From contig NW_003314302.1 in NCBI RefSeq assembly GCF_000143415.4, forward strand, positions 1,405,208-1,469,207: a stretch of DNA of 64,000 nt. The letters run 5' to 3'. A model generated the notes under the pieces. The model did no database searches. It was not told the origin of the DNA and was given only the letters and a program-made list of their open reading frames with translations. This document shows positions 1-64,000 of this stretch, in pieces. The position numbers were made by a program, and so were the translations under genes. This stretch comes from Selaginella moellendorffii (Eukaryota; Plantae; Lycopodiophyta). Position 1 is the first letter of the stretch. Every line of letters starts with the position of its first letter.

Positions 1-3000
1 TAATTTGAAAATTGAAAAATTTTACTTCTGAGAAAAGTTCTAATAGTGTACATAAACCATGTGAACAGAAAAAAATGCATTCTTTCTTACTTGAGGAAGA
101 TGTCCCTCATAGAACAATATCTTCTTCTTTGTAAGATCACCTGAACATTAACATATGCTTATAGTCAAGTGCAAGTTATATAAGTAGTAACACTGCTGAT
201 AGTGGCAATCCAAAACTCTAGAGTGGCTTTCCTTCTTCTACTAGCTTTTATATATGTCATTATTAATGTGGGAGAAAGAACTAAAACAAGATAATAACAA
301 AGTTCTGTAGACAAATTCAAGTTTGGGAGGTGTGTTAGAAAAATATTTATATTTGCTGAGAGAAATTTCCACTTACCATCAAAAACAATTAACAATGTTA
401 AAATTTAAATTATGCCTTAAAGTCATGAACAAAACATGGAAGATTCAATGAATGCCTATTTAGAAAACTAAGTACTTGCATATTCTACTCTTATTTTAAG
501 TAGTGATGTACCAGATATTGATGCAACCCAACTTTGTTTATGGTACTACTTATGCAATAAAGCCTTATTTATTTTATTACATCTTTATTTGACCAATTAA
601 AGAATTTTTGAGCAAGCGGACTTATCAAGACATCAAGCACATACACTTATGAACTTTATACCTTGGTCAGCAAATCCTGAAACAACTTATTGACTTCTAC
701 AACAGTCAAGAACCTCTTATGTAAAAACCTGTGGGAATATCCACTAATTCCACTATATTCCACTAGTATTATAATTAGTGGTAATATATATATATATACA
801 TACATGTATTTACAAACCTTACACTATCCTCCCCTCCGGAAGATGAAAATGTGATGATAATAAGTTAGGTGGTACATCTGGAGCTTCTACTGGCGATTAT
901 AAATTACCACAAGAATCTAAAACTCCTATAAAATCATTAATAAAGTTATTGATAACCATGAGTAAAATAAAACCCAAAGCTATCACATAAGCATTAGCCA
1001 AGTACAGAATCCTGGTGAACCAATTGCAACTCTGGATACAACTCCCAAATGCTCAAATCAACCACACAACCATAACTTTGAACTGAAGTAAGGGATTTTG
1101 AGAATTATTATAATCCATAAAACACCATTGTAGCAAACAATACATCCCGACTCTAAGTTTACATGTCAACAATCCTCCAAGACCACTATTAACTCAAACT
1201 TAGGATCATAAGTAGAACCATCATCCTTGTCTAGCATTACATATGGGAAGTTGAATTCACTTTATTCATCCTTTTTATCCTTTCCTCGAAGGAATTTTTT
1301 TTTTGAAGCACTAGCTTTATTTGGACTCACTATTCTCATCCTCACTCCATTATTTATGTTTGACCTCACTTCACTATCACATTTATTTGGCTTCACTATG
1401 TTAAGGCTAGATGTTCCATTTGGAGTCGCTATATTCATCCTCACTCCATAATCTATATTATTTTTCTTTGCTCCACTATCATATTCACTCATCCACACTC
1501 GTCATCAGGGTTGGACTCCCGTCCATCCCCTCTACCCCCTCCTCCAAAGAAAAAAAGTTTGAAGTGTCAAGGAAAAAAGGAGAAAATGAGAAAAATTGAG
1601 GAAAAATAATTGTGAAAGAAGAAAAAGTGAATAAAGAAGCATTGGAAGAAGAATTTACAGTGGGGAAATCAAAATAAGGACATATGCTCAAAGCTTAGAA
1701 AAATACTTTGGCCACTAAAATATAAACAAAAAATTCACACCACTCAACCTTCTTGACACACAACTCAACACTTGAGACGAGAAAATCAATAGCAACATCC
1801 ACACTTTCAAGGGAATATATAAACTCCTCAACAGCAACGATAAAGCAAAAACTCTCAACAACACTCACAAGTAGGGATATGCATTTAACCCAAAACTCTA
1901 GCCAAAGTGACTTAACCCTTGGAACAGAGAAATACTTAATACCAAAATTAATCAAAGATTTTGCCAATGAAATAAAAGCAAGATTCTCAACTTCATAGAC
2001 ACACTTAACATCTAAATTAGTATGAAGAGGATAGAAAACACTCAACTTAACACTAAATTGAGAATGAGAATCAGCTTTATATAAGTCAATAGTCAAGTAG
2101 AATATTCTACTTTAATATTTTATTATAAAACCCTAAAGTCAAATTTTTTACTTTAAACTTTTAGGGCTAAAAATATGTGTTATGGACTTTTTAACAAAGA
2201 AGTGGGTCAAATATTTAGCTAGAATATTATTGTATTTAAAAGTGTTCAATATAAATTCTTTTTTTTATTATTTAATATTTTAATAGTTCTAATCTCCTCT
2301 TCTGTCAACAACAAATTAGTCATGGTTGCAAGTGCTGACTAAGTGAATAATCACAACAAATAATTTAAATTAAAAATATAAATGGATGAAATCATAATGA
2401 TATGACTAGTTGCATGGGTTTAAACAAATCAAACTTCATATAAATTAAAAAATAAAAAAATTAGACCAAATTAACTTGGTATTTAAATTTTCTATAAATT
2501 ATAAATATATTTACACAAATGTATTATAAAACTATGTTTTAAGATAAATTTTAATTTATTATTTTTCTTAATAAAAAAGGAAAAAAAATTGTTAATATGT
2601 TATTATAAAACTTTTTAGCATAAATTTATGTTATGTAGTTTTGCTAAATAACTTTGAAGTTACTATCCATTAAAATATAAATATTAAATATTGCTCCTAA
2701 ATTATACATAAGAAAACACTTTAACTTTTCCCCTGAAACAAAAGATTTAAATCTGATATATAAATTTTTATTATATAATATAGATTTTATATAAATCCAC
2801 TTTAAATAAAAATAATGAAATTTGAAAACCATATCAAAATTTTAAGTTTGATTATAATTCTTCTATCTTTAAATTTTACTTTCCTTATCACAGTTAAACT
2901 TGATAGTCCCATATGCTTATGAAGTTAGGTGGTTTCGGATGCTTGAACTTTGAAACTCGTGCAACTAGGGGTGGTTGCAGAACTTCATCATCCTCAAAAT

Positions 3001-3468
3001 TTGAAGAGGAGTTTAGTTATTTAGGTTTAGCTGATTTAGTTACCTTAGCTTCTTTCTTCCTTTTCTTGTTCTCCTTCAATTTGCGAATCTCCCTTTGCAA
3101 ATTCTCGATTTCGACTTCTTGAGGCATACGCTGCAGCACCGCAGCATCTGGCTCTTCCTCTTCTAACTCAGCCTTAGCCTTTTTTGCAGCATCTTTAGCA
3201 AGAGTTTCCTCCTCTTGATTCACCTGTCTAGAGGTTTCAACATCATCAGTACGGTTCCTTTTCAGCATCCCACTAGCTGCATGCATGCCTCTATTAGTAA
3301 CTGAACATGCATACAATGTTCTTACCAAATGGTGCAATCCAACTAATCTTACACAGGTCGCTTTGGATCTACTAGAAAAGTCTCTGCATATGCAACTTGA
3401 GTTAAAAAATTTGTCAAAAGTTGAATAGGAATCGCTAAAACAATTTCTCTGATACCAAATGTAGCGCA
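1..3468 (-). mobile_element. Degenerate non-autonomous LTR retrotransposon, 5' LTR truncated to about 9 bp
   Basis: Minus strand reads LTR end TGCGCTACA + TT + tRNA-Met PBS TGGTATCAGAG at 3468-3447. PPT GGAGGGGAGGATAG (838-824) is followed by TGTAAGG, the 3' LTR start at 823. Charged coiled-coil ORF remnant at 3017-3330; AT-rich decayed interior. The distal end of the 3' LTR is not resolved. Confidence 0.65.
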
Positions 3469-3469
3469 T

Positions 3470-6022
3470 ATGAATTTGGAGCCAAACTCTAAGCTCGTTA
3501 CACTACAAAATGAGGGTCTGGTTCAATCAGCTACCTCTGCTCAGCATTTCGATGCTTGTGTCGAGGGGTTGGAAGTGTTGGTTGGCAAAATCACACTTGT
3601 GGAGACTTTTTATCTCGCGGATATCCATTGTGTGGATCTCATTCTTGGGATGCCATGGTTGGTGAAGGTGGATCCAGAGATAAAGTGGAGCATTAAGCGT
3701 ATCTCACTGGAGTATGGTGGCGTTAAAGATGTGTGGTTTGGCGAGGGCGTTCAACCACTAGTTGTTATGCTCTCTGCTACATCTTTGAAGCGGGCTTGTC
3801 GTAATGGAAAAGCACTTTCAAGTTACTTGCTGTTTGTTCGTGACTTGGGGGACCAAAGCACGTGTAGGGGAGAAGTAGCAGTACAGGATGTACTGGATGA
3901 GTTTTCTGATGTTTTTCCATTTGAACTTCCTCATGGATTGCCTCCATTACGAGGTGTGGAGCATGGGATTACATTGGAGCCGGGGACGCGGCCAATTTAC
4001 CGGCGTCCATTTCGGTTAAGTTATGTGGAGGAGCAAGAAGTTCAACGATAAGTCAAGGAGTTACTTGAGTTTGGATTTATTCAACCAAGTAAGTCTCCGT
4101 TTGGTGCTCCAGTTTTGCTTGTGAAGAAGAAGGACGGTTCAATGCGCGATGTGTATTGACTACCACTCTTTAAACAAGAAGACAGTGAAGGATAAGATGC
4201 CAATGCCACGTGTGGATGATATCCTAGACAAGCTTGGTGAAGCACGAGTGTTTACCAAGATTGATCTGAGGAGTGGGTATCATCAAATTGCAATGGATGA
4301 TGCATCTATCTCCAAGATGGCATTCAACACAAGCTTCGGACATTTTGAGTTTACAGTTATGCCGTTTGGTTTGACGAATGCACTAGCCACATTTACTCGG
4401 TTGATGACGGAGGTATTTGGGCGTTATCTTCATGAGTTTGTGGAGATTCTCTTGGACGATATTCTTGTTTTTAGCAAGAATATGGAGGAGCATAAGGTGC
4501 ATTTGCACAAGGTTCTTTTATTACTTCGTGATAGCAAACTTTATGCGAAGAAGAGCAAATGTGAATTTGCAAAGTCGGAGGTGGAATATCTAGGCCATAT
4601 TGTGACATTTAAGGGTGTCAAGACGGATCCAAGGAAGGTGGGTGTGGTGGAAAATTGGCCTACACCGACTACAGTGGCTGAGTTGTGCAGTTTTCTTGAT
4701 ATGGCTAGTTACTACCGACGTTCCAACATAAGTTTGCAGAGGTGGCTATTCCTTTGACGCGGTTGTTACGCAAGAATGTGCCATTTGAATGGAAGAAGCC
4801 ACAAGAGGAGAGTTTTGTGGTGCTGAAACGATTGTTGAGCGAGACTCTAGTGCTTCGCATTGCTGATCCATCGAAACCTTACGAGGTGACATGCAATGCG
4901 AGTGGTTATGCACTGGGAGGAGTTCTCATGCAAGAGGGATAGCCTATTGCATATGAGAGTCGAACTTTGAATTCCGCGGAGCAACGCTATTCCACATATG
5001 AGCAAGAGTTACTCTCTATTGTTCATGCTTTGCAGACGTGGCGGCACTATCTTTATGGTGCAGTGTTCATGGTGTTGACAAATCACAAACCACTTGTATA
5101 TCTCTTCACACAGAAGGAGTTGAACACTAGGCAAGCTCGTTGGATGGTCAAACTCATGGAGTTTGGGGAGTTTCCTATTGAGCATCGTCCGAGAAAATCA
5201 AATGTGGTGGCAGATGCTTTATCTCGTGTTCGTCATGTGACGACGTTATGAACACGATTTTGTCATCATTTGAATAAGGTGGTTAGTGAGTTTGGGCAAT
5301 TGGTTGAGCATGCTCAGGCTCAGGATACTGAGGTGACCTCTTTGCGAGCCCAGATGGAAGCCCCTTTCTCATTGGTGGATGGGATTCTCTACTACAATGG
5401 CCATGTATATTTGCCACGGGTGGATGCGTTAATTACTCAAGTTTTATTCCACTATCATGATCGTTCAGAGGCCGGTCATTTTGGGGGGAAGAAGACATAT
5501 GAGTTGATTAAGCGCAACTTTTATTGGAGGAATATGAAGGCTGATATCCTCAAGTATTGTAAATCATGCGAGTTTTGTCAACGGGTTAAGGTGCCACGGG
5601 AGAAGCCGGGGGGACTTTTGCAACCTTTACCTATTCCTCAGAGCCATTGGTGTAGTATCTCTATGGACTTCATCACTTGTTTGCCACGAACACAGAGGCA
5701 AAAAGAGCAAGTATGGGTCATAGTGGATCGGTTGACGAAGTATGTGCGGTTGTTGGCTCTTCAGAAGACTGTCACTGCCTCAGACTTGGCTGTGGTTTAC
5801 TTGGAGAAGGTTTTTCCTGATTTTGGTTTGCCGAAGGACATCATTAGTGATTGAGATTCAAAGTTCACCAGTGGATTTTGGAAAAGCTTTGCAAAGGCTA
5901 TGCAAGTGACTTTGAAACTCTCGAGTGGAGATCATCCTCAGACGGATGGGCAAACTAAGCGTGTGAATCAGGTGGTGGAGGATATGCTACATTGTAGCAT
6001 TGGTCAAAGGCAAGAATAGTGG
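3470..6022 (+). pseudogene. gypsy pol (PR-RT-RH-INT 5' part), disrupted
   Basis: ORFs 3470-4051, 4149-4757, 4742-4942, 4967-5251 and 5270-5854 carry consecutive pol domains in gypsy order. Confidence 0.92.
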
Positions 6023-7165
6023 TGTCGCGAATGTGACTTCGGGTATCGAAAGTTACCTGTCGGCCAGTCCTTACGGACACTCTTACCTTACTGCCACGAC
6101 GGCAGGAGGTTGGTATTGCTGGACCCGTTATTAGTCTCCACCTAAGCTAGTTGAGAAACTGGTCCTCGCGTGTGCACTTGACCAGATGGGCATAAGGACG
6201 GAATTCCTAAGTGCTATTAGTCAAGCATACTTGACCTGGTTAGAGAAACTCATTCGTTGACTTGCACTTGCTAGTGTTGGGAACCCCCGCGATATTGAGC
6301 TTGGTCCCTCAACATTGCTAGATGATAGCTTACCGTGTCTGCCAAACACCCTCGCTATCATGCCTTTTGTGTTAGTCTCAATTCGTCCCAGATGCTATTT
6401 ATGGAAAGTGTCCAGATTTGCTCATTTGGCATATCTACAGAATGTAGAGATCGTCCTGAACACAATGGTGTTCGTCCCGTGTCCAAATTCGCAATCTAAG
6501 GACATTCCATATTTAGTAAGTTTTGAGCTTGTCCCAGAGACTAACTCCTGATACTAAGGGAGGCTTGGGGTGAAAGCCCAAAGTGTGTGTTCCTCAAGGG
6601 GGGGGGGGCTATGGGGGGTTCCAAATGTATAGTAGGGATAATGGGTAGGTCGGGCATGGCCAACCAACCTGAGGCATAGTCTAGCTCCCGCTTGCGTGCC
6701 TGTCCTTGTTCTGCGTCCAGCTTGGGTCTAAGCCCAAGTTCCATTCCATGCTAGCTGGTGGAGTACCCATATCCTCACGTTAGGCCATCGGTATGCTGAA
6801 ATAGCGCCAGACTCCATTTGACTCTGTTTTGCATGCTGGTCCTGGCATTGGGATGTTGGTTGCTCTAGGACTGTTCCAAGTCGCTCTGGGCCCCTGTCCC
6901 TCCGCTCCTTGGGCTATATGCTCGGGAGTTGCTCCGTGGTCCGGTTCCATCACTCCTTGGCGTCACGCTTGGGAGTTTGGCACCGTTCCTTCGTTCAGTG
7001 GCCCAAGGCCCTGAACCTCAGGTTCCTATGGACACGTGGCATGGACACGTGGTATGTGATATGTGGCATCTGTCACGTGGCACAAAGAGGGTTTAGGTTC
7101 CGCTTCGTGGTGTTATCCTATGGTAAATTACCATAGGATCAAGGGTCAAAACCACGTGCGCTACA
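6023..7165 (+). repeat. 5' LTR (1143 bp) of nested element
   Basis: About 97% identical to 12157-13299 (about 30 substitutions by eye, almost all transitions). Confidence 0.95.
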
Positions 7166-7329
7166 TTTGGTATCAGAGGATGAGTCTCAGCGATATTATC
7201 CAATGAGATTGGGCAACTAGTCTCGTTGCATACGCAGAGATGAAAATGATGATCCGAGTGGGTACACGTTTTGGTGCAAAGACTTCGCATTGGTTCCTTG
7301 GGATAGGTTTTGGTTACCTTTTTGTTCCA

Positions 7330-7583
7330 AGCCAGTGCAAGACGTAGCAAAAGAGAACTAAGGGCCAGGCCGAGAATGCTCAGCTAGAAACACATAGGAG
7401 TTCCTACCTTATGTTCATCTGGCTAAGTACAGATGCTAAGCCCAGTAAGCTAACACTTGGACAAGAGGGGCTAATAAAGGGAACCAGCAGTACCGACCTC
7501 CTGCCATCGTGGCAGTAAGGTAAGAGTGTCCGAAAGGACTAGCCGACAGGTAACTTTCGATACCCGAAGTCACATTCGCGACA
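7330..7583 (-). repeat. Inverted copy of the LTR 5' end inside the element leader
   Basis: Reverse complement of 7484-7583 matches 6023-6122 with about 5 mismatches; weaker similarity continues to about 7330. Confidence 0.85.
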
Positions 7584-10500
7584 CTAGTGGATCCTTCCTA
7601 GGTATGATTATAAGTGGATCAATCAAGACTATAGGGATTAATCTATTGGTTCAAGTAATCATGGCCGTGCTCTCTCATAAACTTTTCTTCGATTGAACTG
7701 AAGGCAGTGCGAAAGCAAGCTTGAGGTTTGGTCAAAGATGAGACCGAAAAGAGAGTCATCGGGGACGAAGGATCAAATACGTAAATCATTTCCTCTTCTC
7801 GGAGAGATGATTTGCAACGAGGTGTTAACTCATTGCTTGTGTTCACATCATGCAATCAAGTGTCCCTATCTTGATGCATGTTGGAGATGGTGGTCTTACA
7901 ATGGTGAGTTGTGGGATGGATAGTGGTGAAGTGCTATACCATTTTGTCTAAGCTTGCTATTGGAAGACTTGGGTTGCAATGCTCAATTCTTTTTCGGGGA
8001 ACCTTGCTATTGCTCCTTGAGTAGCTTGGTGTTGGATTAGTTTTAAGATTGGTCAGAAAGAGAGTGGCATGAGCTTGTCTGTGTTGTGAACAAAAGTTTG
8101 TGATGTTGGGTGTTGTAAATCTCTATCGGTGGAGTGTGGCATTTATGTTGCATTTTGTCGAATTGAGTTGGCACTTGATACTCACATAAACCTTTGCAGT
8201 AGTGACATGGGTATTGCTCATAGTGTTGCTTGATTGATGATCAAATCATTGTGATTTATATCATATCCATGTGATAATGAGCAATGTGTTTACGAAGTTG
8301 CTTGGATAAATGATGATCAACCCCCAAAGTGGTTGATGGAGAAGTTAGTCTACTTGCACGAAGTAGCATTGTAGTAGCTTTGACTGGATTCTCGGAGATG
8401 GTCCATTATGCTAAGCTTAAGTTGGTACCTTGTTTCCTTGAGTTTGCCTGTTAGGTGATGGAAAGGGTTGTAGTATTCATTTGCTATAGCTTGTCGGTTG
8501 ATCCGTTAGCACTTGGAGTAGATTGTTGGATGGAGAAGATGTGTAGTTGGGGCATTGATATCACTAGCACTTGTGTTAGTGGAAGTGGCATTGTTATTTC
8601 AAGTGATGAGGAATTTTCCTTGGACCTTGAATTTTCCATGTCATTTTTCTTGTTAGTGTTTTGGCTTCACATTGGATCTTGAAGGTGATTGAAGAAGAGT
8701 GTTAGTGCAATATGGATATCCGAAGATGTGGTCTTCGTGATCAAGCCTTGGATGTTCATTTTGCACTTTGCGGATATCGGTGTTGGATAACGGTTAGATG
8801 GGCAAAGATATTCGATGCTTAAGCATATTTTTGGATCATGAGAATTTGTGTTGAGGTGAGCCTATGTGAAGTTGTTAGTAGGAGGAAGTTGGTTGAGTCT
8901 TGAAAGTTTGCAATCCTAGACTGAGAGTCATTCTTTCTCTAGGATGGGAAATTTTCCACAAATTTTCTTAAACTTTTCCAATGGCTGGTCTATTGATCAT
9001 TTTGTCCGAAAACCATTCCGTTTTCGAAAGCCAGTACAAACTAGTGAAGGGGTTGGAGTTGACTTCGGTTGGCTTAGATCTTAGTAAGTAGTTTGTATGA
9101 TGCGGCCCGAAAGGGATGCTGACTTTTGGGGCTAAAGCAATTAGGTTGGATAAAGTCTAGAGTTGATGTAGGAAAGTGGCCGTTGCGCTTTTCTAAGAAA
9201 GGTGACTCTTATGCCTTTCTTTTGTAGCATTATGCTCGGTGGCAGGTTGCACCTTGCATTTTGCTAAGACTCTATGAGAGTAGTGAGCTCTCACTGATCT
9301 TGACTTAGTCTTGGTAGCCCTGCGCCTTGGCTAAGGATAGTGATGTCCAACTTAGTTGTTTGAGGTTGAGATGTTGGTACTTGTACTATAGCTTTGTCTA
9401 TGAGGAGGTTGTGTACCGATATGAGTCCATCTCATGGTCTTCACTTTAGTTTCGACTGAGTGTTGATCACATAGCTAGCCTCTTCAAGGCATGCTCAGAG
9501 CTATTGACTAAATGCATTAGTGAGCTTATTGCGGTTGAGTTGGATTCGAGTGGTCATTTAGTTTGTGCTTGTCTATGAACTTTTATCTCGTACCTGAGGT
9601 ATTATGTTCATGTTGGACAAGTATGTAACTCGATGACATGAGTTGGTGTTTGGGTCTTGTGAAGGCAAGTTGAGGAGTGATTGTTAGTTGCTTTGTGACT
9701 AGTGATTACTTGTAGACTTCGTCAAGGACCGTTGACACTTGATTTGCTCGATGATGATTTAGCAATGATGGGCTTGCTTTACCGGATGGTGTTGCGGAGG
9801 ATCGTGTCATTAGGCTGGCATGGTTTTTCCATGTTGGCATGTCAATTCCTTTGTCGATATCATTTGGTTACGTTTGGTCTATAGTGTTAAATTTCATTGA
9901 GTCTTGGATATGGTGATTCACTCCTTGAGGAAGTGTTATCTGTAACTGAGTATTGCTGAAGAAATTGGTCTTGGATACTGAGTAAAGTATCTTCGACTTT
10001 GGTTAGCTTGGTTGCTAAATAGTTTTGAGTGGTGATTCACTCTTGCTTTCTGCTAGCTTTGTTTTGTTGTTGATGGCATTGAAGTGATGCCTTGTCGTTG
10101 ACATTATTGAGGTTGAGATTCAAAGTGAAATGAGATGTCTCTCCTTAGGATTGATATGGAGTTTCATTAGTTTTAATGAAGATAGTGTTGATGATTGGCT
10201 ATGGCTTTATGTTATTGGCATTCGTGCATTTGCTAGTTAGCAACTATGTTGACGTTCAAATGAACTAAGTGGCAAGTTGAGTTAGTTGTGTTCTAGACGA
10301 GATTATTTAGTAGAGGGTTGAGCTTCGGCTTTTCCTTGAAAAGTGATTCAGTTATGGACTATGCTAGCTTTACGAGATGAAGAGTTAGTGATCGCTATTA
10401 GAATATTTGAGTCCTTGCTGGATTTGAGTTGGAATATATATCGATCATGGATGATTCTTCTTGTGCTTGTTATGAAGTGAGTTACGTCTTGGTATAGATG

Positions 10501-12156
10501 GATTCATGGAGGATCATTTGATGATCACTTGTTGGGCATAGCTTTGTTATACTTAGCTTTTGGATTGATGCAAATATGCTCTTCATTAGCTTTGGCATTA
10601 TGAAGTTTAGCTTATGGATGTGTTGAGGAAGATATTGTGAGTTGCATCACGATTTCTTCTTTCACATTGAAGTTAGCTTCTATGAGACTCGTGATCATTA
10701 TTAAGCAAGACTTGGCTATAGGCTTCTTCGAGCTTTGGTTCTTTGAGTTTTATGCTCATTATTCCATTTGTTAGAAGTTGTTGGGGAAGGCATTTTGGCT
10801 CATTAGCTTCAATGTTGAAGTTAGTATTTGCATCTAGCAATCATTGGTGATGATTGACTATCATCTAGGATAATTGATTATCCATGTCAAAAAGTTTTGC
10901 TTGATTATTGTTGGTATAGAATGGTTTGCCGTTCTTCGGGATGGTGGATTCCTTCTTAGACGATGATTATGCATCTTTTTATTGATGGAATGATTGATGA
11001 TCTTTCATGATGGTTAGTTGTTCTCTTTGATAGCTTATGGCTTTTTGCAATACCACATGTTCTTTGTGGTTTGCTTTGGTTTGGTCTCTTGGGCTTGAGA
11101 CATCAGTAGGATGTTGCTAACACTTGCTTAGGCAACTTGAGTTCCTTGGTGTTGTTGGTTGGGATCTATTCAGATTAGCTTTTGTGATAGTTGGCAGGCA
11201 TGAGTGTTTGTTGGTTTTACCACATTCATTCTCTTCTGTTGATCGTTGCTCGAGTTAGTTTTGATAGATTTGGATGTTATTTCCTTTGGGTGATACATTC
11301 GCGAGCATTGTGCTTGTTAGTCAATGATACTTTGTGTTCTTTCAATTCTCTCTAGTAAGTTGTTGGCTTACTGTCTATTATTTTCGGTAGTTAAGTTTCC
11401 TCATTGAGTTTTCTTGATGATCTACTTGCTATTGAATTTTGTTGGATGGTTAATCCTATGTTTCCCGAACTGATGATCTTGGTGGTTCCTACACTATAAA
11501 TACTAGTTTATCGGATGATAACTTATGTGGAATACTTTTGTGTTCTACTCTAAGATATAATCACTAGTAATTAAGCTTCTCAGATATCATTGTCTCTGAC
11601 TTTGATATTGTCCATCCATTGATCTTTGAGTTTGGGCCAGTATAGGCAGACTGGCTTCGGCACTTCGTGTGCATGGTGAAATCTCTAGTCATGGGGTAGC
11701 TACTGTCGACTGGTCACATAACCCGCCTCTCTGTCGATGTTCTTTATTTTGTGAAAGGGCGTGACCATGTAAACAACTCTACACTGCCTGTTTACAGTAG
11801 TCTATCTAAACCTTACCGACGGGTTTGGTTTCTTTGCTCAGGAGGGTTGGGGCCTCTGGCTTCTCTCTCTATGTTCTTGCGGGTAGGGCATATCACACTT
11901 TTGTAGCTGGGTGACACCCAGAGCAGCAAGGGTGGCTGACTCCGTTGGTCATTTCCTTGTCGGTGACGGCCGGAAGGTGTCTGAGTTGGTAGCGCATCCG
12001 CGTTAGACAAAGAGGTTGCCCCCTTAACTCATTTAAGTTGGTGCATTTCTCACATAGTGTGAGTACCGTGAACTTTTTCTGGAGTTGTTTCCTTGGCGGT
12101 ATTCTAGACTCGAGTGTGCGTCGACGAGGACGTTGATTTTCCCAAGGGGGGGAGAG

Positions 12157-13299
12157 TGTCGCGAATGTGACTTCGGGTATCGAAAGTTACCTGTCGGCCA
12201 GTCCTTACGAACACTCTTACCTTACTGCCATGACGGCAGGAGGTCGGTATTGCTGGACCCGTTATTAGTCTCCACCTAAGCTAGTTGAGAAACTGGTCCT
12301 CGCGTGTGCACTTGACCAGATGGGCATAAGGACGGAATTCCTAAGTGCTATTAGTCAAGCATACTTGACTTGGTTAGAGAAACTCATTCGTTGACTTGCA
12401 CTTGCTAGTGTTGGGAACCCCCGCGATATTGAGCTTGGTCCCTCAACATCGCTAGATGATAGCTTACCGTATCTGCCAAACACCCTCGCTATCATGCCCT
12501 TTGTGTTAGTCTCAATTCGTCCCAGATGCTATTTATGGAAAGTGTCCAGATTTTCTCATTTGGCATATCTACAGAATGTAGAGATCGTCCTGAACACAAT
12601 GGTGTTCGTCCCGTGTCCAAATTCACAATCTAAGGACATTCCATATTTAGTAAGTTTTGAGCTTGTCCCAGAGACTAACTCCTGATACTAAGGGAGGCTT
12701 GGGGTGAAAGCCCAAAGCGTGTGTTCCTCAAGGGGGGGGGGGCTATGGGGGGTTCCAAATGTATAGTAGGGATAGTGGGTAGGTCGGGCATGGCCGACCA
12801 ACCTGAGGCATAGTCTAGCTCCCGCTTGCGTGCCTGTCCTTGTTCTGCATCCGGCTTAGGTCTAAGCCCAAGTTCCATTCCATGCTAGCTGGTGGAGTAC
12901 CCATATCCTCACGTTAGGCCATCAGTATGCTAAAATAGCGCCAGACTCCATTTGGCTCCGTTTTGCGTGTTGGTCCTGGCATTGGGATGTTGGTTGCTCT
13001 AGGACTATTCCAAGTCGCTCTGGGCCCCTGTCCCTTCGCTCCTTAGGCTATATGCTCGGGAGTTGCTCCGTGGTCCGGTTCCATCACTCCTTGGCGTCAC
13101 GCTTAGGAGTTTGGCACCGTTCCTTCGTTTAGTGGCCCAAGGCCCTGAACCTCGGGTTCCTATGGACACGTGGCATGGACACGTGGTATGTGACACGTGG
13201 CATCTGTCACGTGGCACAAAGAGGGTTTAGATTCCGCTTCGTGGTGTTATCCTATGGTAAATTACCATAGGATCAAGGGTCAAAACCACGTGCGCTACA
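12157..13299 (+). repeat. 3' LTR (1143 bp) of nested element
   Basis: Direct repeat of 6023-7165, preceded by PPT and followed by the TSD. Confidence 0.95.
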
Positions 13300-13304
13300 A
13301 GTGG

Positions 13305-13868
13305 GATCTATATCTTCTGTTGGTGCAATTTGCTTACAACAATAGCCAACACAGTGGAACCAAGCTAAGTCCTTACTTTGCTATGTTTGGAAGGCATCTT
13401 CGAACAACGGTGGAGTTGGGATTGCATTTGAGTAAGGACATTCAAGATAAGCTTGATTCCGAGGCAACTGATCTGGCCACAGAACTTGATGAGATTCTGG
13501 TGGTGTGCAAAAAGAATTTGCAAGCAGCTCAGGATAGAGCGGAGAAGTTTGCCAATGAGCATTGCCAATTCCGGGAATATAAGGTGGGTGATCTCGTCTT
13601 TGTGTGAGTGATCTTTCCGTCAAGTGAGCGGTGGAACACCTTGGTGCCTTTACGGACAGGGAAGAATGATAAACTTTCCCATCGATATGTTGGTCCATAT
13701 GAAGTGCTGGAGCACATTGGTAAAGTGGCTTATCAGGTGCGGCTGCCAGCTGGGGTGAAAATTCATCCGGTATTTTATGTCAGCCAGTTGAAAGGTGTAC
13801 TATCTCGGAGTGACGGGCCCAATGCCTCCTTGATGTATACGGCTGTGGAAGATGGACCAGGAGCTTGA
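13305..13868 (+). pseudogene. gypsy integrase C-terminal part, continuing after the insertion
   Basis: WDLYLLLVQFAYNNSQHSGTKLSPY...YKVGDLV...RYVGPYEV...[10 protein letters not shown] resumes exactly after the TSD. Confidence 0.9.
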
Positions 13869-13942
13869 GCAGGATTCCCCAGAAAGGGTGATCACCGGTA
13901 CAACTCGTCCTTGGGACAAAGACTTTGTTGGGGGGGAAGAAT

Positions 13943-14175
13943 TGTTAGGCGCCAGCTTTGACTATGTGGTCAACGTCGGTCAAAGGGAGGCTCAAGGGTA
14001 TATTAAGGCATGTTAGGGTAAGGGACTTAACCTACCCTAGGGCTCATAGTGGAGCGGCGGCATAATGGAGCTTTTGAGGTAGCTCGGGGGTGGTTGGGTG
14101 GTGAGGAACTTTAAGAGGTGGCATAGCATAGTCTAGGGCAATTAGATCTTTGTCTTTTTGCGCCGGATCATAACA
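13943..14175 (+). repeat. 3' LTR (about 233 bp) of the host gypsy element
   Basis: Begins TGTTA just after a polypurine tract and ends TAACA (inverted termini). Confidence 0.7.
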
Positions 14176-14357
14176 ATGGTGTTTGGCATGATTGTCAATC
14201 TAGTACTTTCTCACAAGTGAGACATTCTTTTAGCTTTGACATTCTTTTAGCTTTCAGAACTTGTCAACTCCTGGTGCTCGCGATGTAGATCTCAACTTGT
14301 AGAAATCACCATCCCAACTATCCTATGCATTTTAAAGTTATTGTCCTCTGTTTTGAT

Positions 14358-14500
14358 AAAAATCCATCATCAAGGTACTTGGTCTATTTTATTTTCTTTT
14401 TTCCAAAGGATTCCATCTGATACTGCAACGAGAAGCCAAGAATATGATTGTGGAGGCGTAAATTGCCTTGTTGCTCGTGTTCCTCTCAACTGAAAGGTAC
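14358..14500 (+). pseudogene. Inverted fragment of WAPL 3' exons
   Basis: Matches 19120-19290 in the opposite orientation (KSIIKV...QREAKNMIVEA*IALLLVFLSTE); contains a stop. Confidence 0.75.
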
Positions 14501-14884
14501 TACATCTCTACAAATAGAATTCAAAGTCTACCAAAGTCTACAGCTAGTTCCTACAAATATCTAGAGAGAGACTTACCCTCTATATATAGGAATTGTATGC
14601 CAGGAAATAAGCATTATAGCAACTTATCATCCTTTAGTTGTTTGCGACTACTCAGTATCCAAGCATGTTGAGGTTGTATGCTATCTAGTTGCTTGTGCCT
14701 CACTAGCAACTATTGCATCTTGTTCATTCTGAAAGGCCTCAATCTGCACCTAGCTTGAACACTAGCTCTCACCTCGGACACCTTCAAAGCCAGTTGCTCT
14801 TTGAAGCTTGTAGGCCTCTGCTGCCTTCGCCACCAAAGAATTGCTATCTTCACTTAGCAGTGTCATCAACCATGAGAGTCACAG

Positions 14885-16430
14885 TGTATCCAAGGTATTT
14901 TGCACACGGTTCTACTTGTGATGCATCATCTCAATGGCCGACAAAGTGATCGTAAGTCTATCACCAACTTTCTTGTTGTGAACCATACAGGTTATGTATG
15001 GCTGACGGGAGCTTATCAGTGGACTCCGCAGCCAAGAAAAGCCGTGCAGCAACAATGGACGAGTCTTCCAATCAGGATCGAAACGAAGCTCCAGCCGAGA
15101 CCTAGCGAAAGTTGGAAGAGACAGAGGCAGCCGAGCAAAGGGTATGTGGGAGTGTGAGCAGGGTACTTGGCCTATCTAACATCAGCTCTCATTCCCGTGA
15201 TCTTAGTATCTGTTTATTAAGGCTTGCAAGCAGCTGAAACATAAGGCTGAAAATGTCTGGGACAGAGTTTATCATAGGCACTAAGTCAGATAATACGATA
15301 AAAAAAGGGCCTTACAATCAAGTGATCACTTTTTTAATTAATTGGCTTAGGATGTAAAGGATAGGATCTTAGCATTTTCGGATTGCCTTTTTTGGAAAGC
15401 TCACTGCTGAGTTTTAATTGTCACCATGGTGGCATTGAAAACTTCATAAAGACTTTTCTCGGCATGTACCGCTCCATGTTCCTCCCTCCTATGTTATTCT
15501 TTGACGCCACTCCAATCTTAAATCGTGTAAGCATGTTTCACTTTTCTCACAGATCTTTTTCTTTCTCAATGGTGTTCTTGCAGGCTTCTACAGGCCAAAC
15601 CTGGTATATATCTCTGTGCTGAGATTGTCCAAGGTAGCCGGCTACATGACCAAGCTTGTTACAATAATTGTGATCGTTTCATTTGTTTCGTGGAATGTCC
15701 TCCCGGTGTTGGCATTTCTAGCTTCTGTGGCTTACTGGCTCCAGGTATTTGCTCTTGACTACAAAAATGTTTCCTTTCTAAAATCCTTTCTCGCACAAAT
15801 ACTACATCAAGACAATTCGCAAGCTCCCAAGACTAATGGAGATCCAGTCCGCTGCCGTCGTTCACCGCTTTGAGGAGTTCCTAAGCGGTTTCGCCACGAT
15901 ACGAGCATTCCACTGGGAGCCACAGTGTCTCGAGAGATTGTTCCACCTAGTCAACCTAAACAACTGTCCAATGGAGTTTTCTGACTCTCGGGATCGGCAT
16001 CCTTGCCGACGTTTGCTTCTGCGCTTTGATGCTCCTGCTCTTTGCCTTCCCCAAAAATCCAGGTACGTTGTTTCCTTTTGCAAAACTCTCTCTTAGGATG
16101 GATGAAAGCTCACGGTTCCAAATGCCAGGTTCGGCTGGAGTTGCTGTTACGTACGCATTGAGCTTGACAACAGTGTTGACATGGACACTGTGGAGTCGAG
16201 TTGACACCGAAAAGAGAATAATCTCGGCCGAGCTTCTACTCCAGTATACACATGGCCGCAACTAGGCAATCTGGAACTCAAAGAAGTCAAGGTTTCTATC
16301 ACAGCTCTTGCCTTAAAGTTTGTTTGATCGTGTCTAATAGCTCTTTGTTTCCCAATGTGATCATCGCAGGTTCAGTACAAACCAAACGCACCGCCGGCAC
16401 TTTGCGGGATCTCATGCAAGTTTCCAGCCG
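14885..16430 (+). pseudogene. Partial, deletion-ridden copy of the ABCC transporter
   Basis: Colinear with 23850-25470 including introns; many deletions and frameshifts. Confidence 0.88.
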
Positions 16431-16799
16431 TGGAAACTTGCAGTAAGCATGGAGTCTTGCAGTCCGCGAGAATGAAGCGGCAACTGGAGTTAGTCCGTGG
16501 CGCTTCTGCGGAGCTCTTCCGGAGGGTAAGCTCGTCTTGAGGGAATCGCTTCGGATCCTCCAAGACGAGAGGCCTGACGATTCGGTGATGGAAAACAGGT
16601 GTGGCTGCACGGATCTGGCGCTCGACTGATGAAAGACCACTTGTCTGATTTCGGCATTTACCGTTGCCGGGCATTTTATCGTGTGATTCCCTCGGGTGGT
16701 CTCTCTGGACAGAATGTCTACTATTGTCAACAGGTACGCTTTCTTCGTTACATCTCTCCACTCCAGCGCCTAAATCCACGCTCCATTCCTTCGGATCCA

Positions 16800-17160
16800 T
16801 CCAGGCGAATGACGCGCAGCTCCAAGCCAAGGCCAAGGCCGGGATCGATGCTCTCACCGCCTCGGAGGCCACCATAGCTCGCCTCGCTGACAGTTTCCTC
16901 GTCACTGACAAGTAAGAAATTCGAAGCTAGGAAAATACGTGCATGCCCGGAATGCCAGACGCTCATCGAGCACCACGATCTCATCAAGCTCCTTAGCAAC
17001 GTCCACAACAATCTCAACACAACGTGTATATCCTTCCTCCACACAGAGAAAGGCTCCTGCCATGGTGCGTTTTGCTCGCAGGACGTGGAGGGGATGATGT
17101 CCATTTCAGTCGAAGCTGCAGAGCATCGCTCAACGACGACAGGGAACTCGTGACGACTTA
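16800..17160 (+). pseudogene. SEC6: Exocyst SEC6 N-terminal fragment
   Basis: QANDAQL..QAKAGIDALTASEATIARLADSFLVTDK / CPECQTLIEHHDLIKLLSNVHNNLNTT / DVEGMMSISVEAA resembles the plant SEC6 N-terminus. No start codon; internal deletion. Confidence 0.75.
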
Positions 17161-17574
17161 ACTCTCAGCTCCTACTCGTTGCTAACAACGTTACTTTCGT
17201 TCGAGTGGTGGAGATGAGTGCCGGTCCAGCTCCCTCGGGTTGATCCAGCATCTACACTACCTGCAGTGAGAGATAAATGGCACAGGTTCCGAAAGCATTT
17301 GCTCAAACTTGTCCCGCGTCCGATTCACATCCTCAAAGTAGTCCCTGGAGAGGCATAACGTGAGGAAGAAAATGTAACGAGGGGAGGAAACAATGTGTCG
17401 CTGACCGCGCCTCCCTCCGTAAACTGATAAAACCTTTGACGCCATATTCTGTTATATTCTTGGGCTCTCCTTTTACTGGAGGAAGGTAGTCAACTCTGGC
17501 AAAAACGAAGAAAGCGTTTGTTACAACGTAGCCGTCAGAAGCGAGCATCACAGCCGTTAGAAGTAACTGATCTG

Positions 17575-18594
17575 GGAAAATGATTTTGAAGAAGTAAAAA
17601 TCGACAGAAGCTGGAGTTCCATAGCTGAAGTAAAATTCGAGTGGATAGAAGCTTGAGCTCCATTAGGAAAAATCGATTGGATAGAAGCTCGAGCTCCATT
17701 GCTGAAGTAAAAATATCCAAACATTTTTTTACACATCGAAGTCTTTTCTTTCTTGTGGACTACAGTTTCTACAGTTGAAAGAGAACTCTCTCACTGGTAG
17801 TGCAAACATCTCCAGCGTCGACTCTCTCCCAAGTCTCCCAAGTCTAACTTCGTTGTCTCGCAGCGCTACCATGGTAAACTCTCGATTCAATCCTTCTCTC
17901 CTGGGAACCACGGCACCATTCACAAAAACCTTGCGATTGAGCGCCGCGACCATCTGTGCATACGACCAAACACCACCAAAGGTATCTCGCACTCTTCTTC
18001 GCAAAGTTTTATAGCCTCGGCCAAGTCTGTCGATGAAAAACTAGTTGAGGTTTTGAAATTACCAGGATCAGACGTCCACTAAAATCTTTATCATCGATTT
18101 CTGAGCCCAATCCTGTAAGATTTCTTCTGTAAGGAGAGGCATGGAAACAAGGATTTAATACCAGTCGGTCCATTGTGTCCGAGTATAACTACTTTGTGAT
18201 CTTTGGGAGCATCAAGGACGAGCTCCTGGATCTTCTCAGCACTACCTTTCATACATGAAATGCCAAATCTTCAAAGAATGAAAAAGGAAGTAAAGTTCTT
18301 ACAACGAAGAAAGGAGAGTTTTGCCGTAAACTTCATCCCATCGCAAATGGCCTTGCTCCAACTACACTAAGTTTTAAGTGACGATAATCCACACGCTTGA
18401 ATCCTACAAACGCCAGGCCTGGTGTAACACCCAAGAGATCGAGAATGATTTCTCCAGACATCCACACCTGTAAAGCTCATGCTCTTTTGTCAGCTGTGGC
18501 AACCATGCTACCATTCCAAAAAAGAGTCTAGAGAAAATCAAGAAAAATAGTTACCACATCGCCCACAACTACAATTTCGCTCAAGATCTACCAT
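17575..18594 (-). pseudogene. Inverted decayed copy of the metallophosphoesterase gene and its 3' repeats
   Basis: Colinear in reverse with 30494-32100 from the ATG (18594) onward; lacks the GDFG/GNHD exon and has frameshifts. Confidence 0.85.
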
Positions 18595-18818
18595 TGCTAC
18601 ACTTGATCTACGCTTAGAACCCACCATATTTTTAAATGAAATTCTTGCTTAGGATCAATATAGTCAATGAAGGTCAATGAAAGTTAATGAATAGTCAATA
18701 AAAGTCTATAAAGATCCTCTGCCAAGTCAGAAACCAGTTTTGTCTCCATGATCTGGTATTTACATGGTAGCATTCGACCTGAATAAATGGCGATTTTCTA
18801 TTCCATTGAGGTCAGAAT

Positions 18819-21770
18819 TTACAAATCAATCGCAGGTTGTTTTAACGAATTTATCACCTCCTGGACAGCCGCGTGAGCCTCGGCAGAGATCATATTTAGC
18901 GACAGATGGAACGCCTGCAAGTTTTATCACAAAGAGTGATGAGCTCTAAAGAGACCGAAAAGAAAGCGTGGAAGTTGTTATAGAGTATACGCACCACGAA
19001 TCTCTCCAAAACGGGAACTAAGGATAATAGTCCTTCTCCCGGCAATCTCTCGGCGATTGCTTGTCGTGCTCTGTCACTGCCACCACAGAAGTTAAAGTTG
19101 CTTAAATCTATGAGAAAGCAGTACCTTTCAGTGGAGAGGAACGCGAGCAACAAGGCTGTGTAAGCCTCCACAATCATATTCTCGGCTTCTCGTTGTCCTC
19201 TTTGTACAGTATCATCATCCTCGACCTGGAATTATTGAATAACTTATGGAAGAAACAAAAGAAAACAGATCAAGTACCTTGATGATGGATTTTTCTCTCG
19301 CTTCAGCAGCTTCCCCGGAACCTTGTTTGCTTAAAAAGAGGGAGCACAATAACGTTAAAATGCCCCTTCCATTTCCCGAGGCTATATGGGATGGCAGTTT
19401 CAAGTCCAAAGCTGCAAGCTGAGATCTGCATAACAAACACGAGAAGTTAACAAGTTCTGAAAGCTAAGAATCTCTCACCTGTTACTCTTGTCTTTCTCTA
19501 CTAGATTGACAAGCATGCCAAGTACCGTCACAAGGAGATCCAAGCTCATCTCTTCTTGTGACTCGCGAGGATAGTTTGACACGAGGAGCGAGGCGACAGA
19601 GAAAATCCCGTTGCATGCTCCAACTTGCTTGCATCCAGTAGCATTATCATTCGTCAAGTTCATCAGAACCTAGAATGTATTTCAGTGATTATTAACCGGG
19701 GAAAACGAAAAACGACGGCATACCTTGACAGCCGAAAGTAAGCATTCTTCTTCTAGCTTGCATCTAGCAGAAGAGCCACCAGCTTCGTGATTCTCAAAAG
19801 TTGGATGAAGGGGTTCTACTCTGGACTTGTGTCGATGCTTCGGTTTACCAAATTGAAACTTGATGTCATAATCTGGCTCGTCAAAATCGTATGGATCTTG
19901 TGAGAAGATATCGTCACTCGCGTTGTCCGTCGTCATAGAAGTATCACTAGAAAATTTGAAGCGCCTGTCGTTGTCGGAAACCTTCGTTTGAATCATTTTC
20001 TGGCAGTTACTCGTCAGGGATGCCTTTCGTTGCGTGTTGATAATTTTAGCTTTCTGCAGAGCATTTCTCAGCTTGAGCTCCTTTTGGTTTGCAGATTTAG
20101 AAGCATCTCTTCCTACAGAAGACAATAAACCACAGAGACAAAAGAACGAGACAACGCACCTTTCAAGGCCGGCCTTTGCTTTTGAATGGCATCATCTTTG
20201 CAGGTTATTGTCTCTTTCGTGTTTGAAATTTCCAAACTAGAGTCGACTTCTTTGCCAGCCGTTCTATCTTGACTCGAGATATCTGCTTACAAAAAATTGT
20301 GCTGGATGCAAAGAAGAAAAGAAGTTGGTACCTTGCAAAGTATCAATTGCTTTTATAACGATTCCAATGAAGCCCTCTGGCAAAAAAATAGAATTTTGAT
20401 GGTGCTTCAGTCTCAAAAGATAAGCCTGGATATAAAAATGCTTAGATAACATGAACGCAGACAAAAACAATCCGCACACCTGATTTTCTTCGCTTAAAAA
20501 TGTAACGTTTTCCATCACCTTCAAACATCTTAGTAGTAAACTGACAGTATGGTCACTCCGAGTCCTTCCCTTCTGAAACGAAAGTAATAAGAGCAAGCAA
20601 TTCCAACAGAAACTCTCACTGACCATCAAATTTGTAAGACATGTCGCAACAACATTACAGACAACGTCCAAACCACCCAGCTCGCGAAGCCTTTCTTTGA
20701 ATTGTCCTCCAACCTTTGTCACCGCACCACTATTGTCTACAAAAGTTTTTAGAAACCTCAACCACAATAAACATGAAAGCCATCACGTACCATCTAGAAC
20801 GACAGCAGAAAGGCACGCTCTCTCTAACGTACGCAATGCCAGTGACTTCGGAGTTAGTTGATTCGTTGTCACAGCGTCACTTGAAGTTTTCGTGGCACGC
20901 AACTTCTCATAAACTTTAGCCACAATATTCATCCCATCGCTGCTACTGACTGTATCAGTCTGGCTTGTAACAAGCTTGAGAAGAAAGCGAATACACGGGT
21001 CGGAGTCCATCACACTCGCATCATGCCCCTGACAAACAACAAAAACGAAGGAAAAAAATATCATTTAGAGTGTACGAGGGGTAGAGAAAACGCTTACATC
21101 ACTAGCAAGCACGTAAAAAACAGCTGAGGCAGCCAAGGACAACGCCGGATCGCCTGTTGGTAAAGCTACAATAGCATCTACTAAAGTTTTCGCAATCCTG
21201 ATAAGAAAGAAAGTGCTTGTGATCAAACAACACAAAGAAGAGGAAAAGAAGAAAACTTTACCCGTGAGATCGAAGAAAGCGTCTTTGCTGGAGCGAAGCA
21301 CAGAGCGAGAGAATGGAGATCAAGCTGGCCTGCTGGACTTGGAGAGGCTGTCCTTCGCGCAAGCCATCCATGGCAAAATTCACCTCGTCAACCTGTTCCA
21401 TCATCTCGCCCGATTCCTGGGCCTCCATGAGCGTCGAGTTTGGAGGAGCCGAGAATCCCCATCGCCGGCTCAAGCTCAGGCCCACTTGCCTCTGCAAGCG
21501 ATTCAATTGCTTGGCCCCGGTGGCCCTGCCCTCGAATTTCTCCACCTGGAAGCTCTCCTCCTGCTGCTGCTGCTTCCTCTTCTTGGGCACATTCTCCTCG
21601 ATCTCCAGCGACGACCAGTTGGACAAATCCTGCGACGACACAAACCCTGCCTCCTGCGAGCTGCTCCACGCCGATTCCTGCGAGCTGCTCCAAAAGGATT
21701 CCTGCGAGCTAGAATCTCCCCGGAGAGAATCGCTACCCCTGTGCCGCCGCTGGTACGTGCGGATTATCAT
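18819..21770 (-). CDS. WAPL: Wings apart-like cohesin release factor (multi-exon)
   Basis: MIIRTYQRR start; STLMEAQESGEMMEQVDEVNFAMDGL; FKERLRELGGLD; LMNLTNDN; VLGMLVNLVEKD; EAENMIVEAYTALLLAFLSTE; LVPVLERFV/AFHLSLNMIS. GT-AG introns. Confidence 0.92.
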
Positions 21771-22063
21771 CCTGGCCACAAACCCTAGCCGCTGCCGCCC
21801 CGCCCCGCGATCCTCCTCTCCTCGCTACCGGAGGCGGTGCATTCTAGCCGCAGTGCCGAGCTCTCGGCTCTCTCGCCACGATCGAGCGCCGATCGAGCAT
21901 CCGCCCGCGCTCCTCCCCCCCCAAACAAATTTTGTGAAACAAGGAAAAAGAATATTCCAAAAGTATCTTACATTCATCGTATATTCTTTAAAACATTCTT
22001 TTAGGGCTATCGGGAAGTTTTAGAACGTTTAAAGCTTACATTTGGTACTTAGGGTTCTAACCA

Positions 22064-25000
22064 ATGAGAGAGCCTTTCCTCCAGAATGAAGGTACGTATT
22101 CACTCGCGAAAGAGGAGGAGAAGATCGTCACGCCTCACGCGACCGCCTCCGCTATCAGCATTGCGTTCTTCCGCTGGCTGGATCCACTCTTCGCCGCTGG
22201 TTCCAAGCGGCCTCTCCAGCTCGAAGATCTCCCGTGGCTTGGCGAGAGAAATTCCGCGGCATTCCTCTTCCAGAGATTGCGCGGGAGCTCGATCTGGGAT
22301 GCGATTTGGCGGCCGAATCGCAAGCTAGTGATCGCGAGCGGGATCGTCTCACTCTTGCACGTCTTGGCTTCCTACGCGGGCCCTTTCCTGGTGGCGGACT
22401 TCGTCGCGGCTTACGGCACTTCCCCAGGAAAGGGATTCGCGCTGGTGTCGGGGTTTCTTCTCGCCAAGATCAGCGCCAACTTGCTCGAGAGGCAGCGGCA
22501 TTTCATGCTGTGCCTGCTGGGACTGCGCGTCGAATCCTCCCTGGCGTGCCATGTCTTCCACAAGGCGCTCAAGAGCTCGAGGGTTTCGACTGGCGAGGTG
22601 GTGAACTTGGTCACCTCGGATGTCCGGCAAGTCGGGTGGTTTTGCTGGGAGATCCACAGCGTTTGGACGCTACCACTCGAAGCACTGCTCGGTTTGATCA
22701 TCCTCTACAGAGACGTCGGGCTTGCGAGCTTTGCGAGCGTTGGAGCGCTGATCGCTTGCACACTCTGCAACGTTCCACTCGCAAGTATTCAAGAGAAGTC
22801 GCAAGGCAAGATGATGCGAGAGCGGGATTGCCGGATGAGAGCTACTGCCGAGTCTCTGCGAAGCATGAGAACTCTCAAGCTTCATGGATGGGAGGAAAGT
22901 TTCTTGCGCAAGATGGAGCGCCTCCGAGCTGCCGAGTATGCCCATCTCTCCAGGTACTCTTACGTCCAAGCGTTGTCAAAGTACGTTTTTGCCACTGCTC
23001 CGTCGGCCATGGCTGTGGTTGCGGTCGCGTTGATGGCAAAGCTCCAGCCGGGGAAGATCCTTTCGGCAGTCGCAGTGTTTCGGATGCTGCAAAGCATGCA
23101 GGACGGGATCCCGGATTTCATTAGCTCTCTGGTGGGAGTTTGTGTCTCCATGCAGCGGTTGTCCAAGTTTTTCGAGGCCAGCGAAGTGGAATCGAGGCCA
23201 GAGTTTACAGGTTGTGGTGGTGGTGGTGCTGCTGCTGCGATCGAAGTAAGAGCGGCCAGTTTCAGCTGGGACAGGGATCCAGAGCATCCAACTTTGAAAG
23301 ACATAAACTTGGAGGTTCCCAAGAGATGTTTCGTGGCGATCACTGGAGCCGTTGGTTCTGCCAAGTCGAGCCTCCTTTCGTGTATCCTGGGACAGATGCC
23401 AAAGCTTTGTGGAGAGGTATACGATTTGATATCCTTACTTAACAGGCTCTGTCACAAAATAAATAATTCTTTCAGGTGATTGTGAGAGGCACAACTGCTT
23501 ACGTTTCTCAGTGGGCATGGATACAGCATGCTACCGTGAAGGAGAACATCTTGTTCGGGAGCGAGATGAACAAGGAAAAGTATGACAAGATCATCTCTTC
23601 TTGCCAGCTCAAGAGAGACTTGGAGATGCTAAGCCATGGCGACGAGACACGCATTGGCGATCGAGGTGTGACACTGAGTGGGGGACAAAAGCAAAGACTC
23701 CAGCTCGCAAGAGCCATGTACAAGGATGCTGATATCTATCTCCTGGATGATCCTCTCAGTGCTCTCGACACTCAAACATCCAGGGACATTCTCAAGGTAA
23801 GTGCGAACTCCCTGTCTCTTTTGTTCACGAGTTTAAGCACTTTTGCAGGAATGTATCCAAGGGATTCTGTGCACGAAGACCGTTCTACTTGTGACGCATC
23901 ATCTTCAGTCCATCCAAATGGCCGACAAAGTGATCGTAAGTCTGTCAGCAATTTTCAGGTAGAACTTGTTTCGATCTTGTCGTGGACCATGCAGGTAATG
24001 GCGAACGGGAGCTTATCAGTGGACTGCGCAGAGCAAAGCCGAGCGGCAGCAGAGAGTGCAACAATGGATGAGTCTTCCAATCAGGATCGAAAGGAAGATC
24101 CAGCCGAGATCCAGCAAAAGTTGGAAGAGCCAGAGGCAGCCGAGCAAAGGGAGTGTGGAAGTGTGAGCGGGGGCGTCTACTGGGCCTATCTAACATCAGT
24201 CTATCGAGGAGCTCTTATTCCAGTGATCTTAGTGTCACTGGCTATTTATCAAGGCTTGCAAGCAGCCGCCACATGGGAAGTTGCGAGGCCGAGAACTTCC
24301 AAGGCAAAGCTTGTCATGGTTTTCGGTTTGCTCTCTTTGGGAAGCTCGCTGGCGTCACTCTGCCGAGTCTTGCTTGTCGCCGTGGTGGGATTGAAAACTT
24401 CACAGAAATTCTTTCTCGGCATGTACCGCTCGGTGTTCCTCGCTCCTATGTCGTTCTTCGACACTACTCCGATCGGACGTATCTTAAATCGTGTAAGCAT
24501 GTCTTTCAGCTCTCTCGCTAATCTTTTTCTTGCTCGATGCTGTGTGCTTGCAGGCTTCTACAGACCAAACCTCGGTAGATATCTCTGTGCCGCTGAGATT
24601 GTCCGAGCTAGCCGGCTACATGACCGAGCTCGTTACGATAATTGTCATCGTTTCATTTGTTTCGTGGCATGTCCTCCCGGTCTTCGCGTTTCTAGCTTCT
24701 GTGGCTTACTGCCTCCAGGTATTTGCTCTTGGCTACAATATTATTTCCTTTCTAAACTCCTTCCACGCAGAGATACTACATCAAGACAATTCGCGAGCTC
24801 CCAAGACTAATGGAGATCCAGCGCGCTCCCATCGTTCACCACTTTGAGGAGTCCCTGAGCGGCCTCGCCACGATACGAGCATTCCACCGGGAGCCACAGT
24901 TTCTCGAGAGATTGTTCCACCTCGTCGACGTAAACAACCGTCCACAGTTCCACAACTTTGCATCCATGGAGTTTCTGGCTCTCAGGATCGGCGTCCTTGC

Positions 25001-26297
25001 CGACGTTTTCTTCTGCGCTTTGATGCTCCTGCTCGTTGCTTCCCCCAAAAGTCCAGGTACGTTGTTTCCTTTTGCAAAACTCTCTCTTAGGATGGATGAA
25101 AGCCCACGGTTCCAAATGCCAGGTTCGGCAGGAGTTGCTGTTACGTACGCCTTGAGCTTGACAACAGTGTTGACATGGACACTGTGGAGTCGAGTTGACA
25201 CCGAAAAGAGAATAATCTCGGCCGAGCGTCTACTCCAGTATACACAACTCCATTATCAATCTCCACGGAGAGGGAAGCATGTTCAGCCTGCTGAGGATTG
25301 GCCGCAACTAGGCACTCTGGAACTCAAAGAAGTCAAGGTTTCCATCACAGCTCTTTCCTTAAAGTTTGAACGTCGGAGGCATGTTCTAAAGCTTTTTGTT
25401 TTTGTTCGCAGGTTCGGTACAAACCAAGCGCACCGATGGCACTTTGCGGGATCTCATGCAAGTTCCCAGCCGGGAAGAAAGTGGGCATCTTGGGACGCAC
25501 TGGCAGTGGAAAGTCGACACTCGTGCAGGCAATTTTCCGCACAGTGGAGCTCACTTCTGGCCAAATTCTCATCGATAGTCTCGATATCTCTGCAGTGGAC
25601 GTGCATCTCTTGCGTTCCAAGCTGAGTATAATCCCGCAGGACCCCGTTCTATTCGAAGGAAGCATACGTTACAACTTGGATCCACTGAGTACGTTCTCGG
25701 ATGATCGAATATGGGAGGTATAATATATGCATATGAACCATGGCTCTTGTAATGTGTGAATAACTTGGAGTTCTTCACACAGGTTTTGAGGAAATGTGAG
25801 CTCATGACTGCTGTGGCTTCCAAGGGAGCTGGTCTCGATTCACTCGGTAACGAAGTTTTCTCATTTGATCTAGGATGGATCTTTCGTTTGTGATGTTCTT
25901 TTGAAGTTTCGGGAGATGGCGAGAACTGGAGCATGGGACAAAGGCAACTCTTGTGCCTTGGCAGAGTGTTGCTGAAGCAATCAAGGATCGTTGTGTTGGA
26001 TGAAGCGACGGCATCGATCGACAGTGCCACCGAGAGAATCATACAAACTCGTATAGCTGAAAACTTCCAGGAGTGCACTGTGGTGACGATAGCACACCGC
26101 TTGGCAACAATCCTTTCCAACACTGATCTAGTTGCCGTGTTGCAAAATGGTAAATCCGCGATTGATCCTCTCTTTTTTACTCTCAACTCAATTGTCTTTG
26201 TGGATTTGCAGGCAAGCTTGTGGAATTCGATACACCACCTGTGCTTTCGAGCAATCCATCCTCAGCGTTTGCGACACTGTTGAGAAACCATCCCTGA
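22064..26297 (+). CDS. ABCC/MRP-type ABC transporter, short form without TMD0 (multi-exon)
   Basis: TMD1-NBD1 ([14 protein letters not shown]), then TMD2 ([13 protein letters not shown]) and NBD2 ([30 protein letters not shown]). Stop at 26295-26297. Confidence 0.92.
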
Positions 26298-26400
26298 GAT
26301 CATATATAAGTTATAAGTCTTTTCGTCACCTTTTTCCATAGCCTATGCCTTTTCGTTCTACAGCTTATAAGTTGAAACTTCGCGTAGACCTAGAAAGACG

Positions 26401-27264
26401 ATGATGAGCTCGAGTTTCCGGTGGGGCGATGTGGAGGACGAAGAGGTCGATGTGTTGCCACCAAGAAAGGTCGTCGGGCCAGACGAGAAGGGGATCAAGA
26501 TCATCACCTCGTGGCGCAGGGATGAAGACACTGGCAAGCTGATCAAGGTAATCGAGACAGTGAGAGTGACGAAGAAGACGAAGAAGATGAGCCCCGCGGT
26601 TCTTCACCGCAAGCAGCTCAAGAGATTCGGCGACGTCGCAAACGCAACCGAGGGCGTGACGCTCGTCTCCGTGGACGAGATCCGGCTCGAGAAGCCCGGC
26701 TCGAGGAACACCCGCAGCGATAACGTCGATCTGGGGCTGCCCAGCTCCGGTAACACGTCCTTGATCGTTTGCCGGGCCTGTGGGAAAAAGGGCGATCACT
26801 GGACGTCGAGGTGCCCTTTCAAGGATTTGCTGCTCAAGGACGATGATGCGGTGATCAAGCCCGCCGAAGATCACGGTGATCGTGGCGACGTGACTCCGAA
26901 GCAAAGCACTGGGAAGTACGTTGCTCCCAACCGGCGTCCCGGAGGAGGAGCGGGATCGAAAGAGACGACGCGCTATAGAGACGATGGCAATTCGCTAAGA
27001 GTGACCAACTTGTCCGAGGACACGAGGGAGGCCGACTTGCAGGAGCTGTTTGGGCGATTTGGGAGTATCTCGCGGATCTTTGTGGCGTCGGATAGGGGGA
27101 CGGGCCTGGGGCGTGGCTTTGCTTTCATAACTTTTGTGAGGAGGGAGGATGCCGAGCGCGCCATGAAGAAGCTCGATGGCTATGGCTACGATAGTCTTAT
27201 ACTCCATGTCGAGTGGGCGGCTCCCCGGGAGAGGCTAGTCAAGGAAAGGAATGACCATTGGTGA
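26401..27264 (+). CDS. eIF3g: Eukaryotic translation initiation factor 3 subunit G (intronless)
   Basis: RWGDVED N-terminus, Zn knuckle CRACGKKGDHWTSRCPFKD, C-terminal RRM (LRVTNLSEDT, RGFAFITF, GYGYDSLILHVEWA). Confidence 0.95.
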   Translation: MMSSSFRWGDVEDEEVDVLPPRKVVGPDEKGIKIITSWRRDEDTGKLIKVIETVRVTKKTKKMSPAVLHRKQLKRFGDVANATEGVTLVSVDEIRLEKPGSRNTRSDNVDLGLPSSGNTSLIVCRACGKKGDHWTSRCPFKDLLLKDDDAVIKPAEDHGDRGDVTPKQSTGKYVAPNRRPGGGAGSKETTRYRDDGNSLRVTNLSEDTREADLQELFGRFGSISRIFVASDRGTGLGRGFAFITFVRREDAERAMKKLDGYGYDSLILHVEWAAPRERLVKERNDHW

Positions 27265-27764
27265 TTGATAATAAATAACTATAAGCTTAATATTAATATT
27301 AAATCTCTACATTGTTGTGATGAGATGTTCTGATGTATGTGCATAGCTCAGAAATCGCTAATCACTGGCACCTTGCTTGATAAACCAATGGCTATTCTAA
27401 GATGCCAAGGCTTGGGTGGCAATCAGGTGACTATTCTTAAGTTGAGCTCCGGGGACGCGATTTTACCAAGATGCAGGAAAAGCCTGCACCGAGTGCGCGA
27501 ATTCTGATCAGCCGAGAGACTGCTGCAAATGCACAGAAGCTTGAAAAAGTTGACCCAGCCTTGGTATTTAGTAGTTCTTGTGACAAAGTGTTTGCAGGCC
27601 TACAAAAGAACTCGAGAAAGTCAAAGCAAATGTCGATTGTGTCACTATGTTTCATTGGAACAATACACATTTACTGTTTTATTCAATTGAAATAAAACCA
27701 TACTTAACATTACCAGTTCAAGCGTTGAGGCAATCTAGATTTCTTCGTGATAAGTATGCTGCTA

Positions 27765-28200
27765 GCAGAGAGCGTCTCCACTCCCAGCTTAAGACCGCGA
27801 TCGCGATACTCTTATTGGGAATATCCTCGTCGCCATGTATGAAGTGGCTGCCTTGTTCAAGCTCGACTCGCTGTCGAGCGCCTCTCGCAGCGAAATCTTT
27901 CCTCTTGGAATGTTATGGTCATGGCAAATGCCCAAGGAGGGCACTGTCGCGGGACAGCGGAGGCCTTTCATCGAATGCCACATCGAAATGTGGTGTCGAT
28001 AATCCAGGCACTTTTTCAAAGCAACGATCTCGTCCAAGACAGGCACTGTTTCGAACAGATCCCTGACCTCGACACCGTTTCTTAGAATATCATACTCGTG
28101 GCGGATGCCCAGCGAGGGCACGTCAAGAGTGCGGCAAAGATCTGAGCCAAGATCGAGAGGCCTTATGCGATATCGCTCGATAGGCGACTGCTTTCAGGTA
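27765..28200 (+). pseudogene. PPR gene remnant
   Basis: Broken frames give RLHSQL..DRDTLIGNILVAMY, SWNVMVMANAQGGH, FHRMPHRNVV and FEQIPDLDTVS*N. Confidence 0.6.
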
Positions 28201-28249
28201 CATTTCCTGTCTTTAGTTTTATTTACTGAATTGTTTGAAGTACAAACAG

Positions 28250-29874
28250 CTATAGCACCTTTACCACCAATGGTGCGACCATCTCACTTGAAAGTTTGAG
28301 AACTTCGGTGAGATCCACGGGATGAGTCGGGTCTGCCTGGAACTCGAACTGTTGCACCAAACGAGCCGTCCAGAGGAGAACAGTCGCAAGGCCAAGAGCT
28401 CGTCCGGGACACACTCGACGACCAGCTCCAAATGGAGCAAGACGTAAGTCGGTTCCTTTCACGTCGATGTCCTGCTCAAGGAATCTCTCCGGGTTGAATT
28501 TCTCAGGCTCGGACCAGATGGAAGGATCATGAGTGATGGACCACATGTTTACCATGGCCGTGGTGCCTGCGGGGACGTGGTGGCCGCTCAAGCTTACGTC
28601 GTGGATCGCCAACCGAGCCCAGGAGAGCAAGGGACCTGGAGGATGCATCCGAAGGGTCTCCTTCACGACGGCCTGGAGGTACACCATCTTGTGGAGATCA
28701 GGCTCAGCAAGTTCGGATTTTCCTCCAACCATGCTAGTGATCTCATGTCGTAACTTGCTCTGCATTTCAGGATGGAGGACAAGCTCTGCAAGAATCCATT
28801 CGGTGAGGAGTGCAACCGTGTCAGTGCCTCGAAAAATCATTTCCTGGAAAGCACCACGTAAGTCGTAACAAAAATCAGAGGCAGAGTTCATTTTCTTACC
28901 CAGAGAACTGCGATCATGTCCGCATCTATAAGCTTGTCCTCGCCATCCAAGGAGAGCAGCACATCCACAAAGTCGGCTTCAGCAACTTTCTTATCAACCG
29001 ACTGGTGATGCTCGTCGATGATCCTCTGGACAAAGCTCGTCACTCGGGGAACCAAAACGGCACAGCGCTGGAGGATATTCTGGGGGTCGACTGCCTTCAG
29101 AACTGGCAAGTGATCAGCCCAGTTGAATGCACCGAGCAGCTCGAATCCTTCCCTCACCATCTCAGAGAGCTGAGTGGCATCCTCAGAGCCATCCTCGAAT
29201 CTCCTGCCGAACACCGTCTGCATGATGTTGTTAAGCGAAGCTCGCTGGAGAAAGTCCCGGACTCGGACAAGGCCGTCGTTTTCCGCGGCAAAGGTACTCA
29301 TCGCTTCGATCATCCTGGTTGTCTCTGCCTGACGCGATGGCTCGTGAGCAGCAATCTGGCGTGGCGAGAACAGATAGTTGGAGGCAATTCTTCGCAAGTT
29401 ACGCCAGTAATCTCCGTAGGGAGCGAAGCCGATTGCTCGTCCAAACAGGAGCTGCTGAGCCGACTGCTTGAGGGGCCTGTCCGCGAACTCAGAGCTATTG
29501 AGCAACTCACGTGCCACTTCCGGCTTGCTGGTTATGATCATCCTTGTGTTCCCCAGGCTGAATGCCATGAGCTCCTTTGCATGGTACCTCTCGGCAAGCG
29601 CGGCCAACTTTCGGTGAGCTTGGCCTCCCATTTCCGTCAAGACTCCAAGCACTGGCCATCCTCGGGGTCCCGGGATGGTCTGCTTCTTCCTCAGCGCTTT
29701 CCCCCATGCATTGCCACCGCGAACAAGCCAAGGAGCCAGGATCGCCGAGATGGCAGCTAGAATGAGCAGTGCAGAAGCAGAGAAGACAGATCTCCATGCA
29801 TGATCGGTGGCTAAATGCCGGGGGAAGAAAGGCAGAGTGAGGATCCACCAATTGAATCCAGAAGACAACTCCAT
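28250..29874 (-). CDS. CYP78A: Cytochrome P450 CYP78A (KLUH-like), 2 exons
   Basis: [48 protein letters not shown], heme motif [10 protein letters not shown]. Single short intron at about 28846-28899. Confidence 0.95.
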
Positions 29875-30493
29875 GATTGAATCGAGAATGCTTTGGGGAG
29901 GCAAGGCTTGAGACACCGCCTTTGGTTTATGATGGTCTCGGGTTTTATAGCGACGAGAAACGAGATTATCCAGAGCTGCATGCCTGGGAAAACTATTGGC
30001 TGAGAACAAGAATGCTCGAAATGGTAAGTCTCTAAGATAGTACAGCTTCTACATTTGCTCGTGTCTTGTGGATTTTACTGTTCTAACACTTGAAGAAACT
30101 TGAGTTGGCAAGTGACTTGATCATCAAACTACGAGTCCCCTTCCTATAAGTGCATCGTTCAAGCGGCATTTCATCCAGAATGCGACGAATCTTCTACAGG
30201 TTCTAGAGGACTAATTAATCGCGGGTAATTCAGTCCCTGTTTGTGACTGGCGGTTTTTTCCGAGACAAAGGGCGATACATCGCTTGTTTTCAGCTGTTTC
30301 TGCTGGACATTGCCAGATGGTCATCGCTTGGACAACTTCTTTTGCGGAGGACAAGGAAGAGCTCGATGACAGTGGAGCCAATCACTTCGGAGAAGTCGGA
30401 GAAAGGTGGCAGCTTGCGCCGAGATTTTCTTGGAAAACACACATGTATAATCAAAGGTATATATATAAGTCACTCTTTAGGGTTGACAGAAAA

Positions 30494-31912
30494 ATGGCGG
30501 ATCTTGTGCGAATCGCTGTTGTGGGCGATGTGGTAAATCATTGATTCTTAATTGATTTGCTCTAGACTCTTCGTTTTGAATGGCAGCATGGCGACTGGGA
30601 TGCCACAGCTGACAGGAGAGCCTTGCAACACCTCAATGTAAGTTAACGAAGATAAATCCAAAGAAAGTTTTCTCCAAACACGAACACACATCCCAAATCC
30701 TAGCCGCCACCATTTCTTTCATCCATTTCGATGAGGACAGTCCAGTCCTCCAAGCCAATTCGTTAAGAGATTTGAATCAAAAGATGGCACTAAAATCACT
30801 CACTCGGATCTCTTTCACTCAGCCGGATCTCGTCTTATTCACGGGGGATTTTGGCGACGAGGACGTGCAAATCGTGAGAGAAGTGGCCAACCTTGACATG
30901 AGCAAGGCCGTGATCCTTGGAAACCATGACTGCTGCCGGAGTGCTCTCGGGTTTGTTCATTGATTCTCCTTTTTTTTTTCTCTTCGTTTCATCTCTCTTT
31001 TCTAGCGGTAATATCGACTTTCTCTACGAGAAGTTTACAACCAGCTATCTGGAGCGTCTAGTTGGATATCTCGTTTCTTTTTTCAAGAGACCATCCAAGC
31101 CTGCTGTAGAGCAGCAAATCCAGATGTAAGTTCCCCTTTTTGTGGATGTCTAGAGAAATAATTCTCGATCTCTTATCAGGCTTGGAGACTCGTTTGTAGG
31201 ATTCAAGCGTGTGGATTATCGCCACTTAAAACTTAGTGTCGTTGGAGCGAGGCCATTTGCAATGGGAGGTGATGGAGTTTACGGCAAAACTCTCCTTTCT
31301 TCGTTGTAAGAACTTTTTCTTCCTTTTCATCCTTTGAAGACTTCTCGTGTAGATTTGGCATTTCGGATCTGAAAGGTAGTGCCGAGAAGATCAAAGAGCT
31401 CATCCTCGATGCTCCCAAAGATCACAGTGTAGTGATACTCGCACACAATGGACCGACTGGTATTAAATGCATGTTTCCATGCCTCTTCTTACACAAGACT
31501 TACAGGATTGGGCTCAGAAAGGCATGATATTTGTGGTAAAGATTTTAGTGGACGAGGTGGAGACAATGGGGATCCTGGTAAGTACAGAACTTCTCGCTAA
31601 AGATACCAGTTTTTCATTACTTTTTCCTCGACAGACTTGGCCGAGGCTATAAAACTCTGCGAAGAAGAGTGCGAGATACCTTTGGTGGTGTTTGGTCATA
31701 TGCACAGAAACGAGGGGCGCAAGATGGTCGCGGGGCTCAATCGCAAGGTTTTTGTGAATGGTGCCGTGGTTCCCAGGAGAGAAGGATTGAATCGACAGTT
31801 TACCATGGTAGAGCTGCAAGACCACGAAGTTAAAAGGGTCACGGAGACGTGGGTGAAAGTCGCTGCTGGAGATGTTTGCATTGCCAGTGAGAAAGTTCTC
31901 TTTCAACTGTAG
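30494..31912 (+). CDS. Calcineurin-like metallophosphoesterase (TIGR04168-like, multi-exon)
   Basis: RIAVVGDV/HG, LFTGDFG, ILGNHD, LAHNGPTG, GDNGDPDL, VVFGHMH and VNGAVVPR motifs in order across short introns. Confidence 0.85.
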
Positions 31913-31957
31913 AAACTGTTGCTCAAAGCTTCGCTGTGTAAAAAAATGTTTCGATTT

Positions 31958-32100
31958 ATGGAGCGCGAGCTTCTATCCAATCGATTTTTTCCATATGGAG
32001 CTAGAGCTCCAGCTTCTATCCACTACTTCAGCTATGGAGCTGCTTCTATCCACTCGATTTTTACTTCAGCTATGGAGCTCGAGCTTCTATCGAGCTCGAG
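31958..32100 (+). repeat. Imperfect tandem repeat (ATGGAGCT..AGCTTCTATCCA.., about 30-40 bp, 4 copies)
   Basis: Repeated unit between the phosphoesterase stop and the PPR start; also present inverted at about 17595-17720. Confidence 0.75.
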
Positions 32101-32180
32101 CCTCTAAATCAAATAAACGCGCCAATTTTTTTGGATTCTAGGGTTTATGGGTTTCTAGGTCGAGGCAGCCATGCTTGTGG

Positions 32181-34994
32181 ATGTTCCAAGCGCAATTGGG
32201 GAGAGGGTTTTGCAAGATCAGCGCTGCGGCTGCGATATTCTCGGATGCGCTAGCAGCGGCGGCGCCAGCGCCGCAGTCCCGGCTAATTGCCTGGATCAAG
32301 GAATGCGGCGGCGCCAGAGATCTGGAGCGAGGGCGGCGCATCCACCAAGAGGTGATTCGCAGCGGCCATGGCTCCGATCGCGTCGTGCTCAACAGCCTGG
32401 TGAGTATGTATGGGAAATGCGGCAGCCTGGATGATGCGATCCAGGTCTTCAACGCCATGGGGAAGAAGAATCGCGATGTGGTGTCGTGGAATTGCTTGAT
32501 GCTGGGCTATGCCGAGATTGGGGATGGGGAAGCCTGCCTGGGTTTGCTGGGAGGAATGCGGGAAGATGGAATCCGACCAAATGGAAGAAGCTTTGTGGCT
32601 GGGATCAAAGCCTGCTCGGCCAAGGGGGGATATTGTCGAGACAAAGGACAGATGGTTAGCTTGAGATCGTTGGAGATTGGAATGGCTCTTCATTCCCAGG
32701 CTCGCGAGAGTGGATTCGAGTCGGATATTTTCGTGGCTGCCACCTTAGTCGACATGTACGTGAAGTGTGGAAGCTTGGTGGATGCTCGCGGGGTTTTTGA
32801 GAGAGCTCCTTTCCACAACACGGTGCTGTGGAACGCTTTGGTGATGGGATATGTTGAGAATGGAGAAAGCGAGCTAGCTCTGGAGCTTCTCCCATACATG
32901 AAACGAGAGGGATGTGATCCAGATGCTAGAACTTTCGTAGCAGCGCTCAAGGCTTGCGGAAGTTTTGCAACGACAGAAGAAGATGATGATCTTGGTGGCA
33001 ATAGAATACGGTACTTGGAAAGAGGGATGGCCTTGCATTCCCAGGCTCTCGGACTCGACTCCTCGGACATCTTCGTGGCCAGTGCTCTCATCGACATGTA
33101 TGGGAAGTATGGAAGCCTGCTTGACGCACGAAGAGTTTTTGACAGGATTGAGATCTCTCGGCACGATGTGGTCTCGTGGACTGCTTTGATCATGGCCTGT
33201 GTGGAAAACCGTGAAGGAGGGCTGGCTTTGGAGCTGTTTGAGCACATGAAGGCCTCGTCCTGTGCTCCAAACAGCCGAAGCTTCGTCGCTGCTTTGAAGG
33301 CATGCACCAGCTTGGCAGCTATAGAGGAACCACGGCAGGGTCTCGAAGGGAAGTTTGTCAAGATCAAGACGTTACAGAGAGGTGCTTCACTCCATGCCGA
33401 AGCTGCTGGCCGTGGCTGCGAGGTGGATATCTTCGTGGCCAACACTCTCTTGGAGATGTACACAGTTTGTGGAAGCATGCTCGAGGCACGGAGAGTTTTC
33501 GACAGGACGAACGACCGAGACGTTACGTCGTGGAACTCGATGATACTGGGGTATGTGGAGAATGGACAGGACGAGCTAGCGCTGGAGCTTATCGATCTTA
33601 TGGAGAAGAAACGAGAGTGTTTGCCGAATGATCTCACTTTTGTGGCGGCTCTCAAAGCCTGTAGCAGTCTCGCCATCAAGGAAACCGGTCAGAAGATCTG
33701 CGGGAAGATCGTCAAGCTCAACTCACTGGTCAAAGGCTTTGATATTCACTCAAAAATCATCTCCAAGAGCAGCTGCTGTGACTCGCTGAGCTACACAACC
33801 AACGCGCTCATCGACATGTACACGAAGTGTGGGAGCCTGGTGGATGCACGAAGAGTATTTGACAGGGTGGTTTCGCAAGACGTTGTTTCATGGAACGTCT
33901 TGTTGCTTGGCTATTGCGAGAACGGAGAAGAGTCTCTCACGTTGCAGCTATTCCAAGCAATGCTCGGTGCCGGCTGGTGCTGCAAGCCCGATTTTAGAAC
34001 TTTTTGCGCTGCGTTCAAGGCTTGCAGCTGTCTCGCCGCCAAGGAAACTGGACAGGAACTCGCTGGAAAGGTCGTTAAGGTGGAATCCTTGAGAAAAGCC
34101 AGGATGCTACACTCACAGGCTCGGAGCTTTGGGATCGGGCTGAAAGCTTACGTTGCAAGCTCTCTGGTGGATATGTTGGCAAAGTGTGGCAGCATGGACG
34201 ACTCTCGCGGAGTTTTTGACAGGGTACCTGTGCATGATACGTTTTCTTGGACCGCACTCATGCTGGGATACGCTGAAAGTGGTGACGGTGACCGTGCTAT
34301 GGAGCTCTACTCCCAGTCTAGGCCACCAGAACAGGACGCTCAAACTTTCATCGCTCTTCTCAAGTGCGTTGGAGTTTTGGAGAGTGGAAAGATCATCCAT
34401 GGCGACATGTGTAGAGCTGGGCTGGAAGATGGTGCGGTCCTAGAGGCAACCTTGGTGGATGTATACGGAAAGTGGGGGAGCATGGACGATGCTCAACGCG
34501 TTTTTGACGCTCTCTCGGCTGCCAAAGACAAGCTCGTGTCCTGGAACGCGCTGCTTGGAGGCTATGCCCGTCAAGGTGACACCAAGAACGCTTTGAGGCT
34601 GTTCGAGGAGATGCAAGAACAAGGCCTGGAGCCCGACTCAGTGACGTTCCTCTCGGTTCTCACTGCTTGCAGCCACGCTGGTCTGGCCGAGACCGGCAAG
34701 AGATACTTCGAGACAATGCAACTCAAGCACGGCATTGAGCCAGGGATGTCTCACTATCACTGCATGGTGGACGTTCTCGGCAGAGCCAACCGCGTGGAGG
34801 AGGCTGTCCAGCTCGTAAAGTCGATGCCTTTCAAGGCGAATGCAGTGACTTGGAGGACTGTTTTAAGTGCCTGTCGGAAATGGAGGCACGAGGTGACTGG
34901 AAAGCTTGCGTTTCAGTCGGTGTTGGAGACTGATTGTGGGGACTCTTCAGCTTACGTGTTGATGGCGAACATTTACAACGAGAGTGGCTCATAA
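32181..34994 (+). CDS. PLS-class pentatricopeptide repeat protein with E-type tail, no DYW (probable organellar RNA editing factor)
   Basis: Intronless. Repeated L(V/I)DMY.KCGS..DAR.VFD / DVVSWN motifs. Ends HYHCMVDVLGRA...TWRTVLSAC...SAYVLMANIY. First in-frame ATG at 32181. Confidence 0.93.
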   Translation: MFQAQLGRGFCKISAAAAIFSDALAAAAPAPQSRLIAWIKECGGARDLERGRRIHQEVIRSGHGSDRVVLNSLVSMYGKCGSLDDAIQVFNAMGKKNRDVVSWNCLMLGYAEIGDGEACLGLLGGMREDGIRPNGRSFVAGIKACSAKGGYCRDKGQMVSLRSLEIGMALHSQARESGFESDIFVAATLVDMYVKCGSLVDARGVFERAPFHNTVLWNALVMGYVENGESELALELLPYMKREGCDPDARTFVAALKACGSFATTEEDDDLGGNRIRYLERGMALHSQALGLDSSDIFVASALIDMYGKYGSLLDARRVFDRIEISRHDVVSWTALIMACVENREGGLALELFEHMKASSCAPNSRSFVAALKACTSLAAIEEPRQGLEGKFVKIKTLQRGASLHAEAAGRGCEVDIFVANTLLEMYTVCGSMLEARRVFDRTNDRDVTSWNSMILGYVENGQDELALELIDLMEKKRECLPNDLTFVAALKACSSLAIKETGQKICGKIVKLNSLVKGFDIHSKIISKSSCCDSLSYTTNALIDMYTKCGSLVDARRVFDRVVSQDVVSWNVLLLGYCENGEESLTLQLFQAMLGAGWCCKPDFRTFCAAFKACSCLAAKETGQELAGKVVKVESLRKARMLHSQARSFGIGLKAYVASSLVDMLAKCGSMDDSRGVFDRVPVHDTFSWTALMLGYAESGDGDRAMELYSQSRPPEQDAQTFIALLKCVGVLESGKIIHGDMCRAGLEDGAVLEATLVDVYGKWGSMDDAQRVFDALSAAKDKLVSWNALLGGYARQGDTKNALRLFEEMQEQGLEPDSVTFLSVLTACSHAGLAETGKRYFETMQLKHGIEPGMSHYHCMVDVLGRANRVEEAVQLVKSMPFKANAVTWRTVLSACRKWRHEVTGKLAFQSVLETDCGDSSAYVLMANIYNESGS

Positions 34995-35536
34995 CAACTG
35001 GAGCGGACGAGCAGATCATGTCAACGGGAAGTTTGTGCGCATGAATGGCATCGAGACAAAGTTTTTGGTATGTCAAAAGGTTGTTTTCCAGCAAGTGATT
35101 CTCTAACGGTGAATGTTACAGGAACAGCAAAACTTTTCAGCATGATTGCTGCTCTTGGGCGACTTAGCTGGAAGTCCTTCCACTCACGTATAAGGTATGA
35201 CATTTTACTAGGAATCAATCTTTTCAGTGTGGGACTGACGCGTGCTGTGCAAGATATCCTTGCGATGCAAGTCCAGACAAGGAGCATATAATTCGTAAAG
35301 ATGGTGTTTTTATTTGACTGCCCAGTGGAGAACACACTGTGTAAAGCTACGTCTCAAGGTACAAGAAAGGAACCTTCTTTTTATATTTTATTTTTCATGT
35401 GTTCCTTTTTTTTTCCCGACTTTATCTCGTACCAGTTCGTAAAGATCTTGGACTGACTAGCCTAGCTAGCTGGTGGAGAACACGCTGTCCGTTCTAGAAG
35501 GTAGCGAAACTTCCATTTTTTCTTCTTTCTTGAACT

Positions 35537-36915
35537 TTAGTTCACAAATCTGCAGTTGTTTCTCACTTCACCTCGATTTCCAGTCAGGACGTTGAAAGAA
35601 GTGAGCTTCGCGTAAGCACTTGCGAAGGCATTGAAGAAAGAGATCTGGTTCTGAGAGAACCTGGCCACTATCGGAGAAGTTCTCGCGTCACTGGCCAGCG
35701 CTGCATCAATGGTGAAGAGTCCGAGACCCATTGTCGCCTCTCGAAAGTACTGATTGTCGAACTGAAGGCTGCTGAAATCGTTCTGGACAGTAGTGGCATT
35801 GATGATGAATCTTGGATCTGAGGACGGGCAGCTCACTCGCAATCTAGTCGCGTATACGAAGCTCAAGGTCGACTCGGTATTGGGATAGAGCCGGTTGACG
35901 ATGTTCACGCAGTGCCCGACGCCGAGAGTATGACCGCCACCTGGTTGGTAAGAAACGAGGTTTTTTATCCGTGAGAAACTTGAAACTAAGAAACGTGCAG
36001 TCGTGGGGAAACTTTATCGAGACTCTCGGAAACGGACATTTATAACTCGAACAGAGAACTTTGAAACTTGGACTCTGGCGGAAACTTACCGATATGAAAA
36101 CTTTTGGAACGATGAACTTAAAGAACCACTCTAAGAGCCGATGAGACAACGGACTTACGGAGATGGGAATTTTGGAAGAGGGAATTCTAAGGAACACTGG
36201 AAGAACTTACCCATAATTGCAACGCTTTCTTCTGTGGACATGCCCATGGATCCAAAGAGGTTGAGGAAATTATCAACGCTGATGGTCGTCGGTGGAAGGC
36301 TGGAATCGGCGGCGGCATTGCTAGCAAACGTGCTGTCGAGCCTTCCCATGGGAATTCGAAAGTCGGGGCCTCCTGCGAAGACAACGGCGTCCCTTCCAGC
36401 CATGGCGATAATGTCAGCACAAGAAACTCTGCCAGGCCCGCATTGCGAGTCCACAGCCGCTTTCGCGTTGTCAATGAGGTTGAGACGCCGGATTCCAAAG
36501 TTCTTGGAGGCAACCATCTCGCTGGTGATGCCACCTTGCGAATTCAGCATGATGGAAGCGTCGCATCCCTGGGCCGGAGAACAGAGAAACGAGTTTTGAT
36601 TTTCCCGGTGGTGGTGGTGACAACGAAAGAAGCAGAAATTCAGCTGACTGAAAGGAAAGAACAGTGCGAAGAACTTACTCCAACTTGGCAGTCGTGGAAG
36701 GCAAGCCTGAGAAGCGCCGCTGCGGCGGTGGGATCACCCGCAAGGTTGCTGGAAATCGAAGCTCTCACAGTTCTTTCGGCCTGGGGACAGACGTTGTCGT
36801 AGTAATCGTACGAAAGTTGCTGGGACAGGGGGAAGAACTCCGCCAGGATCATCGCCGAGACCAGGAAAGTGCTCCACCTCCACCGAGACGACAATGCAGT
36901 TAGGCTGTGATCCAT
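35537..36915 (-). CDS. Class III secretory peroxidase (3 exons)
   Basis: Signal peptide; AAALLRLAFHDC; GCDAS; VSCADI; GRLDS; GGHTLGVGHC; FDNQYF; GEVRNNCRFVN. Confidence 0.95.
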
Positions 36916-37418
36916 GACGATTGGTGTGGAGTGGCGAATTCTTATCTCTTCCCGGAGAGGAGAAAAAGCAAGAAACAGAACAAGCAGAGTCAGAACAAGG
37001 TACGCGAAGTTTCAGCAAGAACTGCAATCGAGGAAAGAAGTGCTTGTATTAACTTCCGATTCTCTGTGGCAAATGGGAGCGAGGGGGTGAAGAGAATCGA
37101 TCAGAGTCGGGGCCAGGCTTTGCAGAGGAATGAAGTGGACGAGAATTCCAGAAGAAAAAAATAAGAAAAGAAGAAGAGGAAAGAAAGAGGACCTCCTTCT
37201 TCGAGGAGCTCTCGCGCAGAGAGGTAAGTGTTAAGGCTTGACAAAGTGGGAAATTCGGGTGGAATACTTATGCAGTGTGTTTTTAAGGTGCTGGGTCCAT
37301 GCAGTACACCAAACTTTTGATCGTCGATAAGTCGTTAAGCGCGATTCAATGCTGCTGTTGGGGACAGTCACTAGGTGAGAGTGTGTGATAGCTCACCTCT
37401 CTCTTTCACTCCCCTCAT

Positions 37419-37442
37419 CTCTCTCTCTCTCTCTCTCTCTCT
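37419..37442. repeat. (CT)n microsatellite
   Basis: About 12 CT units. Confidence 0.9.
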
Positions 37443-40400
37443 TGCAAATCGGGACTGTGGATCTTCATAATTCTTTGGTGGTTTTTTTGTTTCTCCACTT
37501 TGAGTTGGAGATCATCGCATCGTTTTCTTGAGGGACCCTCATCATGTGTCGTGTGTCAGGTATCAGCAAACTTTGTGACCAACGCGGAGATGTTTGTTCT
37601 TTCCCAACTCTAAACAGAATCTATAGCTTCTCATTAAAGAACATCTACTACCTTTTAATTTAATTTTAAGGCATGACCTAAACCTTATAATTATTCTAGT
37701 TCATCAATTAAATTCTTGGCGAACCAAGTGGCACAGAAACCATCCTCGCCCAACCCTCATGCTCGCAACAAACTCACTGCGACGAGGGCAGCTCTTCGCC
37801 AGATGCAAATCCAAGATCTTTGCGATGGATGGCGGTTCTGATGCTAGAGGGCTCTCGTTTTTCTGCTCCGGTTGGATCCAAGAGGACGAACCAGATGAAA
37901 GACATCCTTTGCGCACTTTCTTGTGAGATTTGAGATTGGACCGGGGACCTGTAGAGCTTGTCCAAGAGGAGATGCGGGTGGCCAGCCTGATCGTCGTCGT
38001 TTGAAGACGAAGATTTGAAGAAAAGGCATCGGCTCTGGTGGACTGGGTCGCAGCAATGGTGTTTGCGCGGCTCTATCTTCTCCAAAGACTGCGCACAGGA
38101 GCTCTTCGGTGTTTCCAATTTCGTCTGGCTGCTCGACCAAGATAGAGATCCGGCAGAAGGAGGTCTGGGGCGTTCATGATTGAGAACTCAAGGAAACCGT
38201 GGGTGGTCTCATAGGGACTGTTCGTAACAGGAGATGGGTGTCAAGACTCTCATCCTAGACGACTGCCACTCCCTCTCTGAATTGTTAACAGGGCAAGAAG
38301 GAGAGATTATCTAACTATCAGAGTCCCTGTGAGAACAAGAACTATATTAGTTTCAATATGAGCTTAATAGCTTCTTGTTCCTTCAGCTCAACGTAAACCC
38401 AAGGAATTGTGAATGGCTCTAAAAACCACAACTCCAAGCCTTTTTTTGTTTTCCTCTTTAATAAGACCAACATGACATCGTCTGGTGGTGGAGGTAGAAT
38501 TTGAGTAGAAGAATGGATAGATTGACCAATCACTATTGATATAAATTCACAAGAAAGAATGTGGGTCAGGGTTTAAGTAGAAAGAAATCTGGTGGAATTT
38601 CAGAATAATGTCCTTGCTCACCAGGGATGAAACCATCATGGGAGATTTAAATCCATAGTAGGCCCTAGGAATATACATCTGATGGACCTCAAAATGGTGG
38701 CATGCATTTCACAACATCATTGCTGTGATTGGAACTAGAGTTCTTTTGCTCTATGGTTCTATAGCAGCTAATGGCTGACTTAACTTGGTCACATATTTTT
38801 AATCACCATTTACCAAAGATCTCCTTATGTTTCCAGGGCTTCAGGGATTTTGATGCTATTTGTTATCGGCATCATAAGTCTCAACACAGTGTGAAATAAT
38901 CAGGCTCCACAAGCTCCATAGGAAATGCATGGACAGTGGAAACAATATCATAACAACACCAAAAAACTGAGTGTTTGAAGTGCCAAACATATTAAGGGTC
39001 TGATATAACCCCTATATATCCAGGCTAGACATGTGAAATATATTTTAATGTAATATATTTCCTAAAAGCCAAAAATATATAATATAATAAAAATTATATA
39101 GTTTAAATGTATCTGAATTTGCAACTATTGCATTTGTGTTTACCTTGCCATTCACATAACATCCATATTTGCTAAAGTTTTTTTTTTAATTTACATATAG
39201 CTTTATATTTTAAAATTGTCAAGGTCTAACAATTCTAGCTTCTTTTAAACATGCTTTATAAGTTGGGGTTTATATTGGTTTTGTACAATAATAATACCTC
39301 AATTTACAAAAATATCTCTTTATATTATTTTTAGTGCAACAAAGTAAAATCTTAAGATTTTCTTAAGTCTCTTCAGTGGTAACAACTTGTTAATTTATTT
39401 AATCCTTAACAAATATATGCTTGAAAAGAATGATCCATAGAAAAAATAAACTTATATATGAAATTTCAACTATTTTTTATTTATTTTATTACATAACTTT
39501 ATTTAATTTTTGTAATAGTTTAAGTTCATGAATTTACATCCAGCCCAATATAACTCAAACTTATGAATGATTAACCATAAATATCCCAAGACTCTTAACC
39601 AATTGAAAAATAAAGTGCACTTTTTTTCATAAAATTTTTTCTTTTTATATTTGAACCTTTATAGATTATCTCTTGACTCATTCTTTTTGGTTATTTACAA
39701 TGAGTTTTAATTGTTTTATTGTATCAATATAACCATTTATATAGAGCATACCATTACAAATAAACTTAATGCTCATTTATGTATAAATAACTTAGATGGG
39801 AAAGAGGGTTTTGTGATTGTTAATATCTCATCATCTTGCTTAAACAATAAGTATCATCCTTTCCTTTACTATTAATTTTATTTTAGTTTTAACTAAAGCT
39901 CCAAAAACCTCTTTATTGTAATTGTTAAGTGCAATAACATCATTGATTCAGTGATACATTCTTCCAAAATATTGAGCATGCAAAAATAAGTTTAATATCA
40001 AATAAAAAACTATATAATTATAGTTTTCATTGACAGTTTATTAAAGTTCAAATAAAAGAGCTTCTAAACAAGCGTGCACTTTTTTTTCAGTTAGTTAAAG
40101 GTATCAATTGAAATACATGAAATATCCTTTTGAAAAGTCAAATTTTAAAAGCTCTATATTTGGACCAAAGGGGTCCAAAAATGTTAGTGATCCACATGTT
40201 GAGAGATTGTTCATTATGAACAAGAGTGTGGGGCTCTTGAGAGATTTATGGCAATTAATTTTTGTTCATGAGGACTTATGAATTTGTTAGGAAATATAAT
40301 AGATTGTAAGCAACTAAAGGGTGGCCCATGAATAAAAGAGCACGTTTTTTTTCAATTAGTAGGAAATATAAAGCTTACAACATAGAACTATACTAATCTA

Positions 40401-41468
40401 AATAGCTTTCAGTGGTCAAGATGTATAACTGTGGTCTAGCAAATACCTAAAAAGGACCCTTTTCTATTGAGTAAAATATAGTGTATTAGACTACTACTTC
40501 CAGCTGGTTGAGTCCAGTTTTGGGCTTGCTCTCTGCTGGAAAACAACATTCCACCAATCAATTAATACCAGAAACCAAACGAGAAGCTAAGCTCTGCTGC
40601 CAGCCGCCCGTGGGATGCCCAGCATGCCAAGAGGAACAGCAACAGCTCCAGGAAGATCATTATGCTGTGGCAGAGCATGGCCAGCTCATACAGAAGACCC
40701 TTCTGTACTTGATTGATCGCTTATATGGTGCCTTGTTCTAGTTTAGAGTGGCTAAGTTTGCTCATAGAAGTGCTGTGACTAACACCTCCTGCTGGTCTTT
40801 AGAAGCCTCGGAGCTTCTTCTACGTCGGCTTTCTAGTCCGAGCAGGCCATCCATCAACTTCCATGGCATGGCAGTGAGAGTAGAGTATAGCCGAGTTTGT
40901 GGCGGACACCATTGAGAAGTCGGCAATGCTAGTGTTTTGGAAAAGATTTCCCATGGCCTACTGCAGGGTTTCCAAGCTCCTGCAATTCAGTCTGTTGCTC
41001 ACTAGCCACAACACATGAAGACGTCCAGCTAGACGTTCCGAATGTTACAGAGATGGTCAACAAAACTGCCGGAAGCGCATTGACGTGCATGGCCAACACG
41101 GTTTCGCACAACAACTGACATTGTCCGAATTTTGGCCTCTGAACAACGGCTGCACCGACTCTTTTAAGACTTCCAGGTTGCCCCATCAAGTTATTCAAGT
41201 AATCAAAATCTTAAATCTCAGCCAAATTGCCTTGTACTTTGCCAACATTGTTGTTCTGGAAATACCAATTTGAAGGTCTGGAAAGAATTCTTAGAAAACC
41301 CGCAAAAGAGGACGTATCTGAGTTACTTTTTATATTCGAGAAACCTGCAAGTAAAACCGCTCCTGACAAGTGGATTCTAAAACAGAACATATTCCTGTTA
41401 ACGATCCTTCCATTTGAAAATCCGTGCAATACCGTTACTATAGAAAGGATATCCTGCCCTTGATAAGT

Positions 41469-42972
41469 CTAGTCTGAATCCGAGTCCGAAACGGAAACGC
41501 GCCTGATTCTTCTCTTCCTCTCGCGTCTCCTCCTGCCACCAAAAGTTGCACATATCTCTTGTAGAAACTCCTCACACTCCTTAAGCTGCATCAAGTCTTC
41601 GTCCATGGCGCGACATGTTCTCCGATCTCTGCCGACGATGGCATTGCCGAACCCGACCAGTTTAGCACGCGGCTGGCCACCTTCTACGGTAACGACAATG
41701 TTCTTGAGGTCATGAAGCCCGTTGTAGACAACTCCGCGGTCATGAAGTGCCAAGAGCGCCTTCCGGGCCTGGGACACGACTGCTCGCACTTCTTCCGCAT
41801 TGCTCGGAGTCCAATCCTCGACTCCAGCAGCTTGGCCTTCATCGGACATTATTACGTAGAAGATCATTCCCCCGCGGATGAATCCATAAGACAGCAGCCT
41901 CGGGATGCATATGCCTTGAACCCTGTGGAGCCTCATGTACACGTCCAGTTCTCTCACGCTTTTACCAAGCAAGTAGCTCATGCTCTCGCCATTGCTCTGC
42001 AGAGCTGCAACCAAGGAAATGACATTACTAACGTGATAAAAGCGCACCTGAAAGATCTTTGGCTTTGACAACTATTGTCCTCCCTTTGTACAAACCACGG
42101 ACGACGATAGTGAGACCTTCAAAGCCACTGCACGCAAACCTCAATTCCCGAACATCACCAATGTCGAGCGCTCCAAGACCTGAAACCATCTGTCCCACCG
42201 ACCTGACTTGCTGTGCTCGACAGCATTCCTCAAAAACACCTCTTGCGTAGCTAAGGTGTAGGCTTCTAAGTGGAAGCGCAGGTTTGTGCTTCTTATTCTG
42301 CAGAGCCTCCGCAAGCATAAAACCGATTCCCATCATGGGAGATTCCACGTGAGAAACACCTTGGGACACAAGCAGACGACTGCCCACCCTTTTGCAACAA
42401 GCAGTCCGCATGTAGGATGACACCACCCCGAACGAGCAATCGGTGAGAAGGAGATAGGAATACAGCCTCGCAAGCGCGGGCCGGCCGGTTGGATCCATGG
42501 CCATCACCCCGACGACCAAAGTCTCGTCATTTGAAGAGTCTGTGATCACCATATCAGGAGAACCAACACAAGATCCTTCACCACTGCCATAATGAAAGTT
42601 CAATTCCAACGGATCCCGCTGCTGCTGCTGCCGCCAAACTTTGCTTTCGTAGATTCTCTTTGTAGCATGAAAGAGGTATGGTCTAAACTTGATATAGAGT
42701 GGACTTCGAACTTTTGGTGGGAAAGGTGCGTCCTGTAGAGATGCAAACCACTGGATCTTGTCGTTCCTGAACGATGGCCAGTCCTCAATCGCGAAATCAT
42801 CCAGCATGCATATCTCGTTCAACGGGGGTTGAGTGGAAACCTGCTGTAGATGATGTGCTACCACCTCCATCGGTGGCGTGGGATGGGCTTCAGAAATCAT
42901 ACCTTTTAAAGTCGTCGGAGAAACATACCGACCATCCAGCTTCTTGAGCGCCGCATTCGCAGCCTCCTCCAT
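41469..42972 (-). CDS. Crinkler-like REase-fold + protein-kinase-like protein (2 exons, about 486 aa), catalytic motifs degenerate
   Basis: ORFs 42028-42972 and 41469-42071 join in frame through a 43-nt GT-AG intron (42047-42005). Motifs GSPDMVI, FGVVSSYMRT..CKR, ELDVYMRLHRVQGICIPRL, LLALHDRGVV and KLVGFG. Confidence 0.65.
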
Positions 42973-43440
42973 GGCCTAGCCCTAACAATGAGTAGCAGCC
43001 CACATCTACTTTTAATTTTACCTTCCATAACCCAGAGTTAAATTATAGCAGTTGCAAGTCTCAGCCCCTTGGGATGCTTGAAGCGTTCCGTTGCGGATTT
43101 CTTCGGGCACAACACACTGCTTCTCGTCTCCTGCCTTTGATACATATAAGTCCGTCTCTCCTTTTGCTTTTCTTCTGTGCTTTTGCTTTTCTGTTTTTCC
43201 CGAGATAGAAGTTTGTAAGAACTGGTTTTGAACTTGTCGTCCTGCAAGAAAACAATCCTGGATTTGAACTTGTCTTCCTGCAAGAAAACAATCAGGAACA
43301 ACCGGCCCAGAATCTCTTTCGTGCAAAAGATGTGGCGAATTGACTTCCCTAAAATCAACAGCGTCTCCTGGAGCGCTGAAGGTTCATGTTTGATCAGTCC
43401 TCGCTTTGAGGTGCGCTTGCCAGAAGCTGACCATGCTAGT

Positions 43441-44554
43441 TGTATGCTCTAAATGAGAGTTTACGTGGCATATCCAGGTGTAGGATAGTCAGGACTGTTA
43501 ATTATGTATATATGCATTATGATAAATCAGAGTGTGAGAGACATTGTTTTGCTCTTCTTTCATGGTATCTGAGTGGCTTCAGATCCTGGGACGATGGCAC
43601 TGGCCAAGGAGGAGGCCTGTGAGGATGACAATGCACCACCGGATGTGGCTAAGATGCCAAGAGTTGGCACTCTTGCTGAGCATGAGGAGAGAGAGCCACT
43701 TGACAGAGTGTGCAAGGCTGCAAGCAGTGACGGGGCAGGAGCCAGGGTGGAGGTACGAGGCACAGCAGTGAGGAGGCACCGAGCACAGGTGCTGCTGCTG
43801 AGTGAGGCCCCGTGCACACGACACTGGCCTGAGGACTGGCAGCAGGAGACACTGAGCAGTGACTAGCCAGGAGCCAAGTGAGCAGGAGGCGCTGAGAGAG
43901 AGAGAGGCAGAGCTTGTGGAGGGCGCTTGGAGGTTCTAGGGCTGAGAGGGCGAGAGGCAGCGAGCAGCGTCAGGCCAGGAGCCAAGGGCTGCAGGCAGAG
44001 GGAGGCACTGAGGCGCATGCTAGAGCAGAGGCATGGACGTTCCTGAGTGAGAGCTCACAGGCACAAGAGGGTGCAGGTGCTGAGGCATTGCTGCTGGAGA
44101 GCCGTTGTGGGGTAGAGTTGCTGAGTGCTGGAGTATTCCCCGATGCTGCAAGGCAGAGGGAGAGAGCCGTTAGGGTTCTGGTCTTGAGGATGAGACGATG
44201 GTGGGACTGAGGTATTCCCTAATCCATCCTTGCTATGCTTTGGAAAGGTGTTTCCTGATAGGGAGATAGATCTAGTAGCCATGGGATGATCAAGGAGGCG
44301 GGTTCTAGAGAGGCAGAGCTAGAAGGATTGAGAGGGAGATAGATTTCTTGTCATGGACATGAGAGTGCTTGGATGCAGAGGGAGAGTGATATCAATTTCA
44401 TGTCATTGAGATCGAGAGGGAGTGTTGGAGATATACACTCTCCATATGAGTTGCCACATCACTGATCTAGGTGTAGGATAGTCACGATGTATATATGCAT
44501 ATTAGAGTGAGAGAGTCATCCACCATTGTTTTGCTTCTACTCTTCTTTTTTTCA
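43441..44554 (+). mobile_element. TRIM-like miniature LTR element
   Basis: About 120-130 bp LTRs (43441-43562, degenerate; 44423-44554, TGTTGG...TTCA). PBS TGGTATCTGAG at 43563; PPT GAGAGGGAG before 44423. Non-coding interior. Confidence 0.75.
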
Positions 44555-44560
44555 ATACCA

Positions 44561-45174
44561 TGAAAGAAGAAGAACAAAAGCAAAAAAATATATATACATT
44601 AGTAACAGTTGTGATTATCCTACAGGATCAGTGATCATGCCATATAGACTCTTAGAGTGTATATCTCCAACATACCAAAAATAATGGTGGATGACTCTCT
44701 CTCTCAATGCTTCCTCAGCACTCAAGGCCAATGTCATGTGTAGAGGGCCTTGCTCAACAGCAGCACCTGTGCTTAGTGCCTCCTCACTGCTGTGCCTCAT
44801 ACCAGCTGGGCCTTGGCTCCTGCCCCATCACTGCTTGTAGCCTCATGCTCTATCAGCCCTAGTGGCTCTCTCTCCTCACTCTCAGCACAATCCCACTAGG
44901 AGTGCTAAATCTTGGCACCACCTAGCCATGTCTAATGGCTCATCATCATCCTCACTAGCCTCCTCCTTGGCCAGCACCATCATCCTAGGGTCTGAAGCCC
45001 TACCATGAAAGAAGAAGAGCGGAAACAAAACAATAGTGGATGCCTGTCTCACTCTAATATATCATAATGCATATATACATGATCAACAATCTTGACTATC
45101 CTACACCTAGCTTAGTGATGTGGCAACTCATGCTACATAGACTCTCATGTCATGGAGAGCATATATCTCCAACA
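44561..45174 (-). mobile_element. Inverted TRIM copy plus solo LTR
   Basis: Minus-strand LTR 45174-45006 followed by TGGTA. Interior is homologous to 43575-43900. Solo LTR 44561-44672 is flanked by TACCA on both sides. Confidence 0.75.
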
Positions 45175-45299
45175 GTATACAGACCCAATGTGGCCCATGG
45201 TGCCAACCACAACTCCCAGCTTGAAGAAACCAACATTGCAAAGCCACATATATCTTCAGATATGTCTGTTTCTTCATGCATGGCAACCACAGCACTAGT

Positions 45300-45520
45300 A
45301 TCTCTGCCACTCTCTAGTGAGTGGATTGCTGACTAGGAAATGGTACTCAAGCACCTGTACAAAACTTTGGCCCAAGCATGTGCAAAGTATGCATATAAGG
45401 CCACCAGCAGAGACCACAACTTCAGTGAACCAAAGGGCTTCATTGGCTGGGGGGTAGCTTTATCTCCTGCCTGGGACCACACTCCAAAGGTGTAGCAACA
45501 CTTGTGATTGAGGGAGTTTG
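45300..45520 (+). mobile_element. Possible LINE endonuclease remnant
   Basis: GGSFISCLGPHSKGVATLV resembles the SxGV motif of APE-type LINE endonucleases; short and decayed. Confidence 0.35.
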
Positions 45521-45710
45521 TCATTATCCACCTATAGAATACTTCATCAAAGTACTATATGTATAGACACCTTCCCCATGTTGTGAGACCTTAAGTAAAT
45601 GCCTTTCCTAAAGAAAACCCAAGAAGAACTCTTGGTTTCTCAATAGGAAGCAAATTCTCCTTCTCATGAGGGACTGATATTCTTTTCAATAGAGGATATA
45701 TTGTGGGAGG

Positions 45711-45944
45711 GTGAAGCATGTCCACTTGGCTATGGTGGATAGTGTGGACAAAGGTGTTGTGGAGAGGATCTTAATCTTTGTGGACCTGGCCACATTGTCG
45801 AGTTACTTTGGCATTTGCAAGTCATGGAACTCCATTATCAACTCTCACACCTTTTGCCACCTATGGTGCCCCAACACTGGTGTCATAGAGGTCCCTTGGA
45901 TCATGATGAAAGTTCTAGTGTGTTATTGTTCCATTTGTACCTAG
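45711..45944 (+). pseudogene. F-box gene remnant
   Basis: VVERILIFVDLATLSSYFGICKSWNSII fits an F-box; nothing intact downstream. Confidence 0.5.
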
Positions 45945-46199
45945 TTTAAGTGCTCAATAAACTTTGCTCAAACCACTAGAAGAATGTTTGTCAAATATTG
46001 ATCCCATAACTTAGCATCAGCAACTTGTAATAATTATGAAAGTAAACTCAATTTTGTTTGCAATATCAAATTATGACTATGACATATATATATATTAGAG
46101 AGATGGCAAATAATCATTTTAATCTGAATGTTAAAAGTTCACATAAATATATACACACAAACTACTAACAACTTGTCAATATGAAACACTAGTTATTTT

Positions 46200-46522
46200 A
46201 GCACAGACCTCTTGGCTAAGGATATAGGCTGAGGTCAGCATGTTAGTGTTGGCTTTGTGTTTTGCATCTGAAAACAATTCAAAAGATTAAAAACATAATG
46301 AATTTGGGACAACTCCATAACACTATTGTGATGACTAATCTTGATATCTAGGCCATACTTGATTGGTCCAAAATGGAGTATATTAAACCTTGAAGACAAC
46401 TGCTCCTTCACAAAAGTTGAAGTGTGTGTGTTCTCAGTGATGATGAGTGTGTCATTGATATGAGCACTATCCATTAGTTTCACCAAGAATGATGCAGATC
46501 TAGAGTCCATCTTCACTGTCAA
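46200..46522 (-). mobile_element. Ty1/copia reverse transcriptase fragment
   Basis: HINDTLII (YVDD-like)..VKEQLSSRF..GPIKYGLDIKI..LSQIHYV..LLNCFQM. Confidence 0.7.
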
Positions 46523-47870
46523 TATATAGTACTTCTAGTTGCCGGTTTCTTGCAGGGATTGTTGCATGAGGAACACTGAGTCTTTCATATGTCGAGCTAA
46601 TGCCACCATTTCATCTGTTAAATCGTCCTAGAGTCGCCTGAGCAAGAGAAAGACATGAAAGTATGCTTTTCAATGAATTCGTGAGTAGCGCTGTCGAGTT
46701 TCACTTCTTCTTTTGAAGTACCAGGCTCGGGATTCGTGATGCTGGATGCTGCTTGGTAGAAAGAAAAACAAGAATAGACGTGATAACCAGAGAAAAATTT
46801 ACTGTCTCTTTTGAAGATTGCACTCTGGAATTGGAGTTTCGGCAGGAGCCGCCGAGAATTCATCCTCGAAATCATGGAAGGTTTGAACGCATATCTGCGT
46901 GGTCTTTTCATGGTTTGAAAGAGAAAAAACAAAAAGGAAAAACGTTTCTTGCAGCTAGCTTACCATCTGTGTGATGTTGATCTTCTCGGCAGACGCTTCA
47001 ATCTGTCCCCCATACTCTCGGGTGAAATGCTGCCATGGATGGAAGAAAACTTGAATGCTTTTTGGAGAACTAAGATCCACCTGGGAAGATTTTGACGAGC
47101 GTTATCTCCCGTGAGAACAATGAAGAGCTCTCTAGTGTTCTCTCCCGTAACAGTGAGGAACTCCAATTTTTGCAAAAGCTATGGTTTCTTGGTATTCTTT
47201 TTCTTTGTTTTGTTTTTATTTGAACTTTTACCTGCGTGACTCACCACTACCAAACCCTAGAAATATATCTCGTCACAGCTCGAATGACTGCCGGACCGAG
47301 GAGTCCACCAAATGTAGCTTCTTTCCAGGACTTCCAGGAGCGCTGTGATCTTCTTGAAAAATCATAGCAAGCATGTCCGAAGAGGAGGCAAATGGAAAAT
47401 GAAAGTTTGCTATTGTAGCTATTGTTTATATGGCATCAATAACTTTGCGTGAGAGGATGGACGAATAACAGCAAACCTTCTTGCAGGAAGTACGCACGCA
47501 CGCACAGGTGTCGAATGGCCCCTTCGTACTAACGTATCTGTGGCACAGCTTCCCTCGATTGTTTGGCAGTTTTATTCCGTGCAACCTCTTATCATTTTGG
47601 CATACTTGAGAAAGAGGTAACGAGACGAAAACTTCAGATATTTTCGAGCTCACTTAGGCCTTTCTTATACAGAGGTCGTGTCGATTTGTGTGGATGTGTC
47701 CATGGAAAAGAAAAAAATCTTGGCTGAACTCTCAAAGAAAGCTCATTTGAGAGCCTTAGAAAACAGAGCAAGCAGCAAGTACTAACGAGTGTTGCCTTTG
47801 AAAAAGAGAACTCTAGTGGCGCCGTTTTATTGTAAGAGCTTCTTTGCTCTTCACTCTTATAGCTCTTCAC

Positions 47871-49467
47871 TCAGACAAGTGGTGCAGCCATTTCGCTGGA
47901 CAGCTTGAGAACCTCAGTGAGATCCACGGGATGGAGCGAGTCTGCCTGGAACTCGAACTGTTGAACCAATCGAGCCGTCCAGAGGAGAACAGTCGCAAGG
48001 CCGAGAGCTCGTCCGGGACACACCCGACGACCAGCTCCGAATGGAGCGAGACGTAAGTCGCTTCCTTTGACATCGATGTCCTGCTCAAGAAATCTCTCCG
48101 GGTTGAATTTCTCAGGCTCGGACCAGATGGAAGGATCGTGAGTGATGGACCACATGTTTACCATGGCCGTGGTGCCTACAGGGACGTGGTGACCGGCCAA
48201 GGTTACGTCGTGAATCGCAAGCGGAGCCCAAGAGAGCAAGGGACCCGGAGGATGCATCCGAAGAGTCTCCTTTACAACGGCTTGGAGGTACACCATCAGA
48301 CTCGGCAACTTCGGATTTTCCTCCAACTACGCTAGCGATCTCCTCACGCAACTTCTCTGGATTTCAGGATGGAGGACGAGCTCCGCGAGAATCCACTCGG
48401 TGAGAGCGAAACGGTGTCAGTGCCTTCCTGTGAAGACAGCATGGAAAACAACGTAAGTCATTAGATAGGCTAGAAGCAGTCGTAAAAACATCTTCGTTTT
48501 TTACCCAGAGAACTGCGATCATGTCGGCGTCGTCGAGCTTGTCCTCGCCATCCAGCGAGAGCAGCACATCCACAAAGTCGGGCTGTGCAGCTTTACTATC
48601 CTGTTGCCGATGATCATCAATAATCTTCTGGACAAAGCTTGTCACCCGAGGAACCAGCACGGCACAGCGTTGGAGGATGTTCTGGGGATCGACTGCCTTT
48701 AGAGCTGGCAAGTGATCGGCCCAGTTGAACGCACCCAGCAGCTCGAAGCCTTCCCTCACCATCTCCGTAAGCTTAGCAGCGTCCTCGGATCCATCCTCGA
48801 ATCTTCTCCCAAACACCGTCTGCATGATATTGTTGAGCGAAGCCCGCTGGAGGAAGTCCCGAACTCGGACGAGGCCATGGTCTGCTGCAAAGGTACTTAT
48901 TGCTTTAATCATCCTGCTCGTCTCCGCCTGACGAGATGGCTCGTGAGCAGCAATCTGGCCTGGAGAAAAGAGATAGTTGGAGGCAATCCTTCGTAAGTTA
49001 CGCCAGTACTCTCCATAGGGAGTGAAGCCGATTGCTCGTCCAAACAGGAGCTGCTGAGCCGACTGTTAGGGGCCTTTCCGCAACTCGGAGCTGTTGAGCA
49101 GCTCTCGTGCCACTTCCGGCTTGCTGGTGATGATCATCCTCGTGTTACCCAGGCTGAAGGCCATGAGCTCCTTTGCATGGTACTTCTCAGCAAGCTTGGC
49201 CAACTTTCGGTGGGCTTGGCTTCCCATCTCCGTCAGGACTCCAAGCACTGGCCATCCTCGGGGTCCTGCGATCGTCTGCTTCTTCCTCAGCGTTCTCCCC
49301 CATGCATGGCCACCGGGAACAAGCCAAGCTGCCAGGATCACCGAGATAGCTGCTAGAACGAGCACGGCCACAGCAGCAGCGATGAATCTCCATGCATCCG
49401 CGGAGAAATGGCGCGAGAAAAAAGGCAGAGTGAGAATCCACCAGTCGACCCCAGAGGACGAGTCCAT
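47871..49467 (-). pseudogene. CYP78A: CYP78A paralog with frameshifts
   Basis: Colinear with 28250-29874, same intron and shared upstream sequence. Frameshift/stop at ELRKGP* (about 49066-49085) and further indels at the start of exon 2. Confidence 0.85.
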
Positions 49468-49633
49468 GATCGAGAAGCGAGACAAGCGCGAGACTTTGGA
49501 CCAAGAGAAAGAGCTCGAGAGAGGCAGTGCTCTTGGTTGCGGTGGTGGCTTCGCTTTTTATACTGGCAACAGCAAGATTATCCATAGCTGCATGTCTGGA
49601 GAAACTATTGGCCGAGAAGGAGAACGCTCGAGA

Positions 49634-50190
49634 TGGTAAGTCTCCAAGGTTAAGTAGCTTCTAGTTTCCCTCGGTTTTTTTACTGTTGTTGTAAAAGATG
49701 TGTTTTCTTTTTTGCAAATTCTAGGCATTATCGGACTAGTGACTCGAGTGAAACCATCGCTTCGACTCGTGAATACTCGCTTATGGTGCTTTTAATCTCC
49801 AAGGTTCTGATTGCTTACTCGGATTTTATAGTTCTAAAAACAGTTCTTCTGTTTCAAGCATTATCACATGAATCACACTGGGAAATGGCTTCCACTCGTG
49901 AAGTTAGTGAATGTGATTAAATGGTGCTTTTAATCTCCAGGGTAAGTAGCTTCTATACTCGTTCTAAAAATGTGTGTAATTATCGCATGAATCACACCAG
50001 TGACTCGAGTGAGACCATACTCGTGAATTTGGGCCTTTAATCTCCAAGGTAAGTAGCATACTACACTCGTTCTAAAAGTTCTAAAACATGTGCGTGTGTT
50101 TTTTTAGTGACTCGAATCTTCTACTCGAACGTGATTAAATGGTGCTTTTAAAGTAAGTAGCTTCTCGGATTTTTTACTGCACTCGTTCTG
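49634..50190. repeat. Degenerate tandem array upstream of the CYP78A pseudogene
   Basis: About 5 copies of (TGGTGCTTTTAAT)CTCCAAGGTAAGTAGCTTCTA and 3 of GTGACTCGA, at about 110-160 bp spacing. Confidence 0.65.
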
Positions 50191-50644
50191 TTTTTATTTT
50201 CTTTTTTTTGTAGATTAGTGACTGTGATTTGCTCTTAATGAGGTTGGAAGATTTTTAAACTAGTAACGTCGCGCGTTTTTGAATTTTAGGGCAATAGTAT
50301 CTTGGTTCGATTCCCGTTCGACAGGCGCATCGCACGGCCCTGGCAGCGCCACGTGGCCAATCTCTTTCCATACAGATATGTATATAAAGGCCACGATAGC
50401 CATGGCCAGAGTTTAGGGTAATTGTTTTGGCGATGGCGAGGGCGCAAAGGTAGGATCTCTTCCGGTCTTGCGAATCTCTTTTCCCGATCGATCGCGCAGA
50501 AATATGTGCCCTCCATGCGAAGCGTCCGGGGACTGTGGCGGCGGCGCCAGCGGCGGTGCTGGATTGAAGCGGAATCTAGAGCGCCGCGGGGCAGCGCCAG
50601 AGGAATTGGTTCCAGCCGGTTCTCTTCCAAGTCGGTTTGCGAGG

Positions 50645-51989
50645 ATGGATCGAAAAGTGGCGATCATGGGTGTGAGGCCGACAGCTCGCTACAGGCGATC
50701 TAGCGCTGGGGCTGGAGCATCGGGCTCGGCTCAATCGCCGATTGTTTTAGGGGGTGGGGCTGGCCACGCAGCAGGGCCGGAGATTATCGATCTGGAAGCC
50801 GAGGTTGGTTCTCCAGGGATAGGAGGAGCTTCTCATTCTTTCCTTGACGGGGAGGGTTCTAGCCAACCTTTGCCGAAGCGACAAAGAAGCTTGAGGGCTG
50901 ATGGCTCTCCAGCTGCTGTTACTCCTGCGGCTGGAAGACTTGGAAGAGGAAGAGCTCATGGAGCAGCAACTTGGGGTAGAGGACCAAGGCAGCATCAAGC
51001 ACCGGGTGGTAGAGGCGTGGTGAGGCCGATTGATGTGGATAGTGTTGTGGAGGTGGAGGCGCGAGCTTTACAGGTGAGTGAAGACGAGAGGCTTGCGAGA
51101 GAGCTGCAAGAGGAGTTCTCCACTGCCGGGGTACGTTCCTTTTGCTTTTCTGTCTAGAGTTCATGTCTTTTGTTCTTCTTTTCTGAAGCAGAGAGATGCT
51201 AATTTGGCTAGGAGTTTGCAAGAGCAAGAACAGCGCCAGCAGCTTCGTCACGCTATGGGCCATGGAAATGCTGAGCGGTTGTATTACAGGCGGCTGGAAT
51301 CGGTGCATGCGAGGATCCAGCAGGCGTTGGAGAACAGGCAGCGTAGCGGACTGCCAGGCAGATTCCGCGGTTTAGAAGAGGTATGCTTTTTTCACGAGTT
51401 TTACAAGTTTGTTTGCATACTTATCTTTCTTTTCGACCAGCGCTTGAATGAATTTGGAGCTATGCTGCGTAGGAGTATACCCCTTGCCATGCAATTGGCT
51501 TATGTTGACCGCGACTTCAACGAGTAAGCTTCTGTGTTTTCCGTGAAAGCTTCCGTGATCTTGACTGGAGACTTTTTGCCTTTTCTCGCTGCGGCAGGAA
51601 TGATTACGAAACGCTTTTAGCTTTGGACGAAGGTGTGAAGCAGCGAGGAGCTTCTCAGGCCCGGATTGACGCTCTTCCAGTTTCGGAGGCAGTGGTATGA
51701 TTATCTAGCTTCCTTTTGCCTTTGTTTCCATTTTCTAGTTTCTTACGGACAAGGATCGACAGGAAACGGATAAAAGCGAGCCATGCTCGATTTGCCTCGA
51801 GGTTCCAGTAGGCGGAGAGGAGATCCGCCGCCTCCCATGCTTGCATGGCTTCCATAAAGAGGTAAAAGAGACGCTGGTCCATCCATCTCTTTCGCCTCGT
51901 TATCTGACCAGTGTCTGCTTGGCTTGCAGTGCATTGATACTTGGCTCCAACGGCGTGCAAACTGTCCGGTGTGTAAGGCTTCGGTCTAA
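50645..51989 (+). CDS. RING-H2 E3 ubiquitin ligase (multi-exon)
   Basis: [17 protein letters not shown], then CSICLE...[18 protein letters not shown]...CPVCK; stop at 51987-51989. Confidence 0.88.
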
Positions 51990-52656
51990 AGTCCCAAATC
52001 TCGTCCATGGCCAAGGCAGTGAAAGGAGACAAGCAATGCACGTAAGTACTCTTGTGTTTTTAGCTACGTAGCCAGTTTCGCTCAAGTTCCTGTCGTGCAA
52101 ATCGCAGAGGTAGCGGCCTTCGCTTCCGTATGTACTCGCATTCAAGTGGAAAAGAAGCTCGAGAATTTCTACTTCTTGGGCTTTGGATCGTCCGCTGGAT
52201 GGAAGTGGTTTCCTCTCAAATCGAGCTTGCGAGAGTACAAACTAGAGAAGGAGCAGTAAAAGAGCCTGTGAGAGGTACGCGATTGGATTCAAAGCTCCTA
52301 CACTTATAGATCTTCTCCTTGGAGAAAAAAAAAATACAAAGGTTGATCTTTCGAACTGACTGCCAGTACTTCGTACGTAGGGAGTTCATGCACTTTGCGA
52401 TGTATTTTGACTTGGCTTTTACGGTTTTTACCTGTGGTTGTTACCGAAGGTAAAGTGTGCATTACCGTTCGTACAGTTTTACTGTATCGTACGGGAATGA
52501 TTAAGAATGATGAAACCCTATTCTTCGTCCTGTCGATGGGTTTTGGATGTTGGCATTTGCCAGGAGAAGGAATTCCAAATCTCTGAGAAAAGCAAAGAGA
52601 TATCATACCAACAATTCTTTATTTTTTCAATGTGGATCTTGGGACACACAAATCAA

Positions 52657-54036
52657 TCAGCCTAGCAAAGCAAGAGATGGATCAAATCGATCAAATTGGG
52701 AAGAATGCGCGACCTGGATCAAGTTGGGAAGAGGAAGAACTGGATCATTACAGACTCCAGGGGGGGTCCTCCAAATTGGCGAAGCTCCCGAGCTGCGAGG
52801 CTTCGTGCGCCAGTGGAATCGGCCACACCTAGAAGACGAAGAACGCAAACTCATTACTGTACTGTTCCAAATCTTTTTTAAAGGAGGGAATATGCCTAAG
52901 GCATATCCCTCCTTCGTCTTCCTTACGAGAGTGTAAGCCCGCGACTCGAGAGGCTCCAGCGTCACGCCGCGCTCGTTGGTGGGAACGATTCGCCCAAGCG
53001 CTGGATCGAAGAGCGCCGCGCCGTCGCCAAAGTGGCCCACGAGATCGAAGGGCGATTTGTCGTCGATGATAGAAACCACTCCCCCGTCAATCACGATCTG
53101 GGCAGCAGCATACGACTGCGCGGCGGGATGGTGCAATTGCTCCGACCCTGCACAGAAAAAAATGGCTGGCCCGTTTAGGAGAGGAAAAGAAAGGAAGCAA
53201 AGATCTTGCCCAGTCCAGTCTAGCTAGGAGTATACGGCACTGCTCGCTCTGGGACTTGTCTATCTATCTATCAGGACGAGAAGAAACAAGGAAGAAGAAA
53301 ACCTCTCATTTTTCTCGTTCTTCTCTTTTTTTGTTCGCACCCAGGAGGACGAAAATGAAAGACCGATGGGATTGATCGAAAGAGATGGAGAAAGAAAGAG
53401 AGAGAGAGGGAGAGGGAGCAGTAGTGTCGCTCATTGATTTACCGGATGAAGCTGAAGCGGAAGCGCTAGGGGCGGAGGAGGACAAATCCTGCTGGAAAGC
53501 GGCGGTGGCACTGGCGGCGGCGGGAGAAGAAGAGGCGGAGGCGCCAGAGACGGCGTTGGCCTCCTCGATGCGGCGCCGCTTGCGTTTCTCGCGGGACTTC
53601 TTGTTCTGAAACCAATAGTACACTTTGGATTCGTCCACCGGGCCGTGGTGGCCGATGAGCTCGGCTATCTCCGTGACGTTTTCTTGCGATGGCGGCGTCC
53701 CTTTCGCGTAGAATTCCTCCAGGATGGCCAGCTGCTGACTGTTTGGCCGCCACCGCTGCTGCGCGGGCCTTGTCGGCGCTGGCGGCGCTGGCACGGATGA
53801 GATTTCGATGTGTTTCCTGCGACCTTGCAGAAGAACAAATGGGTAGTCAGTGCTTGCAAGCAGCAAAACGACGGCAAAACGAAAACAAAACGGTCGAGAG
53901 AAATATATATACTTCTGTGATGCATATGCAATGCCTTTAGCTCCAGGAGCTCTGTGTTGATATCCCGCTCCTGATCGATCTGATCAGACTCGGACGACGC
54001 CGGCGATGAAGCCGCCTGCTGCTCGCACCGCCTCAT
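52657..54036 (-). CDS. WOX: WUSCHEL-related homeobox protein with WOX9/11-type C-terminal domain
   Basis: Homeodomain RWRPNSQQLAILEEFY...KVYYWFQNKKSR. Spliced (53442/53147) to a C-terminal exon IVIDG...FDLVGHFGDGAALFD...VPTNERGVTLEPLE..YTLV. The first exon and exact stop (52657, or 52829 if another intron is used) are uncertain. Confidence 0.82.
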
Positions 54037-54965
54037 TCTTCCGGGGATCGATCGATCTAGTGAAGAACAACCGAAAGAAAAGAGAGGAGGGATCGAGTTG
54101 CTCCCACAGGGAGCTGGAGATATGGAGGAGAAAAGAAGAGAGCGCCGGGTCGTGTTGTGTTTCCACCTGATCTTTGGGGTTGACGACGTAATCACTGCGT
54201 CAGGTATATTCCTTCGCACTTACCATTTTTACTTACTTTGTGACGCCAGTAAATACGTTCCCACAAATCAATACTTACTGCCCGCGCTGCGGCCTACATT
54301 CCCTTGTGCGTATTTTAATACGTATCCAGAGAAATTCTCTCCCACCCGGTATGTATTTGGTAAGTTTTTCTGTACTTTTGCGGGCCGAGTAAAAACCGTC
54401 AACGACAACCTTCGGAGGGTTAAGATAATCAAGCAACGTCACAACTTTAAAATTCACGCAGCATTAGCATGCTATCTTAATGTGAAGATAAATCACAATC
54501 TCTTATCTACTCGTCTCAAATCTTTTTCTTTTCTATACAAGAAAATCTTCTGTGTTCTTCTTCTTCTTCTTCTTCTGAAATTCTTCTTGTTTTTATATTG
54601 TTTTCCTCTTCTCCAATGTTGAGAAAGATTTGGATTGGGATTTGAGATGCTAGCAGCAGCTGCAGCCTTGCATTGTTGCAGGGGGGGCACTGAAGCGTGA
54701 TTGGGTGTGATGAGATTTTCAAGAGCAGTATCTAGAGAGCATTAGATGTGGCTTCCTTGTCTATCATGAATCTGGGGCTTCAAGATTTCTTGAGAAATGC
54801 ATTGGAATTTAAGGATCACATGAAACCTGCAGGAGCAGATAGAACCACCACCCAAACAAAATTATGCTAAGAAAAAAGATGCCAATCGGATTCGAACCAG
54901 AAGAAAAAACTACTGTTCTCTCTTTTGTTTTACTCTCACTCCCAATCTCTCTCTTCTATTTCATC

Positions 54966-55429
54966 CTATGTTGGGCTCAGTGCGGGCTCGTCACGAACAT
55001 TTGCGGCAGGCAGCGTGTAATCGTCATCCTGTTCTGAAAGGCCTCGACGCCTGCAGATTGGGCTTGCGTCGAATGGCTCACATCCGCTCTCGAACGGAAT
55101 ACTAGACAGATTCTAGGGATTATTCGTGTTAAAAAATACTCATGCTTGGAAACTCGCCTCTATCTTAGAGCTTTGAAATGGAGACAAACTCACCTCCTGC
55201 TCTTCGAATCTCTGTGATGGCAAAGAGCTCGTCTCGTCATTTGAAAAGATCACATCTTCCAGCTCTACAAGGATCACGATGGATATTTCATGCTTAGAGT
55301 GATTTTAGTACCTTTAAAAGCAAGCCCCCCGTGATCATTTTCCAGGAATCTGGATTCGCAGCTCTGTACCACCAAGCCCGCAGTTGTAATCAAAGAGAGG
55401 AGCAGCAACGCGAAGCGGAACTTGCCCAT
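54966..55429 (-). CDS. Small secreted tyrosine-sulfated peptide precursor (PSY-like with PSK-like Cys pro-region), 111 aa, 3 exons
   Basis: Exons 55429-55312, 55264-55194 and 55112-54966 with GT-AG introns of 47 and 81 nt. Product: MGKFRFALLLLSLITTAGLVVQSCESRFLENDHGGLAFKELEDVIFSNDETSSLPSQRFEEQENLSSIPFESGCEPFDASPICRRRGLSEQDDDYTLPAANVRDEPALSPT*. Confidence 0.75.
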
Positions 55430-55689
55430 GGATCCGAGCGCAGCCTGAGCGAATGGTCACCGGGCCGACGTTAAATCAATGTGTGATATAAAATAATACT
55501 ATTTTAACGACCAGAATTCTACGCGCACATCGTCGAAGTGGTTCCTAACATGCACGAAGTTGCAAAAAGTCAAACCCGGCCGCACCAACTTACGCTTTCG
55601 ATCACATGCCTGCCTGTCAATGCGCTGACCAGATTTTATAAGAGACCCCCTGATTAAAGAGTTGTAGTGGAAAAAAAAAAACCTTTCTG

Positions 55690-56622
55690 GGATAAACCCT
55701 AAACTGTGTATTTTATTGATTATTCCTCTCTCTTATGGAACTGTGTAGCCATCCATCTCAAAGTCCACAATGATTCCACGTCCTCGGCGGACGCCACAGT
55801 CGCAACAACGCCTTCCTCTTTGACGTGCTCCAAATGACCGCGAACGCTTTGAAATCTGAGTAAAGATCAGTGATACGCGATAGATCCCTTGAACAGCTTG
55901 CGTTCTTCCTCTGTGATTCCTAGCATGTAGCAGGCGGAGAATGTACTGGAATGGACGAAAGAGGGCGCAGATACCATTGTATCTGGAAGCTGACAAAATC
56001 AATGATGGCTTTGGTACCGTCCAGTTCAAGCTCTCTCATGAACTGGACTTGTTGTCGACGGTCTTACCAGGTTCGGGTCTCAATACGCCTGAGTGAAAGA
56101 CAGACCGTGAGAAACTGCTAAACGCGGTGTCTCGAGCTTTAGCAGAGACGTCGCAAGTCCAACTGCTCGCTCGAGCCCAAACGTTGTTCTCCGACGAATT
56201 CACCTCCATTTTCCGGAAGCCTCCGTCGCCACCACTCACAAACCGACCCAACAGCGCCAGGAACGTTCATGGCTTCCAGCGGTGACGCGCATCCTCTGTA
56301 TGCTTTTATGATAATTCACTTAAATCGTTCCTTGTGTTCGTTCGCATCTGACCACATACATGAGTAGTGCCTATAACTGCTACTAGTAAAGAGATCTTGG
56401 GCTTCACCCGCGAACCGAATTTAGGTTTGGCGACACGTTACTAGCAACGATTGGCTGGACATTCAAATGGCGCATTTGAATATCTATCGTCGGTAAGAGA
56501 AAATGAAGCCTGTGGGGTGCCGTCCCTAGCATTAGACGATCGATTGAGCCGAGAGCTAACACACTGTCTCCAGATCCTTGTCTGAAGAAGCCAGTTCATA
56601 GACACCATAGACGTGCCAGCTC
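55690..56622 (-). pseudogene. Heavily deleted duplicate of the PreP 3' half
   Basis: Colinear patches matching 57445-60265 compressed into about 0.9 kb. Confidence 0.8.
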
Positions 56623-56625
56623 TTA

Positions 56626-57175
56626 CCCTGAGAAAAGGAAAGATATCATACCTCAAAACACTTCTTTATTTTTCGGCACACAAATCATTCAACTGGAAGA
56701 GAATGGATCAGTAGAAATTCTTCCAGGGCTGGTCTTCCAGATCCAGATTGCTCCCGTGAGATCGGCAAAGTGAAAAAGAAAAAACCAGAGGAGTGAATAT
56801 TCCTTGCTAGCGAAGGCATATCCCTCCTTCGTCTTGGGGAGAGATCGCCATCACCATCCCTTTTCCTCTTTAGAAGAGGGATTGAAGAAAGCTCTCTATC
56901 TTGTGTGTTCTAGGTACAGAACCTTCAACTGATGCCGCTCGAGATCGTGAACAGACTAGCCGGCGATATCCTCGATGGATCGATCGACAGCCGAAAGAAA
57001 AGAGAGGAGGAGCTCGGGAATGAAGAATTGCGGTCTTACCATTTTTACATGAGACGATAGTAAATACGCCCCGCTGCCGCCAACATTCCCCTGTGGGTAT
57101 CTTAATACGTAGCTTGTGACTAGATAATAGCGGCTCCCTTCTCGCACAAACTTTCAAAGCCTTACCACATGCATG
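56626..57175 (-). pseudogene. Heavily deleted duplicate of the WOX locus flanks
   Basis: Patches match 52580-52920 and 54040-54470; the homeobox is missing. Confidence 0.72.
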
Positions 57176-57511
57176 TCCCATAAACTAGAAATTGAACGCG
57201 CACCACCCGTCGCACGCCATAACATACACATACGTTTCGATTTGAAAGAGCCGTCAAAATCTAGCGGCGTGGCAGCAAATCAAAGTTTAGTTTTTGTATA
57301 ATTTACTTTTCTCGTTGTACCTGGGATCATCGAGAACAAAGTCAGCAAGTTTCTAAGATCTTAGATTTCTTGCTTTACTGCTCGACTGCAGTGTGGAGCT
57401 GGCCCAGGATGAATCCACACTCTTATTTCAGATGTTTAGAGCGACAGAAACCCTAAACCGTTGACCAGGATATTCGCTCTTTATTCCTTTCTTATAACAA
57501 AACTGGCGCGC

Positions 57512-57530
57512 GTGTGTGTGTGTGTGTGTG
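57512..57530. repeat. (GT)n microsatellite
   Basis: About 10 GT units downstream of the PreP stop. Confidence 0.85.
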
Positions 57531-57540
57531 TCTTGTTTGT

Positions 57541-60500
57541 TTACAGGCTGACTTTCTTCGGCTGGAGGAGGCCTGGCCGCTCCTTGTTCGCGGATTCCAC
57601 GTCCTCGGCGGACGCTACAGCCGCGACAATGCCCTTCTCTTTGACGTGCTCAAGCACGTCCGCGAACGCTTTGAAATCTCTGAGGCTGCCAGCACAAAAG
57701 CGAGGAAGAGTAAAGATCTATCAAACCAGTGGTGATTGGAGTGACAACGCACCTTGTTGATAGGATTTGCTCCCTTCGCAGCTTGCGTTCTTCCTCTGTG
57801 ATTCCTAGAATGTAGCGGAGCATACTGGAATGGACGAGAGGAGGTAAGGAAATGCCAAAAGGGATGTAGATTTGTGCAGCGTACCTCGAGTAACCCTTTG
57901 CATCTGGAAGCTGATACGAATCAACATCTCCAATGGTGCCAATGATAGCTTTGGTGAGCGCGTCATCGTCCAGTTCAAGCTCTCTCAGGAACTGGACGGT
58001 TAAGTCGTAGTTGTCGATGGTCTTTGCCAGATTCGGGTCTCGGTAGGACAAGTATGTAAATACGCCTGAGAGAGACAGACAGAGATGTGACTGTGAGAAA
58101 CTACTAGACGGTGAATTACCCGAATGAGAATCGAAGTCGCAGAAGCCTCCGTAAGCGCCACCACTCACACGCACTCGATCCCACAGCCACGTGTTGCCAA
58201 TGTACTTGGAAATAACATACGCGCTTCCATCGAGCTCATATCCTGTATCGTACAAATTTGCTGCTTTACCAACGTAGTTCACCTGTGGGGAAAAAAAATC
58301 CAAAGTTACAAAAGGGAACGAGAGATTCTTCTCTTACCTGTGTGGGAACAATAATGCCTTCATTGCATGGTTGAAGAATACCATTCCACGTGCAAACAAC
58401 TGGCTCGGTTTCAGGCAGGGCTTCGAGTAGAGAACTGACAAAACTGTCTGCTTTAGTCAAATTCTTCTCATCTGCTGTCAAGTTCACGATGGCCCCTTTC
58501 CGAGACAGAAAACTCGTCCGAATTCTTTCCAGATTCTGTTGCACTGCGGGCCAGTCGGTGTCCACTTGCTTCTCTAATTCGCGCAGATAGTCTAGATAAC
58601 TGTACAGACGGTACTTAGAGGATAATTAAAGCGGTGTTATAAGTACCTGAGACCACCCATTTTCTCTCCAACAGCGCCAGGAATGTTCAGCATTGCGTCC
58701 AGCCGTGACGCCACAATTCTGTGGCCAGCACCTCTAAGGCGGCTCTGTAATGTTTTATGATAATTGTCAGCGAGATAAATGGTGCCGGCAACTTTACCTC
58801 CATGCCTGACTTGCTCTGGGACACAAACTGCTTAAATCGTTCCTTGTCAGTAAATTGTACGTCTTGAAGGATTGTTCGCATCTGATCACATACATGACAT
58901 GTAAGAGTAGTGCCCACGAATGCTAAAATACATACCAGACTAAAGAGATCTTGCGCCTGTGAAGCCATGGCTTTACCACGAATAATCATTTTGCTTGATG
59001 GTTCTTTTTTCCCGCGAACCGAGGACGTCGAAGGATAGACAGAAATGCCTCCTGTCTTTCGACCAATAAGCAGGTTTAGCGACACAAAATCCATGTCTTT
59101 TGTTCCCATCTCGAGCAAAGATTGGCTGGACATTTAAACGGCCCACTAAATATCGTCGATAAGAGGAACAGAAGTAGTACTGACCAGAAAAGCGGAACCA
59201 GGGGCAAAAGCTCAGAAGGAACAGTGCGCAGCTCAAAAGCAACTTCTGCATATAAGACATCATTGGTAAAGATATCATGACGTAACATAGTCGCGCCGTG
59301 CATTTCACCGATCTGATCAATCAGGCATTAGACGATGAGGAACGCTAATTATTGAACTTACAGCAATTGGAACGTGAATAGGCTCTTTTGGAATATCAGA
59401 CAGTGACAGAGATGGTACTGCTTTTAATGCCTCAGGAGGATCAGGCGTTTCTTGGCGCTTCTTTAGCTCCTCGGTTGCTCGAGCAAGTTCCTCAAGCTCT
59501 TGTTTTGCCAGGCTTGCTTTCACCTTCGCCAGTCTTTCCTTCTCCAAGGCTTCAATTTCTGCTGATTTTTCAGCATCCGGCTGAGCAACACCACTTCCAA
59601 ATCAGTACGAAGGGCCTTTTTCATGTAAGACCGTACCTGGAGCTCAACAGTCACAAGATGCTTGTTGCTAAGAAGGAAGTTCTGTATAAGTGGTGAGAAA
59701 ACTGCCTTAGCACCCTCCGTCGCTATTTTGGCCTTCAAATCTTCTAATGGCTTGGCGAATCTTAAAGGTTCAAATGGATCACGACCATACAGCCATTTAC
59801 CCTGTAAGAAGTGTCAGAAGAGCATGCATTAAATACCAAAATGTCTAAAATACTCACCATCGACCTCAGCATGAGAGATAGTCCGCGTGGGAACGATCCA
59901 GTGTTGTTCTCTCTTAGTGCAAACTCGATTGTGTTCATAGAAGCCTCGACAGCTTCAGACGTGAAACCTTCATCAGCCAGCTTTTGTAATGTAGATACGA
60001 TCAATTCCTCAACTGCTGGGATATCACTTTCGGCGACGCCTTTCATGCCGATACTAAATTGCGGTTGAAGGAGGTCATCTTCTACTCCGCTTGAAGTAAG
60101 AGCCTCTCCCAGGTGACTTTCAAGCAACGTCTTTCTTAGAGGTGCTGCTGGCGTCCCTAGCACTAGATGATCTAGAAAGCCGAGAGCTAGCTCAGTCTCC
60201 AGATCCAATGGCTTGTCTGAAAGAAGCCAGTTCATAGAGACCATATGCTTTTTGGACGTGTCAGTCTCCTCTCCTACTGCATATTTCTCTTTAATCTTCT
60301 TTGGCTCAGAGAGAAGACTTTGAGGTTTAACTTCGGATTCTGCTGCTGAGTTGTTGGCTTCAAAATTAGATAGATAGGCTGCTCCTCACACGGATCAGTA
60401 AATGCACGAACCATAAACTTAACACACTGACCATTCACGATTCGAAGTCGTTCAGTTGGATCATCGTCCCCATAAAACCATATCCTCGCATTACTGGGAT

Positions 60501-61801
60501 GATAGAACTTTCTATGGAACTCCTGTTAATCATTGTAAATTCGTCACATAACAATCATGAGAGAGAGAGCGAGAATACCTGAAACTCTTCAAACGTTAGA
60601 TCAGGAATCACAGATGGATCTCCACCACTGTCCACATTATACGCATTATTAGGAAATAATTCCTTCAATGAAAGAAAATGAAAGAATGAATTTTTAAAAA
60701 TATCAAACTTAAAAAGCGGCTCATACCTGCTGGCAAATTCGGCCAAGAACACTATCTGGTTGCGAATAAACACCTTTCATTTCGTTGAACACAACACCTG
60801 CGTGTAACACCATAGACACCAGTCAACAAGGAGTTTCGAAGTGACAAATAACTTGCCTTTGTATGTGAGGTCTTCAGACGAATCGTTAACTTCGTAATGC
60901 CAACCTTCCTGTTGAAAGATTTGCGGGTCGCTTACGCAACGAGGATGAAAAACAGCGTCCAAATAAACATCCACTAGGTTGTAAAAATCCTGCAAGGAAG
61001 TGGAAAACTCAATCCATCAACAAATAACTGGAAAATCAATCACTAACCTTTAAGTTTGTGGAAGCCACAGGATAGCAAGTCCGGTCGGGATACGTGAACG
61101 CATTCAGAAACGTATGCAAGCTTCCCTTGAGCAGCTCAACAAATGGCTCTTTGAGAGGATATTTTCTGGAGCCACAAAGAACGCTGTGCTCGAGAATGTG
61201 TGGAATTCCTTTGGAGTCTTTGCTGCACATAGAAACCAAAAAACAAAGGCAAAGAAATGAGGGTGAGAAGGATGAAACTCATATATTCCTTACGGTGGTG
61301 TTCTAAACACGATTCCAAAGACCTTGTTCTCGTCCTCGTTCACGACCGACATGACCTCCGCCCCAGTCTTCTTGTGTCGATAGAGCACAGCAGTAGATTT
61401 GTACTCGGAAATAAACTCTTCCCTCACTTCCTCAAATCCCAGCTCCTTGACAACGTCCGGATTGGCTCCTGGAAGAACGAGCGATTCAATTCAATCCCAT
61501 CCAATCACTCTCATCGATATTACGAGGATTTCTTACCAATCTTCGGCGCTGGAGCAGCGACCGCGGCTTGGGGAGCGTTGCAAAGCTTCCTCCTCGACAC
61601 GGAGAGAGACGCTCCAAATGCGTCGCCCGGCGATGGAGCTCGACGCGAGACGCGGCTGAAGCAAGCGAGCTGATTCCTGTGATGAGGGAAGCGCCTGAGA
61701 ATCCCTGGCGAGCAGCGATTGCCGACGTTGAGCACTGATGCGAGCTCCATTGCCTTGAATCCTCCTGCTCCACGCCTTCGCAGCACGGCGCGAGATAGCA
61801 T
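57541..61801 (-). CDS. PreP: Presequence protease (M16C metallopeptidase), multi-exon
   Basis: Arg/Ser-rich targeting peptide; GIPHILEHSVLCGSRKYPLKEPFVEL; LRENNTGSFPRGL; WLWDRVRVSGGAYGG; SYRDPN; ends KKVSL*. Confidence 0.95.
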
Positions 61802-61986
61802 CACACTGGAGCTCGATCGATGGGAAAGACGAAGAGAAGGCGCTGGAATATCAGCGCATTGTGATGCTCGCTTGAGCCCTAGAAATATTTAGCATCAACA
61901 AGTATCTGTACGAAAGAGAATATACGTTACTATGTACGGCATGCTCTTCTTTTAGGGTTTATCATCGATTCATTCAAACAGGGGCA

Positions 61987-63425
<1,439 letters not shown>

Positions 63426-64000
63426 AAGACGCTGCAGTAGCAGGTACGCAAAAGTCTGTCCTTTCTTTTGGTCGTCACTACGAAGTACTGTTTATCAGGC
63501 CAGGCATTTTCGAAGTCTTAGAGATCACAGCAAGGCATTGCTTTGGAAATTCTGCGCAGTCGGGGCTTCCCTGCGGAATCCGCAAAGTTTCTATCGCTAC
63601 TTCGTTATAAAAATCTCTCTTCCAATCCATCAGAGGCCATGGCACGTCACAAGTTTGTCTCTCTTTACTTGTGGTATTGATAGTCGCTACGCAGCTAGCG
63701 ACATTACACCGTCTCCAGCTCCAGCTCCGGATAGTTGCTGGAAGAATGTGGAGACCAAAACCGGAGGGGCATACTCCGAGAGTTTGGTCTACGAATCCAT
63801 GTATCGAGTGCCGGGCAACATGACGATCCAGCGCGAGAAACACTTTTGGAGTTTGAGCTGCTTCCATGACAAGGCAAAGTGTAGGAGGTGTGGTGGGGCT
63901 TCGGCGAGCGCAATCTTTCAGTCTCCAAAATCATTTTATTACCGAGGGAACTCTAGACCATTTCTTGCCTATTCCGATCCAGTTCGCGTGCATGGATCAT

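What the first reader, a model, noticed from the sequence alone, without database searches (positions are those of the whole stretch)
54966..55429. Hidden 3-exon peptide-hormone gene combining a PSK-type pro-domain with a PSY-type mature peptide
Seen: three short exons, missed by the ORF track, splice in frame at canonical sites. They give a signal peptide, an acidic spacer and C-terminal GCEPFDASPICRRRGLSEQDDDYTLPAANVRDEPALSPT. Known: PSY peptides start DY and follow DY-x-x-P-x-AN-x-x-H-D-P. Phytosulfokine precursors carry two Cys and a dibasic RR..L before DY(IYTQ). This precursor has the PSK-like C-x8-C-RRR-x-L scaffold but a PSY-like peptide, with Asp replacing the conserved His. Inference: a possibly undescribed sulfopeptide class or an evolutionary link between PSK and PSY in an early vascular plant lineage.
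Basis: partly seen in the sequence, partly recalled or inferred. Interest (0 to 1): 0.85.

Follow-up and report, generated by a model that had tools for sequence, protein, structure and literature searches.

The report
Divergent PSY-like peptide hormone gene
This is a real, expressed three-exon gene of the spikemoss Selaginella moellendorffii, already in public annotation as an unnamed protein, that most likely makes a variant of the known plant growth hormone PSY rather than a new hormone class or a PSK/PSY hybrid.

Summary
On the minus strand, exons 55429-55312, 55264-55194 and 55112-54966 splice in frame at GT..AG sites to a 111-aa product. Stranded RNA-seq shows both junctions at the predicted bases (129 and 97 reads in one run), and both alleles are expressed.

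The gene is not hidden. Its product is identical to S. moellendorffii SELMODRAFT_419271 (XP_002979621.1, "uncharacterized protein"). The second haplotype carries the allele SELMODRAFT_417552.

The C-terminal 18 residues, DYTLPAANVRDEPALSPT, align without gaps to Arabidopsis and moss PSY1. Of the 10 positions those two share, the candidate has 6 identical, 3 conservative and 1 radical change (His11 to Asp). So it is PSY-like, but it fails the published family motif DYxxxx[AP]NxxHxP at the His. The other allele also loses Pro13.

The "PSK-type pro-domain" is not supported:
- Pfam PSK does not match.
- RRxL is the generic SBT6.1/S1P site, also reported in AtPSY1-5 and RGF6.
- The His conserved in PSK precursors is absent.
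- Only the Cys-x8-Cys pair stays unexplained.

No homologue was found outside this species, so conservation, and any claim of a new class or evolutionary link, is untestable here. Other first-reader notes from this scan report further PSY-like candidates elsewhere in this genome; these are unverified.

Verdict: a modestly interesting variant of a known peptide family.

The parts
54724..55479 (-). Approximate transcribed span of the gene (short 5'UTR, about 240-nt 3'UTR at most)
   Evidence: Stranded RNA-seq depth profile. Coverage starts near 54724 and ends near 55479. A cluster of 17 molecule ends lies at 55427.
55312..55429 (-). Exon 1 coding part: ATG at 55429, 118 nt, residues 1-39 plus one base
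   Evidence: junction reads.
55361..55429 (-). Signal peptide (residues 1-23): basic n-region K3/R5, a 16-residue hydrophobic core, V-Q-S before the likely cleavage point
   Evidence: Read from the sequence. The AlphaFold2 single-sequence model gives helix 3-25 at pLDDT about 80 and the rest unstructured. No SignalP was available.
55265..55311 (-). Intron 1, 47 nt, GT..AG
   Evidence: It is skipped by 129 reads in X21, 7 in X22 and contigs in X1 and X6.
55194..55264 (-). Exon 2, 71 nt, acidic spacer
55113..55193 (-). Intron 2, 81 nt, GT..AG. A minor alternative acceptor 11 nt downstream starts the exon at 55101 and shifts the frame.
   Evidence: 97+6 reads and 2 contigs support the main junction; 11+2 reads support the alternative.
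54966..55112 (-). Exon 3 coding part, residues 64-111 plus TAG
55038..55082 (-). C74-x8-C83 followed by R84-R85-R86-G87-L88. RRGL is a candidate SBT6.1/S1P-type (RxxL) processing site 7 residues before Tyr95.
   Evidence: Sequence. Motif definition RXXL/RXLX and its presence in AtPSY1-5 and RGF6 come from PMC7913133. The stretch is identical in both alleles.
54969..55022 (-). PSY-like 18-residue C-terminal peptide DYTLPAANVRDEPALSPT (residues 94-111), preceded by D92-D93
   Evidence: Ungapped comparison with AtPSY1 and PpPSY1. It is the only hit of the relaxed PSY pattern in six frames of the window.
54986..54986 (-). Allelic SNP changing Pro106 (PSY position 13) to Ala in the second haplotype
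   Evidence: About half of the RNA reads carry it (33 of 77 in X21). Effect computed. The same change is in P0001 and L001.

Best explanation
The gene SELMODRAFT_419271 of Selaginella moellendorffii encodes a 111-aa prepropeptide. [quoted passage not shown]

Shown:
- The gene is transcribed from both alleles and spliced exactly as predicted.
- The product has an N-terminal signal-like helix, an acidic and apparently unstructured pro-region (pI 4.3), and one Tyr in a DDDY context.
- The last 18 residues line up, without gaps, with the mature PSY1 of Arabidopsis and moss.

Inferred mechanism:
- The signal peptide is removed in the ER.
- TPST sulfates Tyr95 in the Golgi.
- An SBT6.1/S1P-type subtilase cuts after RRGL (Leu88).
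- An Asp-directed subtilase or an aminopeptidase trims to Asp94.
- Pro110 may be hydroxylated or arabinosylated, as Pro17 of AtPSY1 is.
- The secreted 18-mer D(sY)TLPAANVRDEPALSPT acts on the single PSYR-clade LRR receptor kinase reported for this species. The His11-to-Asp change possibly alters its affinity or specificity.

The dibasic/RRxL site near the DY is a shared processing grammar of plant sulfopeptide precursors, not evidence of PSK ancestry.
For: - Gene model and expression.
- Identity to an annotated S. moellendorffii protein, plus an allelic copy in a collinear haplotype.
- PSY resemblance to AtPSY1: 7 of 18 residues identical. The BLOSUM62 score of 41 is the best of 127,894 six-frame 18-mers in the window (mean -23, sd 9.4, next best 33). 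A shuffle of positions 3-18 gives p = 5e-5.
- At the 10 positions shared by AtPSY1 and PpPSY1 (D1 Y2 P5 A7 N8 K10 H11 D12 P13 V15), the candidate reads D Y P A N R D E P L.
- It fits 5 of the 6 fixed positions of the published motif DYXXXX[AP]NXXHXP. It also meets the size and C-terminal placement criteria.
- RXXL sites are reported in AtPSY1-5 and RGF6, and Asp-specific SBT3.8 generates DY N-termini.
- TPST and one orthologue of the At1g17230/At2g33170/At5g63930 (PSYR) clade are reported in S. moellendorffii.
- The AlphaFold2 model has only the signal helix ordered.
- Atlas feature neighbours are small Streptophyta secreted-peptide clusters; these are leads only.
Against: - His11 is replaced by Asp in both alleles. 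It is present in 31 of 32 aligned PSYs and in the bacterial and nematode mimics. That invariance is partly circular, because family surveys select on the His-containing motif.
- The second allele also has Pro13 to Ala.
- The two alleles differ by 4 nonsynonymous and 2 synonymous changes in 333 nt, so constraint looks weak. The counts are too small to test.
- No homologue was found outside the species, so nothing shows that the motif is conserved.
- Published surveys describe PSY precursors as mostly basic and PSK precursors as acidic; this one is acidic.
- The Cys74/Cys83 pair, plus Cys24 at the signal-peptide border, has no role in this model.
- Sulfation, cleavage and receptor binding are all inferred.
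- Genome-wide, in six frames, a score of 41 alone could arise by chance. The argument rests on its coincidence with the secreted, C-terminal, DDDY context.
Confidence: 0.62

Rival explanations
1. It is a decaying or drifting PSY paralogue. The gene descends from a PSY gene but no longer encodes a functional ligand. It is still transcribed while the receptor-contacting core erodes (His11 to Asp, then Pro13 to Ala in one allele).
For: - Loss of the most conserved His, and an allelic loss of Pro13.
- 4 nonsynonymous against 2 synonymous allelic differences, with CDS divergence (1.8%) only modestly below introns and flanks (3.1-3.7%).
- Other PSY-like candidates are noted elsewhere in the genome by first readers and could carry the canonical function. 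These are unverified leads.
Against: - The reading frame, signal peptide, DDDY, RRGL and both splice sites are intact in both alleles.
- Expression is robust and clean, and differs about 15-fold between two samples of one study, which suggests regulation.
- GmPSY2 is accepted as a PSY without the last Pro.
Confidence: 0.15
2. It is a chance resemblance. This is a lineage-specific small secreted acidic protein with another role, for example a larger Cys-bridged product that is not cut at RRGL, and its C-terminus happens to look like PSY.
For: - The protein is an orphan in all sequence searches, and Pfam finds nothing.
- By my rough extrapolation, a score of 41 should occur by chance a few hundred times in six frames of a 212-Mb genome.
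Against: The match coincides with every contextual feature of a sulfopeptide precursor:
- a signal peptide;
- a length of 111 aa;
- the only Tyr preceded by DDD;
- an RRxL site 7 residues upstream;
- a motif that starts exactly 18 residues before the stop, the length of mature AtPSY1.

Matches fall on the positions shared by moss and Arabidopsis PSY1, namely P5, A7, N8 and P13, with R10, E12 and L15 conservative. My rough estimate of the joint chance expectation is about 0.01.
Confidence: 0.13
3. This is the first reader's reading: a new sulfopeptide class, or an evolutionary intermediate joining a PSK-type pro-domain (two Cys, RR..L) to a PSY-type peptide.
For: - C-x8-C followed by RRR-G-L, with the basic residues 9-11 positions before the Tyr. 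This is within the '8-10 residues upstream' described for PSK precursors.
- The precursor is acidic, as reported for PSKs.
- RRGL parallels RRSL of AtPSK4.
Against: - The Pfam PSK model gives no match at E<=10 on exon 3 or on the full protein.
- There is no YIYTQ, and the conserved PSK His and 'HT-DY' context are missing.
- RXXL sites are reported in AtPSY1-5, RGF6 and RALFs.
- A machine-read alignment of wheat PSYs shows ...ARRDLCTDY... in TaPSY6 (OCR, low reliability).
- There are three Cys in total, not a clean pair.
- There are no relatives to show conservation of the Cys pair.
Confidence: 0.07

Closest known systems
PSY family (AtPSY1-9, PpPSY1; ligands of PSYR1-3 LRR receptor kinases)
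   Same: - Secreted precursor of about 100 aa with the motif at the C-terminus.
- A DY start preceded by acidic residues.
- P5, A7, N8 and P13 identical to both AtPSY1 and PpPSY1; R10, E12 and L15 conservative.
- 18 residues from DY to the end, as in mature AtPSY1.
- An RxxL site upstream, as in AtPSY1-5.

   Different: - Asp replaces the near-invariant His11.
- One allele also has Ala for Pro13.
- The precursor is acidic rather than basic.
- A Cys-x8-Cys lies just upstream of the processing site.
- There is no detectable sequence relative.
PSY-like (PSYL) peptides of mosses (Lyapina et al. 2025)
   Same: They are a precedent for seed-free-plant DY peptides that resemble PSY but break its motif, with precursors of about 110 aa. 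The sulfated forms are bioactive in P. patens.
   Different: PSYL motifs are DYDNH*P / DYD*NHP. They keep N-H and shift its position. The Selaginella peptide keeps PSY spacing and loses the His. No sequence relationship was tested, because no PSYL sequences were held.
Phytosulfokine (PSK) precursors, Pfam PF06404
   Same: - Acidic precursor.
- Dibasic residues 9-11 positions before the sulfated Tyr.
- RRxL (RRSL in AtPSK4, RRGL here).
- An Asp before the Tyr.

   Different: - No YIYTQ.
- No conserved His at P1'.
- No Pfam match.
- The putative mature peptide is 18 aa of PSY type, not a pentapeptide.

RGF/GLV/CLEL precursors
   Same: A DY sulfopeptide at the C-terminus, SBT6.1 cleavage at RRxL-type sites followed by Asp-directed trimming, and Atlas feature neighbours that include RGF/GLV clusters.
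   Different: There is no ...P-P-x-H-N C-terminal end. Against AtRGF1 or MpRGF, the candidate is not among the best-scoring 13-mers in the window.

Membership tests
PSY | N-terminal secretion signal | tested here: met
   K3/R5, a 16-residue hydrophobic core and V-Q-S at -3..-1. AlphaFold2 gives helix 3-25 at pLDDT about 80. No dedicated signal-peptide predictor was available.
PSY | [quoted passage not shown] | tested here: met
   The precursor is 111 aa, and the motif occupies residues 94-106 of 111.
PSY | Asp-Tyr start of the peptide (TPST site), favoured by nearby acidic residues | tested here: met
   E90, D92, D93 and D94 precede Y95, the only Tyr in the protein. The requirement is described.
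PSY | [AP]-N at positions 7-8 of DYXXXX[AP]NXXHXP | tested here: met
   A100-N101.
PSY | His at position 11 | tested here: not met
   Asp104 (codon GAC) in both alleles. His is present in 31 of 32 aligned PSYs, in PpPSY1, in RaxX and in the MigPSYs.
PSY | Pro at position 13 | tested here: inconclusive
   Pro106 in the window allele and Ala in the other haplotype, with both expressed at about 1:1. GmPSY2 also lacks this Pro.
PSY | Tyrosine sulfation and release of a mature 14-21-aa peptide in vivo | not testable with these tools
   This needs peptidomics.
PSY | Perception by PSYR-clade LRR-RK | not testable with these tools
   It is only known from the literature that S. moellendorffii has one orthologue of that clade.
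PSK (PF06404) | YIYTQ pentapeptide | tested here: not met
   There is no such pattern in the protein or anywhere in six frames of the window.
PSK (PF06404) | Match to the Pfam phytosulfokine precursor profile | tested here: not met
   No family at E<=10 for exon 3, P0001 or P0004.
PSK (PF06404) | Dibasic residues 8-10 aa upstream of the mature peptide | tested here: met
   R84-R86 lie 9-11 residues before Y95. This is not specific, because RXXL sites also occur in PSY1-5 and RGF6.
PSK (PF06404) | Conserved Leu (P3), His (P1') and Asp (P3') around the SBT1.1 site (RRSLVL|HTDY) | tested here: not met
   The candidate has RRGLSEQDDDY. His is absent, and only the Asp before Tyr is shared.
PSK (PF06404) | Two conserved Cys upstream of the dibasic site | not tested
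The candidate has C74 and C83, plus C24. I held no PSK sequences with which to verify the spacing claimed for PSK precursors.
RGF/GLV/CLEL | DY...P-P-x-[HN]-N C-terminal 13-mer | tested here: not met
   The peptide ends ...ALSPT. The candidate is not among the top window matches to AtRGF1 or MpRGF.
PSYL (moss) | DYDNH*P / DYD*NHP motif | tested here: not met
   There is no N-H pair in the peptide.

The most novel reading that the evidence does not exclude
The His11-to-Asp peptide defines a lycophyte-specific PSY-like subclass with altered receptor specificity or antagonist behaviour towards the PSYR-clade receptor. The Cys74-Cys83 loop next to RRGL acts as a structural determinant of processing. 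This architecture would have been reached independently of, or be anciently shared with, PSK precursors.
Probability: 0.12. Interest if true: 0.55.

Novelty: new variant of a known kind. Interest (0 to 1): 0.33.

Why it matters
PSY signalling (TPST, PSY, PSYR) has been shown to work in angiosperms and in a moss, but I found no described lycophyte PSY in the papers searched.

A well-expressed Selaginella precursor that keeps the PSY spacing but lacks the 'invariant' His gives a natural test of what that His does in receptor binding. It also shows that motif filters requiring His will miss family members in seed-free plants.

It does not open a new hormone class on present evidence.

Tried and rejected
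- Pfam on exon 1, exon 3 and both full alleles at E<=10: nothing, including PSK.
- phmmer of exon 3 against 1.84 billion representatives: only the gene's own cluster, plus two unrelated weak hits to long repeat proteins.
- Word-indexed search of 5.8 billion proteins with the full protein: only the allele.
- ESM Atlas by features: generic plant small-peptide neighbours at 0.82-0.88 for the whole protein, and no usable hit for residues 64-111 among named clusters.
- Full-text search for the locus tags and accessions: no paper. The Furumizu 2021 supplements are not held.
- A search for a PSY-PSYR structure, to judge the role of His11: none in the library.
- Looking up other PSY-like notes of this scan: only titles, with no sequences to compare.
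- A second DY...HHP string at 14095-14133 (minus strand): rejected as chance, because the frame is full of stops.
- RNA-read islands at 55732-55771 and 55894-55931, tested as possible exons of a gene spanning this one: rejected. Three of the four flanking loose-end sequences are absent from the window at up to 3 mismatches, and the fourth matches only weakly at 57749-57778 with 3 mismatches.
- Read laying is capped at one call, so 'organism B' (run X20, which holds 23% of the words) could not be examined.

Full report
**What is there.**
- Exon 1 is 55429-55312 (118 nt). Intron 1 is 47 nt, GTACTA...TGTAG.
- Exon 2 is 55264-55194 (71 nt). Intron 2 is 81 nt, GTGAGT...CCCTAG.
- Exon 3 is 55112-54966 and ends in TAG.
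- The CDS is 336 nt and encodes 111 aa.

A bacterial-style ORF list breaks this into 51-, 45- and 34-aa pieces. That is the only sense in which the gene was 'missed'.

**Is it expressed and spliced that way?** Yes. Several runs hold 11-34% of the words of an 851-nt stretch around the gene, as expected if they hold only the exons. Two raw stranded RNA-seq runs and two contig sets from other studies were laid on 54400-56000.
- Junction 55264/55312 is seen in 129 and 7 reads and in two contigs.
- Junction 55112/55194 is seen in 97 and 6 reads and in the same contigs.
- Intron bins carry only the depth expected from the exon bases they contain.
- All pairs have the first mate on +, the usual signature of a minus-strand RNA.
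- A minor acceptor 11 nt downstream (55101; 11+2 reads, about 10%) shifts the frame into an early stop.
- Coverage spans roughly 54724-55479 and falls about tenfold just upstream of the ATG, with a cluster of molecule ends at 55427. The 5'UTR is therefore short, and the exact start site is not settled.
- Depth differs about 15-fold between two samples of the same study.

**Identity of the gene.** phmmer of exon 3 against 1.84 billion representatives returned one real hit, a 111-aa protein.
- The cluster has two members, both from Selaginella moellendorffii. They are SELMODRAFT_419271 (XP_002979621.1, UniProt D8S8D9), which is identical to my spliced product, and SELMODRAFT_417552 (XP_002977653.1, D8S2U4), which is 96% identical.
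- The second sits on scaffold GL377600.1, in a region collinear with window 50030-60434 at 95-98% identity. It is therefore the other haplotype of this two-haplotype assembly, not a paralogue.
- Its four amino-acid differences (F6S, V21L, R58K, P106A) are the same SNPs that about half of the RNA reads carry, so both alleles are expressed.
- The gene is thus publicly annotated but unnamed. No paper in the searchable library cites its identifiers.
- Neighbouring genes are a PreP-type M16 peptidase, a homeodomain protein and a RING protein. Elsewhere the window holds ordinary nuclear genes, a PPR protein and an ABC transporter.

**What the protein looks like.**
- It has a basic n-region, a 16-residue hydrophobic core and V-Q-S before a likely cleavage point.
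- The rest is acidic (pI 4.3; 20 Asp+Glu against 9 Lys+Arg), with three Cys (24, 74, 83) and a single Tyr (95).
- A single-sequence AlphaFold2 model orders only helix 3-25 (pLDDT about 80) and leaves the remainder near 50. This is weak evidence, but it fits a processed propeptide rather than a folded Cys-rich peptide.
- Pfam finds nothing in either allele.

**Is the C-terminus PSY-like?** Mature AtPSY1 is DYGDPSANPKHDPGVPPS and the moss peptide is DYEKPCANKKHDPSVCKNG. The candidate's last 18 residues, DYTLPAANVRDEPALSPT, align to both without gaps.
- It shares 7 of 18 residues with AtPSY1 and 6 of 18 with PpPSY1.
- At the ten positions where moss and Arabidopsis agree (D1 Y2 P5 A7 N8 K10 H11 D12 P13 V15), it reads D Y P A N R D E P L. 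That is six identities, three conservative changes and one radical change.
- Against AtPSY1 it is the best of 127,894 six-frame 18-mers in the window (41 against a next best of 33; mean -23, sd 9.4). Shuffling positions 3-18 reaches its score in 5 of 100,000 trials.
- A score of 41 would still occur by chance somewhere in six frames of a whole genome. What makes chance unlikely is the context: a secreted 111-aa product, the only Tyr preceded by DDD, and a motif beginning exactly 18 residues before the stop. This last step is my inference, not a computed statistic.

- DY, N, H and P are present in 31 of 32 aligned sequences. NXXHXP is also kept by the bacterial and nematode mimics.
- The candidate meets every item except the His, which is Asp (GAC, one base from CAC) in both alleles. 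The second allele also has Ala for Pro13, a loss with one precedent, GmPSY2.
- Because those surveys filter on the His, its invariance is partly circular. By the stated definition, though, this is 'PSY-like', not a strict member.
- Moss PSYL peptides are a precedent for bioactive DY peptides that break the PSY motif.
- The literature reports TPST and one orthologue of the PSYR clade (At1g17230/At2g33170/At5g63930) in S. moellendorffii. The machinery for such a signal therefore exists in this species.

**The 'PSK-type pro-domain'.** PSK precursors carry dibasic residues 8-10 residues before the peptide, and AtPSK4 is cut at RRSLVL|HTDY, with Leu, His and Asp conserved.
- The candidate has RRRGL-SEQDD-DY. 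The basic residues are in range and RRGL parallels RRSL, but the His is missing, there is no YIYTQ, and the Pfam PSK profile gives no match at E<=10.
- RRxL is the general SBT6.1/S1P recognition site (RXXL/RXLX). Tost et al. report it in AtPSY1-5, and it is cut in RGF6 before Asp-directed SBT3.8 produces the DY N-terminus.
- A machine-read wheat alignment even shows ARRDLCTDY in TaPSY6 (OCR, to be treated with caution).
- The dibasic/RRxL feature is therefore shared processing grammar, not evidence of PSK ancestry.
- The acidic pI is PSK-like according to one survey but is a weak character.
- What remains is Cys74-x8-Cys83, conserved between the two alleles like almost everything else. I could not compare it with real PSK precursors and cannot explain it.

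**Conservation.** No relative outside the species was found, which is common for peptide precursors but leaves the key question open.
- Between alleles the CDS differs at 6 of 333 sites (4 nonsynonymous), introns at 4 of 128, and flanks at 3.7%.
- This hints at weak constraint, but the counts are too small to test.
- First-reader notes from this scan list several other PSY-like candidates on other pieces of this genome. They are unverified and carried no sequence, so I could not ask whether canonical His-bearing PSYs coexist with this gene.

**Verdict.**
- The best reading (about 0.6) is a diverged PSY-lineage sulfopeptide precursor processed at RRGL and trimmed to DY. Whether it still signals through PSYR is uncertain.
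- It is a variant of a known kind, of modest interest. Its main value is as a natural His11 variant, and as a reminder that His-requiring filters undercount PSYs in seed-free plants.

Noticed in passing
window 55101-55112: A minor alternative 3' splice site starts exon 3 at 55101, 11 nt downstream of the main start at 55112. It is used by about 10% of junction reads (11 of 108 in X21, 2 of 8 in X22). It shifts the frame and ends the protein before the peptide.
   Followed up: partly
window 55732-55771 and 55894-55931: Two islands of about 40 nt attract many RNA reads and contigs that run on, on both sides, into sequence unlike the window. Of the four flanking loose-end consensus sequences, three have no match in the 64-kb window at up to 3 mismatches, and one matches only weakly at 57749-57778. 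The islands look like short fragments similar to a transcript encoded elsewhere, not exons of a local gene.
   Followed up: partly
window 54400-56000, runs X21 vs X22: Depth over the gene differs about 15-fold between two equally deep RNA-seq samples of one study, which suggests regulated expression. The sample conditions are coded and unknown.
   Followed up: no
window 55427-55479: Coverage falls about tenfold just upstream of the ATG, and 17 molecule ends cluster at 55427. One contig ends at 55432 and runs into adapter sequence. The 5'UTR may be very short, or there may be more than one start site.
   Followed up: no
window 14095-14133 (minus strand): The string DYAMPPLKVPHHP loosely resembles RGF/PSY motifs, but it lies in a frame interrupted by many stops. 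It is most likely chance.
   Followed up: partly
window 32175-34994 (+) and 22064-24810 (+): A 939-aa PPR protein with an E motif, and exons of an ABC transporter. These are ordinary nuclear genes, consistent with a gene-rich plant region.
   Followed up: partly
The look-up of sequencing runs row X20: A 2024 run labelled as a different organism (organism B) holds 23% of the sampled words of the gene region. It could be a close relative or a mislabelled or mixed sample.
   Followed up: no
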